A DNA stretch of 64,000 nt from Coleofasciculus chthonoplastes F2-STO-03 (lineage in GTDB: Bacteria; Cyanobacteriota; Cyanobacteriia; Cyanobacteriales; Coleofasciculaceae): the NCBI GenBank assembly GCA_040222015.1, contig JAVJWO010000085.1, positions 1 to 64,000 of the forward strand. The letters run 5' to 3'. How positions within the stretch are numbered: position 1 is the stretch's first letter; every line of letters begins with the position of its first letter. Below, piece after piece: positions 1 to 64,000 of this stretch. The position numbers and the translations under genes are program-made. Below the pieces are notes generated by a model. It saw nothing but the letters and a program-made list of their open reading frames with translations. It made no database searches and was not told the origin of the DNA.

Positions 1-230
1 CTTGTTTCATGGCTAAACTATACCACTACATGGGATAGAAAGAGAGAGATTGAAAATACTTCGGGGATTGACCCCTCGCATTTTCCGCTATCCCCCTACC
101 CCTTACTTCGTTGAAGGGGTAGCCCCTCGCGATTCGGGTGGTATTTCTGGCGTATTTCCCATAGGATGGCTATATCATTATCTAGAACAGTTTAACTTGA
201 AAGTCTTTGAGTTATAGACCAATAACCAAT

Positions 231-282
231 AAAAAAGAGAGCCACTCAAAGGACTCTCCCAATTATCAGGGTGCATCTATCT
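231..282 (-). ncRNA. Putative small RNA, possibly NsiR1-like
   Basis: Minus strand reads TGA-TATAGT (extended -10, 288-296), then ATAGATGCACCCTGATAATTGGGAGAGTCCTTTGAGTGGCTCTCTTTTTT ending in a hairpin plus U-tract. The 5' motif TAGATGCACCCTGATAA resembles NsiR1 as recalled from memory. Confidence 0.5.
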
Positions 283-511
283 ATCACACTATATCATTTT
301 TGGTATTAGGGGTGTCACCCCCCTTTCTAAAATTTTCCTTGAGGTTTAGGGGAGCTGGGGGAGCTGGGGGAGCAATGTAGAGACGTGCCATGGCACGTCT
401 GGAAGCTGGGGAAGCAAAGGACGAATGACAAAGGACGAATGACAAATATCCCCTTCCCCCCTAGAATTATACGAATCAGGAGTTCCCTAATTTTATAATC
501 ATCGAAGACCT

Positions 512-1477
512 ATGACTCATCGCCCTATTATCCTCGGTATTGTCGGTGATAGCGCTGCTGGCAAAACCACGCTGACACGAGGCATTGCTCAAATCTTGGG
601 TGAAGATGAAGTCACTGTCATCTGTACCGATGATTACCACCGCTATGATCGTCAGCAACGGGCGCAAAAAGCGATTTCAGCCCTCCATCCTGACTGTAAC
701 CATCTAGATATCATGCAGCAGCATCTGGGTTTGCTGCGAACTGGACAATCGATTCTCAAACCTATCTATAACCACAATACGGGTACCTTTGAACCTCCGG
801 AGTATATTCAACCCCACCGATTTGTGATTGTTGAAGGATTACTCGGCTATTCTACTCGTTTGGCGCGTGAGTGCTTTGATGTCAAGGTATTTTTAGCCCC
901 TCCAGAATCGCTGCGGAGTGAGTGGAAGGTTAAGCGAGATACCCGCAAGCGAGGGTATACGGATGAACAGGTACTCGAACAGTTGAGAAAACGGGAACCA
1001 GATTCGGAGGAATTTATCCGCCCCCAGCGTAAATGGTCAGATATTGTCGTCAGTTTCTATCCCCCTGACGAATTATCTGACGAACCAAGTGATTTAATGT
1101 TAAATGTGCGGTTAGTCCTGAGACCGACGATTCCCCATCCAGATTTTACTAGACTCCTGAGTCCCAGCAAATCCCATCTGAGTACAGCCATTCGCCTCGA
1201 ATTAGACCGAGATATGGGTAAACCTGTCGATGTTCTGGAAATTGATGGTCATGCGACGGAGGAACAGGTACGGGAATTAGAGCGGATTTTATGTAGCGAA
1301 ATTCCTTACTTGGGTAAATACTGCACATTAGAAGGTGATCCCAATATTGGTAAGGTGACGGGAACCACAGGGGAAACACTTCAGAGTTATCCCTTAGCGT
1401 TAACTCAATTGTTGATTACCTATCATATGCTGAAAGCGGCTCATATTTATCAATCCAGTGAACCTGCGTTAACCTGA
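512..1477 (+). CDS. prk: Phosphoribulokinase (PRK/uridine kinase family)
   Basis: GDSAAGKTT P-loop, DDYH, IVEGL and RDxxKRGY motifs; 321 aa. Confidence 0.85.
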   Translation: MTHRPIILGIVGDSAAGKTTLTRGIAQILGEDEVTVICTDDYHRYDRQQRAQKAISALHPDCNHLDIMQQHLGLLRTGQSILKPIYNHNTGTFEPPEYIQPHRFVIVEGLLGYSTRLARECFDVKVFLAPPESLRSEWKVKRDTRKRGYTDEQVLEQLRKREPDSEEFIRPQRKWSDIVVSFYPPDELSDEPSDLMLNVRLVLRPTIPHPDFTRLLSPSKSHLSTAIRLELDRDMGKPVDVLEIDGHATEEQVRELERILCSEIPYLGKYCTLEGDPNIGKVTGTTGETLQSYPLALTQLLITYHMLKAAHIYQSSEPALT

Positions 1478-1592
1478 AATTTCCCCCAGGCAAAAACTAA
1501 ACTTTCCCAAGGGAGACTAAACTAAAGAGAAGTCGCGATCGCTTGCGTGCGCGAAGCGCGTATCGCTCTTTGTCCCCTCGATGGGGTAAGGG

Positions 1593-1843
1593 TTTTGCGA
1601 GTCATTGGGGGTCTGGAATTTGGCTGAATGATCAAAGCGGCTGAATCCCTTATCCGATAAGGGTTTGCCCTGTTCCTGCTTTCATAAGCGTCTCGCAAAA
1701 TCTGGAATGCTTGCTGGGTAAGGCTTTGAGAGAATGTTGGATTGTTGTTTTTTGGTGGATATGCTGTATATTTGGATGTCAGAGGCGGTTGACTCGCAAG
1801 TCGTGGTTAGACTGTCCTCTGGGAGAGGGTTCTGAGGATCGGC
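1593..1843 (+). promoter_or_regulatory. CRISPR leader of array 1
   Basis: About 250 bp directly 5' of the first repeat, alignable along its length with 11262-11511. Confidence 0.8.
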
Positions 1844-2002
1844 GTTCCAATGACATTAGATCTCCAAAGGAGATTGAAACCAAATATATACTCTGTTGTT
1901 TCTTTCCATGTTGCCGGGTTCCAATGACATTAGATCTCCAAAGGAGATTGAAACTCTAATTCTGTCCCTTTGTCAACGTGCATATTTTGTTCCAAACATT
2001 AA
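1844..2002 (+). CRISPR. CRISPR array 1 (type I-D-like): 2 full repeats, a degenerate terminal repeat and 2 spacers
   Basis: GTTCCAATGACATTAGATCTCCAAAGGAGATTGAAAC (37 bp) at 1844-1880 and 1918-1954; partial GTTCCAAACATTA from 1989; spacers of 37 and 34 bp; ATCTCC/GGAGAT hairpin and ATTGAAAC end. Confidence 0.9.
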
Positions 2003-2030
2003 AGACTGAAGCTGAACAGTTTATCCTGAT

Positions 2031-2528
2031 TCAAATAAGATTATTTTTAATATCCGAAAGTTTGACCATGACCGTTAATGGATGAATTGGAGAAGGCATA
2101 AATCCGCAACATTCCACGTAAAAATTTTTCACCTTCTCGTTAAGGGCATGAATCAACATGGCTCTAATTCCTAATATCTCTGATGCTTGTAGGGTACGCT
2201 TGACGGCATCTTTGATCATTCCCATGCCAATTCCCTTTCGTTGATGATGAATATCAACAGCAAGTCTACCCAGGACTACAACTGGGATTGGATTAGGCAT
2301 ATTTCTTTTGATTTTACCTGGAGATTCAATATGGGTGACTTGACCGCTCGCCAGACAGTAATATCCCACGACTTTGTTTTCGCAGCAGACTACATAAGTG
2401 CGTGATGAGCCAAGAGTTTCGTTGTTAATAGCGCGTGTTTTTAACCATTGATTTAGGCTGGTTTCACCACAATCAAATGACTCGATATCATGGGTAGGTT
2501 GAATAGGCGCCGGTGGAGTATAGTTCAT
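2031..2528 (-). CDS. GNAT acetyltransferase toxin (TacT/AtaT-like)
   Basis: FDCGExxLNxWL, RNMPNPIPVVVLGRLAVD, QRKGIG acetyl-CoA motif, G.RA.L.HA; downstream of DUF1778 gene. Confidence 0.9.
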   Translation of the reverse strand: MNYTPPAPIQPTHDIESFDCGETSLNQWLKTRAINNETLGSSRTYVVCCENKVVGYYCLASGQVTHIESPGKIKRNMPNPIPVVVLGRLAVDIHHQRKGIGMGMIKDAVKRTLQASEILGIRAMLIHALNEKVKNFYVECCGFMPSPIHPLTVMVKLSDIKNNLI

Positions 2529-2552
2529 GAGGGAATTACCGCCGGATCATGA

Positions 2553-2843
2553 TTATTCCCAAGGGGATTTTACCTGAAGCAATTGATGTAACTTTTCGTT
2601 TTTCTCAGGTGGCAGATCAAGAGCCTGATTAAACGCTTCCCACTGTTCATCATTCAGGCGGAATAATCTCCAATCGAGTAATGCTTCTTCTGCGGCTCGA
2701 TAGGCAGAATCTAACATGAAAGCACTCCGAGACTTGCCACAAACAGACGCCGCTGCGTCTATGAGGTTTAGTTGATTGGGTTCAATTCTGATATTGATCA
2801 CAAGGGAACGCTTGGCTTTGTCGGATTGATTCACTGACGCCAT
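2553..2843 (-). CDS. DUF1778 ribbon-helix-helix antitoxin (TacA/AtaR-like)
   Basis: INIRI..Q..LID.AA...GKSRSAFML.SA...AEEALLD...F.L....W.AF..ALD.PP..N.KL..LL....PWE. Confidence 0.9.
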   Translation of the reverse strand: MASVNQSDKAKRSLVINIRIEPNQLNLIDAAASVCGKSRSAFMLDSAYRAAEEALLDWRLFRLNDEQWEAFNQALDLPPEKNEKLHQLLQVKSPWE

Positions 2844-2881
2844 GGTTACTTTCTACATTGTGGAGTTAATTATGTGTGTAC

Positions 2882-2910
2882 ATTGTATATACAAAAAGAA
2901 CGAGAGTCAA
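2882..2910 (-). promoter_or_regulatory. Sigma70-type promoter of the TA operon
   Basis: Minus strand TTGACT-N17-TACAAT, overlapped by the palindrome TGTATATACA (possible RHH operator). Confidence 0.6.
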
Positions 2911-2946
2911 TCCAGAAAACCAGAAAACAAACTGAAAGTTGTTCTG

Positions 2947-3078
2947 ATACCAAGTTGCAGTCTAAGGTAGAATCTGTCATGCTGAGTGGAGTCCGGAGCG
3001 AAGCGGAGGAACGAAACGAAGCATCTGTCCAGATTCTTCGCTTCGCTCAGAATGACATGATAGAACGCAACTTGGTAT
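2947..3078. mobile_element. MITE-like element containing a palindromic REP
   Basis: Terminal inverted repeats ATACCAAGTTGC/GCAACTTGGTAT; internal GTCATGCTGAG...CTCAGAATGAC palindrome. Confidence 0.65.
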
Positions 3079-3233
3079 GAGGGTCAATCCCTTGTCAGGT
3101 AAGCTTTTTTCTTCACTATTCCCCATTCCCTATTCCCTATTCACGCTTCGCGTAGCGCTATACCTGTAGTCAAATACACTACAGCCCCATTGATTTAATC
3201 AAGGAGTAGACTGTTACTACCGCATCTTGACCG

Positions 3234-5281
3234 ATGACAGACTTCTCATCAATTCTCCAAGACTTCGTTACCGCCATTGTGCCGAAGCTGCGAACCGGGT
3301 TGCAATTCCATCGCACTCTCGCCAAAGGAGGAACTAAACCCGATGGTACGCCATTCATCAATCAGCGCACCGGGGAACCTTATCTGATTACCACCCAGTT
3401 AACCCATGTCTTAGTCGGGTTGAGTGCGTTATTACCACAAAATTACTGATTACCACAAAATTACTGATTATCGCGGCTTGACAACAAATCTTTACCATCA
3501 GGCGATCGCCCAAACCTTACAAACTCAATATAATCTCTATCCGCTCTTATTTTTTGCCAATGGAACCCTCTATTTGAGTGAAGGTAAACTTCAGGACTTT
3601 AATCGAGATGAGTTTATCAATTCTGTTGTTCAATCCTTTAACAATTCCTTGCAACAGTTAGGCGAAAAACCGGGAAATCAACCGGAGTATAATCGCAAAA
3701 CCCAGCGATTTGAGAACTATGTTTTTACCTTTTGGACAGTCGCCCAGCTACTAGACTTTCTTAAAGCCAATTCTCAGGGAAAAGTTAAACCGGGTTGGTT
3801 TCAGGAGTACCTGCAAAAACGGTTTAATTCCTACTTTAAAGACGCCTTTGGGGATCAAGAGAAATTTCAGGAACTCTTTCACATTGAACCAACGCGCGAT
3901 CGCGACCCGAATTTTGCTGAAAAATGGGCAGCAGTTAACCGTTATTTAGGCGGTATACTTAACCTATTACGGGATGTTTATTTATCCCCGGACGAAGATT
4001 GGGTAAAGGTGATTCCTTGGCTGTGTCAGCCGTTACACCTTTCTCCCTCTTTACAAACCAGTTTAACCGAATCTGCCTCTATTTTCAATCGGGCGGGAAC
4101 ACCGTAATTTAGCCAGATTATGGCATATCATTACCTAGAACAATTTAACCTGAATGGAGATTCAGTTTTAGTTACGCCCGTGGAGATAATTCTGGATACC
4201 CTCAACCAACAATTATCCCCTTCGATTATTACCCTAGATAGTCCCACCAAGCGGTTAAATTATGTGGAAGATGAATTAGCATTACAGGAGGATATACTTA
4301 AGTTTATTCAACAATCCTTAATTCTATCATGGTCTATAGACTCAGACAAGTTAATTGATGATCCCTTACCCATCGTCACCGCCAAGAAAAAGACAGGTTC
4401 ACCTAAAGGGATTTGTAGCCTGTGTAATCGAGTTATACCCAAAGGAATGAAAGCCGCAACGATTAAAAAAGATATTTTAGAGGATTCCCTCAAAGAATTT
4501 TCCAATCGATTAACCCCCAAACGGAATGTTACCTCTCGACTCTGGTGTCCCCAATGTTATTTAGAATGGACAGTCAGAAAACTCGCTGGATTAGGGTATG
4601 CGCCAGGGGCGGATACTAATAAGTCAGAACGCCTCTATTTTTTCATTCTTCCCAATCCCTTATTAACCCCAGAACTATTAGACGTACTGCGAGATAGACT
4701 ACAACTTCTCCAACGGGGAACTACAGTGAAAATTCGGCAGTATGGCAAAGGAACGCCAAGTATTCCCAAAGTCTGGTTAACTGAACACAATTTAACCAAT
4801 ACAGGACAAGGAAAAGACTGGTTAGACACGACAGTAGAGGTGTTAACAGAAGAAGCCACACGCCAGACACAACTCGCACAGAAACATGGGAAACGGAATG
4901 CAGGCGATCGGATTATTAGTTTTGGTATATTTGATGATGAGGATGGGGATAATCTGGATTTAGATACCGAGGATGACACCAATAATTCAGCCAAACTCCC
5001 CAATTAAACGATTAGAGCGACTCGATACCGGAATTTCCTTCCCCTTTGTATTTAAAGATGAGGACAAAAATAAACGGGCGCGTCAGTTTGCCCAAACCAT
5101 TGTCGTGGACTTATTTGAACAACGGTGTCACCGCAGTTTTTCCCGTTTGAGTCGCTATGAAAATGACTTAGCCAATGGCATATTTTTCTATGTGAGTGAG
5201 CAACTCTCGGCAAAGTGGGCGCAATGGAATCAACAGAAACAACAACGGAAGGTTAAATCAGATGTAGGGGCGACCCGCTGA
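3234..5281 (+). pseudogene. cas10d: cas10d (csc3) type I-D large subunit, disrupted
   Basis: Fragments contain YHKITDYRGLTTN, PLLFFANGTLYL, CSLC and CPQC. Frameshift/deletion at about 3430 with an 18-bp tandem duplication ATTACCACAAAATTACTG; in-frame TAA at 4105-4107; second frameshift/deletion near 5003 before a Cas11d-like C-terminus. No HD motif retained. Confidence 0.8.
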
Positions 5282-5462
5282 ATTCAATGAACAATGGAAA
5301 CTATTCAATAAACTCGGGTCGCCCGGAAAATGGGGCAATCCTTAATAATGTTTCGACTGAACAAAATAAAGGATAGCAACCTATATAAATCAAGGGCGCA
5401 AGGATAGTGCCTCTACCACTCCGACATAACATCAAATTATTCATTTGTGAGGACAATTACCC

Positions 5463-6464
5463 ATGACTGTAACCAGCTTAGACAAGTATTCCCGCTATTT
5501 TCATCAATCCATCCCCAACTTCCGCCAAAACAAATACATCCAGATATTAGTTCTGAAAGAAACCAAATCCTACGCCATCTTCACCACCGAAGGCGACGCC
5601 CTAGATACTGAACAATTACAGGCTGGTTATCTGGGTGAAAATGCCAAAACTACCGTTGACCGCGTGGTTATGTTTAAACGTAAACAAATTGCCCCATAAC
5701 GGCGTACTGGCAAAGCCCTATTACGACAATTTGACTTAGTCGGTGATAGCGAGGAATCTAAACAGCCCAAACCCTGTTATTTAATGGAAGGAATCTGTGG
5801 CGAATGTCCCGATTGTGTCCTCTATGGATTCGCCGCCGTTCAAGGCGAAGGTTCCCAAAAATCACGCCTCCTCACCGATTCAGCCTTTACGTTAAGAGGG
5901 TATCCTCAACTCCAGAAATAGATTAAACTCAATGCGATTCAAGATAAAACCCAAGGCGGTGTTGCGGGTTCAGCCTTTGCGGAACGGGATACCTTAATTC
6001 CCCAGGTATTTCTCCCTTGTGTAGAAACCTTAGTTGATGTAACAACGGATGAATTGGTGTATGTTTTAGGCAATATTCTCCAGACAACCCGTTATGGGGC
6101 AGAAGCCAATCGGGAGGGGTATATTCGCAATCATATTCTGGGCATCAGTTTGGGGAATGTGGAAAAGTTATCTAATTTAGACTTAACCCAGCGACTGTAT
6201 GATAAGTTAGCGCCTCAAGGACAGATTACCGATTCCCTAAATCTGTCTGATTTTATCACTTCCCAGGGAACAGAAGGGGCAATTCTGGATGTCTTTGCCG
6301 AGGTTTTGGCAGAGATACCTGGACATAGTGTTGCCATGTCAGGGGCGGAACTTAAGAGTTTGCTGAATCAGGTGTATTCGATTTATAATCAACTAGATTC
6401 CTGTCAAGACTTCTTCACCCGTTTAGATACAGCGGTGAGAACATACTCAGGAGGGCGGAGTTAG
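5463..6464 (+). pseudogene. csc2: csc2/cas7 type I-D backbone subunit with two nonsense codons
   Basis: A single frame reads MFKRKQIAP*RRTGK...CGECPDCVLYGFA...SQKSRLLTDSAF...QK*IKLNA...GNILQTTRYGA; stops are TAA 5697-5699 and TAG 5919-5921. Confidence 0.9.
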
Positions 6465-7241
6465 GTGGAAGTCTATCGCTATCGCCTCCAATTTGAGGAT
6501 TATGTCTTCTACGCGACAACGGAACGGGGTAAAGTCTTTGAGACGGGCTGGTTTATCCATAATTATGCCTTGACGTATGCTTTGGGATTAGCGGTTTCAG
6601 ATTATCGCCAATCGTCGCAAAAACCCCTGTATCGGGAACAATTATCTCCCGTGAATCAAGCGGGACTTTATTTCACACCCGCCACAGTATTACCCGTTAC
6701 CCGATATCGGATTACCCAGTTTAATACGATAGGGGAAACCTTTGGTTTAGGGCGAGAAAAGTCATCAGGTTATCCTACTTGGGGATATGCCAAACTCTTT
6801 CGCCCCCGGCGTCAGGGAGGAGTTATCGATAATCAGGGAAGGGCAATTTCCCCGGATAATGCGACAGGCTATTTAATTTGTCGAGATAGTTTAAGTCAGG
6901 GGGTAAACTATTTGGGGGATACCTATAAAAATGAGCAACTGAATCTCTTTCCCACCCAGTATCTGCGACTGGGGAAATTCACCGCCAAAGTCAAAATGAG
7001 CCTCACCTTAGCCCAATCCGTAACCATCGTACAGCAAGCGCGATCGCTCACTGGACTTTTGAACTGGGCGGATTTACCCAGCAAACCCCAACGCTTTGAT
7101 TTAATCGCCTCCGCGTTACCCACACGACTAATAGAAGCGGCGCATTTTACCCCGGCTTGTGCATTAATCCAAGCCGAGTTTAGTCAGGAACCCACCCGCG
7201 TGTATTTACCAACCGATATGGCGTATTTAGGGGAATCGTAG
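6465..7241 (+). CDS. csc1: csc1/cas5 type I-D subunit
   Basis: VFYATTERGK.FET..FIHNYAL.YALGL and YLRLGKF.AK motifs; ORF open. Confidence 0.85.
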   Translation: MEVYRYRLQFEDYVFYATTERGKVFETGWFIHNYALTYALGLAVSDYRQSSQKPLYREQLSPVNQAGLYFTPATVLPVTRYRITQFNTIGETFGLGREKSSGYPTWGYAKLFRPRRQGGVIDNQGRAISPDNATGYLICRDSLSQGVNYLGDTYKNEQLNLFPTQYLRLGKFTAKVKMSLTLAQSVTIVQQARSLTGLLNWADLPSKPQRFDLIASALPTRLIEAAHFTPACALIQAEFSQEPTRVYLPTDMAYLGES

Positions 7242-7268
7242 GGGCGCCGCCCTTTACCGATAGCCTTA

Positions 7269-7756
7269 GGGCGGGTTTAATTCCATCCGGGTGCAACCGA
7301 AAGGATAATCGTAAAACCCGCCCCTACATAATACCTCTATTGAACCTTTCACCGATAATCTCGATACCTGAATCCGGGCGGGTTTAATTACATCTAGGTG
7401 CAACCGAAACGATAATAGTGAAACCCGCCCCTACAGAATACCTCTATTGAACCTTTACGGGATAATCTCGATACCTGTATCAGGGCGGGTTTAATCACAT
7501 TTGGATACAACCAAAACGATAATAGTAAAACCCGCCCCTACAGAATACCTCTATTGAACCTTTACGGGATAATATCGATACCTGTATCAGGGCGGGTTTA
7601 ATTACATCTAGGTGCAACCAAAACGATAATAGTGAAACCCGCCCCTACAGAATACCTCTATTGAACCTTTACGGGATAATATCGATACCTGAATCCGGGC
7701 GGGTTTAATCACATCTAGGTGCAACCGAAACGATAATAGTAAAACCCGCCCCTACA
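7269..7756. repeat. Tandem array of five REP-doublet (REPIN-like) units, 107-bp period
   Basis: GGGCGGGTTTAA...AAACCCGCCCCTACA units start at 7269, 7376, 7483, 7590 and 7697 with near-identical linkers. Confidence 0.9.
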
Positions 7757-7778
7757 CAATATATTCCTACCCTCCTCT

Positions 7779-8726
7779 ATGCTAGAACTTAACCTCTCTC
7801 CTATCTATTACCGCACCGGATTAAACTCACCGGTTCCCTTTCCCGGATTACCCGCCAACGCCTCTGCTTACGCCCATCAACTACAAACCTACTGCGCCGT
7901 TACCCGCACCCGAAATTACGCCCAAGTTTCAACCTGGTGTCAAACCTGTGAACTCGCCCAAACCTGTCCCGTCGCCAAACTCGCACCCCTCCCCCAACAT
8001 GGCACCCTTTGTATCACGAACTCCGCCGTAACTGGGGGTGGAATTCTGGGGTTTCGCGATGGGGGCGGTGTCGTCGAAGCCAATATCTATCGCGCCATTG
8101 GCGGAAAACGGGATAATGGTAAGTCCTTAGATGAGGATTTTTCTCCCGTATTGAATCTGGAGATTCCCTATTTCGATTATCCCAAATCCCAACAAGCCCA
8201 GACATTTCCGTTTCACCGTTACAGCTTGACCTATTTATTACGTCGCACAAACTGCCGCTTTATCACTCAGGATAAGTTTTCTCACTATTTACAGCAGTAT
8301 GAGGATTATCCCGAAGCCCAAACCTATTCCAAGCAACTAGCACAGGCAAACCCGATGATATATGGGATTGTCTTCGGGGATTTACCTCAGCCGCGTCGGT
8401 GGCATTTCTATTCAAATTCGGGTCAATATCGCTGGGTTAAGGGTGGGATGAAACAGAAAAGGGATTATCCGATTCTCGACAAGGTGAGACGGATTAGCGG
8501 ATTATCGGTAGAACTCGAAAAAACTGAGGCGGCGCTAGACATCGAGAGTTTGAATCAAGCCCTAGAAAAACGAGACGCGATCGCGTATATTGGAAAAGGC
8601 AATGGGTTTCGCTACGCCATCGAGACCCATCTCCCCCCCCTATTTGAACTTTGTCCATTCCGCTGGGGAGCACCTGAGGCGCAGTATTATCTCGCCTTTG
8701 ACTTAAACGCCTTTTTTTCTCAGTAG
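7779..8726 (+). pseudogene. cas3: cas3' (type I-D helicase) with a large in-frame internal deletion
   Basis: N-terminal Q-motif (YAHQLQT) and the start of Walker A (TGGG) join directly to a C-terminal ILGFRDG...YSL..LLR segment; no KT or DExH; 315 aa, far shorter than a helicase. Confidence 0.7.
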
Positions 8727-8877
8727 CCTAAATGCCGTTAACTCCCCTTGTATTATTTAAGGAAATAGGGAAGATAGGAACCAACCCTTCGACTTCGCTC
8801 AGGGTTAACCCCCAAAAAACCTCTGCGCCCCTCTGCGCTTTCCCTCTGCGTTCCTCTGCGTTAAAAAAACATAACTC

Positions 8878-9333
8878 TCACCCCTCCACCCCAAAATAAA
8901 TCGCCACCATTTCCTGAGCAATCTCACCAAACTCCTTTACCAACCAACCCGGTTCAACAACTTCCACAAACGGGAGATATCCCAACAGACGCCGTTTAGC
9001 CCAAAAACAATTCGTCGTCTGGGCGCGAATCAACACAGCATCCGGATAGCGATCGCACGGATTCGGAATCGGCTCATCTTCCTGGTAAAATCGTTTAGAG
9101 TAGCCTTTAGCAATTCGCCCCCAAACCCGAAACGAAATCGGATAGGTACGAGGCGGTTTGGGGACAAACTTAAACGGCAATACCTGCACATCCCCAACAA
9201 TAAGGTCAATCCGAAACGACTGTTCATAAGTTTTCCCCAGCTTATACCCAATTAAATATAATCGCCCATCTTTCCAATCCAACCCCATCGGTTCAATTTG
9301 ATGATGCAGGGGTTTTTCCCGTTCCCGCGCCAG
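8878..9333 (-). pseudogene. WYL-domain regulator, 5'-truncated
   Basis: ...HQIEPMGLDWKDGRLYLIG....SFRIDLI (WYL) plus a WCX-like tail (RRLLGY..FVEVVEP.WL); the frame is closed upstream at about 9334. Confidence 0.7.
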
Positions 9334-9541
9334 TCATCAACGAATTGCCGTGGAACTGACCCCCCAATTACGTCAACAAACTGAACAGACAATTGCCGCT
9401 GTGCGAGAGATGCTGATAACTGGAAATTGTCCGCCAAATCTTTATAAACCCCAATGTCGAGGATGTAGTTTATCTGAAGTCTGTTTACCGAAAGAAACGG
9501 AGAAAGCAAAGCGACGTTTACAAAATACTGTTGATTGTTAA
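9332..9541 (+). pseudogene. cas4: cas4 C-terminal fragment
   Basis: SHQRIAVELTPQLR...CRGCSLSEVCLP (three C-terminal Fe-S cysteines); the N-terminal RecB motifs are absent. Confidence 0.85.
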
Positions 9542-9557
9542 GGATTCCTAGCCCGGT

Positions 9558-9684
9558 TAATCTGTTATGCATTTAAATTGGGTATTAGTAGCGAGCAAGA
9601 TGCAAAGCCTGCGGCATGGCTTCGCTTAACGCACACCAATGATTTCGCAATCATTGACTTAAGGTTTAAATGCCGAACAGCTTA
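9558..9684. mobile_element. MITE-like element; related inverted copy at about 24754-24850
   Basis: Imperfect TIRs TAATCTGTTATGCATTTAAA / TTTAAATGCCGAACAGCTTA; the core AATTGGGTATTAGTAGCGAGC recurs inverted at 24.8 kb. Confidence 0.6.
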
Positions 9685-9717
9685 ATAAAATGACCAATAA
9701 CCAATGAAGGACAAATT

Positions 9718-10722
9718 ATGTCAATTTTATTTCTGGTTGAACAAAATACCCTAGTCCGCCAAGTAGATGAACGCTTAGAAGTATTTAAGCATAAACAGCG
9801 CTTAATGGATATCCCCTTATGCAAATTAGAAGCCGTCGTAGTTTATGGTCAAGTCATTCTCACCACGCCAACTTTGCGGATATTAAATCAGCGGTCTATC
9901 CCCATCAGTTACCTATCTGAAAATGGGCGAACTATCGGTACATTGCTACCGGAACCCAATCCCAATGCCTTGTTGCGATCGCGCCAATATAAAGCTAGTT
10001 TTAATCCCGATCAAACTCTGGCGATTGCCCGACAATTTGTTCAGGGTAAATTGTTTAATCAACATACAATTTTAGCACGATTTTCTCGCCAAGACAAGCG
10101 GTCAAAAACTATAGAAGCGGCGTTAAAATCCTTAAAATGTTGTCAAAAGCAGGTCGGAACGGCGGATTCCTTAAATTCAATTCGCGGTTATGAAGGACAG
10201 GGAGCAGCCTCTTATTTTGGTGTTTTAGGCGAACTGTTGGCACAGACACCGTGGGATTTTTCTAAGCGAACTCGTCAACCGCCCACTGATCCGGTCAATG
10301 CGATGTTGGGGTTTGGCTATGCCTTACTCTATGGCGATTGTCGGGCGGCGCTGCATACTGTGGGACTTGATCCGTATCAGGGATTTCTCCATAGTGAACG
10401 CTATGGGCGAGCCAATTTAGCCTTGGATTTAATGGAGGAGTTTCGCGCTATTTTTGTGGATGGGTTGGTGTTAACGCTGCTGCGAAATGAATCCTTGAAG
10501 CCAGACTTATTTGTTGAGCATCCCGGCGGGGCAGTATTATTAGGGGATGAGATGAAAAAGCGGTTGATTAAGGCTTACGAAGAACGCAAGTTAACCAAGT
10601 TCAAGCATCCGGTGTTTGAGATGAAAGTGGATTATCGCCGAGCGTTGATTTTACAGGCGCGGTTATTAGCAAAACATCTGATGGGTGAATTGGAGGCGTA
10701 TTTACCTTTAAAGATTCGGTGA
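9718..10722 (+). CDS. cas1: CRISPR-associated endonuclease Cas1
   Basis: RGYEGQGAASYF, R.RQPPTDPVNAML.FGY, GLDPY.GFLH and LALDLMEEFR motifs; intact 334 aa. Confidence 0.97.
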   Translation: MSILFLVEQNTLVRQVDERLEVFKHKQRLMDIPLCKLEAVVVYGQVILTTPTLRILNQRSIPISYLSENGRTIGTLLPEPNPNALLRSRQYKASFNPDQTLAIARQFVQGKLFNQHTILARFSRQDKRSKTIEAALKSLKCCQKQVGTADSLNSIRGYEGQGAASYFGVLGELLAQTPWDFSKRTRQPPTDPVNAMLGFGYALLYGDCRAALHTVGLDPYQGFLHSERYGRANLALDLMEEFRAIFVDGLVLTLLRNESLKPDLFVEHPGGAVLLGDEMKKRLIKAYEERKLTKFKHPVFEMKVDYRRALILQARLLAKHLMGELEAYLPLKIR

Positions 10723-10832
10723 TTTTATCCCTAGGGGGAAATGTACAGCCGTGTGGGTTTACCCCCCTTTGTGTAGAGACGTTGCATGCAACGTCTCTAC
10801 AACCCTTTGCCTGTTCCCTAATGATTTTAATC

Positions 10833-11117
10833 ATGCCAGAGGAAAATTTTTACGTCATCAGTTACGACATTTCCGAAAACAAGCGCCGCACCAAAATCCA
10901 TAAGTGTTTAAAGTCTTATGGCGAATGGAAACAGTTTTCGGTGTTTGAATGTCGCTTAACGGCGACTCAATATCAAAAGCTGCGTCATCGCTTGGATAAA
11001 TTGATTAAACCGACAGAAGATAGTATTTTGTTTTACCGATTGGGACAATGTTGTCAGCGTCATGTTGAGCGGATTGGCTGTGCCGCACCCCGTCAGGATG
11101 ATGTATTTTTGGTTTAA
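10833..11117 (+). CDS. cas2: CRISPR-associated endoribonuclease Cas2
   Basis: YVISYDISENKRRTKI.K.LKSYGEWKQFSVFEC; ATG at 10833 preferred. Confidence 0.95.
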   Translation: MPEENFYVISYDISENKRRTKIHKCLKSYGEWKQFSVFECRLTATQYQKLRHRLDKLIKPTEDSILFYRLGQCCQRHVERIGCAAPRQDDVFLV

Positions 11118-11261
11118 GGGTTAGCTTTTTGTCTTGGCGATTGAAATCGCAGCTAGACAAACAAAGTCCGCCTGCGCGGACTGCACTATTAGCACGAATA
11201 TCACGCTCCTAAAGTCAGTGCGATTCTTATTAGCATTTGTTTCCTTCGATACCAGAATGGC

Positions 11262-11511
11262 TTTGCGAGTCACCTAGGCTCTGGAATTTAGCCGAATCAT
11301 CCCAAAGGCTGAATCCCTTATCTGGTAAGGGTTTACCGTGTTTCTGATTTCAAAAGCGTCTCGCAAAATCTGTAAGGCTTGCTGGGTAAGGGTTTGAGAG
11401 AATGGCGGATTGTTGTTTTTTGGTGGATATGCTGTATAATTGGATATCAGAGGGCGCTGCCTCGCAAGTCGTTGTTAGATTGCACTCTGGGAGCGGGTTT
11501 CGAGGATCGGG
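11262..11511 (+). promoter_or_regulatory. CRISPR leader of array 2
   Basis: Paralogous to 1593-1843 and immediately 5' of the first repeat. Confidence 0.8.
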
Positions 11512-11697
11512 GTTCCAAATACATTAGATCTCCAAAGGAGATTGAAACGTGGTACAACCCATTGCGCTGCGGGAGCATCAGAGTTCCAAATACATTAGAT
11601 CTCCAAAGGAGATTGAAACGTCTGTATTAAAAACTTCGTGCGGACGAAGACCGTAGACGGGTTCCAAATACATTAGATCTCCAAAGGAGATTGAAAC
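11512..11697 (+). CRISPR. CRISPR array 2: 3 repeats, 2 spacers
   Basis: GTTCCAAATACATTAGATCTCCAAAGGAGATTGAAAC at 11512-11548, 11583-11619 and 11661-11697; spacers of 34 and 41 bp. Confidence 0.95.
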
Positions 11698-11707
11698 TGG
11701 TTTGAAC

Positions 11708-11868
11708 GGGCGACCCGAACCAATTGAGTGGAATGGTGTTTTTAATTTAGTAGGACTTACGCTTTCTTTACGGCACAGGCACTACCTGTAGGGGCACGGC
11801 TTTGCCGTGCCCCTACTATATGTGGCGTTTGTGCGTAAGTCCTGTTTAGATCAGCGGGTCGCCCCTAC
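11708..11868. mobile_element. Nested REPIN > MITE > REP
   Basis: Outer GGGCGACCCG...CGGGTCGCCCCTAC; inner TIR AGGACTTACGC...GCGTAAGTCCT (11752-11843); innermost GTAGGGGCACGGC-TTT-GCCGTGCCCCTAC. Confidence 0.7.
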
Positions 11869-11888
11869 AGATAAAAATTGGCCAGGAA

Positions 11889-12890
11889 CTAGAAATCAGG
11901 AAATGTGTAACCGACGCCAAGGATAATCCCAATATCGGTCTGATCTTCGATAAAACCAATATTAATTGATCCGTTGGCGACAAAGGAACGCGACAAGGGT
12001 ACATCCACACCCCCAGTGAGTAAAAATCCGATATTGTTATCGCTATCCGTTGACAAGGCGACACCCCCACCTAAAAACGGGGCGAAACGCACAGGTTCAA
12101 AGGGATCAACACGGGGAATGAGAAAGTCGTAAGTCAAGGGAACCATAAAGAGTGCATCATCGCCAATAATTACACCAGGTCGCAGGGATAGATTACGAGA
12201 CAAACCAATTTTGCCATTGATCACAAAACCAGCATCCCCTAAAGCCGTCTCACCCCCATCGTCAGCATCAGTGACATCATTCTCTTCGGTTAAACCAATG
12301 TTGATACCAATTCCAAAATAGTTAGGAACGCCGAGAGTTCCTCGGCGGATATCAAGGTCGGTTTGAGCGAGAGTCCGGGACTCATTCAACACGATTTCTT
12401 CGTCCTGAGTCGGCTGTAGGGTGAGCGCATCAGCCGATGAGTTCAGGGATTCGGGGACAGATTGAGTGGTGCTCTCCTCTTGACTGATACGCTTTAGGAG
12501 TGAGGCTGGAGAGTCTGCAAGGGTTGGATTAGATGAACTCTGGGCGGTAGCTGAATTGTTGGTGAGTCCTTTACTCCAGGACACCGAGGGAGTCGGTGAT
12601 TCTACCGTAGCCCTGGGTATGGGTGTTACTTCTGGTAATGAAAACCCAGCCGGGAGATTAACTGCATCCTGAGTCAGTGCGGGGTCACCTGTCAGTCGAT
12701 TAACCCAAGCATTGGCGGGTTCAGCCGTCCCCTCGGTGCGTACCTCAGCCGCAATGGATTCTAGGCGAGTCAATGATCCGTCTGGACTAGATACTTGAGC
12801 GTGAACAGATAAGGGATGGTTCCCCATGGTGACTACCCCTAAACCAACGCCGTAAGTAACGGAGCGTAAAAGATTATGTTTCAAGGTCAC
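11889..12890 (-). CDS. Exported protein with a C-terminal outer-membrane beta-barrel-like domain
   Basis: Signal peptide (VHAQ), low-complexity linker, amphipathic strands, C-terminal GVGYTF. Confidence 0.65.
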   Translation of the reverse strand: MTLKHNLLRSVTYGVGLGVVTMGNHPLSVHAQVSSPDGSLTRLESIAAEVRTEGTAEPANAWVNRLTGDPALTQDAVNLPAGFSLPEVTPIPRATVESPTPSVSWSKGLTNNSATAQSSSNPTLADSPASLLKRISQEESTTQSVPESLNSSADALTLQPTQDEEIVLNESRTLAQTDLDIRRGTLGVPNYFGIGINIGLTEENDVTDADDGGETALGDAGFVINGKIGLSRNLSLRPGVIIGDDALFMVPLTYDFLIPRVDPFEPVRFAPFLGGGVALSTDSDNNIGFLLTGGVDVPLSRSFVANGSINIGFIEDQTDIGIILGVGYTFPDF

Positions 12891-12969
12891 TCCTCGACAA
12901 AAGATGTAAAGATTGAAATCAGCAAAACCGATTTGCTTATTATTGTCTAGGATTGCCGTTTCCTAGCCA

Positions 12970-13905
12970 CTAAGTCAATATACTCATTGCTTGTACAACC
13001 TTTTGAGAAATAAACGGGAGAAGGTCTTGATTTTGACTGTGAGTTTTGCTTTCAGTGAATACAACCAGTAGATAAGGTAATATCGACGGGATCTCGATGT
13101 AAGCCGCATCATGTCGCACTTGGGTGGAACAGCCGGATTTAGACCACAACTGAGCCTCTGGCGGAAGACCATCGCCTAAGAATCCGGTAATCTGATGATT
13201 ATTATCGTGGACATCAGCTGAATTTAGGCTGTGTTTCAGCAGACTCATCATCAACTGCGATCGCACGGAAGACACCGCTACGCCACCCACAATACTATGG
13301 AGTAGCCGTGCTGTGGCATTGGTGGTTAGCATATTCCGATTTTCCATCAAGGTTCCCATAAATAGCCGTTCCCGACCATAGGGTCCATCACTCCAGGTTT
13401 TTTGATTGACGTTAATCGATTCTAAATCTTGCCAACCGAGGGATTGAAAGTAACGATTAACGATATTCCGTTGGAGTTTCCATGTTTCAAAGGGACCAGG
13501 GGTTAACTCAGGACCACTGGTTGTCCCACTTAAGACATCGACGACTAAACTTAAGGCATCATGGCTAGCGTCAACCATCATCGCCCGAATTGCCCGTTCC
13601 AGTTCATCGGATTCTCCTACCATAGAGGTTTCTAACCATTCTTGGATAGCTACCAGATAAAATAGGGCAACCAAATCCGCTGGGTAAATTCGCTCAACCC
13701 CCCGATAACTAAAGCCTCGGACAGGATACTTCCAAAACTCATCAGCCGAAAGCGCCCCTCCTGTATTTACAGGGATGGGGGGATCATAGACCATCCAGGT
13801 GAGAGCGATTTGATTGCGAGTGAGTCCAGGAAACTCTAACCAAGCAGCGTCAAGAATCTCTGTGCCAATTTTTTCCAGTTGGTCGTCCTTACGAAAGAAT
13901 GTCAT
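12970..13905 (-). CDS. Serine hydrolase, class A beta-lactamase-like family
   Basis: Typical cyanobacterial family (IYPA.LV.LFYL, WSKSG...VRHDAAYI); the SxxK motif appears degenerate (PADLVALF). Confidence 0.75.
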   Translation of the reverse strand: MTFFRKDDQLEKIGTEILDAAWLEFPGLTRNQIALTWMVYDPPIPVNTGGALSADEFWKYPVRGFSYRGVERIYPADLVALFYLVAIQEWLETSMVGESDELERAIRAMMVDASHDALSLVVDVLSGTTSGPELTPGPFETWKLQRNIVNRYFQSLGWQDLESINVNQKTWSDGPYGRERLFMGTLMENRNMLTTNATARLLHSIVGGVAVSSVRSQLMMSLLKHSLNSADVHDNNHQITGFLGDGLPPEAQLWSKSGCSTQVRHDAAYIEIPSILPYLLVVFTESKTHSQNQDLLPFISQKVVQAMSILT

Positions 13906-13942
13906 AATCAGGTCTCAACGAGTTGTGTCAACTCTTGCCAAT

Positions 13943-14662
13943 ATGGTTGTATTCCAAGAATTATCTGAATTAAAACATGGTGAGTACCGTTGCCGTGTTA
14001 ATTTAAATCTTTATGATTCTCCCGCTTGTGCTAGTTTAGCGACTCAAGCGGCGGCTGGACGCCATTTACAACCCCTGTTATCGACAGTGAGGGATCAAGC
14101 TGTAGAGGTTCAGTTATGTGAGGATGGATATAAGGCTTGGTTACGAGTTGAGGACATCAGTCAACTGGAAATCGCATCTCAACCCTATCACGCGATCGCC
14201 TTTGGCGCTGAGCTTCGCTCAATCGCACTCTCCCGTCCTCAAATCCAAGAACGACTCCCAGAGGTGATTGCATTTACCAAAAAAGCGATGCAGCAGCCGA
14301 ATTATTACCTTTGGGGAGGGACAGTAGGACCCAATTATGATTGTTCCGGATTGATGCAAGCAGCGTTTGCGGCGTCGGGAATTTGGTTACCGAGAGATTC
14401 TTATCAGCAGCAGGCGTTTACTGAATCAATTCCTTTGGCGGAAGCGCAAGCGGGGGATCTGGTTTTCTTTGGCACACCTGAGACGATTAATCATGTAGGT
14501 CTTTATTTGGGTGATGGCTATTATATTCACAGTTCGGGGAAAGAACAAGGTCGGAATGGGATTGGCATTGATCAGCTTTCCGAGCAAGGGGATAACGTTA
14601 GTCAAACCTATTATCAGCAGTTTAGGGGAGTAGGACGAGTTATTGCTAGTTATTGCCCCTGA
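13943..14662 (+). CDS. NlpC/P60 (C40) peptidase
   Basis: YLWGG..GPNYDCSGL, LPRDS.QQ, GDLVFF, HVGLYLGDG.YIHSS. Confidence 0.9.
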   Translation: MVVFQELSELKHGEYRCRVNLNLYDSPACASLATQAAAGRHLQPLLSTVRDQAVEVQLCEDGYKAWLRVEDISQLEIASQPYHAIAFGAELRSIALSRPQIQERLPEVIAFTKKAMQQPNYYLWGGTVGPNYDCSGLMQAAFAASGIWLPRDSYQQQAFTESIPLAEAQAGDLVFFGTPETINHVGLYLGDGYYIHSSGKEQGRNGIGIDQLSEQGDNVSQTYYQQFRGVGRVIASYCP

Positions 14663-14764
14663 TATAATTATTTTTTTAACGTTCCCTGTCCGTAGTAAGC
14701 ACGCTTCGTGCTTATCAATAAAGTAAAGTATTAAGGCACGCTTCGTGCCTACTACAAACAACGA

Positions 14765-15499
14765 CTAACTCAATTCCCAATCTAGACAAAATTCTCCCGG
14801 ACGTCCCCAGGGATAAACAGCACAGTTAATTCCATCTTTGCCATGATAATACTGACAAACCTTACATGGTTGAGACTGTTCTAATTTTTCCCGTAAACTA
14901 CTCCACTTTTTCTCAACCGTTAAGCGATAATGATTGGCTCGTAAGTGATCAGGTTCAATTGTCAAAGCTTTTTCAAAAGCTGCCAACGCCTTTTCATAGA
15001 GTTTAATCATTTGGGAACCATACTCAGTCCAAGGTTGGACGCGGCATTCATAGAGTTGAATAATCTTGAAAATAAGAATACCATAATCTGTCCAGGTATC
15101 AGCCGAAGCCATTTGCGGTTCTTTTTTCGTATCCAGTAACACTCGTTTCAGAGTATCTAGCAATTCTCTCGGTTGCCAAGGTTTACCGACATAAGCCTCA
15201 GCGTGTTTAATACCGTAGGAAAGGGCTAAACGCTGTCCTTTTCCAGTTAAAAGAACCACTGGAATATTTTGGGTGTGGGGATTTGCCTTAATTAGGCGAC
15301 AAACTCTGTAGCCATCAATCCGGGGAATCAGCAGATCCAATAGCACTAAATCGGGAGAATTGATCTGAATTTGCTGGAGTGCTTCTACACCATCACGGGC
15401 TTGAATGACATTCCACCCACTCCACGTTAACTGCTGAGAAACGCATTCCCGCTGGCTGAGAGAATCTTCGACAACTAAAACAGTATTCATTGATAACAA
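14765..15499 (-). CDS. Response regulator (REC) with a TPR-like segment and Cys-rich C-terminus
   Basis: VLVVEDS, PDLVLLD..IP.IDG, LLTGK; then YEKALAAFEKALTIEP; then CKVC...CAVYPWG...C. Confidence 0.75.
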   Translation of the reverse strand: MLSMNTVLVVEDSLSQRECVSQQLTWSGWNVIQARDGVEALQQIQINSPDLVLLDLLIPRIDGYRVCRLIKANPHTQNIPVVLLTGKGQRLALSYGIKHAEAYVGKPWQPRELLDTLKRVLLDTKKEPQMASADTWTDYGILIFKIIQLYECRVQPWTEYGSQMIKLYEKALAAFEKALTIEPDHLRANHYRLTVEKKWSSLREKLEQSQPCKVCQYYHGKDGINCAVYPWGRPGEFCLDWELS

Positions 15500-15853
15500 C
15501 CTGCTGACTGGAGGGAAGCTTTCGTGCGACTAGCGCAGAGTTAGATTAAGTGTACCCATTTCTCCCATGTTTCTGATCACCCCTGATAGAATTGCCGTTT
15601 CAGCCAAGATACAGAAAAAACAAATTGACTCGTAGGGGCGGGTTTTACCGTTACCTGTTGCCAGAAACCCCTCAATTCAATAAACCCGCCCTGACCCCAA
15701 GTTTGTTGGTCAAGTTCGGTGAACTCTTTTACCCAGGCTTGGTCTTTGGCTAAAGCCCCTACTACGAGCAGAATTTTCCTTATCGGCTCACCAACCCAGA
15801 GCGATCGCGTAAAATGTTTAAAATGTTAAAGACCGTTTGTTATACCAGCTAGG

Positions 15854-16477
15854 ATGGCTCAAGACTGGGTAAAACAGAAGACTAGGACGAATAAAGAGCT
15901 ACAATCCATAACCTATTATGGGATTCTGGGGGTACACCCTAGCGCATCTGCTCTAGATATCCGTCGTGCCTATCGGGAACTGAGTAAACGTTACCATCCC
16001 GATACCACCGACTTACCAAAGGAAACGGCAAAGACGAAGTTCCAACAGCTTAATGAAGCCTACGCGACTCTGAGTAATCCAGAACGGCGAATCCTGTATG
16101 ATCAAACTATTCGCTATTCTCGTGTCAACGTCATTCAACCTCCACCCGGATTGAACCGTCCCGTTGTGCGATCGCGAGTTGATCATTCATCCTCAGCTTA
16201 CCTTGACCCCACAGATCGTCCCCTCTCCCCTGGCGAGTTATTTGCCCTATTTATTTTGGGGATAACTTTCGTGGGATGCTTGGTACTGGCAATTGTGATT
16301 GGCTTAACCCGAGGAGACAATGCCTTTCAAGTTTCTGGGATATCTCTATCTAGTCGAGTCACCACGCCACCCCTAAGTCAACTACAGCGAATCCCTCGAT
16401 ATCCCCCTTCTAACCAACTTTTCTCCCCATCTAATCCACCATCAATCCCTGTTTTTGTTCCATCCCTCAATCTATGA
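15854..16477 (+). CDS. DnaJ-domain membrane protein
   Basis: YYGILGV...AYRELSKRYHPD J-domain; single TM helix. Confidence 0.9.
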   Translation: MAQDWVKQKTRTNKELQSITYYGILGVHPSASALDIRRAYRELSKRYHPDTTDLPKETAKTKFQQLNEAYATLSNPERRILYDQTIRYSRVNVIQPPPGLNRPVVRSRVDHSSSAYLDPTDRPLSPGELFALFILGITFVGCLVLAIVIGLTRGDNAFQVSGISLSSRVTTPPLSQLQRIPRYPPSNQLFSPSNPPSIPVFVPSLNL

Positions 16478-16758
16478 AGACTTCTATGGTACTTCCTTCA
16501 TCTGACACTCCTCTCTATAACCATCCCCTTCCTGAAATCGAAAAATGGCTCCGTTCTCAAGGATGTCAACAAGATAGCAACGAACTCAATTGCTGGCACC
16601 TGGAAAAACCAACTTGGACAGCCGAACTCTGTCTGGAAGTTGAGGAATTAGCTGTGCGTTACATTAATGCAGCGGAAGGACAACGTGACATTATGCGTTC
16701 TTTCAAGTATTCCCTCAGTCGCGAAGATGTAGAAGCAGCAGTTTTCTCTGGTCCTTAA
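16474..16758 (+). CDS. DUF3143 family protein
   Basis: TPLYNHPLPEIE.WL...GC...RSFKYSLSREDVEAAVFSGP. Confidence 0.85.
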   Translation: MKTSMVLPSSDTPLYNHPLPEIEKWLRSQGCQQDSNELNCWHLEKPTWTAELCLEVEELAVRYINAAEGQRDIMRSFKYSLSREDVEAAVFSGP

Positions 16759-16892
16759 GAGAATACAAGTGCTGTCTCAAAAATCCTGCGCGACTGGGTG
16801 AGCATCCTCTTCACCCACTAGCTTCTAATCGCCATTAGTCTCTTATTTGGAGCTAATTATTTTTCTATCCAAACTATTTTTTTGTTGCCAAC

Positions 16893-17264
16893 TCAAAAAA
16901 CTAATGAAATAGTGTGTTGGCTGGAGCTGATTGATATATAGATACAATATTTATAGTCGAACAGCGCAAATAGCATACACAAAGGTGTGAATTGTGGTGG
17001 ATAAGCCAGAGCCAAATTGCTCCCTTTGCCTGTCAACTCCTGAAATGCACTTGAAAATATTTCAAGATCATAAGGGTTTTGACCATTCAATAAGAGTTGA
17101 CCCGCCGTGTAAAACCAACGGAAATCTGAAAGTCTTGTCCCTGTTCCACGTCCTACACCCAATACACCGAATGCATATAGTGCAGCTATGGAAACAATCA
17201 AAACTGTTATGCCAAACAGTTGCTCAAATTTCTGTTTTTTTTCACTATTTGAAAATTCAAACAT
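16893..17264 (-). pseudogene. Truncated GT87-like membrane glycosyltransferase
   Basis: DF..FY.AG..LLNGQNPY...AYPP N-terminal motif, stopping after 123 aa; AT-rich. Confidence 0.6.
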
Positions 17265-17406
17265 AATTTACAAATTTAAAACATTGTTCAATTCTATCTT
17301 GGAAATTGATAAATTTCTCACAATTATTGTCTTCAGGTATTTCCCGATGAGGTTCGCTTAAAATCATTAGTTTCAAGGCTTGAGTTCTGAACTCAAAACT
17401 CAACAC

Positions 17407-18147
17407 TCAAACCTTTCCAAACCGTCGCTCTCGTTTCTGATAAGCAATTAAAGCTTGATGAAACGCTTCGCGGTCAAAATCGGGCCAAAAAGCGTCCGTA
17501 ATATAAAATTCAGCATAAGCCATTTGCCAGAGGAGAAAATTGGACAAACGCATCTCTCCACTGGTGCGGATTAGCAAATCAGGATCACCGATATTGGCAG
17601 TATAAAGATGGCGAGAAAACAGCGCTTCGTCAATATCATCCGGTTGAAGCTGACCGTGTTGAACCTGGGTGGCAATTGCCCGACAAGCCTGTAAAATCTC
17701 TTCCCGTCCACCGTAATTGGTGGCAACGGTAAATTGAATCCCGGTATTATTTTGGGTTTGAGTCATTGCCCGTTCAATCTGGTTTTGCAGGGATTGCGGT
17801 AATGCCGTTAAATTCCCCACAAACTGAATGCGTACATTCTCCTCCATCATCTCTTGGAGTTCTCGCATTAACACCCGCTCAAACAGCGTCATCAAAAACT
17901 CAACTTCTTCGATAGGACGCCCCCAGTTTTCCGTCGAAAAAGCATAAGCGGTCAGGGCTTGGATACCCCAATCATCACAACAGCGCAACAACTGTTTTAA
18001 TGTGTCTACGCCTCGGCGATGACCCATAATCCGAGGAATGCCTCGACGTTTTGCCCAACGACCATTGCCATCCATAATCACCGCCACATGTTTGGGTAGA
18101 CGTTCCTGGTCGAGATCGCTTGGTAATTCTTTTAGTATCGTTTGCAT
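17407..18147 (-). CDS. uppS: Undecaprenyl diphosphate synthase
   Basis: [47 protein letters not shown]. Confidence 0.97.
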
Positions 18148-18166
18148 AATAGTTGTATAATAATAA

Positions 18167-19090
18167 TCATTTCTTTTTGCGGGACGTGGATGACGGCAGA
18201 CGAAATAAACGCGAAATGAGTAGCCGTCCTTGAGACTTGACTTGGCGACCTAAACTGAGTAAACCGGGGGCAACTGCCTCACGGTCAACCGCCGTTGAAA
18301 ATCGAGCCTCTAACAGTTCTTTGAGTTTACTACTGGTTAAGGGTCGGTTGAGTCCGCCGCGTTCTGCTAATGAGATAGAACCCGTTTCTTCGGATACAAC
18401 AATACAAAGGCAATTTTCGACTCGCTCAGTAATTCCCATAGCGGCTCGATGGCGCGTGCCAAGTTGTCGTGAAGCCGTTCGCTCTGACAGAGGTAAAATC
18501 ACGCCCGCTGCTGCTACGCGAGACCCCCGAATTAATACTGCCCCATCATGGAGTAATGTGGTCGTCTGGAAAATGGTTTGCAGCAGTTCTTTAGACAGTT
18601 CAGCATTTAACTGTACCCCTGGTACAGAAAAATCTCGCTCGTCAATGGTGCCATTGGTCTCCATAATTATCAATGCGCCAATCCGATTTTGGGATAATTC
18701 TTTAACCGCATCGACAATTTCATCTGTAACGCTATCTGCTTTAGGGATAGGGCGGCGTTGGGATTGAAACAACTGTCGAATTTCTCCCCGCCCGACTTGT
18801 TCGAGAAAACGGCGAAATTCTGACTGAAAGATTACAGCCATTGCCACAGCCGAACCAACCACCAATTTTTCTAACACAAAACTCAACAGGGTCAATCCTA
18901 GTCGATTACTGACCGCTGCCGCTAGCATCAAGACGATTAGCCCTCGAACCATCCACAAGGTACGACGCTCCCCGATAATGAGGAGAACCATATAGGTGAG
19001 GGCTAGAACCAATCCGACATCAACGCTGTCCAGCAATAAGGATTGAACCCAGCCAGAGTCAGGAAAAGAACCCGACGACGACGCAGGCAT
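18167..19090 (-). CDS. cdaA: Diadenylate cyclase
   Basis: Three N-terminal TM helices; LHDGA and GTRHRAA motifs. Confidence 0.95.
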
Positions 19091-19305
19091 TGAACTTAAT
19101 TAAACGTTTAGCAACTGAGAGCTTGACTCTGGCTTGATTGTAACGAGATTAGGCGGGGAGTTGTCATTTGTCCTTTGTCATTCGTCATTGGTTATTTGCT
19201 CCCCCATCTTCCCCATCTTCCTCATCTCCCCCAGCTTCCCCAGCTCCCCCAGCTTCCCCAGCTCCCAGACGCGCCATGGCGCGTCTCTACATTGCTCCTT
19301 CATCC

Positions 19306-20715
19306 CTAATTCTGGGATACAAGTCGTTTCGGTAAATGATCAAACCGGATCAAGTCTTGATAGGTTTCTCGCTGCACAATTAATTCAGCCTTTCCATCCT
19401 TAACTAACACCGCTGCAGGTCGAGGTACACGATTATAGTTAGACGCCATGCTGTAATTGTATGCCCCAGTTCCCATAATCACGAGCAGATCCCCAGGTTG
19501 GGTTTCGGGTAATTGGGCATCTTTGAGTAAAATATCCCCGGATTCGCAATGTTTACCCGCAATCGTGACGGTTTCAGTTATCGGTGCTGACATACGATTG
19601 GCAACGACTGGACGATAGACTGATTGATAAGTAATCGGACGTGGATTATCAGACATTCCCCCATCAACCGCCAGATAGGTTCGCGTTTGCGGGATCTCCT
19701 TACGGCTGCCGATGGTATACGCCGTCACACAAGCGGGTCCAATAATCGATCGCCCGGGTTCGGATAATAACCGAGGTTTGGGCAATTGCTGCTGGTTACA
19801 GGCATTAACCACGGCTTCACAAACGCCCTTCACCCAAGCGTCAATCGTGGGGGGATCATCGTCTTCGGTATAGCGGATTCCCAAACCGCCACCGACATTG
19901 AGTTCTTGAATGGATAGATTGAACTCAGAGGCTTTCTGGAGATAATCAACCAAAACCGCCCCGAGATCTTTGTGCGGTTGACTCTCAAAAATCTGTGACC
20001 CAATGTGAGCGTGTAAACCAATACAGTCGAGGATAGGATTTTGGCTAATGAAGGCAAAAACCTGATCTAGACTGTGGGGATCAAAACCAAATTTGCTATC
20101 CAGATGACCCGTGCGAATATATTCATGGGTGTGACACTCGATCCCAGGTGTGATCCGAATCATGATCCGAACCTTGGTATTCTGAGATGTTTTTTGTGCC
20201 AAATCTGCTAGAGTTTTTAGCTCTAACCGATTATCAACAACAATCGTGCAATGGCTTTCGATCGCGAGCTGGAGTTCAGCGATAGACTTGTTATTGCCAT
20301 GGAAATACAGCTTATCGGCTTTGACCCCAGCTTCTAATGCCGTGTAGAGTTCGCCTCCGGATACGATATCAACACCCAAACCTTCCGATGCCGCGATCGC
20401 ACAAACCGCTAAACAATTCCAGGCTTTTGAAGCATACAGCACTAAGGTATCTCCGGGATAGTAACGGGCAAAGGCATCCCGATACTGACGGCAAGCCGTT
20501 CTTACTGTGATTTCATCTAAAATATAGAGGGGAGAACCAAATTGCTCGACTAAATCTTTGACATCACACCCCCCAATTTCTAGGCAGTCTTGGCTGTTAA
20601 CAGTGGCTGTAAGCGGCAACAGTTCCTGATTCGGGGAGCGAGTATCGAGATTAGAGTTCGCGGAAAGATATCGTTGTCCAGAGTTTTGCACCTGAGTGGA
20701 GTCAGTCAATAGCAT
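19306..20715 (-). CDS. lysA: Diaminopimelate decarboxylase
   Basis: YASKA, HIGSQ, GGGLG, EPGRS, CESGD and GAY.YSMASNYN motifs; ATG at 20715 preferred. Confidence 0.95.
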   Translation of the reverse strand: MLLTDSTQVQNSGQRYLSANSNLDTRSPNQELLPLTATVNSQDCLEIGGCDVKDLVEQFGSPLYILDEITVRTACRQYRDAFARYYPGDTLVLYASKAWNCLAVCAIAASEGLGVDIVSGGELYTALEAGVKADKLYFHGNNKSIAELQLAIESHCTIVVDNRLELKTLADLAQKTSQNTKVRIMIRITPGIECHTHEYIRTGHLDSKFGFDPHSLDQVFAFISQNPILDCIGLHAHIGSQIFESQPHKDLGAVLVDYLQKASEFNLSIQELNVGGGLGIRYTEDDDPPTIDAWVKGVCEAVVNACNQQQLPKPRLLSEPGRSIIGPACVTAYTIGSRKEIPQTRTYLAVDGGMSDNPRPITYQSVYRPVVANRMSAPITETVTIAGKHCESGDILLKDAQLPETQPGDLLVIMGTGAYNYSMASNYNRVPRPAAVLVKDGKAELIVQRETYQDLIRFDHLPKRLVSQN

Positions 20716-20784
20716 AATATCGTGATTATCTTGGCGATGGATATGGGCAGGTACACCAAAAGCGTCCGTTAGTTTAGTGTACAA

Positions 20785-21429
20785 TTGAGTGATGTGACTG
20801 TCTTAGAGATCAAGCAGCTAACCACAGCACAACTGAATGCGGCTGTTGATTTGGATCAAGTATGTTTTGGCGGACTGTGGACGCGATCGGGCTACGAACG
20901 AGAGTTAAATAGCCCAAATAGTCAATTATTGGTTTTAGAAGCAAAGAACAGCTTAAATCAGCAACCATTCGGTTGCAATTCAGCCGTTGTTATGCCCCAA
21001 AATCCACTGGGGGAAGATTTACCCACGCATCCCCCTTTACCGAACGGTTTAGTGGGTTTAGGTTGTTACTGGTCAATTCTGGAGGAAGCGCATATTACGA
21101 TTTTGGCGGTGCATCCAAACTACCAACATCAGGGACTGGGGCAATTTTTACTGCATGCCTTACTCAAGGACGCTAAACAACGTCACTTGGAGTGGGCAAC
21201 CTTAGAGGTTAAACCCTCGAATCACGCCGCCCTGTCTCTTTACCAAAAGTTTGATTTTATTCCAGCGGGACGACGCCGAAGATATTACCAAGATACGGGT
21301 GAAGATGCCCTCATTCTGTGGCGAAAGGGGTTACAACAGCCGCAATTTGAGCAAACCCTGCAAGAGCGCTATGAGCAAATTGTATCCCGCTTAACCCGTC
21401 AGGGTTGGCAACTATTTAGTTATCTGTGA
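20785..21429 (+). CDS. rimI: Ribosomal-protein-alanine N-acetyltransferase
   Basis: EAHITILAVHP.YQ.QGLG, ATLEV..SN..A..LY.KF, RRRYY..TGEDA. Confidence 0.88.
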   Translation: MSDVTVLEIKQLTTAQLNAAVDLDQVCFGGLWTRSGYERELNSPNSQLLVLEAKNSLNQQPFGCNSAVVMPQNPLGEDLPTHPPLPNGLVGLGCYWSILEEAHITILAVHPNYQHQGLGQFLLHALLKDAKQRHLEWATLEVKPSNHAALSLYQKFDFIPAGRRRRYYQDTGEDALILWRKGLQQPQFEQTLQERYEQIVSRLTRQGWQLFSYL

Positions 21430-21665
21430 TTTGTCATTCGTCATTCGTCATTTGTCATTTGTCATTCGTCATTTGTCATTTGTCATTCGTACAGTCGGGG
21501 CGGGTTTATTTACATCTGGGTGTAACCAAAAAGATAGTAGTGAAACCCGCCCCTACATAATCTTCGCCATCTCCCTCATCTTCCCCATCTTCCCCATCTT
21601 CCCCATCTTCCCCATCTTCCCCATCTTCCCCATCTTCCCCATCTCCCTCATCTCCCCCATCTTTC
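21430..21665. repeat. STRR heptamer and nonamer tracts with a REP doublet
   Basis: (TTTGTCA/TTCGTCA)n, GGGGCGGGTTT...AAACCCGCCCCTACA and (CATCTTCCC)n. Confidence 0.85.
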
Positions 21666-21764
21666 CCAAAAATTTAGACAGGTTGTTGTATAGGAGACAG
21701 CCTGAGAAGTCTCCTATGCTAGAATCAGCGTACACGGGCACGCAACAGGTGATGGAAATACGCC

Positions 21765-24239
21765 ATGTTTGAACGCTTTACAGAAAAAGCCATTAAGGTG
21801 ATCATGCTAGCCCAGGAAGAGGCACGTCGCCTGGGGCACAACTTTGTCGGCACGGAGCAAATCCTTCTGGGTTTGATCGGGGAGGGAACTGGCGTCGCCG
21901 CCAAAGTTCTTAAGTCGATGGGTGTCAATCTTAAAGATGCCCGGATTGAAGTTGAGAAAATCATTGGTAGAGGTTCCGGCTTTGTCGCTGTGGAAATTCC
22001 CTTTACCCCTAGGGCAAAACGAGTCTTAGAATTATCACTCGAAGAAGCCCGCCAACTGGGTCATAACTATATCGGAACTGAGCATTTACTGCTGGGTTTG
22101 ATCCGGGAAGGCGAAGGGGTGGCGGCACGAGTTTTGGAAAATTTGGGTGTAGACCTGACCAAGGTGAGAACTCAAGTCATCCGGATGCTGGGCGAGACGG
22201 CAGAAGTCACCAGTGGCGCATCTTCGGGTCGCACGAAAACACCAACCTTAGATGAATTTGGTAGCAATCTGACCCAAATGGCGGGTGAAGGTAAACTTGA
22301 TCCGGTAGTGGGACGCGCTAAAGAAATTGAGCGCGTTATCCAAATTTTGGGGCGCCGCACCAAAAATAACCCTGTATTAATTGGGGAACCTGGGGTGGGA
22401 AAAACCGCGATCGCAGAAGGATTGGCGCAGCGAATTGCTAATAACGATATCCCAGATATCTTAGAAGAAAAGCGCGTCGTTACCCTGGACATCGGGCTAC
22501 TGGTGGCGGGAACGAAGTATCGAGGTGAGTTTGAAGAACGCCTCAAGAAAATCATGGATGAGATCCGTCAAGCTGCCAATGTAATCTTGGTGATTGATGA
22601 GGTTCATACCCTGATTGGTGCAGGTGCGGCTGAAGGAGCTATTGATGCTGCAAATATCCTGAAACCCGCTTTAGCTAGGGGCGAACTCCAATGTATCGGG
22701 GCGACAACCCTGGATGAGTATCGTAAACATATTGAACGGGATGCGGCATTAGAACGGCGCTTCCAACCCGTGATGGTAGGTGAACCCTCCGTTGAAGAGA
22801 CGATTGAGATTTTATACGGGTTGCGCGAACGCTATGAACAGCATCACAAGCTGAAAATTTTAGATGAAGCCCTGGATGCAGCGGCAAAATTGTCGGATCG
22901 CTATATCTCGGATCGCTATTTACCCGATAAAGCGATTGACTTGATTGATGAAGCTGGTAGCCGGGTGCGTTTAATAAACTCCCAACTTCCGCCAGCGGCG
23001 AAAGAGTTAGATAAGGAACTGCGACAAGTCCTTAAGGAAAAAGACGACGCCGTGCGATCGCAAGACTTTGACCGGGCGGGTGAACTGCGCGATCGGGAAA
23101 TGGAAATTAAAGGCGAAATTCGCGCGATCGCTCAAAATAAAAAGGCGGAAACTGGAACCGATGATTCGCCGGTCGTCGATGAGGAAGATATTGCCCATAT
23201 TGTCGCCTCTTGGACGGGAGTACCCGTTAGCAAGCTGACAGAATCCGAGTCCGAGAAGCTGCTGCACATGGAAGATACACTGCATCAGCGCCTCATCGGT
23301 CAGGAAGATGCAGTGAAAGCGGTATCACGGGCGATTCGACGGGCAAGGGTAGGTTTAAAGAACCCCAACCGTCCCATCGCCAGTTTTGTCTTCTCTGGTC
23401 CTACCGGGGTGGGTAAAACTGAGTTAGCCAAATCCTTGGCGGCTTACTTCTTCGGGTCAGAAGAAGCGATGATTCGCTTGGATATGTCCGAGTACATGGA
23501 ACGCCATACCGTCAGTAAATTGATTGGTTCGCCTCCAGGCTACGTCGGCTACAACGAAGGCGGTCAACTAACCGAAGCGGTACGTCGTCGTCCCTACACG
23601 GTGGTGCTATTCGACGAAATCGAAAAAGCCCATCCTGATGTCTTTAACATGCTGCTGCAAATCCTGGAAGACGGGCGTCTCACCGATGCTAAAGGGCGGA
23701 CAGTAGACTTTAAGAACACCCTATTGATCATGACCTCTAATATTGGGTCTAAGGTGATTGAAAAAGGTGGCGGTGGTTTAGGCTTTGAGTTAAGTGACAA
23801 TGAAGCCGAATCCCAGTACAACCGCATCCGTTCTTTGGTCAACGAGGAACTCAAGCAGTACTTCCGTCCCGAATTCCTCAACCGTTTGGATGAGATTATT
23901 GTCTTCCGTCAGCTAAGCAAAGACGAGATCAAGGAAATCTGCGATATCCTACTGCGGGAAGTCTTCAAGCGTCTCACCGAAAAGGGAATTGCCTTGGAAG
24001 TCACCGATCGCTTCAAAGAACGGTTGGTGGAAGAAGGGTACAGTCCATCTTACGGCGCAAGACCCCTACGTCGGGCAATCATGCGCTTGTTAGAAGACGT
24101 ATTAGCAGAAGAAATCCTTTCGACTCGCCTGCAAGAAGGAGACAGTGCGATCGTCGATGTGGATGAAGAGGGCAAAGTGAAAGTGATTCCCGGAGAACCT
24201 GGGGAACAACGGGAACTTTTACCTCAAGGTGCTGAATAA
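21765..24239 (+). CDS. clpC: ATP-dependent Clp protease ATP-binding subunit ClpC
   Basis: [25 protein letters not shown]; two AAA+ modules ([16 protein letters not shown]). Confidence 0.98.
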
Positions 24240-24265
24240 TCCACTCGATTGATAATTCCCTTATG

Positions 24266-24299
24266 GCGGTAGAGAAGGTTAGCCTTTTCTACCGTTTTT
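24266..24299 (+). terminator. Rho-independent terminator after clpC
   Basis: GCGGTAGAGAAGG-TTAG-CCTTTTCTACCGT followed by a T-tract. Confidence 0.75.
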
Positions 24300-24345
24300 G
24301 TCGCAGAGGGCAGAAGGCAGAAGGCAGAGGGCAGAAGGTTGAGTT

Positions 24346-24756
24346 ATGCGTATACTTGATGATTTAGAAACACCGTTCCAGATTAATATTGTGCCGATGA
24401 TTGATGCAATATTCGCAATCTTGGCATTTTTTATCATTTCAACGCTTTATTTAACCCGATCTGAAGGACTACCTGTTAATTTACCGACAGCGATAACCGC
24501 AGAGAGTCAGGTACAAGACCGAATAATTACGGTCACGATTCAGGCAAATGGAGCCATTTTTATTAACCAAGAACCGATTGAATTATCACAACTTGAAGTA
24601 GGGATAGAGTCATTAGTAACAGGAGATTCTCCATTCTTAGTGATTATTAATGCCGATGAAAATGTCCCTCATGGTCGAGTCGTTAGCGTTATGGATCGCT
24701 TACGGTTAGTCCAAGGAATTCGTTTAGCGATCGCGGCAGTAGAAGCAATGAGATAA
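24346..24756 (+). CDS. exbD: ExbD/TolR biopolymer transport protein
   Basis: INIVPMID.IF.IL.FF, V.LP.A, INAD..V.HG.VV.VMD. Confidence 0.9.
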   Translation: MRILDDLETPFQINIVPMIDAIFAILAFFIISTLYLTRSEGLPVNLPTAITAESQVQDRIITVTIQANGAIFINQEPIELSQLEVGIESLVTGDSPFLVIINADENVPHGRVVSVMDRLRLVQGIRLAIAAVEAMR

Positions 24757-25422
24757 GCCGTTCAGCATTTAAACCTTAATGTCTATAATGACGAAATCCC
24801 TGTAGTGCTAGCCAGCCAGCTCGCTACTAATACCCAATTTAAATGGAATGGTACTGAAAATTTACATTTTGGGAGCGCCAAAACCTTGATATACCGTAGG
24901 GTGGGCATTGCCCACCAGCCTTACAGCACTTTCACGCCACGGTGGGCTCTTCCGGATGCTTGGTGGAAAATGTAGCAAATAATACGATTTAAACTGAATT
25001 AAGCTAAAAAATGCTAAACCACCATCATAGCCCACAATCGGGCAAACTCCTCAAATCGGCACGGGCAAACCTAAACATTTTTTAAAATTTAATTTATAAT
25101 TCGTAAAGATATTTATCGCAAATTTTCGACCCTAGTCTAATAAAATAGCTAAAGTTAGCTTGCTGGTTGCGACAAAAGGGAATGACTCCTGTACGAACAG
25201 GTTCTGACATGCTATCACGGAAAGATATTATTCAGAGATTGGCTACAGCCAGCAGCATTACGGAATGGATTAGGGATTCCGCAACGTCCAGTTTTGTCGG
25301 CGTGGACGCTGGTTCCCTGTAATATGCACAGACAACTTCTCTTGTCAAGATCTTATAGAATTTGACACTCTCAGGTTTTTTTCTGTTCGCTGATTTAAAT
25401 TTTAAATGGAGGAATATGACTC

Positions 25423-27144
25423 ATGCCATTAGATTATTTTGCACCAGGAGTCTACGTTGAAGAGGTAGACCGAGGCAGTCGCCCGATAGAGGGCATTAGT
25501 ATGAGTGTCGCTGGGTTTATTGGGTTTACCGAGGATATACGCGGTGACGCCGAATTATTTAAACCCATGCTGATTACCACTTGGGATCAGTACTTACAGT
25601 CCTTTGCCAAAGAAGGCTCCGATGGGTTTACGGACTTTGACGCCTATTTACCCTTTGCGGTTCAAGGGTGGTTTCTCAATGGTGGGGGTCGCTGTTGGGT
25701 GACCAGTATTGGTACAAAACTTCCCGGTTCTGAACCGCCGCCAATCGAGCAAACGGGGACTAAGATTCTCACAGCCGGAAATCGCCCCTCTTTACAATTC
25801 ACGCTTAAACCGGCTGAATCTGAATCAGAAGAAGGGGGAGCCTTAGCGCTATCCGGTGCAGATGAACCTCGGCTGCGGATGGTGATTCAAGAAAGCACAC
25901 CCAAACCCTTACCCGAAGACGCACCAGAGGATGCCGAACCTCCGTACAATACCGGTGAATTCTTTGACCTGATTGTGGCACGGGGCGACGAGGTATTGGA
26001 ACGGTATGACCACCTGACGATGAATCCCGAAGTGGAAACTCAGGTAGCTGACTATGTAGTTACCGCCGTAGAAAGTTCTGAATTTATCCAGGCGGTTGAC
26101 ATTTCCCAAAGCGGACAACCCCTGTCACGGCGACCTATGCAGGGAGCGTATGAGATTACACCGCCCCCCTATATTTCTGACCCGGAACACTTTGCCCGGG
26201 ATTTACAAGGACAACGGGATGACCGCACGGGGACACAGGGGATTTTTGAAATTGATGAAGTCGCCATGATTGCTTGTCCTGACTTGATGAAGGTGTATCA
26301 AGAGGGATTGATGAACTTGGAGCAAGTTCACGGTGTCATGGAAATGATGCTGAGTATGTGCGAGAATTCCTTCCCCGGTCCAGCCTACCGGATGGCGGTT
26401 CTTGATGCACCTCCGGTCAAGCCGACGAAAGGAGATACCCCGGTTTCGGCGGAACAACAGAAGCCGCAAGATGTCGCGGCTTGGTTAAAACTGTTTAACC
26501 GCCGTTCCATGTTTGGCGCTCTTTATTATCCTTGGATTAAAGTAGCGAATCCTCGCAATGGTGGGCGTCCCATGTATGTCCCCCCCTGTGGTCACATGAT
26601 GGGGATTTGGTGTCGCACCGATGAGACACGCGGCGTGTTCAAAGCACCCGCTAACGAAACACCGCGCGGTGTGACGGGTTTAGCCTATGACACCAATATG
26701 CGGGAACAGGAACTGTTAAACCCGATGGGAATTAACTGTATCCGTAACTTCGCCAATTACAACCGAGGTTACAAGGTTTGGGGTGCTCGCACCTTGGTAG
26801 AACCGGATAACGTGCAATGGCGTTATATCAGTGTCCGCCGCTTACTCAGCTACATTGAGAAATCCATTGAAATTGGTACACAGTGGGTGGTGTTCGAGCC
26901 AAATGACCAAATTCTCTGGGCGCGTGTACGCCGTACAGTCAACAATTTCCTAGAACGGCTGTGGCGTGAGGGAGCATTGTTTGGAACTTCCCCTTCAGAA
27001 TCGTTCTATGTCAAGTGTGATGGGGAAATCAATACCCATGAGACAATTATGCTCGGTCGTCTCTATGTAGAAGTCGGTGTTTGTCCAGTCCGTCCGGCTG
27101 AATTTGTGATCTTCCGGATTAGTCAGTGGGCACCGAATCAATAG
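25423..27144 (+). CDS. Contractile injection system tail sheath protein
   Basis: DYFAPGVYVEE, F.NGG.RCW, ALYYPWI.V, PP.GH..G...RTD..RGV.KAPAN, WGARTL, WRYISVRR, WVVFEPND, PAEFVIFRI.Q. Confidence 0.95.
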   Translation: MPLDYFAPGVYVEEVDRGSRPIEGISMSVAGFIGFTEDIRGDAELFKPMLITTWDQYLQSFAKEGSDGFTDFDAYLPFAVQGWFLNGGGRCWVTSIGTKLPGSEPPPIEQTGTKILTAGNRPSLQFTLKPAESESEEGGALALSGADEPRLRMVIQESTPKPLPEDAPEDAEPPYNTGEFFDLIVARGDEVLERYDHLTMNPEVETQVADYVVTAVESSEFIQAVDISQSGQPLSRRPMQGAYEITPPPYISDPEHFARDLQGQRDDRTGTQGIFEIDEVAMIACPDLMKVYQEGLMNLEQVHGVMEMMLSMCENSFPGPAYRMAVLDAPPVKPTKGDTPVSAEQQKPQDVAAWLKLFNRRSMFGALYYPWIKVANPRNGGRPMYVPPCGHMMGIWCRTDETRGVFKAPANETPRGVTGLAYDTNMREQELLNPMGINCIRNFANYNRGYKVWGARTLVEPDNVQWRYISVRRLLSYIEKSIEIGTQWVVFEPNDQILWARVRRTVNNFLERLWREGALFGTSPSESFYVKCDGEINTHETIMLGRLYVEVGVCPVRPAEFVIFRISQWAPNQ

Positions 27145-27593
27145 GTGATACCACAAACCTCCTACCTAAGTAATCGCTTTAGGTAGGGGTTAAAACGCCA
27201 TTTAGGGGCGACCCACTGGCATTAATGGACAACTCTAGAAACAGGGCGGGTTTAGTCACATCGAGGTGCAACCGAAAAGATAGTAGTAAAACCCGCCCCT
27301 ACATCGGGTCGCCTTGAATTTAGGCAAAGTAAATAATTGTAACGAAAAAGGATTGAGAAACATCAAATCAAAAGGGAAGGAAACTCGAATTTCATCGAAC
27401 GTTTAACAGCACCTCACAGACCTTGACATTTTGTAATCGTTATGAGCAAAAAATTATGCTATAACAGAAGTCTCTAACTGTTAAACTGTCTGATTATGGT
27501 CTGATGGTTTGGTCAATGTGTTAACTTATGTATCGCCAACACATCGAAACAAGTCAAGGTTAACTATTAACTTGAGAATAAGGAGATAAAGAT

Positions 27594-28082
27594 ATGGCTG
27601 CCGAACTAAAAGGTCTTGCCCCTAGTAGTTTTTCCTGTGATATTGATGGTTTGGGTGAAGTTTCATTTCAAAGTGTGAAAGTTCCTGAGTACAAGCCGAA
27701 ACTAGCGGGTGAATCCGCCGTGGTGGGTTCAATGAAAGGTGGGAAATCCGAGCGGCAGATTAACTCGGCGGGCTTTGAGGAAGTGGTCACTTTTGATTTA
27801 GTCTGCCTTTCTAGTCCAAGTCCAACCAGTTCTAGTGTAATCATGTGGAAATGGTTCAAAGCTTGCCTCCCTCCCTCCGATGGCGGTGAAGGAAAATGGG
27901 CTGATAACAAAAAAACAGGAAGTATCTTTGCCTACAGTCATGATGATGCAATTATCGCCCAATGGGACTTCCAAGAAGCGTGGCCCTCGAAAATGAGCCT
28001 TTCCGAATTGGATGTCAATGGCAAAGATTATCTCAAAGAAACCTGGACAATAGTGTGCGAAAATTGCACCCGCGTGATGTAG
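27594..28082 (+). CDS. Tail tube-like protein (T4 gp19 family), divergent
   Basis: F...IDG, W.WF, KKTGSI..Y......QW.F.EAWP.K...ELD, E...IVCE. Confidence 0.75.
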   Translation: MAAELKGLAPSSFSCDIDGLGEVSFQSVKVPEYKPKLAGESAVVGSMKGGKSERQINSAGFEEVVTFDLVCLSSPSPTSSSVIMWKWFKACLPPSDGGEGKWADNKKTGSIFAYSHDDAIIAQWDFQEAWPSKMSLSELDVNGKDYLKETWTIVCENCTRVM

Positions 28083-28142
28083 GACATTTGAGGGATTTGA
28101 TCATCAGCTATTTAATGAACTGAATTATCTGGGAGTTGAACC

Positions 28143-28631
28143 ATGGGAGATATTGAATATAACACAAACTCTGCTTTCTTTTTTGATTGTGATGGAATGG
28201 AGATAGTCGTCGAAAAATGTACGATTCCTGCGATTGAAATGAAAGTGGCAGCAGGAAGCGGAGCCATCGGCTGCGGCAGAGATGGGAAAACCCAAACCCA
28301 AGCTACCCCGGGTGCAGTCGAGTATGGTTCTGCTCTTAAACTCGAATATGTGGCAGGTAACGAGGGAGATCAACAGAAAATAACCGATTGGTATAAGAAA
28401 TGCCACGCCTCCTCGTTCTCCGGTGGTGCTACAGAGTCGAGGAAAAACCGAAAAACAGCATCACTGTTTATTTACGATATGAATGGTAATATTGGAGCGC
28501 AGTACGATTTCATCGATTGCTTCCCCAGCAATCTGACCCAAACCAGTCAATTCGATGTTAGTAAGCCGGGAGAACTGGCGAAAGATACGATGGAGATTCG
28601 GTTCACGAAAATGGTACGGGCAGACGTGTGA
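28143..28631 (+). CDS. Tail tube-like protein (T4 gp19 family), divergent
   Basis: TPG.VEY, WY, RKTASL.IYD.NG....Y.F..CFP, ..K.T.EI.F. Confidence 0.7.
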   Translation: MGDIEYNTNSAFFFDCDGMEIVVEKCTIPAIEMKVAAGSGAIGCGRDGKTQTQATPGAVEYGSALKLEYVAGNEGDQQKITDWYKKCHASSFSGGATESRKNRKTASLFIYDMNGNIGAQYDFIDCFPSNLTQTSQFDVSKPGELAKDTMEIRFTKMVRADV

Positions 28632-28753
28632 TGTGAGTATTGCCTCAATTCGTAATCTAGTTTGTTTAATAAGCTGCCTGGGTGTTTGTTTAAAAAACAC
28701 CGGGCAGTGTTTTGTCCATTGCCGGATAACATGAAAGGCAAAGGAGGTGAACA

Positions 28754-29248
28754 ATGGCAGAAGTTGAAATTCTGACGCGATCGCGCTTTTATTTAGAGTT
28801 AATCTTAGATGGAAGTAACGATGCTGTCGATGGTTTGTTTCAGGAATGTGCGGGCTTTAAAGCAACCCAGGATGTTGTTGAAGTCTGCGAGGTAACGCCG
28901 CAGAAGTGGGGTAAAAGCGGGAATTCTAGAGGTCGAATGGTTCGGACTAAGGTTCCGGGTAATATCACCTACACCAATCTCACCTTGAAACGAGGTTTAA
29001 ATATTTCCATGACCTTGTGGAATTGGCTGAATTCTGTACAGGAAGGAGCAAATTGGGAAGATCAACGGCGTAATGGTGCATTAGTTCTCTATGATACGGC
29101 ATCTAAGGAGCAGTTTCGATTTGAATTTAAAGGCGCGTGGCCCATTAGCTATAAAATTTCTGATTTGACTGTTACAGGAGATGAGTATCAAGTAGAAGAA
29201 GTCGAGGTGACAGTTGAACAATTAACACGGATTAAGCCAGGGACATGA
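28754..29248 (+). CDS. Tail tube/initiator protein (Afp1/Afp5-like)
   Basis: RFYLE...DG, F.EC.G, K.PG...Y.NLTLKRG, LW.W, RRNG..VLYD, F.F..AWP, E.E...E.L.R. Confidence 0.85.
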   Translation: MAEVEILTRSRFYLELILDGSNDAVDGLFQECAGFKATQDVVEVCEVTPQKWGKSGNSRGRMVRTKVPGNITYTNLTLKRGLNISMTLWNWLNSVQEGANWEDQRRNGALVLYDTASKEQFRFEFKGAWPISYKISDLTVTGDEYQVEEVEVTVEQLTRIKPGT

Positions 29249-29604
29249 TTCAAACCGAGTTTGAATTTGAGCTTCCCAAAGGATATCTGGATGGGGAAGG
29301 AAACTTACACCGCAAAGGGGTAATGCGGTTAGCGCGGGCAATTGATGAAATCGTTCCCATGCGTGATCCTCGCGTGAAATCTAATCCCGCGTATGCCACG
29401 GTGATTATTTTATCAAGAGTCATTTTACGTTTGGGGGCTTTAGATGAAGTCACTCCTACAATAATTGAAAATTTGTTTACCTGTGATCTCAATTATTTGC
29501 AACAATTTTATCGGCAAATTAACGAATTAGAATCTGAAAACCAAGTCGAACAGAGTTCTAGTTTTTCGGCACAATCTGGATCAATCACATCTGATTCTGA
29601 ATGA
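29245..29604 (+). CDS. CIS tail assembly chaperone-like protein 1
   Basis: TEFEFELPKGYLD.EG.LHRKG.MRLA.A.DEI.P.RDPRV..NPAY...IILSRVI..LG. Confidence 0.8.
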   Translation: MIQTEFEFELPKGYLDGEGNLHRKGVMRLARAIDEIVPMRDPRVKSNPAYATVIILSRVILRLGALDEVTPTIIENLFTCDLNYLQQFYRQINELESENQVEQSSSFSAQSGSITSDSE

Positions 29605-29768
29605 TATAAAATTCATTTTTTTGTCAACAATAAATCTCAAAAATAAGGTTTGATACAAGTGGTTAAGTAAAGGGCGACCCGATCCAATTAAATGGATAAA
29701 CTTGTTGATTGATGCAGCGGGTCGCCCCTACAGGAGAACGAAGGACAAAGGACAAATGACCAATAACT

Positions 29769-30086
29769 ATGGACTATACATATTTTGAATTTACTCTACC
29801 CAAAGGTTTCGTGGATACCAATTGTGGTATTCATCACCATGGGATAATGCGTCGAGTCACCGGGAAAGATGAGATTGTAGTTCACAAAGATAGCCATGTG
29901 CAGCAAGAACCTTACTACCGCATTTTTGTTATTTTGTCTAGAGTTATCACCCGTATTGGCAACCTTTCTCCGGTTACACCGAAACTATTAGAACAACTTT
30001 TTTTAGTAGACTTGATTTACTTACAAAACTTTTTCAATCATATCAATCAGCATCAGGGAGGAATGGCGCGATCGGGGGAATATTAG
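29769..30086 (+). CDS. CIS tail assembly chaperone-like protein 2 (putative G form)
   Basis: Paralog of 29245-29604; ends TCG GGG GAA TAT TAG. Confidence 0.8.
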   Translation: MDYTYFEFTLPKGFVDTNCGIHHHGIMRRVTGKDEIVVHKDSHVQQEPYYRIFVILSRVITRIGNLSPVTPKLLEQLFLVDLIYLQNFFNHINQHQGGMARSGEY

Positions 30087-30229
30087 GCTACCCCTTGGAT
30101 CGTTTATACCAAGAGGTAGCCTTAATTGCTTTTTACTTTCACTGGTCATTAGACGATATCCTAAACCTAGAACATGAAGAACGGCTGCGCTGGGTTATAG
30201 AAATCCGCCGATTCACGAATGACAAATGA
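30074..30229 (+). CDS. DUF6760-like ORF in the -1 frame (putative T extension)
   Basis: GGILGYPLDRLYQEVALIAFYFHWSLDDILNLEHEERLRWVIEI; no ATG/GTG/TTG in frame between stop 29939-29941 and the conserved GYP; not in the ORF track. Confidence 0.75.
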   Translation, partial: GGILGYPLDRLYQEVALIAFYFHWSLDDILNLEHEERLRWVIEIRRFTNDK

Positions 30230-30267
30230 CAAATGACGAATGACGAATGACAAATGACAAATGACAA

Positions 30268-30549
30268 ATGACGAAATTTGCCTTCCCCTTGTCAGAAACC
30301 GCTGTTCAGGTAAAAATAGGGTCACAGTTGATCGAGTGTATCCCTGAGTTAGACCAAGCTCAAGTGCTTGTAGATACGGAACCACCAGCCGATTATTTTG
30401 ATGATCTGCCTTCATTCAATCCCCTATTTGCTCAAGGTGTTAGCACTCGCCCCTGTCCCTGTGGATCAGGTCAATTGTTTCAAGCGTGTCATGGCAGCTT
30501 AACTATCAACTGTCAATCGTCAACCGTGGAAACCTCTGAGTCATCGTAA
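30268..30549 (+). CDS. Small SEC-C motif protein
   Basis: PCPCGSGQLFQACHG; stop overlaps the next start (TAATG). Confidence 0.55.
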   Translation: MTKFAFPLSETAVQVKIGSQLIECIPELDQAQVLVDTEPPADYFDDLPSFNPLFAQGVSTRPCPCGSGQLFQACHGSLTINCQSSTVETSESS

Positions 30550-31883
30550 TGAGTAATTCTCTAGCCATTGCTACCGTAACCGCCACTCTCCAACGAATTG
30601 TACAGACGTCGATTCAGGACGATATTAGTGGGGCAATGGTGACCACACTACGACCCAATGAAGTGGGAACAGCAACTCCCCAAGTGGGCGTGAATGTCTT
30701 TCTTTACCAGGTTCAGATTAACCATGCTTGGCGTCAACAGGCTGAAATACAAGCCCGCAGTCGGGGAAACCCAGGTGCCAAGCGATCGCAAACTGCCCTA
30801 GACTTACATTACATGATCAGTTTCTACGGGAATGATAACGACTTACAACCGCAACGGTTGATGGGTAGTGTGATGGGTGGTCTCAACGACTGGCGTACCC
30901 TGAAAAAAGAGAGAATTGAGCAAACCCTCCACGATTCTACCTATCACTATTTATTAGAGTCTGACCTACCGGATCAGATCCAAGAAATCTCCCTGTGGCC
31001 CCTCGATTTGTCCTTAGAAGATTTATCTAAAGCCTGGTCAGCTTTTTTTCAAACCACTTACTTATTATCGGTGGCTTATCGGGCTAGGGTAATTATGCTC
31101 GAAGGGCAAGATACAGGCAAGAGACCTCTGCCAGTACGGGCTCGTTCTTTAGAGGGAATTGTTCCCTTTACTAATCAGCCGAAAATTGATCGGATCATTT
31201 CTGAAGCTGGGCGATTGGAACCCATCTTAGCCGATAGTACGGTGTTAATTCAAGGGAACCATTTACAAAGTGATATCACCCAAGTTTGGATTGGGGAAAT
31301 GGAAGTCACCCCCAGTGAAATCACCGACACCCAAATTGTATTACCCCTTTCCTCTATACCCACTGAATCATTACAGGCGGGGATGCATAGTCTCCAGGTG
31401 GTGCATCGTCTGGCAAAAGTGATGCCACCCACATCAGGTAATGGTAATGGCGTCAGTGGGAATGGGGGTCAGATGCAAACGGTTAATCAGCCTCAAACTT
31501 TTGTTTCTAGTATTCAGTCGAATGTATCTCCTTTGGTGATTCGTCCCACAATTACAAAAACTACGGTGTCTAAAAAAGAGGTTGATGATGAAGATTTGCG
31601 GTCTGCGGAAATACGGGTACGATCCAATTTAACCGTAGGTAAAAAGCAGCGCGTTTTGTTAGCCCTGAATGAAATTGATACGAATCAACCGGCGGCTTAT
31701 TTGTTTGAAGCGTCTCCTCGCCAGACGGATGTGATTTGGGTGTCTTTCCCGGTTGAACGGATGAAAGGAGGACGCTATTTAGTTCGCTTGTTGGTTGATG
31801 GTGCAGAAAGTCCGCTGATTGTGGATACTGAACCCGATAGTCCCACGTTTAATCAGTATGTGGGTCCGAGAATCTCGATTTAA
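30549..31883 (+). CDS. DUF4255/Pvc16-like CIS cap (tail terminator) protein with Ig-like C-terminal domains
   Basis: MSN.LAIATVT.TL, VN.FLYQV..N..WR, LDLHYMI.F, LS..WS.F....Y.LSVAY; IPT/TIG-like segment; L.R..VDGAES. Confidence 0.8.
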   Translation: MSNSLAIATVTATLQRIVQTSIQDDISGAMVTTLRPNEVGTATPQVGVNVFLYQVQINHAWRQQAEIQARSRGNPGAKRSQTALDLHYMISFYGNDNDLQPQRLMGSVMGGLNDWRTLKKERIEQTLHDSTYHYLLESDLPDQIQEISLWPLDLSLEDLSKAWSAFFQTTYLLSVAYRARVIMLEGQDTGKRPLPVRARSLEGIVPFTNQPKIDRIISEAGRLEPILADSTVLIQGNHLQSDITQVWIGEMEVTPSEITDTQIVLPLSSIPTESLQAGMHSLQVVHRLAKVMPPTSGNGNGVSGNGGQMQTVNQPQTFVSSIQSNVSPLVIRPTITKTTVSKKEVDDEDLRSAEIRVRSNLTVGKKQRVLLALNEIDTNQPAAYLFEASPRQTDVIWVSFPVERMKGGRYLVRLLVDGAESPLIVDTEPDSPTFNQYVGPRISI

Positions 31884-31955
31884 AGGGTTGATTGTTCATT
31901 GGTTTTGACATCCTAAATTTGTGCTAGTTGGTTATTCTTTATCCCTGAGAAGACG

Positions 31956-32177
31956 ATGGACGAAGATATTATCAGACAAAAACTTAATCAAGAGTTAGAT
32001 GCGATTAGTATTAACAAGTTGACCCAATTGGGAAATCAAGCGGTTCAGCTAGGGCTAATTGCCGGTCACGGTTATCACAAGGGTAAATATGAAATTCTGC
32101 GTCAGGGTGAGGCGTTACTGATGTCGCCTGATGAAGCTCAAACTTATTTGGAAAAGCTTATTCAAGACGTGATATGA
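31956..32177 (+). CDS. Small hypothetical protein
   Basis: 73-aa ORF with ATG and ordinary amino-acid composition. Confidence 0.55.
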   Translation: MDEDIIRQKLNQELDAISINKLTQLGNQAVQLGLIAGHGYHKGKYEILRQGEALLMSPDEAQTYLEKLIQDVI

Positions 32178-32529
32178 AGCGGAAGAAGAGAACAACCCAG
32201 AATCGTTGCCCTGCGAGTGTCTTCCTCGCTATGGTGCTATTTTTTTTACAAATCCTGTCTTATTTTCTTGCACTTAATCAGCCGGAAAACTTCCTTAAAG
32301 CATTGAAATCTAAGGGTTTTAGACTTGTGCAGCAAACCCTATTTAATGGCTTTAAAAAATTCCCCACTTGAATATCGGTGGGTTACGGCGGACAGCTCAT
32401 TGAATGGTTCCTGTCTCAGTTGAAGTCCCGCCTAACCCACCCTACGTTTTTTGGGGCAAATTGTTTCCCTTTGCTCTTTTTTTTTTAGAGAAAAGGGTGT
32501 TTGATTTTTACTGTTACTGCCAATTCGCG

Positions 32530-32717
32530 ATGACGCCACGGGACTTTTATGCTAAATGGGATGTCACGTATGAACCGTACAGGGTTGGTTTAACCGAGGT
32601 GAAAGACATCGCCCTCCTAAACCTGTTGATTTGCGCCATTTGGCAATTATGGATTTTTTATTAGAGTATTTTGAGGAGATTCCAGAAAAACTTAGAACGA
32701 TTACAGATATACTATAG
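32530..32717 (+). pseudogene. Remnant of a cyanobacterial HTH-type protein
   Basis: MTPRDFYAKWDVTYE, then a frame change to TVQGWFNRG...DLRHLAIMDFLLEYFEEIPE; a short internal deletion is inferred. Confidence 0.6.
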
Positions 32718-33357
32718 AAGTCACTATAGAAGTCACGCGATCGCGAATACCAAGATCACTTCTACTTCGGATCAAGCGCCGCCTGTTCGTAGTCAGCACT
32801 TTAGTGCTGTAGAATAAAATAGTTTAAGGTACTAAAGTGCCTACTACAAACAAATTTTACTTCAATCAGGGAAGCCCACATTCCCACTTAAGACCGAAGT
32901 CTAAACCAGAATGTGAGCTTACCCTGTCAGGGCTTCACGGGTTCATTTATCTGCCTTATAGGGTTTTTTCAGGCAGGGTGCTTTCGCTTTCTCTATTGTG
33001 CAGCCGAACCTCAACCAATTGGGTATAGTTTTGATGAAATCTGCTCGGATAAATATTAAATTTCTGTGAAAGTTGCGATGTTGCTTCGCTTTTTGTTCCA
33101 TGGGGGTGGGAAAGGGGAGCAATAGGAGAGAGGGTTCTTTTGAACAGTGTAGCTGGCTTGGAGGAGAAGCCGGATCATAGCTGCTTCATTGTCTATTAGC
33201 TAATTAGTTGAGAATGATTAGCATTTGGCTTCCCTCTGGCTTAAACTAGGGAACGGGAGTGAAATCCGGCTGAAACTCCCTGTCATAGCAGTTCTTATGG
33301 AAAAATTAATGTCTGGCAACGGACATTAATAATAATATATTGCATTTTGAGAGAAAA

Positions 33358-33450
33358 ATGAATCCCTGGAGTTTCCAACCCAAAACTGGTCAAGTGATTG
33401 ACATTAATCAAGCCGATCGGTGGCAAGTGTACTGCCGTTTACAGGAGCAG
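33358..33450 (+). pseudogene. 5' fragment of an Asr1405/Asl0597-like gene, cut by a 9-bp STRR tract
   Basis: VIDINQADRWQVYCRLQE followed by (GGGAGATGA/G)n. Confidence 0.5.
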
Positions 33451-33606
33451 GGGGAGATGGGGGAGATGGGGGAGATGAGGGAGATGAGGGAGATGAGGGA
33501 GATGAGGGAGGTAAAGAAACGATCGTCGTTAAACCTGCTTCTATACTCCTCTCAAAACCATGTCCTCGAACGAAGTGAAGGAGAAGTCAAGGATCAACAA
33601 TATTCT

Positions 33607-34728
33607 ATGGAACAAGCTGCGATTCTACATTTAGAGGACATTACCAAGCACTATGATCAACATACGACTCCAGCCGTTAATCATGTGACGCTGACTTTGC
33701 GTCAAGGTGATTTACTGGCGTTATTAGGTCCCTCTGGCTGTGGCAAAACCACTCTATTGCGGATTGTGGCAGGGTTTGAGCGTCCTCAATCGGGATTGGT
33801 TGTTTTAGCTGGACGCCCCGTGGGGGGTTCAGGGTATTGGATACCCCCAGAACAACGGAACACAGGTATGGTGTTTCAAGATTATGCCTTATTCCCTCAC
33901 CTGAATGTGGCGGACAATGTTGCTTTTGGCTTAAAAAACCGCCGCAGTGGGATGAGTCGGACTTCTATTAAGAAAAATACGGCTGACGCGATCGCACTGG
34001 TAGGATTATCAGGATTAGAGAAACGCTACCCCCACGAACTCTCCGGAGGACAACAGCAGCGAGTCGCCCTCGCCCGGGCGTTAGCACCACGTCCCAGTTT
34101 AATCCTGTTAGATGAACCCTTGAGTAATCTGGATGTGCAAGTGCGTCTGCGGTTGCGCCAAGAAGTGCGATCCATCCTTAAAGAAATCGGCACATCAGCA
34201 ATTTTTGTCACCCACGACAGAGAAGAAGCCCTATCCATCTCCGATCAAGTAGGAGTCATGCGGGCGGGATGTTTAGAACAGTTGGGAACCCCTGAAGAAA
34301 TTTATACCAACCCAGCTTCTCGTTTTGTCGCCGAATTCGTCACCCAAGCCAATTTCTTACCCGCCCGTCGTCGGGGACAGCTATGGGAAACTGAGGTGGG
34401 TTCCTTTGAAATTGGGAATGGAGAATGTCCCGATAACATCCAATTCCCAAATGACGCCATTCCAGATTGTGGGGAATTAATGCTGTTGGAAGAAAACGTA
34501 ATTCTCAAGCCCGATAATGATGCACCCGTCTTGATTCGCGATCGCCATTTTTTAGGTCGGGAGTATCGGTATTGTCTCCAAACCCCGTCCGGTAAAGAAC
34601 TCCATGCTCGCACCGCCCTGAATACACCCTTACCTGTGGGAATCAGAGTTCAATTATCTGTGGCTGATTCATCGATCCCAATTTTCCCCGCAATTGCCAC
34701 AAGTACACCCCTAACTCCAGCCTATTAG
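33607..34728 (+). CDS. Fe3+/polyamine-type ABC transporter ATP-binding protein (FutC-like)
   Basis: GPSGCGKTT, VFQDYALFPH, LSGGQQQR, LLDEP and a C-terminal TOBE domain; true start probably ATG 33607. Confidence 0.85.
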   Translation: MEQAAILHLEDITKHYDQHTTPAVNHVTLTLRQGDLLALLGPSGCGKTTLLRIVAGFERPQSGLVVLAGRPVGGSGYWIPPEQRNTGMVFQDYALFPHLNVADNVAFGLKNRRSGMSRTSIKKNTADAIALVGLSGLEKRYPHELSGGQQQRVALARALAPRPSLILLDEPLSNLDVQVRLRLRQEVRSILKEIGTSAIFVTHDREEALSISDQVGVMRAGCLEQLGTPEEIYTNPASRFVAEFVTQANFLPARRRGQLWETEVGSFEIGNGECPDNIQFPNDAIPDCGELMLLEENVILKPDNDAPVLIRDRHFLGREYRYCLQTPSGKELHARTALNTPLPVGIRVQLSVADSSIPIFPAIATSTPLTPAY

Positions 34729-34775
34729 TAGTTCGTAGTAAGGGCTTTAGCCCTTTTTAGCCCTTCTTCTTTGAT

Positions 34776-36218
34776 CTACGGCTTTTTAGACTGGAGAATC
34801 TTCTCAATTTGGGGCTGGTGGCGAGCAATCACAACCAAGCGATCGCCCAACATGAGTTGTTCATTTTTGGGTGGGTTAACCAATGTCTCTCGATGTCCCT
34901 GAGTTTGCCGTTCCACAGCGACTAAAATACTATCTAGCTCCTCTTTTATCCATTGAGCCGCATTCCAGAATGAAATACCATTCCATTGTTGAGGTAAAGG
35001 AATTTTATAGATTTGGTTTCCCATTTGCACAGTAAGTAGTTCCGCTAGCACATCCACAGAACCCCAATTTCGCACTGAAGTCGCCATTAAATGACTCGCC
35101 AATTCATCTGCGACAATCACATCTTCCACTCCCGCTACTCGCAGTTGTACATTATTTTTACCATCAAGAAGTTGAGCACAGGTATAGATCCCCGGATGCA
35201 GTTTTTCAATCGTTAATGCGGCTAAAACAGTTCGTGCATCCCGATCCTGATCGCTGCGCGGATGTGTGGCATCTGCCAACAAAATAGCCCGTGAGGTGTG
35301 ATAAATTCCCACCGCTTCCAGGACATCAATCGTCGTGTAATCCCCAGTATAGAAGTAAATTTGGGAACGATTAATATGTTTAATTTCTCGTTCTGGTGTT
35401 TGGATAAATTCAGCAACCACGACAATCGGATGATGTTTTAAACTGGGATCGGCTTGCAGTTGCTCAATCAGCAGATGTCCGCTGCGATTCCAGCCACAGA
35501 TAACAATATGATCGCGTAGTTCGTCCAATTCCCAGTGTTTAATTTCCATCACTGTTCTCAATCGTTGTACCATGACGGCGGAAACGACGCCCGTAAACAT
35601 GGCAAACATCGTTAAGCCACCCAGAATTACCATGAGTGTAACCAATCGTCCCGCATCGGTTTGGGGTTCACCGCCGATGGGTTCTCCGGATACCAGGGTA
35701 AAAAAGCTCCACCAAAGGGAATCCTTCACAGAGGCGAAATCAGGATTGCTAAAACCCTCTAGCAAGTGAATCGCGATCGCGCCGACTAAAATAATTAAAC
35801 CGACAACCAGCAATACGCCAATCTGGACACCAATACTCGTGGCTAAGGTAGAGCCAAGACGATTTAAATTCTGATTGAGTAGGATTCCCACCCGCAATAG
35901 CCGTAAGAGGCGCAACACCCGAAACAGGCGAAAGGCTCGCAATAGGGGCAATACGGCAATAATATCTAACCAATAGTGGCGAAAGAAACGGCGTTTATTT
36001 CTAGCCGCAAAATAGCGAATTGTCAACTCGATAATAAAGATGCCAGTGAGTAGTTCTTGAGTCAAATAGACAAGTTTATAGGCTTGACCTTGACTGTCAA
36101 GCGTGACTTCGGCAATCACAAGAATTACGGAAAGCAGAATGAGCAGGATCAGCGCCAGTTCAGTTTGGGGAGTGTGGATAAAGCGATCTAAACGGGCTTG
36201 TAAAGTTTTGTTGGGCAT
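34776..36218 (-). CDS. Ion channel with voltage-sensor-like S4, pore domain and RCK/TrkA-N domain
   Basis: RAFRLFRVLRLLRLLR, SLWWSFFTLVSGE pore helix, HIVICGWN. Confidence 0.85.
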   Translation of the reverse strand: MPNKTLQARLDRFIHTPQTELALILLILLSVILVIAEVTLDSQGQAYKLVYLTQELLTGIFIIELTIRYFAARNKRRFFRHYWLDIIAVLPLLRAFRLFRVLRLLRLLRVGILLNQNLNRLGSTLATSIGVQIGVLLVVGLIILVGAIAIHLLEGFSNPDFASVKDSLWWSFFTLVSGEPIGGEPQTDAGRLVTLMVILGGLTMFAMFTGVVSAVMVQRLRTVMEIKHWELDELRDHIVICGWNRSGHLLIEQLQADPSLKHHPIVVVAEFIQTPEREIKHINRSQIYFYTGDYTTIDVLEAVGIYHTSRAILLADATHPRSDQDRDARTVLAALTIEKLHPGIYTCAQLLDGKNNVQLRVAGVEDVIVADELASHLMATSVRNWGSVDVLAELLTVQMGNQIYKIPLPQQWNGISFWNAAQWIKEELDSILVAVERQTQGHRETLVNPPKNEQLMLGDRLVVIARHQPQIEKILQSKKP

Positions 36219-36347
36219 ATTGAGGTATGAGAATCTATGTCAATCTAAATTCACCAGACATTTATTTATACTGACAGTAGCGCTTAAAAGGTCTTGTTCT
36301 ATGGCGGTCAAAAACTCCCAAACCCATACAGCTCGCAAATCCCAGGC

Positions 36348-36710
36348 GATGTCCAACCTACCGCCCCTAGAAAATGGCGATCGCTTAACCCGAAAAGAAT
36401 TTGAGCGACGCTATCAAGCAACGACAACGATCAAGAAAGCGGAACTAATTGAAGGAGTGGTTTACGTGGCTTTACCGTTACGCTTTGAACCTCATGCCCT
36501 TGTGGTAACATGGTTGGGTGTTTATCGCGCTAGCACAATCGGCGTCAGGTTAGGAGACAATGCCACTGTTCGCCTGGATATGGACAACGAACCCCAGCCC
36601 GATGCGTTACTGCGATTCGATGAAACGGTGGGGGGACACTCACGCATTGATGCCGATGGTTATGTCCAAGGTGCGCCAGAATTAATTGTTGAAATTGCGG
36701 CGAGCAGTAA
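36348..36710 (+). pseudogene. Uma2 (DUF820) endonuclease, 3'-truncated
   Basis: LPPLENGDRLTR.EFERRY, KAELIEGVVY, EPQPD, GAPELIVEIAASS, then unrelated sequence. Confidence 0.8.
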
Positions 36711-36960
36711 ATTCACAACTAAGCATGAAAGCGCACTTCCTTGGGGTATACCGATATATTCATTTGATGGATTACTATAGAAAAGGCATAGGAACAATCC
36801 AAAAAGTCTTTGTCAAATATTTGACGAAAATAGCGAGCGCATAATTTATCTATAATTCGATCAACTATATTTTCGTATATGGCAATTGTCCGGTAACTAT
36901 GCTCAGATTTTTGAATTGGTTTTATGCAAGGCTTACTCATGGGGTAGGGAGCAAACATTA
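36700..36960 (-). pseudogene. Reverse transcriptase remnant
   Basis: Minus strand KPIQKSEHSYRTIAI...DRIIDK...IFDKDFLDCSYAF (RT1-2a), then in another frame YIGIPQGSALSCLVVNLLL (RT4); YxDD absent. Confidence 0.7.
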
Positions 36961-37041
36961 CCCAAAGTATGCATCTTGCAAGGGTTTCAGAGCCCTTTGA
37001 AAGAGCTAATATCCAAAAGTTGGATGCTCCCATTTAATATG

Positions 37042-37136
37042 TATAGCAACTGCCACAACGGTTAGGACACTAAGCCTGTCTTGAAACAATATACGGCATT
37101 CATAACGATGTCCTAATGACCCTGGCGACTGCTATA
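37042..37136. mobile_element. MITE-like element inside a duplicated segment of about 35 bp
   Basis: Imperfect TIRs TATAGCAACTGCCA...TTAGGACA / TGTCCTAA...TGGCGACTGCTATA; AAAGTTGGATGCTCCCATTTAATATGTA repeated at 37016 and 37143. Confidence 0.6.
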
Positions 37137-37309
37137 AATCCTAAAGTTGGATGCTCCCATTTAATATGTAAATCCTAGAGCAGCACTCTTTATTTCGTCA
37201 ATTTTTTGATTAAAGTTTTGTGTAGGGGCGGGTTTCACGATTATCGTGTCTTGCCTCACAACAGATGTAACTAAACCCGCCCCTACCGAGGTTTAAATGC
37301 AACTCGGTG

Positions 37310-38392
37310 TCACGCAATAGTCACGTCACCAGACAAGTATACATCCTGAATCGTGTGGAACAACTTAACCCCTTCCTCGAACGGGCGCTGAAATGTCTTG
37401 CGTCCAGAAATCAATCCACAACCACCAGCCCGTTTATTAATCACAGCGGTGCGAACAGCTTGGGCAAAGTCATTTTTCCCTGATGAACCCCCAGAATTAA
37501 TCAAACCTGCACGACCCGCATAGCAATTAAGAACTTGATAACGAGTTAAATCGATGGGGTGATCACTGGTAAGTTCAGTGTAAACGCGATCGTCCGTTCT
37601 GCCATATTTTTCGCCCGTGGCTTTAGCCACCGCACCATAGCCATTATTGCATTCAGGCTGCTTCTGCTTGATAATATCGGCTTCAATGGTAACGCCAAGA
37701 TGATTAGCTTGACCCGTGAGATCAGCCGAAAGATGATAATCTTTATCTTGCTTAAAAACGCTATTGCGTAAATAGCACCACAAAATTGTTGCCATTCCCA
37801 ATTCGTGGGCGCGGGCAAATGCTCGACTCACTTCCTCGATTTGGCGGCTCGATTCCTCAGACCCAAAGTAAATCGTAGCACCAACAGCTACGGCGCCTAA
37901 GTTCCAGGCTTGCTCGACACTGGCAAACATAAGCTGATCATATCGATTCGGATACGTCAGCATTTCATTGTGGTTCAGTTTAGCAATGAAGGGGATGCGG
38001 TGGGCATACTTGCGGGAAACCATACCCAAAACCCCTAACGTCGTGGCAACCGCATTACAACCGCCTTCCAAGGCAAGTTTGAGAATGTTTTCCGGGTCAA
38101 AATATACCGGGTTCGGCGCAAAAGAGGCGGCGGCGGAATGTTCAATCCCTTGGTCTACGGGTAGGATAGACAAATAACCCGTATTGGCAAGGTGTCCGGT
38201 TGAGTAGATCTGCTGAAGACTACGCAACACTGGGGCAGGGCGATCGCTATTGGCAAAAATCCGTTCCACCCAGTCTGGACTAGGTAAATGTAACAGACGT
38301 TTATCCACTTTGGCGTTGTACGTCAATAGATTGTCTGCCTCTTCACCCAACCAGGATTCTATCGATTGAGGTGCTGTTAAAGTAGCCGTCAT
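37310..38392 (-). CDS. fbaB: Class I fructose-bisphosphate aldolase
   Basis: [48 protein letters not shown]. Confidence 0.95.
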
Positions 38393-39034
38393 ATCGTTTT
38401 CCTCAAAGTGTTGTCACTTGTTTTTCAATTTTGACAGTCTTTGGGGGCGATCTCTGTCCCCATAACGATAGAGTTTGGCTACTTGGCAAATTTCAAAATT
38501 TCCCAAGCTGACACCGCAAGCATCGAAGTAATGCGTAAATGGTCACTTTATTTTCGTGGCGTTGTATTAAACACGAAGTAGTCGGATTTTCATTAAAGTT
38601 AACGGTTGAGATTAGGGAACAGGGAACAGTACAGTAAGGATTTGAGGCTTGTTAACATTTCTTACTACAGCGGACAGAGTTGATGTCCAGGTACTTACTC
38701 CTGTAATCAGAACTGTATGCTATATAGACGTAAACTGCTTGGTTTCTACTTAACCCAGAGAAGCGTCACTACTCATATTCGGTTGGGTGACATTCGATTA
38801 AGGACAGGTTTTGTGGATTGGTTATCGGTTATGAACTCTCCGGAGCGCGTCAATCAGCCCCGACAATAGTGTGACTTCATTTTTTCAGAATGGACTGAAA
38901 AAGAAGGTAAAGAGTTTGATTATTGACAAGTTGATACGTTGCGGCTTGATTCGATTCCTTTCGGTTTAGTTAATAATTAGTTTCTACGACTTCCTATTTG
39001 CCACGTCTTTTTTATTTAAGCCGATTAAACTTAA

Positions 39035-39262
39035 TCAGGAGTCTTGGGGAATAGTATTTTGACCTTCCAATAATTTTAGATAGGAGTAGGGTACAGATAG
39101 GGGCCACGTAATAGTGGCGACAACGAAACAAACTCCACAGCTAAATTTATCGTCTTCCGATAAGGTATTATCTTCTTGTAAACAGGTAAACCACTTGTTT
39201 AACAAGCGCATAGCTACGACTAAGTAAAGAGTAACTGAGCTAACTAACATGATATGCAACAT
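39035..39262 (-). CDS. Small two-TM hypothetical protein
   Basis: Hydrophobic helices and a WPL.VP.SYL motif. Confidence 0.6.
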   Translation of the reverse strand: MLHIMLVSSVTLYLVVAMRLLNKWFTCLQEDNTLSEDDKFSCGVCFVVATITWPLSVPYSYLKLLEGQNTIPQDS

Positions 39263-39454
39263 AATAAGCTTACCTTCAAGAATGGTTTTTCAGCGCTAAC
39301 GGCTGGTTAAGTCTTTCGCTTTTTATCTAGTATACTGAACGATTTGCTTCCCAAAAGCCTATACTACCCATATTTACACAATCTTCACTGTTCCTCTTTT
39401 ATTTTAACTGTATTTTAATAAAGGGAGTCGTTATCCGTCGCCGTTGTGTGATAT

Positions 39455-40525
39455 TCAGGTGAACTGAGTCTGGCAGTACGTGTCAAGCAGAGAAATGCAG
39501 TTCGCGATCGCACCCAAATGAGCCACCTCATAGCCATGGGTGTTTTGCGTCGGGAAACTCAAGCAGGCGGCGCGGGCAACGTGACCAAATTTCATGGCAA
39601 TAGACGCATCGCTGCCAAACCCACTAATTGTGGCAAGCTGTAAGGGAACACCAATCCCATTCGCCGCCTGTCGCAGTTCCCAGTTGAGTCCTTCATCGTA
39701 AATCCCATAGCCATCCTGAGACAACAGCACAGGGGCTTCCCCATCTTCAATTGGGTATTCTGAGGAGAGAGGGCAAATTTCTAGGGCAATTAAAGCATCA
39801 AGAGTGTGATTTTGGCTGAAATACAACGCGCCAATTGCGCCAACTTCTTCCTTTGCCGACGCCACTAAATAGGTATCCACAACCGGAGTTTTAACCTGTT
39901 CTGCTAAGCTTAACAGAATAGCAACAGAGGCTTTGTTATCCAAGGTATAACTCGCAATGTAATCCTTGAGGCGTATGGGTCGTTTGCGATGTTTACCCAC
40001 AACCATGCGGGTTCCGGGGCGCACCCCAGCGGCGACAAGTTCAGCCAGAGTACATTTCGTTTCCACCCAAGCCTCTTCCCAACGCAGGGGGGCGGTTTCC
40101 TGTTGTGCCTTTTGGGGAGATTCATGGGAAACATGACGTGATCCAAAGGAAAGAATACCACTCAGGGTTTGATTATCACCCAATAAATCGACAACGCCTT
40201 CACCATAAACCCAGGGAAATGAGCCGCCGAGTTTGCGGACTTGTACTCGTCCCTGTTCGTCTATCGATTTAACAATACCGCCGATTTCATCTTTATGAGC
40301 CGTAATGGCAATGGATCGCTCAGAGGTTTGACCCGGTATCTTAGCAATAATATTTCCGGCTCGATCCTGCCACGATTCAACCCCTAAGCCTTGCAATCGA
40401 CTGATCAGAAGTTGATCAATTTCTCGTTCTGCACCACTAGGAGAATGATGCAGCACTAACTCTTCAATAGTATTAAATAAGTGGTCGTAATTTGAGGATG
40501 GCATGAAGGCGATAAACTCACGCAA
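39455..40525 (-). CDS. M42 family metallopeptidase
   Basis: SPSGAE, AHKDE, LDNKAS, EEVG..GA and NTHG motifs. Confidence 0.9.
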   Translation of the reverse strand: MREFIAFMPSSNYDHLFNTIEELVLHHSPSGAEREIDQLLISRLQGLGVESWQDRAGNIIAKIPGQTSERSIAITAHKDEIGGIVKSIDEQGRVQVRKLGGSFPWVYGEGVVDLLGDNQTLSGILSFGSRHVSHESPQKAQQETAPLRWEEAWVETKCTLAELVAAGVRPGTRMVVGKHRKRPIRLKDYIASYTLDNKASVAILLSLAEQVKTPVVDTYLVASAKEEVGAIGALYFSQNHTLDALIALEICPLSSEYPIEDGEAPVLLSQDGYGIYDEGLNWELRQAANGIGVPLQLATISGFGSDASIAMKFGHVARAACLSFPTQNTHGYEVAHLGAIANCISLLDTYCQTQFT

Positions 40526-40903
40526 TAAAGGCGAATATTACTGACATAAGCTAGGTTCGTTCGTCATTGCGCTTGTCGTTGCGCTGTCTTCGCCATAAAC
40601 ACCTCAGCGCTGACTATAAATCTATGGATGTATTACATCGATTTATCAAACGCTTACGTCAGTGCTATGCTATTCAGCTTAAATCAACCAACACCATAAC
40701 ATACTCGTTCTATATCGGCAATAATAAATAATTCAACATTGAAAGCAAGAGACGTTATTGATATCAGACACAAAATTACCATCCCTGTAGGGGTGGGTTT
40801 AGGGATTAATCTTTCTATCGTGTGATAATTGAACAGGCAAAACCAGCCCTCCCTATCCCCTAAATGATCAGACGAATCAGGTGAGGCGTGAGAATCGTCC
40901 TGG

Positions 40904-41677
40904 TTAAGGTTCAGTGGTTGCCGCCTGGAAAAAGGGTTGCATCTCAAACCCTAACCCCTGTGCCAAAACCGAGTTAGGAAATTGCTGAATTGTTTGATTG
41001 TATTGTTGCACCGCCTGATTATAACGCATCCGTTCTACTGCAAGGCGATTTTCGGTTCCGGCTATTTCATACTGAAGGTTCGTAAATAATTGACCCGATT
41101 GTAACTGAGAATTATTGGCGGCATAGTCTTGAAAATGATTAATCGCGTCATTCACTTCTTCGACAGCCGCCACTTTTTGTTCTGGGGTATCCGCTTGTAA
41201 ATAAGCCTGACGAGATTGCTGCAATAGAGACACAATTTCTTTTTCGTGTTCGGTGTAAGCTTGAGTGACTCGAACTAAATTAGGAATCAAATCAGCCCGC
41301 CGTTGAAGTTGATTTTCTACTTGCGCCCATTTAGCCTGAACCACAGAAGCATGGCGGGAAAATGAGTTATATGTCCAGATACTCCAAATTGCACTAACAG
41401 CCAGAATACTTGCACCAATTGTCGCTAGAATTTGGCGTTGTTTTTGACGCCGATTTTGGCGCGATCGCACCTCTTGAATTGCTTGTTGAATAAACTCTGC
41501 TGGAATCTGGGCTTCTGTACCCGCTTGTATGAGTTCTGAGGCAGAGTAAGCTTGACTATAATTCGCATAATTGCGAGAGGCTAATTCCAGCACCTCTGAC
41601 GTCATTGACTCAGGAATTATCATATCTAAATTATTCATTTTTTTCTCACTTTTCATAAAATTCAAGGAAATTACCAA
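40904..41677 (-). CDS. lemA: LemA family protein
   Basis: WAQVENQLQRRADLIPNLV, IAGTENR.AVER.RYN.AV..YN..I..FP. Confidence 0.92.
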   Translation of the reverse strand: MVISLNFMKSEKKMNNLDMIIPESMTSEVLELASRNYANYSQAYSASELIQAGTEAQIPAEFIQQAIQEVRSRQNRRQKQRQILATIGASILAVSAIWSIWTYNSFSRHASVVQAKWAQVENQLQRRADLIPNLVRVTQAYTEHEKEIVSLLQQSRQAYLQADTPEQKVAAVEEVNDAINHFQDYAANNSQLQSGQLFTNLQYEIAGTENRLAVERMRYNQAVQQYNQTIQQFPNSVLAQGLGFEMQPFFQAATTEP

Positions 41678-43356
41678 CTCCCTCCAGCACCACCACCACC
41701 ACTAGAACCACCGTCGAAGCTACCACTGGAACTAGAACTACTGCTACCGCTAGAACCTGTGCTACCACTGTAACTACCATAACTACCACTGTAACTACTA
41801 CTGGAAGAACGACTACGACTTGAACTGCCTCCAGAATAAGAACGAGAACGTTGGATAATTACTGCCTGTTCTTGGGAATAATCACAACATTTGCACTCAT
41901 CAATAATGAAACGTTGACTTAAGCTATATGGTATCATTGCTTCTCTACGAGTTACGGTTAATTCTTGACAGTGAGGACATTTTTGATAAGATTGAGAATC
42001 TAAAACATAAGCCCGGATATGAATTAACCGTAAAAGCATTTTTTGGCTACAGTGACGACAGTGCCAACCTTCAAATCTAACACTACCCAACTCTTGAGCA
42101 ACTTTCTCAGGTTTGGTGAGCTGAGATGCAACTAAACTTGACTTGACTTTTCTCAGGGACAAATGACAAGAGTTACACCGCAAAGACGGATCAGAATAGT
42201 ATCGTTCCATGAATCGGTGAGAAAGAGGAATAGCAATAATTGCTCCTGAAATTAATGCTGAACTGATAATAACCCCCACTTGTCCAAATAAGTATCCCAT
42301 TAAATAACCTATAATACTCTGGACAAAAAACACGAAGAAAATAGGAATAAAAGGAATTAAAATCAGAACCCCTAGAATAACCGACCAGAAACCTGTTAAT
42401 ATTGCGAATATAATGAAGATAATGATTGTTGATCGATTAGTAGTCTTGTAGCGCGAGTGAAGCTTATTAATTGCCAGTTTTAATAGCTTACATCCAATAG
42501 CTAAAGAGGTGACAATTATTCCAATGAAGACTCCAATATTTGCTAGAGGGGTAATGGCTACAGAAAATAGTACCAGAGCAAAAGTAGCAGAAAACGTGAC
42601 CAGATAAGCGAAAATATAAGCTTTACGTTCAGGTGTATATCCTTGTTGTACTCGCGATCGCCCTGTCGGTGTAAGATAAATTGGATTACTGATTTTATTG
42701 AACTGACGATATCCTATCCAGGACAATAGTATACCGACCACACCCATTAACGCAATCCTGCCACGATGAGTAGCACTTAGGGATATCTCAGCCAGGGATA
42801 TATCAGTAGGATTGGCTGAAAAAGAATGAGTGTTTTTACCTTGTAAAATCTTCACTAGCGCTTTCGTTCCCGCTAATACACCACCATCAAAGTCACCTTG
42901 TTTGAATCGGGGTGTAATCTTATTTTCAATAATGTGTCCAACCTGAGCATCCGGTAAAATTGGCTCAATCCCATAACCCGTTTCAATTTCAACGCGACGA
43001 TCACCAACTGAAACCAAAAATAGTACACCATTATCTTCATTGGCTTTGCCAATTCCCCAATGATTAAATAACTCTGTTGTAAACGCTTTTGGCGAAGCCA
43101 ATGGTGCTGTTTCTGGCACAGTAACTACGGCGATTTCTGTCCCATTTTGGGCTTCTAACTCAGAAATCATTTGATTAAGTTTAGTTTCTGTAGAATCACT
43201 GAGGATATTTGCCATATCCGTTACCCAAGTGCCATTGACCTGTTGCGGATTGGGGACATCTTGTATATTTAACGCATAACTCAGATAAGGAAATAGGCAA
43301 AGTGCTAGACAAAATAGACTTGCCACAACTAGGCGTTGAAGTTTGAAAACTTTCAT
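41671..43356 (-). CDS. TPM-domain protein with a multi-TM insert, one Cys-rich module and a Gly/Ser tail
   Basis: V.D.ANILS, EIAVVTV, LFN.WGIG....DNGVLFL.S..DRRVEIETGYG; CxxC pairs; SFDGGSSGGGGAGGSW. Confidence 0.88.
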   Translation of the reverse strand: MKVFKLQRLVVASLFCLALCLFPYLSYALNIQDVPNPQQVNGTWVTDMANILSDSTETKLNQMISELEAQNGTEIAVVTVPETAPLASPKAFTTELFNHWGIGKANEDNGVLFLVSVGDRRVEIETGYGIEPILPDAQVGHIIENKITPRFKQGDFDGGVLAGTKALVKILQGKNTHSFSANPTDISLAEISLSATHRGRIALMGVVGILLSWIGYRQFNKISNPIYLTPTGRSRVQQGYTPERKAYIFAYLVTFSATFALVLFSVAITPLANIGVFIGIIVTSLAIGCKLLKLAINKLHSRYKTTNRSTIIIFIIFAILTGFWSVILGVLILIPFIPIFFVFFVQSIIGYLMGYLFGQVGVIISSALISGAIIAIPLSHRFMERYYSDPSLRCNSCHLSLRKVKSSLVASQLTKPEKVAQELGSVRFEGWHCRHCSQKMLLRLIHIRAYVLDSQSYQKCPHCQELTVTRREAMIPYSLSQRFIIDECKCCDYSQEQAVIIQRSRSYSGGSSSRSRSSSSSYSGSYGSYSGSTGSSGSSSSSSSGSFDGGSSGGGGAGGSW

Positions 43357-43443
43357 GGTTTAATTCTCCAATTAAACACAAGTTATAATGCACGAGGACA
43401 CAGAGCCTACCCAGAAGCATTCTCTGGGAAAGACAAATAACGA

Positions 43444-45615
43444 TTACCAATCTCCGCCTGCACCGCCGCCGCCACTATCACCCCCGCCAAAATCACTACT
43501 ACTGCTACTATCGCTACTGTAACTATCGCCACTACTACTGCTATCGTCACTACTGCTACACCAAATAGCACTGCTAGAACTACTATCATTCCAACTACTA
43601 TCACTGCTACTGCTGTAGCTACTACTGGAAGAAGGACTACTGGAATAACTGCTGCTATAAGCTGGACGTAAACGTGGGATTGTTTCTGCCTTCTCGTAGT
43701 GATAGTCACAACATTGACAATCACTAATAATCAGATATTTACCCGTACTATTTGTTGTTGCTTGCTTAACTGTATTTTTAGTACGAATTACTGTTAATTC
43801 TTGACAGTGATGACATTTATAAAACTTACTGGAAATCACTACATAAGTGCGAATGTGAACACCCAGACAATTCGGACATTTCCAACCCTTCAATTGGATA
43901 CTGCCTATCGTTTGTGCCACTTTTTGGGGACGAGTGAGGTGGGATGGCAAATCGTCAGTACCAATGAGTTGCATGGGATAGTTACAATCGGCACAATGCT
44001 TGTGTGGGTGGTGTAAATCGGGATTCAAGTCGAGGGACACTCGCGATCGCCCATTGGGTTTGAGGAAGATAGCATTGGCTGGTGGCGTTAAGCAGGGAAT
44101 CGCTTCTTTCATTTGTGCTTGGTAATCACAACAGTGACACTCTTTATGCACCAATTTCTCACCTTTTTGGTTCCAAGTGGGTTCTTTCAGTATGGTTTCA
44201 AGCTTGCGAGTGACGGTTAATTCTTGACAAGTGAGACATTTTTCAAAGTCCACTGAGTTGGAGACATAAGCAAAAATATGCACACCTTCTCCAGTTAAAT
44301 GGGGGCGACACCGAGGACATTGCCAACCATCAAATCGAATACTACCGATTTTTTGTGCCACTTTTTCCGGTTGAGTGAGTTTGGATTCTAGTGCGATCGC
44401 ATCGAGGTGTTCCAATTGCTTCTTACAATCAGCACAGTGCAGGCGACGATTGCTGTAAGGATACCCTTGAGTACGAGTTTTTCCTTCCGGTTTAACTAAA
44501 ACTCGACGCTGTCTGCTAGAACTTCTACTCGCTGATATCAGTAAAATAATGGGCAATCCGGGAAACAAGAGTAGAACAAATGCCATGGCTAACCCATTGA
44601 ATCCAGAGGATGTATCCGAATTAGATTGTTGAACAGACAGTGAAGGATTGCGGCGAATTGGGGCAGTATTTGTTTGAGGTGTTGGAGTAGGAGATGCTAC
44701 TGTTGGGTTTTCAGACGTGGATGTTTGAGCGGCACTAGAGGGTGCATTTTGAGCGTTTTGCTGGGCAATCTCTAAATTCCGCTGATACTCAGTAATCTTT
44801 TCTTGGGCTTTTTCTGCATTAGCACTATCATCCGGCACAGATTTCAGGAGATCAATAGCTCGCTGCCAGAGACTCGCGACGAGATTCCAGTCTTCTTGAT
44901 ATTGTGCCGACTGAGCTAAGGTAGCTGCACTCATGCCACTATCCAGTGCTTGTTGAAATGTATTAACTTGAGATTTTGGCAATTCGGTTGACTCTGGAGT
45001 AATGGGTTGTTTTTTAGGGTTAGCTGGTATCGGATTAACTTCACCGCCTAACTGCACAACCAATGCTTGGGTTCCGGCTAATGTCCCTGCGTCAAAGTTG
45101 TTTTGCTTAAAGAACGGAGTAATTTGAGTTTCGATAATCTTGCCAACCTGAGCATCGGGTAAAATTGATTCAATACCGTATCCGGTTTCAATCTCGACGC
45201 GGCGATCGCCTGTGGAAATCAAAAACAGTACACCGTTATCCTCATCAGCTTTACCAATCCCCCAGTGATTAAATAATTCAGTGGTAAAGGCTTTGGGTGA
45301 TGCGGCTGGAGATGTCTCAAGTACAGTTACCACAGCAATTTCTGTGCCATTTTCAATTTCCAACTGGGAAATCATCTGATTGAGTTGGCTTTCGGTATCC
45401 TCACTGAGGATATTTGCCATATCTGTTACCCAAGTGCCATTCACCTGCTGGGGATTGGGAACTTCTTCAACGGTTAAGGCGTGGACAGAAAGGGGTGAGA
45501 AAACAGTTATACAGAATGGAATTATCCAAATAACCTGTTTGATTTGACCTGCAAAGCATTTCATAAATTCCATCTCCGATAAAAACTTGATGTTGATTGG
45601 GGTATGTGAGAACAC
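43444..45615 (-). CDS. TPM-domain protein with a helical repeat, TM, two Cys-rich modules and a Ser/Gly tail
   Basis: TPM motifs as above; duplicated CADC...PxKVAQ.IGSI...GW.C..C...HI..YV...C..CQELTV...C.CCDY; FGGGDSGGGGAGGDW. Confidence 0.88.
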   Translation of the reverse strand: MFSHTPINIKFLSEMEFMKCFAGQIKQVIWIIPFCITVFSPLSVHALTVEEVPNPQQVNGTWVTDMANILSEDTESQLNQMISQLEIENGTEIAVVTVLETSPAASPKAFTTELFNHWGIGKADEDNGVLFLISTGDRRVEIETGYGIESILPDAQVGKIIETQITPFFKQNNFDAGTLAGTQALVVQLGGEVNPIPANPKKQPITPESTELPKSQVNTFQQALDSGMSAATLAQSAQYQEDWNLVASLWQRAIDLLKSVPDDSANAEKAQEKITEYQRNLEIAQQNAQNAPSSAAQTSTSENPTVASPTPTPQTNTAPIRRNPSLSVQQSNSDTSSGFNGLAMAFVLLLFPGLPIILLISASRSSSRQRRVLVKPEGKTRTQGYPYSNRRLHCADCKKQLEHLDAIALESKLTQPEKVAQKIGSIRFDGWQCPRCRPHLTGEGVHIFAYVSNSVDFEKCLTCQELTVTRKLETILKEPTWNQKGEKLVHKECHCCDYQAQMKEAIPCLTPPANAIFLKPNGRSRVSLDLNPDLHHPHKHCADCNYPMQLIGTDDLPSHLTRPQKVAQTIGSIQLKGWKCPNCLGVHIRTYVVISSKFYKCHHCQELTVIRTKNTVKQATTNSTGKYLIISDCQCCDYHYEKAETIPRLRPAYSSSYSSSPSSSSSYSSSSDSSWNDSSSSSAIWCSSSDDSSSSGDSYSSDSSSSSDFGGGDSGGGGAGGDW

Positions 45616-45876
45616 TGTAAATTCTTGAACCTGCGTCGTCTGTCTCTTACTCGCTATTGAGTCTTGGCTTTTATGCGAGAGGTTGATTGTTGTAATATCT
45701 CTTTACAACTTGATAGTGTCGATTAACTAACTTAAGGGTTGGTAGAAAATGATGCGATCGCTGATGGCGAAGACAGCGCCACTACAAACTGATGATGTTA
45801 GATGTAAGAGTTTGTAGTCAGCGCTTAACTTGCTTATGGCATGCTTTGGGCAACTACGAAGCGGTATTCATTCCGT

Positions 45877-46431
45877 TTAGAAACCACCGCCAGCACCGCC
45901 ACCGCCACTGTCACCGCCGCCAAAGCCGCCACCACTAGAACCACCGCCACCACTGTAGCCACTGTAGCCACTGTAGCCACTACTCGAAGAACTACCACTA
46001 CTCGAAGAACGACCACTACTCGAAGAACGACCACTACTAGAACGACCACTACTAGAACTGTTATCGCTATTTAGGGCTAGAATCAGCACTCCAACAGGTA
46101 CGCCCAATAGGATGAGTAGTGCCAGCAAAGCCTCGTTAGACGACTTATAAATACTGTCTTGTTGCTCAGGAGATGTAGTATTACTCGCGACGACAGGACT
46201 CGTTTCAGTAACCAAGGCTTTTGTTTCGTTGAATGTGCTTTCTTCAACGGTTAGGGCTTGGGCAGCCAGAGGGGAGAAAATGGTTAGACAAACTGGAACT
46301 GTCCAAATCATTTGTTTGAGTTGACGTGCCAAAGGTTTCATTGTTTTTATCTCCGATAAACTGTTGATATTGATGAGGTTATGGGGGAAAGCTGTAATTT
46401 TTTGAAGCTGAGTTGTCTGTTTCTTATTCAC
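45877..46431 (-). CDS. TPM-family paralog lacking the TPM domain
   Basis: Same signal peptide (SPL.AQALTVEE), TM and FGGGDSGGGGAGGGF tail; TVEE joins almost directly to TKALV. Confidence 0.7.
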   Translation of the reverse strand: MNKKQTTQLQKITAFPHNLININSLSEIKTMKPLARQLKQMIWTVPVCLTIFSPLAAQALTVEESTFNETKALVTETSPVVASNTTSPEQQDSIYKSSNEALLALLILLGVPVGVLILALNSDNSSSSGRSSSGRSSSSGRSSSSGSSSSSGYSGYSGYSGGGGSSGGGFGGGDSGGGGAGGGF

Positions 46432-46551
46432 GGTTAACTCCTAGATTGTCTGCAAAAGGTCAATTTGAGGAATAATGTTTCACACATTTAGCCAGCATCT
46501 GTTATCGACTTGAGGCAGTCAAAACCTGTAATGATCCAAGCGAACATGAGA

Positions 46552-47382
46552 TTAGAAACCACCGCCAGCACCACCACCACCACTGGAACCGCCGCCACTA
46601 CTGCAACTACCGCCACTACTGGAACCAACACTGACACCGCCACCGGAAGAACGACGCTTGGAAGAAGAGTTCCTATTGCGATTCGCGGCGAACAGAACTA
46701 TGATTCCCACAGGTACTCCTATAAATAGAAGTAATGATTGCAACGTACCTCCAGAAAAGGTTTCTTCACTAGATAGTTGAGAGGAAGATACAGCCATCGT
46801 GCTGTTGGTCGTTTCTCTATGTGCTGATAACGTTTGGGTAGCATCGCTTGTAGTGGCTTCATCCCCTAAGTGAACAACCAATGCTTTGGTTCCGGCTAAT
46901 GTCCCGGCGTCAAAGTTACCTTGCTTAAAAGGTGGAGTAATTTTAGTTTCGATAATCTGACCAACCTGGGCATCGGGTAAAATAGGTTCGATACCATATC
47001 CGGTTTCAATCTCGACGCGACGATCGCTTATGGAAATCAAAAACAGTACACCGTTGTCTTCATCAGCTTTGCCAATCCCCCAGTGATTGAACAACTCGGT
47101 GGTAAAAGATTTGGGTGATGGGGCGGGAGAGGTTTCAGGTACAGTCACCACTGCAATTTCTGTACCATTTTCAATTTCCAACTCGGAAATCATTTGATTG
47201 AGTTGGCGTTCCGTATCCTGACTGAGAATATCTGCCATATCTGTTACCCAAGTGCCATTTAGCTGTTGCGGATTAGGAACCTCTTCAACGGTTAAGGCGT
47301 GGGCGGAAAGCGGTGAGAGGACAGTGAGACAGAAGGGAACTGCCCAAATTGCCTGTTTGATTTTAGTAGTTATGCTTTTCAT
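46552..47382 (-). CDS. TPM-domain protein (YgcG-like architecture)
   Basis: Signal peptide, TPM domain, TM and GGGSSGGGGAGGGF tail. Confidence 0.9.
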   Translation of the reverse strand: MKSITTKIKQAIWAVPFCLTVLSPLSAHALTVEEVPNPQQLNGTWVTDMADILSQDTERQLNQMISELEIENGTEIAVVTVPETSPAPSPKSFTTELFNHWGIGKADEDNGVLFLISISDRRVEIETGYGIEPILPDAQVGQIIETKITPPFKQGNFDAGTLAGTKALVVHLGDEATTSDATQTLSAHRETTNSTMAVSSSQLSSEETFSGGTLQSLLLFIGVPVGIIVLFAANRNRNSSSKRRSSGGGVSVGSSSGGSCSSGGGSSGGGGAGGGF

Positions 47383-47424
47383 GATGTATTTCCTCTAAAG
47401 GTTGGAGTAAGTTCGCCATAGTCG

Positions 47425-47724
47425 TCAGGCTACACCTGCTGAGACAAAATCAGTTTCCCAAGTGTGAGATGAAATAGATGACATTTCTGCCTCACATAAA
47501 AAGGCGATCGCAGGCTTGTTAATGCACAGAGAGGACATTTGCGTGAGCGGCTGTTCCTGTTGGTGGATTTCTACGTCCGTCAACACAATGAATTTTCGAG
47601 AATTATTGAGCATATCGGAGAGTCGAGAACGATAGCTATTTGGAAGGGCAGAAACTGCCATGTCACCGAATATTTGAACGTTATTTAGCGTCAAAATTTG
47701 GACTCTCATCGAATTCTTCCTCAA
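47425..47724 (-). CDS. DUF6812-like small protein
   Basis: I.G........R.RLSDMLN....FI.LTDVEI...INK.AI.F. Confidence 0.65.
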   Translation of the reverse strand: MRKNSMRVQILTLNNVQIFGDMAVSALPNSYRSRLSDMLNNSRKFIVLTDVEIHQQEQPLTQMSSLCINKPAIAFLCEAEMSSISSHTWETDFVSAGVA

Positions 47725-48146
47725 ATTTCATTGGTGTTGTTTTCTGACACCCTGACCGTGGATCGGCTTGTTCGTTTTACTCATTCTTGTGAGTTATTTA
47801 TGTTATAGCCCCTTTAAGTGAGCCTTGTCAAGGGTCAAGTCTAGTAAAAGGCAGAAGGTAGGAGGATCATTGGTGTAAACTTAAGCGCCAAAAGCAGAGA
47901 GAGCAGGGAGAGCAGGGTTGTAGGGGCGGGTTTTACAGATAATATTCTGTTGATTGTCGGATAAGCTAAAACGCATTGCTCTAGGGATCTACCGGAAAGT
48001 TGACACAGATAGGTAGAAGCAGGCAACAGGAAGTCATAGTACTCCGAATGTGAGAAATATGACTGATGTGAGATAGATCGGGAAGGGCGGCAGGTATGGA
48101 AGGAAGATAGAGAAGATAAAATCTTGAAATATCATTCAGACGAACC

Positions 48147-49022
48147 ATGGCAAACATCCCCAGCTTTACCCCTCAACCCACAGCAGATGGCTCATTCACC
48201 TTCTTTTCTGAAGCGTTTGGTGAATATTTCCACAGTACTCAAGGCGCAAAAACGGAAGCGTTGTTAAAATTTGTAGAACCTTGTCACTTGAAACAAAAAG
48301 CCCAACAGCAGGTTGTGCGTCTGCTGGATGTATGCTATGGCTTAGGCTACAATACGGCGGCGGCTCTAGAAACAATTTGGATAATTAACCCCAGATGTCG
48401 AGTTGAATTAGTCGCTCTGGAATTAGACCCGACTGTACCGCGAAGCGCGATCGCACATCATTTTCTCAGTGGCTGGAATCACCCAATTCCTGAATTCCTA
48501 GAGGGTCTAGTGACAACCTCAGAAGTCAAAACGGATCAGCTTCAGGCGCAACTTTATTTCGGCGATGCCAGAAAAAGCATCCAGCACTTGTCTCAGTTGA
48601 ACTTTCAAGCTGATGCTATTTTTCTTGATCCCTTTTCTCCCCGTCGCTGTCCTCAATTATGGACGGTGGAATTTTTCCAGCATTTAGCCAACTGCTGCGC
48701 CAAAACAGGTAGACTCGCAACCTACTCCTGTGCTGCGGCTGTCCGTAGTGGCTTAATGACGGCTGGATTTAAGATTGGTCCGACACCCCCTGTCGGGGGA
48801 CGACAACCGGGAACCGTGACAAGTTTTGATGCTTCCACTCTACCCCCTCTGTCAGAGCGATCGCGTCAACATTTACAAACCCGTGCAGCTATCCCCTATC
48901 GTGATCCTCAACTGAGGGATCAGGCTGAGATTATCCTGCAACGACGGCAAATTGAGCAGCAAGCCTCTACTCTCGAACCCACCTCCCACTGGCAAAAACG
49001 TTGGTCAGCGAAAGAGGGATGA
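48147..49022 (+). CDS. MnmC/MnmD-type tRNA methyltransferase domain protein
   Basis: TADGS.T.FS..FGE.FHS..GA, DVCYGLGYN, GDAR, FLDPFSP..CPQLW, ATYS.A. Confidence 0.85.
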   Translation: MANIPSFTPQPTADGSFTFFSEAFGEYFHSTQGAKTEALLKFVEPCHLKQKAQQQVVRLLDVCYGLGYNTAAALETIWIINPRCRVELVALELDPTVPRSAIAHHFLSGWNHPIPEFLEGLVTTSEVKTDQLQAQLYFGDARKSIQHLSQLNFQADAIFLDPFSPRRCPQLWTVEFFQHLANCCAKTGRLATYSCAAAVRSGLMTAGFKIGPTPPVGGRQPGTVTSFDASTLPPLSERSRQHLQTRAAIPYRDPQLRDQAEIILQRRQIEQQASTLEPTSHWQKRWSAKEG

Positions 49023-49126
49023 GGGAGCTGGGGGAGCAGAGGGAGCTGGGGAAGCTGGGGAAGCAGAGGGAGATGGGGGAGATGGGGGAGATGGGGGAGA
49101 TGGGGGAGATGGGGGAGATGGGGAAG
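49020..49126. repeat. 9-bp STRR tract
   Basis: (GGGAGCAGA/GGGAAGCTG)n followed by (GGGGAGATG)n. Confidence 0.85.
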
Positions 49127-49268
49127 AATTGTAGAGACTTCTCCGGTGGAACATCTTTTGTAGGGGCGGGTTTTACCACTAACGTTTCGTTTTGACCCTG
49201 ATATAACTAAACCCGCCCCGACCTCACCGTTCAATTATCACAAATGACGAATGACAAAGGACAAATGA

Positions 49269-50189
49269 CTAAGAACTAATCCCCCACAGGAACGCAGCAA
49301 CACCGAGTAAACACAAGACACCAGATATCCCAGCTAAGGGATTATCTCCTATTCCCGTTATCCATATTGGTCCTTTTCTGGTATAAGAAATCAGTTTGGC
49401 TTCCTGGAGACAGGTTAATCCCCAAATCCAACCCCCATGAAGTCCCCAGGCTAAGCCTAAACTTCCTTCATTCACACAGCGGGCTAGGACTAATACCATA
49501 CCCATTAGCCACAATCCAGGAATTTGAGGGAGTGTCTGTTGCTGTTCCCAAATCAAATGCAATAGAGCAAAAATCAGACTGGATATTACCGCCGCTATTA
49601 CCAGAGAATAGTCCTGTTGGAGTTCCGTCAGAAGAAATCCACGAAATACCAATTCCTCAATTAATCCAATCCCTAGTCCTATTCCACATATCGGCAACCC
49701 AATTCGGGTCAATTGCTGCCAATTTTCTCCATGCCAATCCACCCAGCCTACTAGCCATTGTCCCGTAAAGCTGATTCCTAAACTCAAAATTGCCAGGGCA
49801 AACCCCCCGACTAAGGATATCAAAATCCGCGTCGTCCAGTCCCAGCCATAGTCGGGAAACGATGTATCTTCTATCTGTGTTGCCCCCCAGATAATCAGAG
49901 GGGCAATGAGGTAAAGAACAGCGACGAATGGCAACTTTTTCTGTGCTGCCAAAGGCTTAAGAGGATGCCATTTCAGTCGGGTTGCGATCGCGATGGCTAA
50001 AGGCAACCACAACGCAGACCAAGCCAGAAAAAAAACCGCGACTTTTACCAGCGCCGATGCGCTTATTAGCCAAATAATACACGGATTATCTGCCTGATCA
50101 AAAATAGCCATAAGCGAGATCGGCAAACGGTGAGGAGCTATAATTTTTACGCTGCTACTTTCATGCTGCCAAGGATGGATACTTTGCAT
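49269..50189 (-). CDS. CPBP (CAAX protease/Abi) intramembrane metalloprotease
   Basis: EELVFRG, FALLH and H.GW motifs; multiple TM helices. Confidence 0.88.
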   Translation of the reverse strand: MQSIHPWQHESSSVKIIAPHRLPISLMAIFDQADNPCIIWLISASALVKVAVFFLAWSALWLPLAIAIATRLKWHPLKPLAAQKKLPFVAVLYLIAPLIIWGATQIEDTSFPDYGWDWTTRILISLVGGFALAILSLGISFTGQWLVGWVDWHGENWQQLTRIGLPICGIGLGIGLIEELVFRGFLLTELQQDYSLVIAAVISSLIFALLHLIWEQQQTLPQIPGLWLMGMVLVLARCVNEGSLGLAWGLHGGWIWGLTCLQEAKLISYTRKGPIWITGIGDNPLAGISGVLCLLGVAAFLWGISS

Positions 50190-50216
50190 AACCCATCCTT
50201 TTTAGCATGAACTGCC

Positions 50217-50630
50217 TCAAACCTCTGCGGCTTCTAATTCCTCTTCGGACGCCTCAGATGTATCCATATCCACCTGTTTGAGGTGGATATGCTTGTAGCC
50301 CAGTTTAATTTCAAACTCATCACCAGGCTTCAATCCCATTTCGTTAGTATAGGTTGAGCCAATCACAATCTGACCATTTTTATGGACGCTGACGCGATAC
50401 GTCGGTTCCCGACCACGACCATCTTTTGCTCCCTCTGGATCTAAGGGAACACCCTTCGCCCCTAACACCGCATCATAAAAATCAGTTAAGTTGACGCGGG
50501 TCTGACCGGTTTTACTTTCGGAGTAATAGCCACAGCGTTTTGCTGTTTCTCGCCGAGGCAAGTGAGAAAGCTCTTTTACTTTTTGAAGTAAAGCTTTCCC
50601 CGTTAATGCATTAGGTTGGGTCTCTGCCAT
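50217..50630 (-). CDS. Cyanobacterial AbrB-like transcriptional regulator
   Basis: LTGKALLQKVKEL, CGYY, GRGREPTYRVSVHKNGQIVIG, GDEFEIKLGYKHIHL. Confidence 0.9.
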   Translation of the reverse strand: MAETQPNALTGKALLQKVKELSHLPRRETAKRCGYYSESKTGQTRVNLTDFYDAVLGAKGVPLDPEGAKDGRGREPTYRVSVHKNGQIVIGSTYTNEMGLKPGDEFEIKLGYKHIHLKQVDMDTSEASEEELEAAEV

Positions 50631-51197
50631 AATTTCACAGACTATCCTTTATTTTTCAGGATGGTAAACGTCGTATGCTGCCAAGTGTATTTGGCTATAT
50701 AAAAAATATATCGTTAAATCTCTGGTTTTGGTCAAGATTTTTTTGATCATTTATTAAAATTTCTAGGAATTTGAGCCATAAGGATTTTCCGGAGACGCCA
50801 AAGCCGCTTCTTAGGTTAAAATTTTAACCAAGATAGGACTCCGTGGCAAAAGATCGAACCTGAAGTATGTTCAGATGAGTGATCCATCTGGAGATTTGGC
50901 AGGTCATCTGGGAAAAATTTGACCAGACACAAGGGAGAGAGCATCTATCAGCAGAAAATCAACACTCCCAAGGATGAATGCTGAGTGACCGCCGATTGTC
51001 TTAGACTGTAGTCAGTTTGCTAAATATCGCGGCTAAATGCTCATGGACAAGTTGAGCGAGTGCCTTCTGGCAATATTTCTTATCTATATTTGTGGGCGAT
51101 CAGGAAATGAGGGGGTGATGGTCAATGGGTTGGTTGTGACTCGACTGAAGGTGGTAATTTTCATATAGGTGTTGAGATACAAAGAGAGCATATCACT

Positions 51198-52214
51198 ATG
51201 CAAGTTGCCTTTAAAATCATTCGACAGACTCAAAATACCTCCCCCACTATCGAGACTTACAAGTTAGATGTGGAGGAAGGAAACACGATTCTGGAGTGCC
51301 TGAATCGGATTAAGTGGGAGCAGGATGGAACGTTAGCGTTTCGCAAGAATTGTCGCAACACAATCTGTGGTAGCTGTGCGATGCGGATCAATGGTCGCTC
51401 CGCACTGGCTTGTAAAGAAAATGTGGGCAATGAATTGGCGCAGCTCCCTGAGCATCATCGCCCGGAGATTCCGGAAATCACAATTGCCCCCCTGGGTAAT
51501 TTACCCGTGATTAAGGATTTAGTCGTGGATATGCGGAGCTTTTGGGACAACTTAGAAGCGGTTGAACCCTACGTTAGCACAGCCGGACGAACCATTCCAG
51601 AACGGGAATTTTTACAAAGTCCCCAAGAGCGATCGCGCCTGGATCAGAATGGTAATTGTATCATGTGTGGCGCCTGTTATTCAGAATGTAATGCTCGCGA
51701 GGTTGATCCCACATTTGTTGGTCCTCACGCCCTCGCCAAAGCCCAACGTCTAGTCGCCGATTCTCGCGATACCGCCATAGAAAGTCGCCTGGAAAACTAC
51801 AATCAAGGCACTAAGGGGGTGTGGGGATGTACCCGTTGTTTAATGTGTAACGCCGTTTGCCCGATGGATGTCGCCCCCATGGATCAAATCGGTAAAATTA
51901 AACAAGAAATTCTGACTCGCAAAGACAAGCAAGCCAGCCGCTCAATCCGCCATCGCAAAGTCTTAATTGATTTGGTTAAGCAAGGAGGTTGGGTTGATGA
52001 GCGCAAATTTGGTATCCAAGTGGTGGCGAACTTCTTCCGAGATATTAAAGGAATGCTCAGTTTAAGTCCCCTCGGATTACGGATGCTCGCCCGTGGTAAA
52101 TTCCCCCTAAGATTTGACGCCTCCGAAGACACCGCCCAAGTGCGATCGCTGATTGAATCCGTCCAAACCTTGAAATCTGAGACACCAGAGGAAGAAATTT
52201 TACCAAAATCATGA
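51198..52214 (+). CDS. sdhB: Succinate dehydrogenase/fumarate reductase iron-sulfur subunit
   Basis: [20 protein letters not shown] and [12 protein letters not shown]e-S motifs. Confidence 0.93.
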
Positions 52215-52399
52215 CATCTCAAACACCCACCCCAGAAAAATCGACAACAGAAACTCCCAACCAACCCGAACCCGCTTTTGGGTGGACACCTTACGCCGAA
52301 CAAATCAACGGACGGTTTGCCATGATCGCATTTGTGGCTTTATTGCTGATCGAGTTGATTACAGGTAAAGGTTTGTTAGGTTGGTTGGGTTTAATTTAG
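52211..52399 (+). CDS. High-light-inducible protein (Hlip/SCP)
   Basis: [16 protein letters not shown] chlorophyll-binding ExxNxR motif. Confidence 0.9.
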
Positions 52400-52686
52400 T
52401 CATTGGTCATTGGTCATTGGTCATTGGTCATTCGTCATTGGTCATTGGTCATTGGTCATTAGTCATTGGTCATTTGTCATTGGTCATTAGTCATTGGTCA
52501 TTTGTCATTCGTCAGGGAACAGGGAACAGGGAACAGGTAAGCGTTTTGAGTTAACTCCCCCTGCTCCCCCTGCTCCCTCTGCTCCCCCTGCTCCCTCTGC
52601 TCCCCCTGCTCCCCCTGCTCCCCCTGCTTCCCCTGCTCCCCCTGCTTCCCCATCTCCCCCTGCTCCCCCTGCTTCCCCATCTCCCC
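52400..52686. repeat. STRR tracts
   Basis: (TCATTGG)n, (GGGAACA)n and (CCCCTGCTC)n. Confidence 0.85.
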
Positions 52687-52703
52687 GAAACCCAACACCC
52701 CGA

Positions 52704-53834
52704 CTACCAACGAGAATCGTGCGTCACTGAATTTCCCCCAATCGCCACCGCCCGTAAATTGTATGATCCGGTTTGTCCGGCTTCATAAGCATTTGCCATT
52801 AATAAATAGATCCCATCGCTGGGTAAAATCACAGATAATCGGGCATTGGTGCCACCACCGCTATCATCATCTTGGGCTAAATCATTACCATTGGGATCAA
52901 GCAAAATTAAATAAGAATCGATTTCCCCACTGGTCATATCAATTTGCACCTGCTGACCCGCCCTGCCTTCAAAGGCATAGATGTCAAAAAAGCTGTTATC
53001 GTCCGCTAAAATATGACTTCCTTGACCCAGCCGACCGGGAATCACTGTACCATTGAGGGCTAAGGGTTGGGGAGGGTGGTGAGTCGGAGAGGGGCTGGGC
53101 TGCTGCACCGTCTGGGGCGCACGTCCATTGCGTACAGCCGCCAGAAACGGGCGAATTCTATCTATGCTAATCGCAAAACCAATCCCCAAATTCCCGCCGC
53201 TAGGACTGCCCAAAATCGCTGTATTCACCCCAATTAACTCACCTTGAGAGTTCAGTAGGGGTCCGCCAGAATTTCCCGGATTAATCGTAGCGTCGGTTTG
53301 AATTAAGCCCCGTTGTTGGTCGATACGGCTAACAATCCCGACTGTAAACGTGCCTTGAAACCTGCCAAACGGATTACCAATGGCAAATGCCCGTTGTCCA
53401 ACTTGGACGGGACGAGGAGCCAGAGAAATCGTCGGTAAATTGCTAGGAGTGCGAATTTTGAGAATCGCTAAGTCTAGACCATTATCCCCAAACGCTACCA
53501 CATCCGCGCTCAGGCGTCTGCCATCCGCTAGCGTTACCGTAACTGTTGGGGAACCTGCTACAACATGAGCATTGGTGAGGACTAATCCATCGGCGCTAAT
53601 AATACTGCCACTGCCTGTACCTTCTACCGTATCAATGGAAACCACTGCCGGACTAGCTTGTTGATAAACCTGAATATTAATTTGTTCATCAATATCTTGA
53701 GCCACTGCCACTGTTGAGCCTAGCCAGAGATTTAGCCAGTCAATCGGTGCGATCGCGTGGAGAGTCGTAGCACCAATCGCAGTAACAGTGGCAAGGATTC
53801 CCGATATAGCAATACGCATGCGTTTGGTACTCAT
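52704..53834 (-). CDS. Trypsin-like serine protease with a C-terminal PPC domain
   Basis: [38 protein letters not shown]...DDD.GG. Confidence 0.9.
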
Positions 53835-54160
53835 GGTTGATGGTCATTAAACCTCAAGGTCTAGTTTTATGGTGACTTATGCTTAAATCATTGATCAGTA
53901 ATTATGTGACAATTTTTTGTGGATACACCATAGAAAAAGCAGGGGGAGTAGAGACGTGCCATGGCACGTCTGGGAGCTGGGGAAGCGGGGAGAGAAAGTT
54001 ATATCTTTGAATGCAACGTGGTATTATCACTTAGGTTGTTTTTCCTTAGAACTTTCTGCCTTGGAGCCTTTGGCTACATATAACGGAGATCTGTACCAAG
54101 AAAAGTGAGCTAGCTCCTATATGTGAGTCCAGCGAATGACGTAGCTTGCTTCTCGAAAAG

Positions 54161-54259
54161 CTACAGCACTTTCACGCCACGGTGTAGTACAGTAACTATG
54201 AGATAGTGCTTTTCTACTCTTGGAAAGGGTGTATCACATCGACTCTGAAAACGCTGTAG
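54161..54259. mobile_element. MITE-like element; partial copy at about 24921
   Basis: TIR CTACAGCACTTTCA / TGAAAACGCTGTAG; ACAGCACTTTCACGCCACGGTG also at 24923. Confidence 0.55.
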
Positions 54260-54264
54260 TATAA

Positions 54265-54357
54265 CAAATGACGAATGACAAATGACAAATGACAAATGAC
54301 AAATGACAAATGACAAATGACAAATGACAAATGACAAATGACAAATGACAAATGACA
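54265..54357. repeat. Heptamer STRR tract
   Basis: About 13 copies of CAAATGA. Confidence 0.9.
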
Positions 54358-54363
54358 ACTTAT

Positions 54364-56148
54364 TCAGCGCAGGGTCTTAAGTTGGAGCTGCGCTTCATTA
54401 TATTGATCAATTCTGCCGTTGTTGAGATGTAGCTTAGAGGCTTGCTCTAAGTCGTTAATCGCTTCCATTGTATTCCCTAGTTCAGCATGGGTTAATCCTC
54501 GACCAGAGTAAGCAAAGGCATTATTGGGATTAAGTTGAATGGCTTCGGTATAATCGTCTAGAGCGCCAGAGTTATCGCCAAATTTTCGGCGGACACGGGC
54601 GCGATTGGTGTAGGCGACGCTGTTTTGGGGATTGAGTCGAATGGCTTGGGTGTAATCTTCGAGCGCTCCTTGGTTATCGCCTAACCTACTACGAATTTCC
54701 CCACGATTAATGTAAGCATTCTCATAACTGGGTTCAATGCGAATCGATTGGCTGCAATCTTTGAGTGCTTTTTGATACTCTTTAAGATTTAAGTAGGCAA
54801 TACAGCGATTGTTGTAAGCGATGTGGTTATTTGGATTCTGAGTAATCGCCTCCGTACAATCTGCGATCGCGTCTCGATAGTTTCCTAGGTTAAACTTTGC
54901 CTGACAGCGATTTGTGTAAGCCATACTATCTGTAGGGTCAATCGCGATCGCCTGGGTATAATCGTCTACAGCCCCCCTATAGTCTGCCAAATGAAATCGG
55001 GTTCTACCCCGATTGTAATAAGCCTTAGCATCATTGGGATTTAACTCAATGGCTTGCGTATAATCTGCCATGGCTTCTTGTTGATTACCCATCGCCCCCA
55101 GCACTAATCCTCGTGCCGCGTAAGCTTGGGCATTTTGGGGATTGAGCTGAATTGCTTGATCAAGATCTGCAATCGCAGCTTTATACTGGTTCAGTTGGTA
55201 GTTGCTAATTCCGCGATGGTAGTACACTTGAGCATCATTGGACTTTCGTTGAATTAATTCGGTAAAATCTTCTACAGCGCCTTGCCAATCTTCCAAATCG
55301 TAACGGGCTAGTCCTCGCTGATAGTAAGCCTCTGTATTACTTGGAGCAAGCTCAATAAGTTTAGTGTAGTCTTCAATAGCGGCTTGATGCGCTCCCAAAT
55401 CATCGTAAGCTATTCCCCGATTCCCATAAGCTAATGGGTTGTTAGGATTAAGCTGAATTGATTCATCAAACGCCTCAATCGCGCCCTGCACATTACCACT
55501 TTTTAGTTGTTCGACTCCCTGTTCAAAAAACTCTTGCGCTTTTTCCCGGTCTGGATTTTGGCTTAGCAGCCCAATTAATCCCAGCCCAAGGGCTAAACTG
55601 ATTCCTCCTGCCAAAATGGGCAAACGCCATCGCTTCAGTCTGGATTGATTCGTCGGTTTCGGCAATGGTTTTTCGGGAAATATTTCCCAATTGCCAGAAT
55701 TAGCAATGGATGTTTGGGTCGAGGTGGATATCAAGGGGGATTCTACTTCGGGTTCAGGGGGTTTAGCTGCCAAGGTTAGCATTTCTTGAAACCGGATTAA
55801 CCCTTGATCGTCCTTGGGCTGTTGACCGGATTTTTTCAACGTATTTAAGGGATGATCGGGAACAAATTCTTCGACTAGGTAAAATTTTTTATTTTCGACA
55901 AAATAGTTTACGATATCGGGATTTTGGTTGGTTTGTGCCAACCGTTCCAGGGTTTCAGTTTTATGAGTCAAGAGAAATTGCAGCCTACGAAGTGCCTGAG
56001 GATTTTTTGTGGGCAACTTGAGTTGTCGGATCACGCAAACCGGGCAATCGGGATGGCGAGTATCGGCGGCTAGGTAAATTAATCCTGAGACACCTGAGCC
56101 TAAAATCCTGACAACGCGATAACGATTATTGAAAACCTGATCGATCAT
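54364..56148 (-). CDS. Kinase N-lobe + TM + TPR-repeat protein
   Basis: RYRVVRILGSGVSG.IYLA.D and FYLVEEF without HRD/DFG; TM helix; about 10 TPRs (AY.NRG...A..DY..AI...P). Confidence 0.85.
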   Translation of the reverse strand: MIDQVFNNRYRVVRILGSGVSGLIYLAADTRHPDCPVCVIRQLKLPTKNPQALRRLQFLLTHKTETLERLAQTNQNPDIVNYFVENKKFYLVEEFVPDHPLNTLKKSGQQPKDDQGLIRFQEMLTLAAKPPEPEVESPLISTSTQTSIANSGNWEIFPEKPLPKPTNQSRLKRWRLPILAGGISLALGLGLIGLLSQNPDREKAQEFFEQGVEQLKSGNVQGAIEAFDESIQLNPNNPLAYGNRGIAYDDLGAHQAAIEDYTKLIELAPSNTEAYYQRGLARYDLEDWQGAVEDFTELIQRKSNDAQVYYHRGISNYQLNQYKAAIADLDQAIQLNPQNAQAYAARGLVLGAMGNQQEAMADYTQAIELNPNDAKAYYNRGRTRFHLADYRGAVDDYTQAIAIDPTDSMAYTNRCQAKFNLGNYRDAIADCTEAITQNPNNHIAYNNRCIAYLNLKEYQKALKDCSQSIRIEPSYENAYINRGEIRSRLGDNQGALEDYTQAIRLNPQNSVAYTNRARVRRKFGDNSGALDDYTEAIQLNPNNAFAYSGRGLTHAELGNTMEAINDLEQASKLHLNNGRIDQYNEAQLQLKTLR

Positions 56149-56385
56149 GGCAGCCTAGCACCTGGCTTATCGCCCTAAAGCATCCGTTTGGGGTCATTTT
56201 CAGTGTAGTCTGATCCCGAAAGGGAACAGGGAACCGTAAAGAATGTCCTAACCTCAATGGCACGCTCCAATCAGCATTTTGCGATCGCCGAAACTCCTGA
56301 TATACCGTAGGGTGGGTACTGCCCACCAGCATACCAGTCAGTGGCATTCTTCCTAACGTATCTGCGTAGCCCTATATAAACTGGA

Positions 56386-57132
56386 CTACACCCTCTGTCT
56401 GGTTAAATCTAGGATTAACTCCGCTAACTGGGGAGTTGCGCCAAGGGGTTCACCTAACTCAAGTTGGAGTTGAGGGTATTGCTGTTGTAAATCAAGGACA
56501 GATTGCGCGATCGCGTCTGTAAGTCCGCCAGCAAACAAAAAATAAGGCACAATGGCGATATGCTGATATCCAGCCTCCGCTAAAGTAGCGACTCGTTGAC
56601 TGAGCGTTGGTTCGATTGACCAATAAGCGTCGATTGCGCCTAATTTCTGGGCTAAGGTGGCGACTGGCTGGTTACCACCAGGGCGACGTGTGCCATGAGA
56701 GATTAGAATTTTAATCGGAGCATTTAGGGGTGGCTGTTGATTCACCAGCAGTTGTCCTAAATGGGGATGTACTCCGATATGAGGTTGCAGGTTGATGGTT
56801 AATTTTTCCCCTAACCGTTGTTGTGCGATCGCAACTTCTTCTGGGATATCCTCCATCACATGTACCCCCGGTAAGAGAAATAAGGGCAAAGCTTGGATCT
56901 GCGGGTAGCCAGTTCTTATCGCTTGAGTCGCAAACTGACAAATTTGTTCATGTAAGGATAGAGGTGCTAGTTCTAAAGTGGCAGTTCCGACGCGAATCCT
57001 CAAGGCAAGACTAGCCTCACCTTGACTCGCTAACTGCTTCTGGAGTAACTGTGCCAATTCCTCTAGTCCTCGCTGAGGACGTGGATCTCGGCTTCCGTGA
57101 GCAATAAGTAGATAAGCAGAGGAACTACGCAA
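56386..57132 (-). CDS. cbiX: Sirohydrochlorin chelatase (CbiX/SirB)
   Basis: AHGSRD, PLFLLPG.HV..DIP, SHGTR, PYFLF.G. Confidence 0.85.
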   Translation of the reverse strand: MRSSSAYLLIAHGSRDPRPQRGLEELAQLLQKQLASQGEASLALRIRVGTATLELAPLSLHEQICQFATQAIRTGYPQIQALPLFLLPGVHVMEDIPEEVAIAQQRLGEKLTINLQPHIGVHPHLGQLLVNQQPPLNAPIKILISHGTRRPGGNQPVATLAQKLGAIDAYWSIEPTLSQRVATLAEAGYQHIAIVPYFLFAGGLTDAIAQSVLDLQQQYPQLQLELGEPLGATPQLAELILDLTRQRV

Positions 57133-57538
57133 GAGTCTTAATCGTTAATGGGGATTACTGTAAACAATTGTATCGTCTGAAGTCGGAATTATGAATTATA
57201 AGAGGAAGGAATTGTTCTGAATGTGGAAACACCGTCTAAAGGATTTCAATGGAAATTTAAACCCCCATCAATGGAAGACCCCCCATCAATGGAAGAATAT
57301 CATTGGTTGGCGAGATTTAAAATTTGTCCAGTTACCGTATTTCATTCAATTTGAAAAATGGTCGATCATGGAGAGAATATATCACTTACCGCTCTGCAAG
57401 AAAATATGGCAAAAGAATATGGAAAAGACACTGTATTGGAGCAATCAACTATGATTGAGCATCACTACTGGCTGTGGTATTCAAACTATTTCACTCAAAT
57501 CGTTGCCGCCGTTGATGTTCAATCGGACAAGTAAGCGA

Positions 57539-58483
57539 TTAGCATTGAATCGTTTCTTTCTCTCGTTTCAGAAATGGTAATGAAGTGGGGGAGGAATGAG
57601 TGGAAATGTAATTCCTATTTCGCTCTTGACGATTACCTCCTTTACTCCGCAAGAAACCCACTAAGTTTTGCAAAAGTGATGGCGTAATCCCTTGTTTCTC
57701 TGACGCTTTAGACAACTGAGCCTGTAAAGGCTCAATTTCTTGAGTGGGCAAAATACCAGCTAACAGAGGTACTTCCTCAACTAAACCTACAGTCATCAGG
57801 GTAAATGCGACATGCTGCACTTGTTCAACGGGAACATTTAGTTCTTTAGCGATCGCAGACAACGAAACTGTCCCTTGCGCTCGTTCCCATACTTGCTCCT
57901 CTAAAGGATACAAGCGATAAGCAGGACTACCCGCCATGATACTAGCTAATCCTGAATTTGGATCAGGTAGTTTATCATGGAGATTATCCCAATTTTTCAG
58001 TAATCGCAACCCTCTCAATGTGGCTTCTGTCGCTGAGATGCTCAATCCCGTCATTTCTTTGGTGGGTATGGGAGCATTTGGGATAAATTTAAACTGACCT
58101 TCCTTGAGTTCAAATAAAGTACAGACTCGCTGCAATACCTGATTCTGAAAAAGTTGCTTTAAATGTTCGATTGACAATATTCCGTGATGTTTGAGGCTTA
58201 ACCCCAAGGGTTTATCAGTCGGACATAGCTGTACCAGTTTTGTTACTACGCGCTGGCTCACTCCCATCTGTTCAGCAATCAATTTCACTAAACCTTGATG
58301 ATCTAATTGATGTGCTGCCGCCACAATACGTCCCTGGTAAACCCAAATGTAATAAATTGCGTTGAGTGGTGTGGGGTATTCTGGTAATGCTCCTAGCGTC
58401 AACACTCCAGTTTTCTGTCCTTTCTCTAGAAACTGGAAAATTTCTGGTATTGAAAAGTCGGATAAGGAACTGGTAATCGACAT
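57539..58483 (-). CDS. DUF4388 (PATAN-like) domain protein
   Basis: LSDFSIPEIFQFLE.G.KTG.L, W...GRIVAA, LF.L..G.F.F. Confidence 0.8.
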   Translation of the reverse strand: MSITSSLSDFSIPEIFQFLEKGQKTGVLTLGALPEYPTPLNAIYYIWVYQGRIVAAAHQLDHQGLVKLIAEQMGVSQRVVTKLVQLCPTDKPLGLSLKHHGILSIEHLKQLFQNQVLQRVCTLFELKEGQFKFIPNAPIPTKEMTGLSISATEATLRGLRLLKNWDNLHDKLPDPNSGLASIMAGSPAYRLYPLEEQVWERAQGTVSLSAIAKELNVPVEQVQHVAFTLMTVGLVEEVPLLAGILPTQEIEPLQAQLSKASEKQGITPSLLQNLVGFLRSKGGNRQERNRNYISTHSSPTSLPFLKREKETIQC

Positions 58484-59249
58484 AATTCTTGAATTGAACG
58501 CTACGCAGGATAATTTGCTCTACTACTAACGCATACTACGCTTTATTCGCTTACTTCGTAAGGCTTCAGCCGCCTTGCTTTTCAATTCTTTACTAGCCGT
58601 GAGCAAATTGTCGGCTTTTTGTTATCTACTATACGAAAATCCAGTGATTTGCCGCCAGTAACCTGGCATTTAGCGCTAAAGGTTTGCTCTAAAATACTAA
58701 AATTTGTTAAGCTATCAGCTCAGTTTTTATTCCTAAGTATCTATACCGGCTCCAAAAAAGACAACGGGGATTGCATGGTGCTATTGAGTCTATCATCTCT
58801 CAATTTTACGCTTATCCTGCTGGTGGATTATCTCCGTCAAATTACGGAATAATCCTCTAAAATGTTAGCGATTGCTCACAATCTTAAATCTAAACAAAAA
58901 TCACAAACTCTAACATTGTCAAAATTGATACAGTTAAATCTTTGAACTTGATCAGGACTACAGCTAGAGGGAATCACCAGTGCTTGCGGTGGAGCATCGA
59001 ACCTGCCTGCGATCGCGCTGACTTGATGTTTGATTGTTGATACCTACACCTGACAGCAGGATGACACCTCCCTGCCTCAAAATAAATGCAGATTTCATTT
59101 CAAAAAGCTATATAAAGGCTTAATTCGACTACGGAAATAGAATTCTGCGCTCTATGGAAACAACATTGATTTCTTCTATGAAGATCCCGACGCCGAAGTT
59201 TTGGGATACCTTCACTGGAATGATGAAGGATCTCGCCTAATCATCCTTA

Positions 59250-59572
59250 GTGAACTACCCGACGCCCTCGCGCAGCCGAAGCGCGGGCTTCCTACCCAGA
59301 AACCAGCGTAGTAGTAGATTGCTTTCGTCCTCTAAGTAGGTTGGTGGAAATAAGCTCAACTATATTAAGTTATGTAAAACTCGCCTCAAACTCTTACAAA
59401 GGACGAATGACGAATGACGAAGGACGAATGACGAAGGACGAAGGACGAAGGACGAATGACAGCTCCTGGGTTATTCACCATCAACAAGTTACCTGTCAAC
59501 CATGATTCGGCGTGACTCCCTTGCCAACGCTAAGATGGGGTATCCGTTGCCAAATCAGGAGAAACAATCCAC
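59250..59572 (-). mobile_element. Decayed IS200/IS605 tnpB 3' end/right end, interrupted by a MITE/STRR insert
   Basis: Minus strand ...TTGGCAACGGA...GGGAGTCACGCC...GAAGCCCGCGCTTCGGCTGCGCGAGGGCGTCGGGTAGTTCAC, resembling typical tnpB tails. Confidence 0.55.
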
Positions 59573-59591
59573 ACTCAAGCCAGTTTAGACT

Positions 59592-59597
59592 TATAAT
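59592..59597 (+). promoter_or_regulatory. Consensus -10 box, candidate native pilM promoter
   Basis: TATAAT lies 6 nt before the insertion point of the IS605-type element. Confidence 0.45.
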
Positions 59598-59603
59598 TTT
59601 GAC

Positions 59604-59992
59604 TGGAGATTTGGGTTTAGATTTCCCGTCCTTGTCGGACGGCTTTAAAAATGTCCTAATATATCGATGAATTCATGTATACTAATAATAGCGGTAAAGC
59701 GCACATAAAAAGCGAAGTTGGTAAAGCGGATTATTATCTCTTGTATCCGGAGCCCTGGCAGCAAAGAATAAAGCCTAAATCTTGCAAACTGAGAGACGTT
59801 AAAGCGAGAATTCGATAAATCTCGATACATCAAAATACCGTGGGACACACGGAAATATAAGCTTGAGGAGTGAGTTGAAAGACTCAAGTATGCTCGATAA
59901 GACCAAAGGTAAACCAATTCACTTGTTGAAGCGGATAACCGGAGGCAAGGTCAGCCCAAGAATCCCCGCACGTATAGGGCGGGGATTGTCAA
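59604..59992 (+). mobile_element. Non-autonomous IS200/IS605-type element with a tnpB tail/omegaRNA remnant
   Basis: Preceded by TTGAC; left hairpin CCGTCC-TTGTC-GGACGG; decayed NTVGHTEI*A*G...QESP tnpB tail; right hairpin ATCCCCGC...GCGGGGAT ending TGTCAA; no tnpA or tnpB ORF. Confidence 0.72.
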
Positions 59993-60011
59993 ACCAGTCC
60001 CCACCTGAGCT

Positions 60012-61115
60012 ATGTTGAACCGTTTCCAAAATCTATTTTCTAAGGGTAAGAAAGGTATCGGGATAGAATTAGCACCAGAACGTATTAGTATCGCCCAACT
60101 GCGAAAGCAAGGTCAGGGCTACAAGCTGGTGAGCCTTCATACCCATGAAGTTCCCGAAGGTTTATTTGACGGAGGGAAAATAATCGATGCCGCCAGCTTA
60201 GCTGAACTTGTGACTGAAGTTCTTGACGAGCATAAACTCAAAGTCGAGCAAGTCGCTACGGCTGTCCCCATGCGGGAAGCGGTGATCCGAATTATTCCTA
60301 TTCCCGCCGAACTCGATGACCAAGAACTGCGAGATATGGTTCTCAACCATGAAGCCGGTCTATACTTACCCTATCCGCGTGAAGAAGTGGATTTAGATTA
60401 CCAAAAACTGGGCTTCTTCATGGACGAAGACGGGATTGAAAAAGTACAAGTCTTGCTGGTGGCAACACGCCGGGAGGTGACAGACACCTATCTGGATACT
60501 TTCCAACTGGTGGGGTTAAAAGTCGATGTCCTGGAAATCAATAGTTTTGCCCTGATTCGCACCATCCGCGAGCAACTGCGACAATTTGCGCCCCAAGAAG
60601 CGGCGGTATTAGTGGATATAGAATTTGATAGTACCGAAATTGCGATTATTGTCGATGGAGTCCCCCAGTTTTCCCGTACCGTTCCCATTGGCACATTCCA
60701 ACTCCAAAGTGCGCTGTCACGGGCGATGAATTTACCGACATCCAGAAACACGGAACTCTTGCAGGGAATGACAATACCCAACACTCCGGTGGATGGCATT
60801 CGCACGGGTGCCACGGGAATTAATCCGGGAATGGCAGCACTGCTGAGAGTTTTAGGTGAACTCGCCGATGAATTGCGTCGTTCCATCGACTTTTATTTAA
60901 ATCAGAGTGAAAATCTAGAAGTGGCTCAACTCCTCCTCGCTGGACCTGGCGGCGGAATTGGACAACTGGATGAATTTTTCACCCAACGATTAAGCTTGCC
61001 TACCACTCAGGTTGATCCGATTGCGGCACTATCCTTAGAGATGGAGCAAGATGTTCCCCCAGTACAACGACCCGGATTGGGAACGGTATTAGGATTAGGA
61101 TTGCGGGAGGTTTAA
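60012..61115 (+). CDS. pilM: Type IV pilus assembly protein PilM
   Basis: Actin-like fold (IGIEL, YLPY.REEV.LDY, VLLVAT, ELRRS.DFY, LAGPGG); first gene of pilMNOQ. Confidence 0.95.
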   Translation: MLNRFQNLFSKGKKGIGIELAPERISIAQLRKQGQGYKLVSLHTHEVPEGLFDGGKIIDAASLAELVTEVLDEHKLKVEQVATAVPMREAVIRIIPIPAELDDQELRDMVLNHEAGLYLPYPREEVDLDYQKLGFFMDEDGIEKVQVLLVATRREVTDTYLDTFQLVGLKVDVLEINSFALIRTIREQLRQFAPQEAAVLVDIEFDSTEIAIIVDGVPQFSRTVPIGTFQLQSALSRAMNLPTSRNTELLQGMTIPNTPVDGIRTGATGINPGMAALLRVLGELADELRRSIDFYLNQSENLEVAQLLLAGPGGGIGQLDEFFTQRLSLPTTQVDPIAALSLEMEQDVPPVQRPGLGTVLGLGLREV

Positions 61116-61120
61116 CTCTA

Positions 61121-61990
61121 ATGTATAGTCTCGATATTAATTTTCTTAAAGATAGACCCGATTATCGCCAACCCGATAAAGGGTCTGAGTCCCCCAAAGC
61201 CAAAAAACAGATTCATATTGGGGAAATGACGCCGCTGGTTCTGGGTGTGATTGTTGGGTTACTGCCGCTGGCGTTAGCCGCCGGCATCGGTTTTTTGTGG
61301 CTACCTCAGCAAAATGCCAAGTTAAACCAGGAAATTGCTGAAATCGACCAAGAACTAGCAAGTTTGGAAGCGGAAAAAAATAAAATTAATAACCTGGATA
61401 ATCAAATCCAAGCGGTGAGACAGGAAACCGAAGCCTTGGCAACGGTCTTTAATCAAATTAAGCCCTGGTCAGCCATTCTACAGGATATTCGCGATCGCGT
61501 CCCCACCGGAGTCCAAATTCAAGCGATTGAACAAACGGAAACCGAAACTGAAGCGGCTGAGGGGACTGAGGGTAGCACCCCCTTACCCACAATTAACGTG
61601 GAGATTTCTGGCGTAGCGCGTTCATTTGATGATGTGAACAACTTTCTGCTGACGCTACAGGAATCTCCCTTCTTTCAAGAGGAAGAAACTCATATCGTTA
61701 CCGCTCAACTGGAGGAGAACCCCGCTGAGTTAGAAGTACCGGAAAAGGAAGACGGCGAGACGGTGGCTGAGATAACCTACGAGTTGCCCAAAGTGGTAGG
61801 CTATACCGTTGAAACGAGCTTGACAAATGTCCCTGCTTCTGAACTATTGCGCGAAATTGACCGCAAAGGAGCGGTGGGATTAGTGGCTCGGATCAAAGCC
61901 TTACAGCAGATTGAGCAAAATCAGGCAACAGAGACACCTAGCCCAGCTCCAAGCCCCAGCCGAAGCCCAACTGAGACAACTACGGAGTGA
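61121..61990 (+). CDS. pilN: Type IV pilus assembly protein PilN
   Basis: MYSLDINFL motif, TM, coiled coil, PWSA.LQDI..RVP.GVQI, I.G.A.SF..VN.F. Confidence 0.92.
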   Translation: MYSLDINFLKDRPDYRQPDKGSESPKAKKQIHIGEMTPLVLGVIVGLLPLALAAGIGFLWLPQQNAKLNQEIAEIDQELASLEAEKNKINNLDNQIQAVRQETEALATVFNQIKPWSAILQDIRDRVPTGVQIQAIEQTETETEAAEGTEGSTPLPTINVEISGVARSFDDVNNFLLTLQESPFFQEEETHIVTAQLEENPAELEVPEKEDGETVAEITYELPKVVGYTVETSLTNVPASELLREIDRKGAVGLVARIKALQQIEQNQATETPSPAPSPSRSPTETTTE

Positions 61991-61997
61991 TCTAACT

Positions 61998-62783
61998 ATG
62001 ACTTATGCTGATCCAGATTTTATCCCCGTTGAAGAGCAGGAGGAAGAACCCAGTTATCCGGAGGCGTTTGGGATTACCTTCACGCCAAAAGTTGCGGGAA
62101 TTATCTTGGCTATTTTAGGACTTGGTGGGGCTGCTTATCTCGCCTGGAAAGTTGTGCAGCCTGCCTTGGTGGAAAACCAAGAATTAAGGGCGCAGCGTCA
62201 AGAAAAAGAGGGTCAACTCCAAGATCCCCAAGAAATTCAGCAGCAGATTCAACAGAAACAACAGGAATTAGTTCAGGTAAAGCAGCAAAACCAAACGGTG
62301 ACAGGTTTATTTGCTGATGAACAATCGGCAAATACCTTGCTGCTAGATGTGAATCGGTTTATCAAAGACGCAGACGGAAAATTGACGAGTTATGAACCTG
62401 TCCAAGTCAACGAAGAAGAAAGCAATATCGTTACCGATGGTTCCCTGGGAGCAGCCGTTAACGGCAAACTCAAACGCCAAAGCTTTAATTTAGAGATGGA
62501 GGGCAGCTTTAACGCAATCCAGTCAATTTTACGGAGTATTGAGCGATTGCAAACCCTAGTTGTGGTGAAAGAGTTGACAACAGATATCAGCACACCGCAA
62601 GGGCTGTTGGTCGATGACCAAGGTACGGTGACACCCATTGTAGAGAAAGATGAACAAATCATTCGCGGTGCTCCACCGACTCTGACAACAAGCTATAGAC
62701 TGGATGTGTTGATGCCCTTGAGTGAGGAACAAAAGCAGGCAGAAATGGAAGCGGAAGCAGCCCCTGAAGAAGGAGCCCAGTAG
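61998..62783 (+). CDS. pilO: Type IV pilus assembly protein PilO
   Basis: FGI.FTP, TM, coiled coil, TLLLD.N, EG.F......R.IERLQ.L. Confidence 0.88.
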   Translation: MTYADPDFIPVEEQEEEPSYPEAFGITFTPKVAGIILAILGLGGAAYLAWKVVQPALVENQELRAQRQEKEGQLQDPQEIQQQIQQKQQELVQVKQQNQTVTGLFADEQSANTLLLDVNRFIKDADGKLTSYEPVQVNEEESNIVTDGSLGAAVNGKLKRQSFNLEMEGSFNAIQSILRSIERLQTLVVVKELTTDISTPQGLLVDDQGTVTPIVEKDEQIIRGAPPTLTTSYRLDVLMPLSEEQKQAEMEAEAAPEEGAQ

Positions 62784-62889
62784 GGATATGGGGGAGTTGG
62801 GTGAAGAAATTCTGAACCCAGATTAATTAATTTATCCCCAACATCATTAGGATTAAGGTGGTTTAGAGGTCATAAGTGAGGAGTGAATT

Positions 62890-64000
62890 GTGAGACAGGA
62901 GCAACTGTTCAGTGGAATCGCGATCGCGACGGCCGTCTCCCTATCGATAACACAACCCGTCTGGGCGGTGACGGCTCAAGTTACCGCCGTTAGGCTCAAT
63001 CCCAGAGGCAGTAGTTTAGAACTGATTCTGGAAACCCAAGCTGGGGATCAGCGCCCCCAAGTTTTCCCGGTGAACCGGGGTAAAGATTGGGTGGCGGATA
63101 TTGTCAATGCTCGGTTGAACTTAAGGGAAGGCAATAGCTTTCGTCAAGACAACCCCATGCCCGGTATTACCGCTGTTACGGTGAGTCAAATCGAACCCAA
63201 CAGCATTCGGGTAACTGTGAGTGGGGCAGAAAATCCACCGGAAGGTCAAATTCTTCAGCAAGCGTCTCAGGCAATTACTCTAGGAATTAGTCCTGCTCCC
63301 AGCAATCAAGCCGCCGTTTCGATTCCGATTTCCTCGCCCTCTGGGGAGTCAGCGTCAATTACTCCACCAACACTACCCTCCTCTACTGCATCAAATAGCG
63401 CTAGGAGTAGAGAAAATGTCAGTATTCCCCAACTGGGAAGCAGTAGTGCAGGGACGCGAACAGAGGCGAGTAACGCGGCTTTGAACCCGATTGCCGCTCA
63501 ACCTGAGATTACCACTCCAGCTAATTTCAATCTTAATCCAGCAGTAGAAAATCAACAGAACATTTCCATTCCCGTTACTCCGCCACCAAGAGAATCAGGA
63601 TCAACCGTTGCCACTCTACCCAATCTCGGAACCACTCGCTCTACCTCAGACTTTTCATCTCCCGCCACTCCCCGATCCCAATCCCAGCGTTCTAATTCAC
63701 CCCCAGTCGTTGCCCAAACCCCGACACCGGACTCTCCTGAACCCACTCAAGCTCAACCCACTCCAGTAGTTCCAGCACCTTCACCTGATGTATTAGTTCC
63801 CAATCCGACAATTACCATTGATGGGGTTCCGGCTGCACCTGCGGGTACGGTACAACCGGTTTCTCCTGCCCCCCCCTTCTTACCCAGGGCTGTTGCGCCA
63901 CCTGTGGGGGATATTGCGGTGTCTAATCTGAATGCCGCTGCCAGCGAGATTGACCTGGGAACAGCGGCTGTAGTACCTCGTTTATCCTTACGAGAAGCCC
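62890..64000 (+). CDS. pilQ: Type IV pilus secretin PilQ, N-terminal part (runs off the window)
   Basis: GAGGAG RBS, GTG start, signal peptide (QPVWA), AMIN domain (VTAVRLN...NP.PGI..V.V), Pro-rich linker, PFLPRAVAPPVGDIAVS; follows pilO. Confidence 0.85.
   Translation, partial: MRQEQLFSGIAIATAVSLSITQPVWAVTAQVTAVRLNPRGSSLELILETQAGDQRPQVFPVNRGKDWVADIVNARLNLREGNSFRQDNPMPGITAVTVSQIEPNSIRVTVSGAENPPEGQILQQASQAITLGISPAPSNQAAVSIPISSPSGESASITPPTLPSSTASNSARSRENVSIPQLGSSSAGTRTEASNAALNPIAAQPEITTPANFNLNPAVENQQNISIPVTPPPRESGSTVATLPNLGTTRSTSDFSSPATPRSQSQRSNSPPVVAQTPTPDSPEPTQAQPTPVVPAPSPDVLVPNPTITIDGVPAAPAGTVQPVSPAPPFLPRAVAPPVGDIAVSNLNAAASEIDLGTAAVVPRLSLREA

Follow-up and report, generated by a model that had tools for sequence, protein, structure and literature searches.

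A chaperone gene of a cell-encoded contractile injection system (CIS) of Coleofasciculus chthonoplastes F2-STO-03 is in all likelihood expressed through a programmed -1 frameshift of the phage lambda G/GT type, which would yield a short chaperone of 105 residues, G, and a minor extended form of 153 residues, GT. This reading is built on the anatomy of the junction, its phase, its conservation, the absence of start codons and the homology with phage chaperones. On a wider scale, it seems probable that DUF6760 is the hidden T domain of a phage G/GT switch kept, with a hairpin stimulator of its own, by a large bacterial and archaeal branch of the CIS. In this broader proposal, an unrecognised tape-measure client is required and some lineages would have swapped the switch for other heptamers, for a G gene accompanied by a fused GT gene, or for T as a gene of its own.

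The injection system locus and its chaperone junction

The window is the whole stretch of DNA that was analysed, 64,000 nucleotides of contig JAVJWO010000085.1. Its forward strand carries a CIS tail sheath gene (25423-27144; PF17482, PF04984), three T4 gp19-like tube genes (27594-28082, 28143-28631 and 28754-29248; PF06841), two tail assembly chaperone paralogs named TAC1 (29245-29604; phrog_508, E 4e-6) and TAC2 (29769-30086; phrog_508, E 1.5e-4), DUF6760 (30074-30229) and a Pvc16/terminator gene with a TIG domain (30549-31883; PF14065, PF01833). Baseplate_J, CIS_tube and five eCIS_core/DUF4157 genes are located on other contigs of the genome. By its sheath, gp19 tubes, Pvc16 terminator and baseplate genes, the locus is an extracellular/cytoplasmic contractile injection system. 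Judged by host range alone (Streptomyces, Chloroflexota, archaea), it would belong to eCIS lineage II (Chen 2019). The genome encodes two chaperone genes and one DUF6760, and the chaperone pair sits 3' of the tube genes as it does in plasmid annotations. The closest named relatives among the matches listed are Coleofasciculus assemblies, with 90-94% in T.

The chaperone ORF TAC2 (105 aa) ends with TCG GGG GAA TAT TAG, its stop codon being TAG 30084-30086. The heptamer G GGG GAA (30074-30080) is in phase with the chaperone frame. The overlapping -1 frame is open from 29942 to 30229, between TAG 29939-29941 and TGA 30227-30229, and reads GGILGYPLDRLYQEVALIAFYFHWSLDDILNLEHEERLRWVIEIRRFTNDK. It matches DUF6760 (PF20546) above the cut-off with an E-value of 1e-9. 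No ATG, GTG or TTG occurs in this frame between the upstream TAG and the conserved YP motif; the first one, TTG 30095, lies past YP. A shift at the heptamer would produce a fusion of 153 aa (103 + 1 + 49). TAC1, a G-only paralog, has no G-run at its end. The chaperone end, the overlap, the missing start codon and the paralog without slippery site had all been reported in a preliminary description of this DNA, and each was found again in the sequence.

The heptamer does not follow the canonical X XXY YYZ pattern since the A-site pair requires U-G at position 2. The genome encodes tRNA-Gly with GCC and UCC anticodons and none with CCC (ARAGORN), hence GGG would be read by wobble. By chance, G|GGG is found in 387 of 6531 xGE tripeptides encoded by the long ORFs of the genome, against 89 of 98 homologous junctions.

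Several other features were observed around the junction. A dispersed repeat matching many contigs and without Rfam match lies between both chaperone genes (29660-29740). The end of the T frame is overlapped by 8.4 copies of the 7-bp repeat AATGACA (30218-30277), present in many copies genome-wide, which supplies the stop codon of this frame. A 93-aa ORF with a SEC-C motif (30268-30549) is encoded between DUF6760 and Pvc16. The Rfam search over 29500-30600 gave no match at E<=1, and the promoter and terminator scans stayed at chance level. Further away, the minus strand carries a run of paralogous ORFs with Gly/Ser-rich tails (40904-47382), which we take to be membrane proteins; their neighbour is presumably a LemA-like ORF.

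Relationship with phage tail assembly chaperones

The upstream ORF can be classified as a predicted tail assembly chaperone by its phrog_508 match and by its HK97 chaperone/YqbN-like modelled fold, the latter with modest scores. The structural model of a natural fusion, P0121 (pLDDT 88), has YqbN (Z 5.7) and the HK97 chaperone (Z 5.0) as top PDB matches, which cover residues 1-101 and are modest, with Z under 8. Foldseek against the PDB gave no match at E<=0.001. Among viral models, P0121 matched T4-like baseplate-assembly proteins and gp090 of phage BCD7. T alone is predicted to form three helices, and its model had no match at E<=0.001 among viral structures. In profile comparisons, 12 of 19 T members matched PF06528, all below the cut-off (best E 7e-4), and T aligned with the true PF06528 extension of phage Mae-JY29 with a probability of 96% and an E-value of 2e-9 (hhalign). 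In Mae-JY29 itself (PP438421), this P2 gpE'-type extension is unannotated and lies 3' of a T TTT TTT run (L184:2900-3130).

The arrangement resembles that of lambda gpG/gpGT by a chaperone gene placed after the tube gene, a -1 overlap near the stop codon and short and extended products, which are predicted here. It differs from lambda by being cell-encoded in an injection-system locus, by its site (G GGG GAR/GGN), by a conserved 3' hairpin, by an extra G-only paralog and by the lack of an adjacent tape measure gene. Phage P2 produces gpE and gpE+E' (PF10109, PF06528) from a TTTTTTG site, according to the available text of PMC3091744. T is probably homologous to the E' extension, both systems are contractile, and one locus (L213) uses T TTT TTG; the usual site and the hairpin are different, and the G of the window does not reach PF10109. 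In PMC10885494 (available text), GGGGGAA is reported to serve as five-two motif in about a thousand frameshift annotations from SEA-PHAGES. These actinobacteriophage chaperones share the heptamer and the gene class with the present locus, but they are phage annotations. The attribution of GGGGGAA to phage L5, made in the preliminary description, found no confirmation in literature searches. Frameshifts in the g-t genes of haloarchaeal viruses include G_GGA_AAC in HCTV-1 (PMC5009743, available text); the haloarchaeal DUF6760 loci have in-phase G GGA AAT/AAC, but belong to cellular injection systems. The part of PMC3711429 consulted gives 6-7% frameshifting for a phage-derived, HK97-like chaperone cluster.

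A homologous pair is found in phage BCD7 (NC_019515), whose gene order is sheath, two tubes, gp090 (G), a DUF6760-like -1 ORF and the tape measure gene. gp090 ends with CTG GGG GAG TAA, and the -1 ORF (L183:2900-3160; E 1e-4, below the cut-off) is unannotated. With this T4 gp26-like family (PF12322, phrog_150), the loci share a homologous G (probability 93%), the CxxC ribbon and the junction, although BCD7 G, with 257 aa, has double the length; BCD7 likewise lacks an annotation of the frameshift. The CxxC ribbon of most homologues is missing from a cyanobacterial subgroup formed by the window's chaperone (29769-30086) and those of L012, L015, L020 and L025; cyanobacterial in-frame fusions likewise lack it.

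In phage lambda, the partner of G is the tape measure protein and that of T the tube subunit, the ratio of both products matters and neither is present in the particle (PMC5009743, available text). By analogy, G in the CIS would cover a tape-measure-like protein while T brings in tube subunits, and both would be absent from the final particle. TAC1 would supply more of the G-only chaperone. A real frameshift could also serve a chaperone with another client, e.g. a lumen cargo such as the DUF4157 effectors. No tape measure gene was found 3' of T within the window, where the repeat, the SEC-C ORF and Pvc16 come next; lineage II systems are said to be devoid of afp14 homologues in the portion of PMC6899500 available, and the genome carries its five eCIS_core/DUF4157 genes elsewhere. 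In contrast, the homologous pair of BCD7 precedes a tape measure gene, and a Streptomyces DUF4157 effector has remote tape-measure homology according to the available text of PMC11126660, so that both client roles may be one. Another client therefore appears unlikely. A long ORF, counted whatever its identity, is found 3' of T in 55 of 98 loci. The predicted complex of T with a tube protein (L151, 30-row alignments) scored 0.00, which is evidence neither way. Under the broader proposal on DUF6760, systems reported without tape measure genes but equipped with a G/GT switch must have an unrecognised tape-measure client.

Conservation of the phase and of the slippery site

Whole genomes from the phylum of the window and from those of nine other genomes were searched with the PF20546 profile. 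This search yielded 105 DUF6760 loci, spread over several phyla of bacteria and archaea, one locus from an unpublished genome being dropped; the Myxococcota-centred search contributed its best 30 of 53 places. The locus of the window itself is part of the set, as are eight centre genomes initially met through a biased search. The same chaperone precedes DUF6760 in 98 of the 105 loci, always with DUF6760 in the -1 phase (98/98). The remaining seven comprise five in-frame proteins of 290-300 aa with DUF6760 at their end and two loci that are not assessable.

The G GGG G motif is present at 89 of these 98 junctions, as G GGG GAR (71) or G GGG GGN (18). Nine different codons occur before it, with E or G as second residue. 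The nine other junctions carry G GGA AAT (3), G GGA AAC, T TTT TTT, T TTT TTC, T TTT TTG, C CCG GGG or G GGG AAA, the four G GGA AAY junctions being those of haloarchaeal loci. The diversity of preceding codons, the E/G alternation and the alternative heptamers indicate that slipperiness is kept rather than the peptide. In the same chaperone genes, GGG follows a G in 41 of 524 Gly codons, and an in-phase GGGGG occurs within the last 30 nt of only 1 of 76 upstream G-only paralogs. The sampled genomes are related and not independent, hence these counts overstate significance.

Comparable results were obtained in other collections. In a plasmid sample of 19 of 39 records (Actinomycetota, Pseudomonadota, Bacillota, one cyanobacterium, haloarchaea), all 19 loci are in -1 and 17 have a G-run; where annotated, T is recorded as a separate gene, mostly named DUF6760. 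All ten IMG/VR loci are in -1 with a G-run. A further 80 loci, all in -1, were not used as a test because they had been ranked by a query beginning with GG. On the Pseudanabaena plasmid NZ_AP017564 (L165), a hypothetical gene of 990 aa precedes the chaperone/DUF6760 pair; DUF4157 genes lie in the vicinity, but neither a sheath nor a tube is annotated within 12 kb. The conservation of heptamer and phase, which the preliminary description had set as a check, is borne out; its cyanobacterial setting proved too narrow, as the junction is present there but extends over several bacterial and archaeal phyla.

RNA elements flanking the slippery site

Two elements missed in the preliminary description flank the heptamer: a conserved hairpin on its 3' side and a weaker Shine-Dalgarno (SD)-like element on its 5' side. 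The predicted stem-loop of the window (30085-30122; core 30087-30092 with 30115-30120) has a folding energy of -22.9 kcal/mol (z -2.75), equalled by 4 of 200 shuffles. When T was recoded synonymously for comparison, the native fold reached p<=5/100 in 79 of 99 distinct loci; a control segment further 3' did so in 10/99. Plasmid loci show a weaker hairpin, with 9/19 at this level. Over 93 distinct rows, 79% of cells can pair, against 74.5% in shuffles (0/500) and 34-52% with slid partners, and double-change cells number 66 versus 37.8. Two of five covariation measures, covarying pairs and pair types, were not above shuffles (383 and 425 of 500). In the Myxococcota group, GTA encodes the pairing Val in 29 of 30 loci, whereas it makes up 6 of the 242 Val codons of the corresponding G genes. 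A 3' hairpin is rare at these phage frameshift sites, according to the available text of PMC3091744.

The SD-like element AGGGAGGA of the window (30055-30062) lies 11 nt 5' of the heptamer, with a duplex energy of -10.4 kcal/mol. Such a site is found at spacing 5-15 in 70 of 89 loci versus 52.5 expected, a modest excess. This element is weaker than the 3' hairpin and is a possible stimulator.

Natural fusions and separate genes

Eighty metagenome loci were ranked by their likeness to fusions. They comprise 74 loci in -1 (62 with a G-run, 9 with C CCT TTC as slippery site and 3 without recognisable site), 3 in-frame fusions and 3 separate genes with an ATG. The in-frame fusions (L214-L216) have neither run nor hairpin (-5.4 to -8.7 versus a median of -20.1 kcal/mol), and each retains an upstream G-only paralog. 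The separate genes (L245, L260, L267) have their own ATG just past the G stop and likewise neither run nor hairpin. T can thus be encoded apart, and the earlier view of DUF6760 as a T moiety rather than an independent gene is too strong if taken as never independent. The proposal that the CIS makes a short and an extended chaperone is supported by the phase, the site, the missing starts and the natural fusions, and is probably correct; the refuting observations that the preliminary description had named, checked against the homologues, did not overturn it.

Protein collections contain fused proteins as well, and two of these belong to clusters with 3 and 5 members. In the tree, cyanobacterial fusions share a chaperone clade with the gene of the window. 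Fusions were grouped in 0/200 bootstrap trees, which is suggestive of several origins; repeated origin is not claimed because the AU test (p 0.057) does not reject a single clade. Six apparent fusions (P0151, P0152, P0159, P0162, P0165 and P0167) were set aside as probable sequencing indels. The five in-frame proteins of 290-300 aa (L200:742-1641, L210:745-1650, L212, L296, L297) are T4 gp26-like, with phrog_150 in the two that were scanned. Four of them carry TTC TTT TTT GG just 5' of DUF6760, possibly a shift site yielding a shorter form.

Start codons and alternative routes of expression

DUF6760 could be a separate small protein produced by translational coupling, with the G-run as ribosome-binding site and a restart at ATA, GTG or TTG; ribosomes ending at the G stop would open the hairpin, then restart nearby. 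Start-hiding hairpins are typical of translational coupling, RefSeq annotates DUF6760 as a separate gene, and a canonical start lies within 6 codons of YP in 24 of 98 loci, and nearby in 11 of the 19 plasmid loci as well (mostly Actinomycetota, often with a GTGA overlap). L245, L260 and L267 are true separate genes, and L125 and L249 have GTG/TTG at the G stop. Homologues mostly do not have a start of their own: no ATG, GTG or TTG occurs between run and YP in 68 of the 89 G-run loci, and the whole open -1 frame is free of canonical starts in 46 of 98 loci. This frame opens 0-2 codons before the run in 13 of the 89 loci, in two of these directly at it. In 21 of the 89 loci not even the near-cognate CTG, ATA, ATC or ATT is found between run and YP, as in L020 (TGA GGG GGA GTA TTT GGC TAC). 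Candidate start codons are separated from the run by only 1-4 nt. The G stop is located at -8, -5, +7, +16 or +28 relative to the Tyr codon, and this shift from -8 to +28 has no effect. Moreover, lineages that lose the G-run adopt other slippery heptamers in the same phase, and the true separate genes have neither run nor hairpin. Coupling is for these reasons an improbable account of the locus.

It is still harder to credit that the fusion arises from slippage of RNA polymerase on the G-run, giving an extra G in some transcripts. Runs of 5-8 G do occur among the loci and rare RNA variants would be invisible in contigs, but a five-G run is short. The alternative sites G GGA AAY and C CCT TTC are heptamers of two codons whose register is set by the reading frame, and the position of the hairpin, a few bases 3' of the site, suits the ribosome. 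Finally, the idea of one gene split through an assembly error or a recent mutation, which the existence of in-frame fused homologues might evoke, can be dismissed given independent contigs without indel and a phase shared by 98/98 homologues. A contig from another study (X2) covers 29855-30117 with 0 differences and 0 gaps, and contigs of related strains (X11 and X3) cover the junction with 53 and 32 substitutions and no gap. Contig X1, possibly the window's own source, was left out of this comparison, and X3 consists of RNA contigs of a related strain, which have no bearing on translation.

Proposed mechanism and implications

According to the frameshift model, most ribosomes would stop at TAG 30084-30086 and release G. 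The hairpin would pause ribosomes, perhaps aided by the SD-like element, and tRNA-Gly would re-pair from GGG to the GGG one base back. A minority would thus shift to -1 at G GGG GAA and synthesise GT, with a junction peptide S-G-(E or G)-I-L-G-Y-P. One gene would thereby give both a short and a long chaperone, some ribosomes slipping back one base at a G-rich site before a hairpin.

The mechanism is textbook; the host system, the hairpin, the archaeal reach and the reading of DUF6760 appear new. The preliminary description knew of no such case in cyanobacterial CIS, and the literature search likewise found no description of a frameshifting chaperone in CIS or eCIS and no papers on DUF6760; Vladimirov 2022 (T4-like chaperones) could bear on novelty. 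The word 'frameshift' is absent from the main text of PMC11126660, PMC8894136, PMC4122934, PMC6899500 and PMC12998442, whose supplements or figures may label these genes, and from the main text and 6 supplements of PMC10020575.

Overall, the locus is strongly conserved and, from its sequence, a programmed -1 frameshift of the G/GT kind is very likely. This offers a role for DUF6760 and for an unnamed conserved injection-system gene, and predicts a protein missing from annotations. In the available text of Chen 2019, the role of domain-less lineage II genes and the way these systems cope without afp14 were left open (PMC6899500), and the G/GT pair makes these points testable. With its wide distribution, the junction is also a candidate case of programmed frameshifting in genes of cellular organisms, methanogens and haloarchaea among them, for which few cases are listed in the part of PMC5009743 consulted. 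In practice, the overlap must stay intact when such a cluster is expressed or recoded in a laboratory host.

Follow-up and report, generated by a model that had tools for sequence, protein, structure and literature searches.

A protein-free IS200/IS605-type element at the pilM leader of Coleofasciculus chthonoplastes carries a covarying pseudoknotted RNA module 5' of a TnpB omegaRNA

Protein-free PATEs of Haloquadratum walsbyi are described as deletion remnants by Dyall-Smith et al. (2011, PMC3119063), and in Geobacillus stearothermophilus protein-free IS200/IS605 PATEs are reported to encode omegaRNAs for TnpB in trans (Meers et al., 10.1101/2023.03.14.532601). Altae-Tran et al. (2023, PMC10691335) describe standalone omegaRNAs as guide RNAs mobilised without effector or transposase and working in trans, and call their role unknown. 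In IStrons, as presented in 10.1101/2023.11.20.567912, a structured RNA is fused 5' of the omegaRNA within IS605-type ends, and gene drive by TnpB in multicopy replicons is reported for tnpB-coding elements on plasmids (Mears et al., PMC11870625). PATEs, omegaRNA-coding PATEs and standalone omegaRNAs are already known; new here is a covarying pseudoknotted module situated between a predicted internal promoter and the omegaRNA, and in searches of the open-access literature none of the papers listed dealt with a structured leader in protein-free elements of cyanobacteria.

The element lies in the 7.7-Mb genome of the filamentous cyanobacterium C. chthonoplastes F2-STO-03 (G000), in a 64,000-nt stretch of DNA, the window, to which coordinates given without a contig or locus name refer. 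The original prediction placed TATAAT, TTGAC, TATACT, a right hairpin, TCAA, a 19-nt leader and the pilM ATG at positions where all are found. The orthologous pilM-leader locus was retrieved from all eight congeners (among them G001 to G005, G007 and G008) in a search of 60 relatives, and comparison yields the following features.

58915..60017, no strand: tract of ~1.1 kb in which G002 has the G000 alleles, from informative sites, bar a repeat indel at 59421-59460
59538..59546, plus strand: J-box-like motif GGGTATCCG, last T missing (consensus GGGaAtacT), rival pilM promoter
59568..59597, plus strand: sigma70-like promoter TCCACA-18-TATAAT (TATAAT at 59592-97), 10 of 12 consensus matches, predicted start near 59604
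59599..59603, plus strand: target motif and predicted TAM TTGAC, directly 5' of the insert and in all empty alleles
59604..59992, plus strand: protein-free IS200/IS605-type element, 389 bp, from alignment with empty alleles; sense ORF absent
59604..59650, plus strand: left end with subterminal hairpin CCGTCC/GGACGG (59626-59642)
59678..59683, plus strand: the element's own -10 box TATACT, from its spacing to module X; predicted start ~59690
59690..59834, plus strand: module X, ~145 nt, conserved structured RNA with pseudoknot, from covariation
59698..59997, no strand: stretch under a single metatranscriptome contig of run X6 at depth 17, ending in adapter sequence at 59698, flanks bare
59835..59992, plus strand: TnpB omegaRNA scaffold, overlapping the right end, with hairpin and right end as in the tnpB tails of this genome
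59961..59992, plus strand: right end, hairpin 59961-59987 (arms 59961-69/59979-87) and cleavage motif TCAA (59989-59992)
59993..60012, plus strand: predicted guide, the 19-nt pilM leader, which 6 of the 7 congeners with an empty site match directly behind TTGAC
60012..61115, plus strand: pilM, intact, 367 aa (Pfam PilM_2, E 2e-42)
61121..61990, plus strand: pilN (Pfam PilN)
to 62783, plus strand: pilO-like ORF, a weak match only
62887 to past the window end, plus strand: pilQ-like frame, 963 aa, named by position

Empty alleles are observed in seven of the eight congeners, reading TTATAATTTTGAC|AC(C/A)AGTCC with TTGAC joined straight to the leader; the boundaries of the insert (59604-59992) are therefore exact and a target duplication is absent, which confirms the predicted 389-bp IS200/IS605-type insertion 3' of TTGAC as well as the expectation that relatives would be empty. 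The remaining congener, G002, has the same 389 bp as G000. A leader of 19 nt (59993-60011) separates the insert end from the pilM ATG (60012), and the same TGAC target is used by intact tnpB elements of the congeners. The sense strand of the insert has stops in all three frames and the antisense strand has one 90-aa frame without signs of being a gene; tblastn against 17 TnpBs gives a best E of 0.06. Of the decayed tnpB tail that had been proposed, ~10 codons around TVGHT (59837-51) are recovered and no more than that, coinciding with the omegaRNA 5' hairpin (best tblastn E for this stretch 0.07). The loop of an omegaRNA's 5' hairpin pairs with the 3' end of the RNA, and in this hairpin (59838-52, CCGTG-GGACA-CACGG) the loop GACA is able to pair with TGTC at 59987-90; both CCGTG-GGACA-CACGG and TGTCAA recur in the tnpB tails at contigs C22, C47 and C125. 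The GAAT-hairpin-TCAA right end is canonical and common to other right ends of the genome, and no end-to-end inverted repeat was found in the insert among 21 pairs.

Judged by these traits, the element is a PATE-like, protein-free IS200/IS605 derivative. With the PATEs of H. walsbyi, as described, it shares near-terminal palindromes, lack of terminal inverted repeats, of target duplication and of a protein gene, a length too short for a transposase, and strain-specific insertion; unlike them, it has a promoter that is conserved and carries an RNA other than tnpB sequence as cargo. Like the PATEs of G. stearothermophilus it has IS605-type ends, no protein gene, a retained omegaRNA and a target motif 5' of the left end, and its retention by cutting of the empty site is likewise predicted, but the ~145-nt covarying pseudoknotted module, joined to several types of left end and scaffold, is unlike those elements as described. 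It resembles the published standalone omegaRNAs in being a guide RNA without effector or transposase whose scaffold derives from the tnpB 3' end plus right end, and departs from their description in its extra 5' module; trans activity of this RNA is predicted.

At the DNA-guide position, the insert's left end reads TTAGATTT where the family has CAAGC, TTAGATTT being an altered form of the TCAGGCTC subtype found in intact elements. Across the family, TGAC is paired with CAAG in 18 of 22 left ends and TTAC with AAAG in 25 of 28, in a search limited to six tetramers, and the insert departs from consensus at both the first base and the DNA guide. Excision is uncertain because this left-end guide is atypical, and the element may, on the same ground, be immobile. 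For the proposed count of genomic copies, BLAST over the 7.7-Mb genome returned no other full copy, only eight right-end matches of 35-53 bp. Module X marks a family of elements.

A pattern search with X recovered 63 loci in 26 named cyanobacterial genomes, among genera including Symploca, Moorena, Coleofasciculus, Calothrix, Anabaena, Nodularia, Nostoc and Scytonema, with 20 of the 63 loci in one Symploca genome. An omegaRNA follows X in 60 of the 63, two of the others being truncated by a contig end and one interrupted, and X is combined with at least three omegaRNA types and with several left ends having TGAC or TTAC targets. TnpB matches (query: the 17 TnpBs of this genome) lie near 6 of 69 element loci, none of them in place between promoter and right end. 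Run over 151 genomes of the order, a covariance model found X in eight, and in eight additional X loci that were inspected an omegaRNA-like stretch lies behind X in all and a TnpB match in none. Locus L068, from genome G063, which is marked unpublished, underlies none of the claims made here. The proposal that the element has its own promoter at TATACT gains from the family, since 59 of the 63 elements have TAnnnT at a distance of 7 or 8 nt from the start of X and the other four have GAYAAT, counts in which members of multi-copy families are not independent. Ten of the 47 family elements with both ends lie inside long ORFs, eight sense and two antisense (strand bias p = 0.11); members within otherwise open frames are L152, L165, L168, L179, L180, L191, L193 and L081 (sense) and L174 and L184 (antisense).

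The ~150 nt of non-tnpB sequence had been suspected to be a structured RNA, and covariation among homologues bears this out. The pseudoknot is formed by a hairpin (59727-30/59746-49) whose loop pairs with 59791-96. When the fold is applied to 37 diverse sequences, 90.9% of cells are paired, as against 29-47% with the partners slid; two-sided changes are observed in 12 of 22 pairs, including four of the five pairs of the pseudoknot helix, and one long-range pair alternates between AU and GC in 17 sequences. A first alignment gave similar covariation. Shuffle counts are not to be read as probabilities, because the structure was derived from the same, related sequences. Pair 32-80 is mostly unpaired, a second pseudoknot of 2 bp is almost without covariation, and many unpaired bases are invariant. 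Folded alone as a single sequence, X is uninformative (z +0.69). On the evidence of covariation, module X is a structured RNA without an Rfam family: Rfam gave no match for the window stretch at E<=1 and only a chance match (E 2.2) for the homologue at L141.

Other identities for X were considered and set aside. A likeness to the Cas12k tracrRNA was not borne out, as an HMM of X against 14 cas12k loci gave a best E of 3.2, the reverse search a best E of 0.26, and the covariance model no match in 12 cas12k loci. Descent from a decayed tnpB 5' end was rejected in view of loops that vary in length while base pairs are kept, and of the absence of matches to the X model in 16 tnpB loci. Part of the module may resemble an rRNA antitermination box. 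BLAST with X over 401 genomes of the class matched in two only, the method being too insensitive; a metagenome scan gave 13 loci, comprising ten family members and three chance matches in coding DNA; and an occurrence in viral contigs was discarded, since HMM matches at the 19 pattern matches covered the seed only and the three inspected were all chance. A plasmid search gave no match. X stands before an omegaRNA wherever this can be traced, in combination with a variety of ends and scaffolds, and for that reason most likely serves the RNA itself, in folding, protection and survival or protein binding.

Further observations were made on related elements. Two X elements whose ends are worn, L155 and L160, from records of Symploca and Caldora, occupy one site before a gene that we take, from its N-terminus, to be ahcY-like; these two are possibly fixed and domesticated. 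A second conserved module, Y, is present at L066, L067, L069, L070, L073 and L084 and precedes the same omegaRNA type as that of the 389-bp element; inspection by eye shows covariation in its stems and in a likely pseudoknot, and it matches neither Rfam nor the X model. A HEARO RNA (RF02033, 129 bits) lies at L066:1196-1423, near a module-Y element. G000 itself has at least five further kinds of protein-free IS605-type element, which differ in their 5' RNA stretch but all combine it with a likely promoter and an omegaRNA-like end (C42:527(-), C21 and C66; C110, C112, C217:14213 and C216:81785; C181:44819(-); C183:14595(-); C216:78149; C216:4731(-)), and in the C110 type ACCTTGAAAACT stands between two complementary strands.

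The pilN, pilO-like and pilQ-like frames downstream of the insertion are all open, and pilM is full length in all nine genomes of the genus, with 41 synonymous and 3 non-synonymous codon changes between G000 and G002 and, over the genus, 36-70 synonymous and 3-8 non-synonymous differences from G000; by these counts pilM is under purifying selection. On contig C85, past the window (65961-67334, plus strand), a 458-aa TnpB-like frame lies directly behind the pilQ-like gene. The sigma70-like promoter search found two sites against 1.1 expected by shuffle, and TATAAT is kept in G000 and all eight congeners, so a pilM start near 59604, as originally predicted, is plausible, though it has a rival in the J-box-like motif ~55 bp upstream, of which GGGTAT is present in G000 and seven of eight congeners. 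At 91-95 nt before pilM, GGGTACCAT occurs in 5 of 11 loci from other genera, its last T being lost in Coleofasciculus. In Nostoc punctiforme, pilM-Q is described as SigJ-dependent with the J-box GGGaAtacT, and the pilM promoter as containing GGGTATCTT (PMC6495340). Both candidate promoters lie to the left of the insert and are untouched by it; the insertion lengthens the pilM leader from 19 to 408 nt and adds a predicted promoter facing pilM. The original prediction that excision would restore a -10 box is therefore not supported, as the candidate promoters stand intact outside the insert and excision would shorten the leader from 408 to 19 nt.

The locus was examined in four sequencing runs as assembled contigs, which carry no strand, ends, start or level and drop rare variants. 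Both RNA runs among the four, X5 and X6, cover the element: in addition to the X6 contig, confined to 59698-59997, run X5 gave contigs at 59643-59850, 59841-60188 and 60196-60346, the second of which bridges the right end and pilM and agrees with the expectation that element sequence becomes the pilM 5' UTR. The contigs fit a discrete RNA of ~300 nt together with read-through into pilM, the bare flanks in X6 being the sole control for DNA carry-over. A promoter of its own for the standalone omegaRNA is predicted from the fixed spacing of the -10 box in 59 of 63 elements and hinted at by the X6 contig. In DNA run X1 the insert is found together with a pilM 99% like that of G000 on a single 9-kb contig, which argues against an assembly chimera. 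The empty joint TTGAC|leader is absent from the contigs of all four runs, in which rare variants are dropped. A near-identical insert is present in at least five lineages or samples (G000, G002 and runs X1, X5 and X6), run X3 repeating the G002 type.

The insert in G002 sits on borrowed sequence. G002 and G000 show zero differences over 59461-60029, against a divergence of 6.7% over 352 kb aligned (500 kb of G002's 8.7 Mb examined), and outside 58915-60017 the informative sites of G002 mostly follow the empty-site genomes G001 and G007. Its pilM is 98.2% and 97.7% identical to those of the empty-site G007 and G001, respectively, and 95.8% to that of G000. From this allele pattern, the ~1.1-kb tract with the insert is a recent cross-species transfer into the G002 lineage, its right edge lying 25-38 bp right of the element. 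The identical tract as proof of homing was weakened by a control: the 352 kb contain four identical runs of at least 569 bp and 11 of at least 400 bp, and at 1.9% of aligned sites the flanks are no less identical than around the insert. Since long identical tracts are not rare, the shared insert can be explained by passive recombination. For three other protein-free elements of G000 the corresponding sites in G002 lack the element (0/3), which in this small sample weakly favours homing. Homing of the insert is no more than plausible, because cross-species gene flow is common here. Further identical G000/G002 tracts of 400-738 bp, at C40:25126, C169:3772-6765, C195:122722, C126:1579 and C184, show frequent recent gene flow. 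Within the transferred tract, the remnant of a gene's 3' part at 59100-59270, longer in G003, G004 and G007, has a truncation in common with G002, and a short tandem GACGAA(T/G) repeat of a genome-wide family (59396-59460) contains the only G000/G002 indel near the insert.

An element without genes would depend on proteins from elsewhere, and the proposed search for cognate tnpA and tnpB gave candidates. Profiles matched 75 TnpB tails and 17 Y1_Tnp in G000, where several Y1 transposase frames are open. TGAC-target elements with full-length tnpB of 398-427 aa and D/E/D motifs are present in G002, G005, G007 and G008, and 6 of 10 loci are complete with all three catalytic motifs, as listed by pattern; L252, L254 and L257 code for a TGAC-type TnpB of 403 aa. 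No intact TGAC-type tnpB is assembled in G000; because 5' ends of this type sit at the ends of contigs C151 and C123 and 3' ends at those of C187 and C37, such a gene is probably present but unassembled. The full-length tnpB elements of G000 with the most similar omegaRNA, at C22 and C47, have TTAC targets. The claim that the guide would be read from the pilM leader stands, and the candidate target of a TnpB acting in trans is predicted to be TTGAC-ACCAGTCC, i.e. TTGAC plus the pilM leader. Changes in the guide seed are found in the G001 empty allele and at position 59994 in RNA run X5. A guide target is lacking in G000 (no TGAC followed by the 10-nt seed, no 16-nt match within three mismatches), which leaves repression by a dead TnpB without a target there and sets the locus apart from TldR-type RNA-guided repression, where the guide has a TAM-flanked target in the same genome.

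The reading that we favour, and consider rather probable, is that of a protein-free insertion that likely transcribes a ~300-nt RNA composed of X and a guide RNA, likely borrows TnpA and TnpB from other elements, and would keep its place or spread at this site as a selfish ratchet while the pilus operon stays transcribed. Insertion took place 3' of TTGAC without duplication, as the empty alleles show. Transcription would begin near 59690 from the internal -10 box, as its fixed spacing predicts and one RNA contig hints. By sequence and published TnpB rules, RNA running through the right end would take the pilM leader as guide, with TTGAC plus leader, the empty allele, as target. A TGAC-type TnpB from elsewhere would cut empty copies, whether left by excision or incoming from relatives, after which repair would reinstate the insert; transcription of pilM would start at its intact upstream promoter, at the element promoter with a longer leader, or at both, and one bridging contig is in keeping with this; and X would serve the RNA itself through folding, protection or protein binding. 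TnpB action is reported to restore the element at the empty site (10.1101/2023.03.14.532601), and a ratchet rather than a toggle follows from action that restores and does not remove the insert. As in the plasmid gene drive described for TnpB, the insertion site is recorded in the guide, which would favour the inheritance of filled copies; unlike the plasmid case, this element lies on the chromosome and codes for no protein, and its drive is a prediction. Weighing on the other side are the want of an assembled intact TGAC-type tnpB in G000, the dependence of expression on assembled contigs that carry no strand, the TTAC targets of the C22 and C47 elements, the guide-seed changes, the commonness of long identical G000/G002 tracts, and the atypical left-end guide of a possibly immobile element.

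Much of this would also suit an inert passenger, a near-neutral and perhaps immobilised PATE that reached G002 by ordinary homologous recombination with its guide idle; general gene flow between G000 and G002, the single copy, the off-consensus left end and the lack of an assembled cognate TnpB all speak for it, but a near-identical insert in at least five lineages or samples, an RNA contig confined to the element, the conserved pairs of scaffold and pseudoknot, and the absence of three other G000 elements from their sites in G002 (a small sample) make it unlikely. Selection for the insert itself, swept because its promoter or leader changes pilMNOQ expression, could account for near-invariance across samples and two species at a motility and competence operon, and has a parallel in the worn-end relatives before the ahcY-like gene in two genera. 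Seven congeners do without the insert, and X is not tuned to pilM, since it shows the same conservation at dozens of unrelated sites, often between or within genes; we regard such domestication as very unlikely.

A ribozyme, cleaving off the guide RNA or splicing the element from host mRNA as in IStrons, is suggested by the compact pseudoknotted fold, its many invariant unpaired bases and the intragenic members, of which eight of ten are sense. That strand bias falls short of significance, Rfam gave no ribozyme or intron match, a skipping joint is absent from the contigs of both RNA runs, and X and the omegaRNA lie unbroken within the X6 contig. Group I splicing requires a terminal G, and the element ends in A (TCAA). 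A structured RNA 5' of an omegaRNA within IS605-type ends is shared with IStrons as described; a group I match, a terminal G and a splicing joint are lacking here, and catalysis of this kind is highly improbable. The least probable reading is the one with which the analysis began, in which TnpA excision gives a short-leader ON state and reinsertion an OFF state, so that pili, motility or competence would toggle. The IS200/IS605 family is known for precise excision, as set out in 10.1101/2023.03.14.532601, the insert lies where transcription from a TATAAT promoter present throughout the genus is predicted to start, and its right-end guide and TCAA are intact. The candidate promoter elements nevertheless stand outside an insert that itself brings a predicted promoter pointing toward pilM. 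Right end and pilM are linked by an RNA contig, and purifying selection acts on pilM. The contigs of the four runs contain no empty joint, neither G002 nor G000 has an empty allele, the DNA guide of the left end is atypical, and excisions would be erased by TnpB homing. Silencing of pilM by the insert, as in a reversible IS phase-variation switch, is on this indirect evidence not supported, and a pilus switch is very improbable.

A more far-reaching reading, which we consider unlikely, takes X for a functional RNA of a new class, with catalytic or protein-binding activity, by means of which gene-less guide-RNA parasites would mature, protect or compete for a borrowed TnpB; this copy would then be an RNA-only gene drive crossing a species boundary at the leader of a DNA-uptake operon. 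As a pilus switch the finding is weak, and its weight lies in X as a covarying pseudoknotted RNA reused with several transposon ends. The locus offers a test of the role of standalone omegaRNAs: its filled and empty alleles are exact, its target can be named, a TnpB of the genus is a candidate helper, and the cross-species transfer tract is dated. If X binds a protein or is catalytic, OMEGA RNAs would have more parts than those described, and X might serve as an input to guide-RNA design.
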